From a virus: DNA of 6,385 bases. A program made the position numbers and the translations under genes. The stretch lies in the IMG/VR virus record IMGVR_UViG_3300045988_073383, positions 1 through 6,385 of that record; one strand, 5' to 3'. The notes under the pieces were generated by a model, which worked only from the letters and a program-made list of their open reading frames with translations, was not told the DNA's origin and ran no database searches. This document shows positions 1-6,385 of this stretch, piece after piece; within the stretch, counting starts at the first letter, position 1; every line of letters starts with the position of its first letter.

Positions 1-55
1 GAATATTATGAACAGGAATAGACATACGAGACAAATCCTGCAAATCAGCACTATC
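1..55. repeat. Terminal redundancy (left copy) marking a circular contig
   Basis: Bases 1-55 are identical to 6331-6385, and the capsid reading frame is continuous across the junction. Confidence 0.97.
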
Positions 56-976
56 ATCATCAAAACCAAGACCAGCAACCTTAGAAGCAGAAGGTTCGAC
101 AGTTGAATTAGTAATATTACCAATTTGAGCAGTCAAAGACTGAGGGAGCAAAGTAGAAATACCAGAATTAGCATAAACTTGCATACCGAAAGAACTCATA
201 TCAACATTACGAGTTACAAACGGAGCACCCTCAAACTGAGGTTGAACGGCAGTAAAATAATCTTTAGCCCAATTACGATAGCGAAGACGTAAAAAGGAAC
301 GAAGAGCATTTCTATCAGCAGAAGCAGTCGTAGAACCCGAAATCGAATGACCAAAGAAATTATCAAGACTAAATGATGATACATCAACAGCCTCATAATA
401 AGGGTTACGATAATAATCTGAATAAATCTTTTGATAACAAGCAAGACGAAAAACAGAAACTGCAAAATTCGTTGGGAGTTTAGAATAATCAAGAGAATCA
501 ACAGAAGTTATACCATAACCCAACAAATCAAGCAGACGAACGGCCTGAGTTTTAACATCGGAACCCATACCATCAAGATTTAAATCAGATTGTGTAGCTT
601 TATCCAAAGCCGTGGAAATGAACTTAAGAGTTGTAGATGGAAGCAAACCACTAAAACTATTTAAAGAATCTATAGAAGAAATAGGGTACTTAGTACCAAC
701 TACAAACTGATTGAACTGACGACACAAAACACGCATAGGCACAAAAAAGAACTCTATATGCTGACGCATACGGACAAAAGCGGCAGAGTTCAACGGCATA
801 GTACGTAGAAAAATTTGTGGGTTAATCTCATAATGCTCATTAGGAAGAACCTCAGTAGTAGAAATAGGCAACAACATGCCTGGAGCACAAGAAAAGACAT
901 CATTGTGCGACAAATCAAACGCATTTCTATCGAGATGCGCACGAGCTACATTCAAGTTAAATACATTTTCTTTCAT
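1..976 (-). CDS. VP1: Major capsid protein VP1 (F-like), N-terminal 325 codons. The gene continues across the circular junction into 5528..6330, for 1779 nt or 592 aa in total.
   Basis: Minus-strand ATG at 976-974 sits 2 nt after the Rep stop (TAATTATG). I translated this frame by hand from 976 to 1 and found no stop. The N-terminus reads MKENVFNLNVARAHLDRNAFDLSHNDVFSCAPGMLLPISTTEVLPNEHYEINPQIFLRTMPLNSAAFVRMRQHIEFFFVPMRVLC..., carrying the FDLSH and FFVP.R signatures typical of microvirus capsid proteins. Position 43 (= 6373) is in phase with the supplied ORF 5528..6373. The ORF track omits this part because it has no stop inside the window. Confidence 0.93.
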   Translation of the reverse strand, partial: MKENVFNLNVARAHLDRNAFDLSHNDVFSCAPGMLLPISTTEVLPNEHYEINPQIFLRTMPLNSAAFVRMRQHIEFFFVPMRVLCRQFNQFVVGTKYPISSIDSLNSFSGLLPSTTLKFISTALDKATQSDLNLDGMGSDVKTQAVRLLDLLGYGITSVDSLDYSKLPTNFAVSVFRLACYQKIYSDYYRNPYYEAVDVSSFSLDNFFGHSISGSTTASADRNALRSFLRLRYRNWAKDYFTAVQPQFEGAPFVTRNVDMSSFGMQVYANSGISTLLPQSLTAQIGNITNSTVEPSASKVAGLGFDDDSADLQDLSRMSIPVHNI

Positions 977-978
977 AA

Positions 979-2553
979 TTAATTACAATTAAATTTATAC
1001 AAATCATTAAATTTCTTCTTAAAATCGGATTCCTGAATCCGAGACATTAATTCATTCTGGGCATGAACCACAAACGGACTACGCTCAACTTGAACAAATA
1101 AATCAGAACGTAAAAAATGGTCCGGATAAATATCATCATACCCTAAACCAAAGCGAGCAAAAACATCATGCGGAAAACGATGAGGAGAGCAAGTCAAAGG
1201 CAGAACCTTATAGACATAAGGATAATAAGACAAAAGCTCAAATCCTGAAGCTCCATTACCTGAAACTAACTCCTGAGAGCGATAAAACGCATTGAGTAAG
1301 TACAACGAATAATCATTGTACATTCGACGCATATTTAAGCAAATATCCCTAACATGATGAAACCGAACATCAGTATAATAGTAATCTACAATACCAAACT
1401 CATTGCGATGCGGATAAGTAAAAGAAGTATTCAATAACCTCTTAACACACTTATACCAAAGATAGTCTTTATACTTGAAACTATATGGAGTAGAAAGATA
1501 CTCAATACCACGCAAAGGACACTCAATATAACGACCAGTAGAACGGTCTATGGCTTTGACGTAATTTCCTGAGTCATATTTTTTATATAACTGTAGTTCA
1601 TAATCAATATTACCTTCGCCATATCCGCAATACTTGCGGAAGTATCGAGATAAAACTTTGTTGGGAAACAAACCATAGGATACTTCGCAGGTTTTCGGGT
1701 CAACTCGAGGGCATTCAAAAGCTGAGTTAACGAAGCAGTCGAATATCTTCTTTTCATCAACTTTGAAAGAGCCCAGAGCTGGGCGTTTACTTGCCAGATG
1801 GAACGTGCGGGTAAGTCCAGTTTTGAGAACTGCTGGAAGACTAGCAAAGCCAGTAACATATTTCGCAACGTACTCAGGAGCGGCACCGCTGACGAGCTGA
1901 ACATCGCATCGCTCAGGACTACACATCGACCAAGACGAATATATAAGCCCTGGCATGATTCGGGCAAGTTCTTCATCATCAACATTGATGATGATGTGAT
2001 AATGTGGACGGAAAGTTGCGGGACCGTACTCTGAAGCGGCAAAGTAACGGATTTTTTGCCTTGAAATATTTTTGTTTTCATTTCTTGAAATTTTAATACG
2101 TAAACGCTTAAAAAACAACTGAATATCACGCTTATAACAGAAGCCAAAGCCTGTCTGATAAGGATTGTGTTCAGGTTCACGATACCATGAATCTTCTAAA
2201 TTGAAATCCAACTCAGGAAGTTCGAGACCATTCTGATCTAAAATAGGCTTATCACCACGAAACGCACGAAAATACACACCATCTTCAGAAGGATAGGCAT
2301 AATACATAGGCATGTGCTTATTGTCATAAGTGAGTGTTACAAAGAAATTCCATTTATGTGCAACGCACTCATCATTGATACGCTGCTGGAGGTCAATAGC
2401 ATAAGCATAACGACAAGCAGGGCAAGTACGACAAGGCACTATTACGTAATCATCTATATATTTATTATAGATGCGATTAGGATTCCAACAAGACATAGAA
2501 GACTTGGCATCACTAGCAGAACGTTGACCATAAACAGAATCTTTGATAAACAT
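979..2553 (-). CDS. VP4: Rolling-circle replication initiation protein (VP4 / gene A-like HUH endonuclease), 524 aa
   Basis: ATG at 2553-2551. The N-terminus is Cys-rich (VPCRTCPACR). RCR motif 1 is FFVTLTY (2326-2346), the HUH motif is HYH in RPHYHIIIN (1996-2004), and the catalytic Tyr motif is YVAKY (1858-1872). I checked all three at nucleotide level. Stop TAA at 981-979. Confidence 0.95.
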   Translation of the reverse strand: MFIKDSVYGQRSASDAKSSMSCWNPNRIYNKYIDDYVIVPCRTCPACRYAYAIDLQQRINDECVAHKWNFFVTLTYDNKHMPMYYAYPSEDGVYFRAFRGDKPILDQNGLELPELDFNLEDSWYREPEHNPYQTGFGFCYKRDIQLFFKRLRIKISRNENKNISRQKIRYFAASEYGPATFRPHYHIIINVDDEELARIMPGLIYSSWSMCSPERCDVQLVSGAAPEYVAKYVTGFASLPAVLKTGLTRTFHLASKRPALGSFKVDEKKIFDCFVNSAFECPRVDPKTCEVSYGLFPNKVLSRYFRKYCGYGEGNIDYELQLYKKYDSGNYVKAIDRSTGRYIECPLRGIEYLSTPYSFKYKDYLWYKCVKRLLNTSFTYPHRNEFGIVDYYYTDVRFHHVRDICLNMRRMYNDYSLYLLNAFYRSQELVSGNGASGFELLSYYPYVYKVLPLTCSPHRFPHDVFARFGLGYDDIYPDHFLRSDLFVQVERSPFVVHAQNELMSRIQESDFKKKFNDLYKFNCN

Positions 2554-2554
2554 A

Positions 2555-2746
2555 TTACTTCGTCTTTAAAAAACCATCATGATAAATAATGGTTGTATCA
2601 TTTGTAACAATAGATGTTTTGCCATAACCTTGAATCTGATGTGACGCAGAACAAGACGAAAGGGCACAAACACCAAAATAACTACCTAACAACGTAAGGG
2701 CATAAATCAGCACCTTAACGACAATCTTAATAATCTCCTTATTCAT
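2555..2746 (-). CDS. Small predicted lipoprotein or membrane protein, 63 aa, function unknown
   Basis: I prefer the internal ATG at 2746-2744 over the upstream start given in the ORF track. Product: MNKEIIKIVVKVLIYALTLLGSYFGVCALSSCSASHQIQGYGKTSIVTNDTTIIYHDGFLKTK. It has a basic n-region, a hydrophobic h-region and a lipobox-like L-S-S-C, leaving a mature peptide of about 31 aa. The ATG overlaps the stop of the upstream ORF (ATGAATAA), and its own stop is 1 nt from the Rep ATG (TAATATG), which argues for translational coupling. Confidence 0.6.
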   Translation of the reverse strand: MNKEIIKIVVKVLIYALTLLGSYFGVCALSSCSASHQIQGYGKTSIVTNDTTIIYHDGFLKTK

Positions 2747-2942
2747 AAGAAAACAAATTAATTGAAAATGTACACGGCATATTTTCAGGATGAGGAGTAA
2801 CAATATCAGCAAGACAACGAATATGAAACTCGTAGCCTAACTTAATATTTGCAGCAAGGAATTTATCTAAGAAATCTTGCTTAACATAAACAACTACACA
2901 CTCTACATCTTTTGTAAGTTCAACTTTATAATACTTAGCCAT
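2739..2942 (-). CDS. Hypothetical protein, 67 aa (MAKYYKVELTKDVECVVVYVKQDFLDKFLAANIKLGYEFHIRCLADIVTPHPENMPCTFSINLFSYE)
   Basis: ATG at 2942-2940; the start at 2966 in the ORF track is a TTG. It is the first ORF downstream of the promoter-like boxes, its composition is mixed rather than purely hydrophobic, and its stop overlaps the next gene's start. I recognise no motif. Confidence 0.5.
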   Translation of the reverse strand: MAKYYKVELTKDVECVVVYVKQDFLDKFLAANIKLGYEFHIRCLADIVTPHPENMPCTFSINLFSYE

Positions 2943-2962
2943 AAAATATATTTTTAAATGAA

Positions 2963-2998
2963 ACAATCAACCACAATCAGCGCAAAATCATCAAATCA
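2963..2998 (-). repeat. Phased short direct repeats (AATCA on the given strand, TGATT on the coding strand) in the putative 5' leader
   Basis: AATCA occurs at 2965-2969, 2975-2979, 2986-2990 and 2994-2998. The first two copies are ACAATCA exactly 10 nt apart. Confidence 0.3.
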
Positions 2999-3023
2999 AA
3001 TGCACCTCAGAGGATTTCGATTG

Positions 3024-3047
3024 CAAATATAACGAATTTCAAATATA
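3024..3047 (-). promoter_or_regulatory. Two copies of a Bacteroidetes-type -7 promoter box (TATATTTG = TAnnTTTG) upstream of the gene train
   Basis: On the minus strand TATATTTG occurs at 3047-3040 and at 3031-3024, about 80-100 nt upstream of the first ATG (2942). I could not find a well-spaced -33 TTTG. Confidence 0.45.
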
Positions 3048-3085
3048 AAGAACGTTATGGAAACAGATTTTAAGTTGCTTTCACA

Positions 3086-3103
3086 ATATTTCACGTGAAA
3101 TAT
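3086..3103. promoter_or_regulatory. Perfect 18-bp palindrome ATATTTCAC|GTGAAATAT centred on CACGTG; candidate operator or protein-binding site
   Basis: Bases 3086-3094 are the exact reverse complement of 3095-3103. A direct TTTCAC repeat lies just 5' on the given strand (3079-3084; palindrome copy 3089-3094). It sits about 40-60 nt upstream (coding sense) of the -7 boxes. Confidence 0.5.
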
Positions 3104-3311
3104 AACCTTAGAGATAGCAAAAGCAATAAAAGACTCAATCTTAAGAAGCTTGTGTCAGTAATCGGATATGAGACAAGAGAGGAGCAGCGTTTGACGGAAG
3201 CAAACGCCCTTACGGGATTACTGAAGACTATAAACCAGTTTGGCAGCTTGGAGTGTTTAAGACTCAACGGAAGAAATGCCCGAGCGGGGCGCGTCGACGA
3301 GTTGTCGCTGA

Positions 3312-3331
3312 CGATTTTCTAAGGAAAATCG
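3312..3331. repeat. Perfect 8-bp inverted repeat hairpin CGATTTTC-TAAG-GAAAATCG
   Basis: Read directly from the sequence. Confidence 0.85.
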
Positions 3332-3498
3332 CTTAACCGCGCCACTCGCAGCGCGCCTAATCCGCTCTCCCTAGGGTACTATATATAGCAGGCGATAACA
3401 GGCGATTAGGGGGCCTCTAACGAGGCGGCCCCCTATAACCCCTGCCCCGCTCGGACGCCGAGTGCGATTTTCATGGGGGTGTTACCCCCAAACCCCCA

Positions 3499-3526
3499 CT
3501 TCCTTTTGGCATTGCCCAAAAGGAAG
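3499..3526. repeat. Perfect 11-bp inverted repeat hairpin CTTCCTTTTGG-CATTGC-CCAAAAGGAAG
   Basis: Read directly from the sequence. It is the longest perfect local stem in the window. Confidence 0.9.
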
Positions 3527-3617
3527 CGAAAAGGCTAGTGTTTTTCATAGTATTGGTTGCCTAGCGGCTTGCGTTTATGTTGCTGGGCTATCGTATCTTA
3601 TTCTAAGATACTCGCGC

Positions 3618-3656
3618 ATAAAAAAGGCGCACACACGTGTAACACGCGCGCGCACC
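3618..3656 (-). terminator. Rho-independent terminator for the minus-strand transcription unit
   Basis: The minus-strand RNA reads GGUGCGCGCGCGUG-UUA-CACGUGUGUGCGCC followed by UUUUUU. The stem is 14 bp (3643-3656 with 3626-3639), made of 10 Watson-Crick pairs and 4 G.U pairs. On the given strand those four positions are A.C mismatches, so the structure is strand-specific. It starts 4 nt after the stop of ORF 3660..3854. Confidence 0.65.
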
Positions 3657-3659
3657 TAA

Positions 3660-3854
3660 TTAAAAAGAGTGAGCTTCATAATTAATATAAAGCAAAATAC
3701 TAACCAACAAAAAACATAAAAAGGCTAATAACAGCACTACTAAACAACTTTTAAAATATATATGATCCATATAGCTATAACAACTATGAAACCAACATAT
3801 TGTATTATTTAAATTTAAAAGGGCTAACATGATTAGTATATTCCCCAAAACCAT
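3660..3854 (-). CDS. Possible small membrane peptide (64 aa from ATG 3854; alternative ATGs at 3830 and 3770 give 56 and 36 aa)
   Basis: It contains a strongly hydrophobic segment (CLVVLLLAFLCFLLVSILLYI). It begins in the +1 frame of the VP2 3' end, then stays open for about 48 codons through otherwise non-coding AT-rich sequence and stops right before the terminator. Caveat: +1-frame hydrophobic ORFs are a compositional artefact elsewhere in this genome. Confidence 0.3.
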   Translation of the reverse strand: MVLGNILIMLALLNLNNTICWFHSCYSYMDHIYFKSCLVVLLLAFLCFLLVSILLYINYEAHSF

Positions 3855-4965
3855 AAACAAACTGATTAAACTTACCACTATTAAGCCACCAATCTTCTTT
3901 GAATTTACCGAACTGAGTAGAAGACTCTAGACCTTGAAGACCTAAACGAATTTGTTTCTCAAGATACTTCTTTTCAACATTAAATTTGAAATTATCACGA
4001 TAGGTAGATTGGTTACGATTCCAAATCTGATTTTGTACGTCCATCTGCTGTGTGCCTGCATTCTTCCAACCTGCCTGAGAAGATAACATGTTAGCATGAG
4101 CATTCAACCAACCTTGAGCACAATAATCAGCAGCAAGGGAAGTCTGCTTCTCGGTCCACTTCTGTTGTGCTTTAGTATAAGCAACCTGAGCAATCATCTG
4201 CTGAATAGACATTTGGGCAATATCACGCTGAGCAGGCAAAATAAAATCATTAGTAAACTTCTTCTGGGCAACATCGTAAGCGGTACCAACTTGTTGCAAA
4301 TTGGCAATGGCAACACGGGAATAACTCTCTCTTTCCTGATTTTTAGTAATATTAATAAGACTATTCATGTTAGCATTGAAAAGCTGATTACTCATTTCTT
4401 TAGCTACATTGTCAAACTTAAGACCTTGAACACGTGACATCATAGAAAGAGAATCCTCTGTATTCTTTAACTGCAAAGCCTTGACTTGTTCTTGCTGATA
4501 CTGAGCATTAATATACTGACTAGGAACCTGAGCAATCGAAGCACCTAAAGTCTGATAGCCTTGCGCAAGATGATTATAAGCTTCGGCACCTGATTGTTGA
4601 TTAGCCAGCTCGGCAGAGTTCAACGACTCGGCTTGGCCTGCCTGAATATTACCTAATGCAAAATAAGGATTAATGCCAGCATCTTCATAACGCTGACGCT
4701 GAGCAGCAGGCGTATTATAAGCATTCTGACGATTCCACTGGGCAAGATTCCACTCATTTTGATACTTTGCTAACTCAGCATTAGCCTTATTAGTCTCGCG
4801 AGTAGCTTGCAAAGATTTATCAGCGGCATGTTTAGAACCACCAAAACCAAGCAAACCACCTAATAAATTAGCACCACCAGAAAGGATAGCACCAGCAGTA
4901 AAAGGGTCAAGTTTCTGAGTAAAGGCAAAATTACCTAAACCGAGAGTATTCTGAATATGTAACAT
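3805..4965 (-). CDS. VP2: Minor capsid / DNA pilot protein VP2 (H-like), 386 aa
   Basis: ATG at 4965-4963. It has a Gly-rich hydrophobic N-terminal segment (GAILSGGANLLGGLLGFGG) and the motif NAYNTPAAQRQRYEDAGINPYFAL, which matches the conserved AG(L/I)NP block of microvirus VP2. The rest is a long Q/N/A-rich region likely to form a coiled coil. Stop TAA at 3807-3805. Confidence 0.9.
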   Translation of the reverse strand: MLHIQNTLGLGNFAFTQKLDPFTAGAILSGGANLLGGLLGFGGSKHAADKSLQATRETNKANAELAKYQNEWNLAQWNRQNAYNTPAAQRQRYEDAGINPYFALGNIQAGQAESLNSAELANQQSGAEAYNHLAQGYQTLGASIAQVPSQYINAQYQQEQVKALQLKNTEDSLSMMSRVQGLKFDNVAKEMSNQLFNANMNSLINITKNQERESYSRVAIANLQQVGTAYDVAQKKFTNDFILPAQRDIAQMSIQQMIAQVAYTKAQQKWTEKQTSLAADYCAQGWLNAHANMLSSQAGWKNAGTQQMDVQNQIWNRNQSTYRDNFKFNVEKKYLEKQIRLGLQGLESSTQFGKFKEDWWLNSGKFNQFVYGFGEYTNHVSPFKFK

Positions 4966-5019
4966 AATCTAAATAATTTAAAAATGAAACAAATAGAAAC
5001 GAATTAAAAACAAATCAGC

Positions 5020-5055
5020 ATTTTTCAGTATGATAAAATTACCAAACTGAAAAAT
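5020..5055 (-). promoter_or_regulatory. AT-rich 10-bp hairpin in the VP3-like/VP2 intergenic region; possible partial terminator or attenuator
   Basis: ATTTTTCAGT (5020-5029) is the exact complement of ACTGAAAAAT (5046-5055), with a 16-nt loop. On the coding strand the hairpin is followed by GCTGATTTGTTTTT. Confidence 0.35.
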
Positions 5056-5071
5056 ACTGAAATGTAAAATA

Positions 5072-5509
5072 CTACTCAGCTGAAGATGTAGAGTCAGCTG
5101 GTGGAGTAGAGTCAGCTGGTGGAGTAGAATCAGAAGGTGGGACAACATTCAAATCATCTAACACAGAACCAACAAACTGAGCATAATCAGCCATTTCAGA
5201 AAGAGACTGAACAGAACGAGGTTTCAAAAGCTGTAACTTAGTAGCATCATCAACACCTGAAAGAGAAGACGAATCAGGCGAAACAGAATGCAGCTTAGAA
5301 AGCAGAGAATCACGCAAAAGCGGATTATCTGTCGTGAGAATCTGAGACAACAAATCACGCAACTGACCAGTAGTAGGGTCAACTGGGAATAAATGAGCAG
5401 ACTCCTCAGCATCAAACGGAGAAGGCACAATCAACAAATCAGAAGAATGAGGAACACTATCAATATTACAAGTGTACATCTTCTTATAATGTTCATTTCT
5501 AACTAACAT
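5072..5509 (-). CDS. Acidic Ser/Asp/Leu-rich protein, 145 aa; putative internal scaffolding protein (VP3-like) by position and size
   Basis: ATG at 5509-5507 (the start at 5515 in the track is TTG), 18 nt downstream of the VP1 stop. It is acidic and low-complexity, and the C-terminal tail contains the repeat STPPAD. The functional call rests only on synteny, size and composition. Confidence 0.6.
   Translation of the reverse strand: MLVRNEHYKKMYTCNIDSVPHSSDLLIVPSPFDAEESAHLFPVDPTTGQLRDLLSQILTTDNPLLRDSLLSKLHSVSPDSSSLSGVDDATKLQLLKPRSVQSLSEMADYAQFVGSVLDDLNVVPPSDSTPPADSTPPADSTSSAE
5091..5144 (-). repeat. 18-nt tandem repeat (2 perfect copies plus 1 degenerate) inside the 3' end of the VP3-like gene
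   Basis: GAGTCAGCTGGTGGAGTA occurs at 5091-5108 and 5109-5126, and a degenerate copy GAATCAGAAGGTGGGACA at 5127-5144. Together they encode PPSDS-TPPADS-TPPADS. Confidence 0.9.
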
Positions 5510-5527
5510 AAGCAAAAATATTAAAGT

Positions 5528-6385
5528 TTAACTTAAAAGCGGTTCACCCGAAACAGACATAGGACGAATTGCCTTAATACCAATATGAGCATCAACTATA
5601 ATAGGGTCAGTATCAAGACTAGAGCCTGAAAACTGTACAGAACAAATAGAATTAAGAATCTTAGGAGACACTTTAAAACTATATACGTTATATTCCAAAG
5701 AACCATTAGCACCAACGGAGACATCACCATTGAGAACCAAACCTGTATTACGTGGAGCAGTCCAAGCACTAAGACTGCGACCGGTACAGAAAGCTCCATG
5801 TACTTTATCTACACCGGTTTTATACTCCATATAACGATTCTGATATCCAATAACCTTATCAGACCAACTTGCAGAAGAATCAAAATCAACTGGCTTAAGT
5901 AAAGAAAGCTGGAAAGAGTTCAAAGGCTGTTTACCTAAGCGATCAAACTCAGGTTGAAAAAACTGCTCAAAAGACAACTTAGTATTATGAGGGTCAACGC
6001 CAGTTGCATTATAATCAGCTTCAGGAGAGACAGAAAAAATACCCATGATAATACCATGTTCTCGAGAATCGAACACAATACGACCATCATTAACACTACT
6101 AGCTTTGCCATAAATATCACCAGTTAAACCATCGCCAACATTAGATGCAGTATTAGCAGTAGTTATAACCTCGGAGATAGAAATGGGAGCAGAAGAGCCA
6201 CCAAGGTACTGAGCTTTCCAATCATCATGAACATTAGCAGCACCGAAACGATTACGAATCTGTTCACCATAGGAACCATTTCCAGCTTGTTGTTGCAAAC
6301 GTAGAAGCTTATCCAAAGCAAAAGCAGCACGAATATTATGAACAGGAATAGACATACGAGACAAATCCTGCAAATCAGCACTATC
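5528..6385 (-). CDS. VP1: Major capsid protein VP1, C-terminal part. Bases 6331-6385 duplicate 1-55, and the true upstream continuation is 976..1.
   Basis: The frame is open to the window edge, and the M at 6373 in the track is actually an in-frame TTG (Leu). The sequence ...IRAAFALDKLLRLQQQAGNGSYGEQIRNRFG...AQYLGG... resembles the conserved central block of microvirus VP1. Stop TAA at 5530-5528. Confidence 0.93.
   Translation of the reverse strand, partial: DSADLQDLSRMSIPVHNIRAAFALDKLLRLQQQAGNGSYGEQIRNRFGAANVHDDWKAQYLGGSSAPISISEVITTANTASNVGDGLTGDIYGKASSVNDGRIVFDSREHGIIMGIFSVSPEADYNATGVDPHNTKLSFEQFFQPEFDRLGKQPLNSFQLSLLKPVDFDSSASWSDKVIGYQNRYMEYKTGVDKVHGAFCTGRSLSAWTAPRNTGLVLNGDVSVGANGSLEYNVYSFKVSPKILNSICSVQFSGSSLDTDPIIVDAHIGIKAIRPMSVSGEPLLS
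6331..6385. repeat. Terminal redundancy (right copy) marking a circular contig
   Basis: Identical to 1-55. Confidence 0.97.

Follow-up and report, generated by a model that had tools for sequence, protein, structure and literature searches.

The GC-rich island at 3279-3617 in this microvirus genome makes up the right-hand two thirds of a modular, conserved element that spans 3152-3617 of the window (about 470 bases) and whose structure is under selection. We favour the reading, at a probability of about 0.5, that the element is a complementary-strand origin, or single-strand initiation signal. The window is the whole stretch of DNA analysed, 6,385 nt long; its positions 1-55 recur at 6331-6385, and it corresponds to a circle of 6330 nt. 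In its minus (coding) strand T (36.7%) exceeds A (24.6%), as is expected of a packaged microvirus strand; from this T-rich composition, and by Microviridae convention, we take it as the viral strand.

Composition changes abruptly at the island, where the G+C fraction is 0.549 against 0.374 for the remainder of the 6330-nt circle (54.9% and 37.4%, close to the approximately 54% and 35-40% estimated in an earlier sequence-only reading of this DNA). That reading took 3279 and 3617 as limits. The GC-rich part is real, but the left limit of the element has been moved to about 3152, because other microviruses, MG945831 and MT135418, have domain A (3152-3224) at 86-93% identity. The palindromes GTCGAC (3293-3298), CCCTAGGG (3369-3376) and CTATATATAG (3379-3388), the tandem repeat CAGGCGATA (3389-3397) and CAGGCGATT (3399-3407), and a terminator at 3618-3656 had all been reported from the letters alone and are present at those positions. 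The parts of the element and its surroundings are as follows.

3037-3064, no strand assigned: dif-like site TTTCAAATATAA-AGAACG-TTATGGAAAC, assigned by similarity; left border of the region.
3086-3103, no strand assigned: conserved palindrome ATATTTCACGTGAAATAT, between the dif-like site and the element.
3152-3224, minus strand: domain A, with three helices; outside the limits of the sequence-only reading.
3155-3163 / 3216-3224, minus strand: outer helix of domain A.
3187-3193 / 3201-3207, minus strand: inner hairpin of domain A.
3208-3215, minus strand: small hairpin of domain A, CC-TTAC-GG (viral strand CC-GTAA-GG).
3251-3379, minus strand: module B, an optional cassette of several helices, making up the left half of the GC island.
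3282-3287 / 3362-3367, minus strand: helix B1 of module B.
3288-3293 / 3352-3357, minus strand: helix B2 of module B.
3299-3308 / 3339-3347, minus strand: helix B3 of module B.
3312-3319 / 3324-3331, minus strand: hairpin B4 of module B.
3391-3409, minus strand: 10-nt direct repeat GGCGATAAC / GGCGATTAG, the tandem repeat mentioned above, running into hp1.
3405-3442, minus strand: hp1, ATTAGGGGGCC-loop-GGCCCCCTATAACCCC; flanks conserved, stem and loop variable.
3450-3462, minus strand: hp2, CTCGG-ACG-CCGAG; conflicts with an 11-bp long-range helix (below).
3472-3497, minus strand: hp3, CATGGGGG-TGTTA-CCCCC followed by AAACCCCC.
3499-3526, minus strand: hp4, CTTCCTTTTGG-CATTGC-CCAAAAGGAAG; loop and inner stem invariant, outer stem covarying.
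3527-3558, minus strand: unpaired segment containing AAAGGCTAGTGTTTTTCATAG (viral strand CTATGAAAAACACTAGCCTTT), invariant in alignment A1; candidate recognition or priming stretch.
3559-3568, minus strand: hp5 mini-hairpin, GCC-TAGC-GGC (viral strand GCC-GCTA-GGC, a C-GNNA-G loop).
3593-3611, minus strand: hp6, the 3' hairpin, GTATCTTA-TTC-TAAGATAC, whose viral-strand triloop is GAA; TCGCGC follows at 3612-3617.
3625-3657, minus strand: intrinsic terminator at the right border of the element, with a 15-bp stem and then TTTTTT.

The element family comprises 118 copies with 99 distinct 335-nt cores. Its members are 255-596 nt long and are carried by five GenBank microviruses from pig faeces, by IMG/VR contigs and by 85 gut metagenome loci, the last retrieved with the unpaired segment 3527-3558 as search anchor. 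In about 100 distinct microvirus assemblies from pig and human gut the element occupies the same place in the same orientation: it follows the pilot gene directly, runs antisense to the genes and is bounded by the pilot-gene terminator and the dif-like integration site. A blastn search of a phage collection matched uncultured gut microviruses only; the search for homologous islands that the sequence-only reading had proposed thus recovered them, in gut microviruses from several studies. TTTCACGTGAAA is found in most microvirus copies and serves as a landmark in 80 distinct elements. The 14-mer TAGTGTTTTTCATA was discarded as a search pattern; it is too short and matches at least 120 unrelated viral contigs.

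The core also occurs, in one or two tandem copies, in an unrelated group of 10-12 kb rolling-circle phages, whose Rep is similar to the Rep_trans-type initiator found in the Cellulophaga phages that are filed under Microviridae. There the element, including its invariant unpaired segment (L250 group), is co-oriented with all genes, opposite to the microvirus arrangement, and lies directly upstream of an operon encoding a small Xer-like tyrosine recombinase. The presence of the core in this second group is in line with a host factor, and not a phage protein, as the partner that recognises it. Phages clearly exchange modules with one another. The host, presumably Bacteroidales and not enterobacteria, is only inferred, because the core pattern has no copy in 185,579 species-representative cellular genomes; a search of cellular genomes with the capsid protein likewise returned no relatives.

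Selection on structure is evident from both folding and covariation. As the sequence-only reading had suggested checking, the region folds better than dinucleotide shuffles on both strands, with z-scores of -6.0 (plus) and -6.6 (minus) for 3279-3617 with RNA parameters, and of -4.3 (plus) and -6.2 (minus) for 3150-3617 with DNA parameters. Covariation, another of its proposed checks, is also present: helices are maintained by compensatory changes among homologues, and indels are placed in loops. Across ten window-like sequences, 17 pairs are changed on both sides against 8.3 +/- 1.8 in shuffles (none of 500 reaches 17), and 86.8% of cells are paired against at most 55% when the partners are slid. 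The helices were mapped by hand; MAFFT with RNAalifold aligned the 3' core poorly and recovered little structure.

Domain A and hp6 retain their helices despite unrelated sequences. Thirty distinct variants of domain A fall into three sequence types, in which double changes keep all three helices (for example CAGTAATC/GATTACTG and CGGTTTTC/GAAAACCG), and its small hairpin alternates between CCC-TTAC-GGG, CGC-TTTC-GCG and CTC-TTAC-GAG. Module B is present in 12 of the copies examined (11 distinct) and missing from close relatives with the same flanks, such as L170 and L251; six pairs in B2 and B3 are changed on both sides, and relatives have B4 swapped for another hairpin. At the position of the direct repeat, relatives carry two to three copies of GATAAC-N4 (for example GATAACTAATGATAACTAATGATAACTGGCG in L012 and L140). 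The hp1 pattern ATTAGGGG-N-CCCCTATAACCC recurs in many microvirus contigs with differing stems and loops, and its stem has pairs changed on both sides in alignment A1 (helix 5). The outer pair of hp2 shows a compensatory change in relatives (GTCGG-(A)ACG-CCGAC), while hp3 is common to L140, L156 and L175 and to the non-microvirus phages L250 and L182. Five pairs in the outer stem of hp4 are changed on both sides (helix 8), and its TTTTGGCATTGCCCAAAAG is exact in 14 IMG/VR contigs. For hp5, C-TNNC-G (C-GNNA-G on the viral strand) is found in 90 of the 99 distinct copies, with a second pair that covaries between CC/GG (68) and GC/GC (22). The hp6 position is occupied in relatives by unrelated, perfectly paired stems: GTTTCC, GCATCC, GTATTCGG, GGCAC-TAC-GTGCC and GGTTC-TTC-GAACC. 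An 11-bp long-range helix noted earlier does have both arms in the window (3280-3290 and 3444-3454), but it is window-specific and was rejected as not conserved. It competes with GAGCGG/CCGCTC, GGCGCG/CGCGCC and the CTCGG-ACG-CCGAG hairpin, all backed by compensatory change in relatives. A 9-nt complementarity between 3324-3332 and 3464-3472, also not conserved, was likewise rejected.

No reading frame is conserved among the 99 copies, in keeping with the earlier judgement that the gap holds no convincing ORF: even the best frame runs through the core without a stop in 19 copies at most, and for three of the six there is no such copy. The GenBank record MG945191 has a 'hypothetical protein' annotated over the element.

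Wobble-poor stems, viral-strand GNA loops and the C-GNNA-G hairpin indirectly suggest that the element folds as packaged-strand DNA, not RNA. Among 862 pairs in 104 GC-rich hairpins, four are G.T and ten A.C, and 95% are Watson-Crick; the adjacent terminator hairpins, judged by the same criteria, contain 25 minus-strand G.U in 187 pairs, giving wobble shares of about 1% and 13%, respectively. The terminator in the window is itself rich in G.U pairs, which correspond to A.C on the plus strand. These stricter counts, with the terminators as control, replaced a loose alignment-free wobble count that was noisy and confounded by the A/C-rich plus strand. GNA triloops are found in 39 of 83 distinct triloop hairpins on the viral strand and in one of 83 on the other, where 7% would be expected, and triloops outnumber tetraloops by 48 to 13; all these loop and stem statistics are family-level figures from related sequences that are not independent. 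Thirty of the 39 GNA loops are C-GNA-G, many of them literally GCGAAGC, and the GNA loops fall into at least ten positional classes within which N varies. Such d(GNA) loops require a C-G closing pair (PMC3201870). Mini-hairpins of the types GCGNAGC and GCGNNAGC are found at the complementary-strand priming sites of G4, St-1 and alpha3 and at RSF1010 ssiA, bind SSB poorly and are far less stable as RNA (PMC13037366). The third loop base of hp5 on the viral strand is usually a pyrimidine, so this is not an RNA GNRA loop. The window itself has three mini-hairpin-type loops only: hp5 (GCC-GCTA-GGC), hp6 (A-GAA-T) and the domain A hairpin (CC-GTAA-GG). Folding energy gives the viral strand no advantage across the 99 cores: the plus strand is slightly more stable, the difference being 0.9 kcal/mol under DNA and 2.3 kcal/mol under RNA parameters.

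Among the explanations offered in the sequence-only reading, an origin or primase entry structure on the packaged single strand is favoured because of the strand-asymmetric GNA/GNNA mini-hairpins, the few wobbles, the position in the gap between terminator and promoter, and the presence of the core in a further group of rolling-circle phages. What we infer is the folding as DNA, the binding of a host factor and the start of priming at the element. On injection of the single-stranded circle, the stack of GC-rich hairpins, several of them capped by DNA mini-hairpin loops (GNA or GNNA with C-G closure), would stay folded and largely free of host SSB. A host priming enzyme, for which a primase, a PriA-type primosome or RNA polymerase are candidates, would then recognise the folded stack together with the invariant stretch CTATGAAAAACACTAGCCTTT of the viral strand and the invariant hp4 loop, and would lay the RNA primer for the complementary strand. 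The site has the properties of such an origin in being non-coding on the packaged strand, with the minus-strand terminator and -7 boxes on its flanks, in having stable hairpins under selection (z of -6.2 on the viral strand, 17 double-change pairs) and, at family level, in bearing mini-hairpins of the GCGNAGC and GCGNNAGC kind on the template strand. No other substantial structured non-coding region was seen in the window. Priming alone leaves the size of the element, its optional modules and its 10-nt repeats unexplained. The model also requires the 10-12 kb group to expose the strand antisense to its genes, of which base skew gives a weak hint.

The primase-dependent origins of G4, St-1, phiK and alpha3 are likewise non-coding stretches of the packaged strand with an SSB-free hairpin cluster and, as in the model proposed here, use host enzymes only. 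Both the motif GCGAAAGC, which is the viral strand of some domain A variants, and GTTA loops, known from G4 and St-1/alpha3, occur in the element family. The G4 site consists of three hairpins in roughly 140 nt, whereas 6-12 helices occupy the 255-596 nt of the element, which also has exchangeable modules and an unpaired stretch of 22 nt that is invariant; its host is presumably Bacteroidales, it is common to a non-microvirus phage group, and it is likened to the G4 type by motif and layout. The n' (PriA) site of phiX174 is also an intergenic viral-strand hairpin region, a single one of about 55 nt, and the element is several times larger than either the G4 or the phiX174 site. At the n' site a host replication-restart protein recognises the hairpin to start the complementary strand (PMC9865509). 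The reekeekee- and roodoodoo-microviruses have smaller conserved intergenic hairpins with compensatory substitutions, proposed as complementary-strand starts (PMC9865509); these are one or two hairpins of 13-64 nt, whereas the element is multi-domain, ten times larger and accompanied by loop-type evidence for the strand.

In its modular mosaicism, tandem copies and sharing between two Rep families, the element resembles the single-strand origins of rolling-circle plasmids. These are swapped as cassettes between unrelated replicons, and some plasmids carry two; ssoA, ssoU, ssoT and ssoW, along with the M13/f1 minus-strand origin, are 150-300 nt long, highly structured, orientation-dependent and host-specific. 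The defining motifs of ssoA are RSB and CS-6 (TAGCGT/A), the latter in the terminal loop of the displaced strand. A match to CS-6 was rejected: TAGCG is found only in plus-strand hp5, as one of eight loop variants, and the viral strand reads GCTAG. The hairpins of the window also differ from ssoA in forming no promoter-like -33 / -7 pair. A plasmid search gave a single match, a 6313-bp 'Pseudomonas plasmid' that is itself a microvirus and is uninformative on plasmid single-strand origins.

It is possible but unlikely that the element is instead a large structured non-coding RNA, made from either strand and binding a conserved host factor, in a new class like the large ornate phage RNAs. Its length of 255-596 nt, its GC-rich island in an AT-rich genome and its peripheral modules around an invariant core are large-RNA-like; strong covariation, a fold z of about -6 with RNA parameters, the slightly better folding of the plus strand and the co-orientation with all genes in the 10-12 kb phages also agree with an RNA, as do the plus-strand genes with Bacteroides-type promoters that adjoin the element in L006, L008 and L009. 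ROOL, GOLLD and HEARO/omega RNAs share its size range, its setting as a GC-rich island in phage DNA and its variable peripheral domains. The element differs from them in its wobble-poor stems and DNA-type loops, and has no covariance-model match, no promoter box in the window and no associated IscB or TnpB gene. The Rfam scan proposed in the sequence-only reading found no match at E<=1 for window 3050-3617, including to ROOL, GOLLD, HEARO, OLE and raiA, and none at E<=0.1 for six relatives spanning all module types; a search for tRNA and tmRNA genes found none.

The transcription context also speaks against an independently transcribed RNA. The sole terminator (3625-3657), on the minus strand, ends the transcript of the pilot gene and a small ORF and precedes the element in that direction. 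The 'promoter-like boxes' reported at 3024-3047 are indeed two Bacteroides-type -7 boxes (TATATTTG), but they lie on the minus strand and point away from the island, and the second overlaps the dif-like site. Assuming a Bacteroides-like host promoter, no TAnnTTTG box is present on either strand between 3048 and 3980, in or flanking the element. There is no plus-strand terminator for it either; the plus-strand hairpin at 3448-3464, which is hp2 followed by CGATTTTC, was not treated as one. In the window the element thus has neither a -7 promoter box of its own nor a same-strand terminator, and RNA is further opposed by the wobble share of about 1% against 13% in neighbouring RNA terminator hairpins, the excess of triloops over tetraloops, the one-strand GNA/GNNA bias with C-G closure and the pyrimidine where GNRA needs a purine. 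GC-rich RNA hairpins can also be wobble-poor, and read-through of the terminator could place the element in a minus-strand RNA. We think it improbable that gut ssDNA phages have here a modular structured RNA class of 0.25-0.6 kb whose core captures a conserved Bacteroidales host factor. Such an RNA might arise from read-through of the terminator or from a promoter that escaped recognition, and the DNA-like statistics of loops and stems would be a side effect of a second demand on this sequence, to fold in the virion as well.

A role for folded single-stranded DNA other than priming, such as condensation or packaging, exclusion of SSB or nucleases, a single-stranded promoter or a host-defence decoy, seems distinctly improbable. 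The DNA-type signatures of stems and loops apply to it equally, and the size and optional modules of the element exceed the usual needs of a priming site. In roughly a third of relatives the Bacteroides -7 box TAATTTTG stands on both arms of a long imperfect hairpin, but this promoter-like hairpin is missing from the window, and a folded promoter was rejected on that ground. Against such roles, too, every ssDNA phage needs a complementary-strand start, for which no second substantial structured candidate was seen in the window. Packaging in phiX174 is coupled to replication and needs no packaging hairpin, which counts against a packaging role.

A function in integration or excision, whether as an accessory sequence for Xer at the dif-like site or as a folded attachment site like that of CTXphi, is a very unlikely account of the element. 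The dif-like site at 3037-3064 is, from its sequence, a probable Xer integration site, and the element adjoins it. In long contigs, direct repeats of the homologous dif-like core TAACCGGTATTATGGTAA bound the prophage copies; they are spaced 6.4-6.5 kb from each other, about 520 nt upstream of the anchor. This agrees with the view that Bacteroidetes microvirus prophages use host Xer recombinases at dif-like sites (PMC3091885). The operon for a small Xer-like tyrosine recombinase just past the element in the 10-12 kb phages also favours integration. As in CTXphi and the dif-like sites of Bacteroidetes microviruses, an integrase-less ssDNA phage has a dif-like site, here beside the element. The folded-ssDNA recombination site suggested in the sequence-only reading therefore holds in so far as a recombination site exists, but the crossover core is not within the island; it lies about 90 nt to the left of domain A. 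The window has no inverted repeat involving 3037-3064, so a CTXphi-type forked hairpin, in which two inverted dif-like sites pair, is not formed. Xer synapsis has no obvious use for covarying hairpins or mini-hairpin loops, and the accessory sequences cer and psi are protein-bound duplex DNA, not covarying intrastrand hairpins. Finally, an assembly artefact, a recent foreign insert or a missed protein-coding gene is scarcely credible: the abrupt composition change, the restriction of module B to 12 copies and the MG945191 annotation could be so read, but there is no conserved frame, helix changes are compensatory with indels in loops, and foreign insertion or misassembly is refuted for the whole element because about 100 independent assemblies from different studies carry it with the same neighbours, leaving of the earlier suggestion of an insert only that module B (3251-3379) is optional and that modules are exchanged.

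Microviruses rank among the most common gut phages of humans and animals. If this reading of the element is right, the complementary-strand origin would be pinned to a defined cassette with an invariant core, and such origins could be large, modular and swapped between unrelated rolling-circle phages, like plasmid single-strand origins. ORFs annotated across the region would then probably be spurious, a caution to annotators. Strand-asymmetric GNA/GNNA loops with wobble-free stems would provide a signature that separates folded-DNA from RNA elements in metagenomes, and the same signature would call the packaged strand of uncultured ssDNA phages. The cassette would also be a handle for in vitro priming assays and for replicons and vectors for gut Bacteroidales.

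The window covers an entire microvirus genome, circular and 6330 nt long, with bases 1-55 recurring at 6331-6385, and all of its large genes lie on the minus strand. This coding strand is T-rich (36.7% T vs 24.6% A) and, following Microviridae convention, we take it to be the packaged strand; it is called the viral strand below, and its complement the plus strand.

Features of the window
979-2553, minus strand: putative replication initiator (524 aa), assigned by position and similarity to annotated relatives
3031-3024 and 3047-3040, minus strand: two Bacteroides-type -7 boxes, TATATTTG
3037-3064: probable dif-like site, TTTCAAATATAA-AGAACG-TTATGGAAAC, assigned by similarity
3086-3103: perfect 18-nt palindrome ATATTTCACGTGAAATAT
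3152-3617: hairpin-rich element (466 nt, 7.4% of the genome), comprising domain A (3152-3224), module B (3251-3379) and the core (3405-3617)
3625-3657, minus strand: intrinsic terminator hairpin
3660-3770, minus strand: strongly hydrophobic 36-aa ORF (MDHIYFKSCLVVLLLAFLCFLLVSILLYINYEAHSF), between pilot gene and terminator
3805-4965, minus strand: pilot-like gene, assigned by position and similarity to annotated relatives
Across the window ends, minus strand: capsid gene

The product of the 36-aa ORF may be a small membrane or lysis peptide, and by eye a comparable small hydrophobic ORF apparently occupies the matching place in relatives. In some relatives (L006, L008, L009) one or two small opposite-strand genes with good Bacteroides promoters (TTTG ... 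TAccTTTG) follow the element on its right, which makes this part of their genomes ambisense; the protein from one such gene starts MYKVVYYQK and is ~85 aa long.

The sequence-only reading had singled out a GC-rich, hairpin-dense island at 3279-3617, and its description largely stands. The island has 54.9% G+C against 37.4% in the remaining genome, and its palindromes and 10-nt repeat had been located correctly. Compared with dinucleotide shuffles, the island folds at z = -6.0 (plus) and -6.6 (minus) with RNA parameters, and 3150-3617 at z = -4.3 (plus) and -6.2 (minus) with DNA parameters. The terminator had been recognised as such, and the suspected promoter boxes are real, though on the minus strand and firing away from the island.

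A blastn search of GenBank phages found five pig-faeces microviruses with blocks in common with this region, among them 3151-3221, which lies beyond the island as originally drawn. Pattern scans located the element in IMG/VR contigs and 85 gut metagenome loci, giving a family of 118 copies with 99 distinct 335-nt cores. In every microvirus checked, it lies directly downstream of the pilot gene and antisense to it.

Order of parts in the family, plus strand
1, dif-like site
2, palindrome TTTCACGTGAAA
3, variable 5' domain(s)
4, GATAAC-N4 repeat, 2-3 copies
5, hairpin hp1 (ATTAGGGG-loop-CCCCTATAACCCC)
6, one to three variable hairpins
7, hairpin hp4 (TTTGG-CATTGC-CCAAA), invariant
8, invariant unpaired stretch AAAGGCTAGTGTTTTTCATAG
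9, mini-hairpin hp5
10, 3' hairpin
11, terminator

From palindrome to 3' end, the element spans 255-596 nt across the family. Module B, the left half of the island, is present in 12 copies (11 distinct), missing from close relatives that share its flanks and partially deleted in one contig (L193); it is an optional cassette. The core of the family is formed by the right half (3405-3617). The palindrome's own core, TTTCACGTGAAA, sits between dif-like site and element and is kept in most microvirus copies; candidate roles for the palindrome are operator, Rep site and Xer accessory site. A subgroup (L011, L012, L013, L153 and L234) has two or three CCTATTAGTGTATGCTTG direct repeats on both sides of the core, replaced by TTCGTGGACTGCTGC repeats in L008; both look like iterons.

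The hp1 motif (GCG-ATTAGGGG-loop-CCCCTATAACCCC) is found again, commonly in several copies, in phage contigs of 75-360 kb, placed within long repeated hairpin-rich intergenic units (L147 at 825-850 and 4345-4370; L158 at 2670-2696 and 6349-6375; L160; L169; L145; L165). A PLSDB entry named 'Pseudomonas aeruginosa plasmid unnamed2' (NZ_CP050055.1, 1-6313, 6313 bp) matches part of the core at 86% identity and has a gene for a microvirus major capsid protein. Probably this is a microvirus of the gut type, either wrongly listed among plasmids or present as a contaminant. Since a scan of species-representative genomes found no copy of the element, we infer a Bacteroidales host from promoter type, habitat and earlier work (PMC3091885). 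Full-text literature searches found nothing on the family and Rfam has no entry for it, so it appears to be undescribed; complementary-strand origins themselves are a known kind of element.

The structure of the element is under selection. When the window helices were mapped onto an alignment of ten window-like sequences, 17 of 52 pairs had changed on both sides, against 8.3 +/- 1.8 in shuffles, none of 500 reaching 17; 86.8% of cells were paired, against at most 55% with the 3' partners slid. Domain A exists as three sequence types, each retaining all three helices, with one helix swapped between CAGTAATC/GATTACTG and CGGTTTTC/GAAAACCG and the small hairpin varying among CCC-TTAC-GGG, CGC-TTTC-GCG and CTC-TTAC-GAG. 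The stems of the 3' hairpin are unrelated between lineages. For the 11-bp long-range helix proposed from sequence, the complementary 11-nt arms are present in the window without being conserved. The pairings that relatives back in its place are GAGCGG/CCGCTC, GGCGCG/CGCGCC, which reads GACGGG/CCCGTC in those relatives, and a local hairpin, CTCGG-ACG-CCGAG.

Whether this structure is formed by RNA or DNA can be judged from signals, stems and loops. Rfam gave no match in the window's element at E<=1, nor, at E<=0.1, in any of six relatives. No Bacteroides-type -7 box (TAnnTTTG, the presumed host promoter type) was found on either strand between 3048 and 3980, nor any plus-strand terminator for the element, and the T-tract of the minus-strand terminator abuts the element, leaving no space for a minus-strand promoter. 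The element's stems (104 distinct GC-rich hairpins, 862 pairs) contain 4 G.T and 10 A.C pairs in the plus reading, whereas the adjacent terminator hairpins, used as an internal RNA control under identical criteria, have 25 minus-strand G.U in 187 pairs (13%). Terminator stems, in the window and at equivalent places in relatives, are (CG)n-like and G.U-rich on the minus strand, so the complementary strand is unable to form the matching hairpin, a markedly one-sided arrangement.

Triloops outnumber tetraloops (48 vs 13) among the element's perfect hairpins. On the viral strand, 39 of 83 distinct triloop hairpins have a GNA loop, 30 of them closed by C-G and many literally containing GCGAAGC; on the other strand only one of the 83 does, against 7% predicted from composition. 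By position, the GNA loops form at least ten classes; inside a class G and A are fixed and the base between them differs (GAA, GTA, GCA). Next to the invariant stretch lies hp5, whose viral-strand sequence is C-GNNA-G in 90 of the 99 copies (GCTA 30, GTTA 22, GTCA 11, GCAA 8, GCCA 8, GATA 7, GTAA 3, GGCA 1). Its second pair covaries. In 78 of the 90 the third loop position holds a pyrimidine, a base that would not be tolerated there in a GNRA loop of RNA. Some variants of domain A carry GCGAAAGC on the viral strand. Mini-hairpins of the GCGNAGC and GCGNNAGC types have exceptional stability in DNA form but far less in RNA form, bind SSB poorly, and are present where complementary-strand synthesis is primed in G4 (GCGAAAGC) and in St-1 and alpha3 (GCGTTAGC), as well as in RSF1010 ssiA (Hirao's review, PMC13037366); d(GNA) loops depend on a C-G closing pair (PMC3201870). 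Nearest-neighbour energies, by contrast, give the viral strand no advantage: across the 99 cores the plus strand folds better, with a lead of 0.9 kcal/mol under DNA parameters and of 2.3 kcal/mol under RNA parameters. Together, the absence of Rfam matches and -7 boxes, the wobble-poor stems and the DNA-type loops favour folded DNA on the viral strand. The element probably works as DNA rather than RNA, and a new large structured RNA class is unlikely.

A folded recombination site had also been suggested, by analogy with CTXphi. Long gut metagenome contigs do contain the microvirus as a prophage between direct repeats, the 18-nt TAACCGGTATTATGGTAA recurring 6.4-6.5 kb apart in three (L221, 38/6583; L237, 3008/9495; L172, 3817/10195) and in shorter versions in four more (L238, L193, L185, L176). 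The repeats lie ~520 nt upstream of the invariant stretch that served as search anchor, immediately left of the palindrome, and agree with the dif-like attachment sites, and the use of host Xer, that have been proposed for Bacteroidetes microvirus prophages (PMC3091885). The window's dif-like site overlaps one of the two early -7 boxes. No inverted partner of 3037-3064 was found in the window, so a CTXphi-type folded attachment site is unsupported; the integration site adjoins the element and lies outside it. A missed gene can be dismissed: the element is not coding, as even the best frame runs uninterrupted through the core in just 19 of the 99 copies. A GenBank misc_feature 'similar to hypothetical protein' drawn over the element in MG945191.1 (5415-5693) is probably spurious, because no frame is conserved across the family.

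Five core carriers are not microviruses: L175, L196, L199 and L250 (10-12 kb) and L182 (a 4.9-kb contig). Searches with the replication and pilot proteins of the window and with two smaller ones, covering four of these five contigs, found no match. Their ORFs of at least 100 aa lie almost all on one strand, those of L250 (1-12531) including a small Xer-like tyrosine recombinase, an M15 endolysin, an SSB and a 496-aa replication initiation protein. The last is weakly similar (E = 6e-6) to the initiator, annotated Pfam PF02486, of Cellulophaga phages phi12:2, phi12a:1, phi18:4 and phi48:1, which GenBank files under Microviridae. With MT836516.1, these contigs form a group of ~10-12 kb gut phages with Rep_trans-like initiator, Xer-like integrase, SSB and M15 endolysin that is apparently undescribed. 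Here the core occurs in one or two tandem copies and runs in the direction of the genes, embedded in >1 kb of repeated non-coding sequence that is rich in GC and dense in hairpins. The part common to both groups comprises hp3, hp4, the invariant stretch, hp5 and the 3' hairpin; such sharing between phages with different initiators argues that the element's partner is a host factor rather than a phage protein.

We propose, with a probability of about 0.5, that the element is folded single-stranded DNA on the packaged strand serving as a complementary-strand origin, one of the roles offered by the sequence-only reading. SSB-resistant hairpins would display the invariant loop and invariant unpaired stretch to a host priming enzyme. 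Such an origin explains why the element occupies the sole large gap in transcription, keeps a strict orientation in microviruses, has loops of the DNA type on stems free of wobble pairs, is shared with another rolling-circle phage, and shows a cassette-like mosaicism as known from plasmid single-strand origins. Given the opposite orientation in the 10-12 kb group, the model predicts that the exposed strand there is antisense to the genes; the T-rich strand of that group is the non-coding one, which lends weak support. In scale and architecture the element differs from G4, phiX174, M13 and ssoA-type sites: its size, optional modules and 10-nt repeats exceed known priming sites and do not fit the model well.

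Folded promoters are found in the M13 minus-strand origin and in F-plasmid Frpo. In about one third of relatives (e.g. L135, L136, L166), the Bacteroides -7 consensus TAATTTTG stands on both arms of a long, AT-rich, imperfect hairpin located ~260-300 nt upstream of the anchor. By analogy, this hairpin may be a folded single-stranded promoter of this kind; the window is without it. Much smaller hairpins in other microvirus clades have been inferred to be complementary-strand origins (PMC9865509), and the origin proposed here would carry that inference over to gut microviruses.
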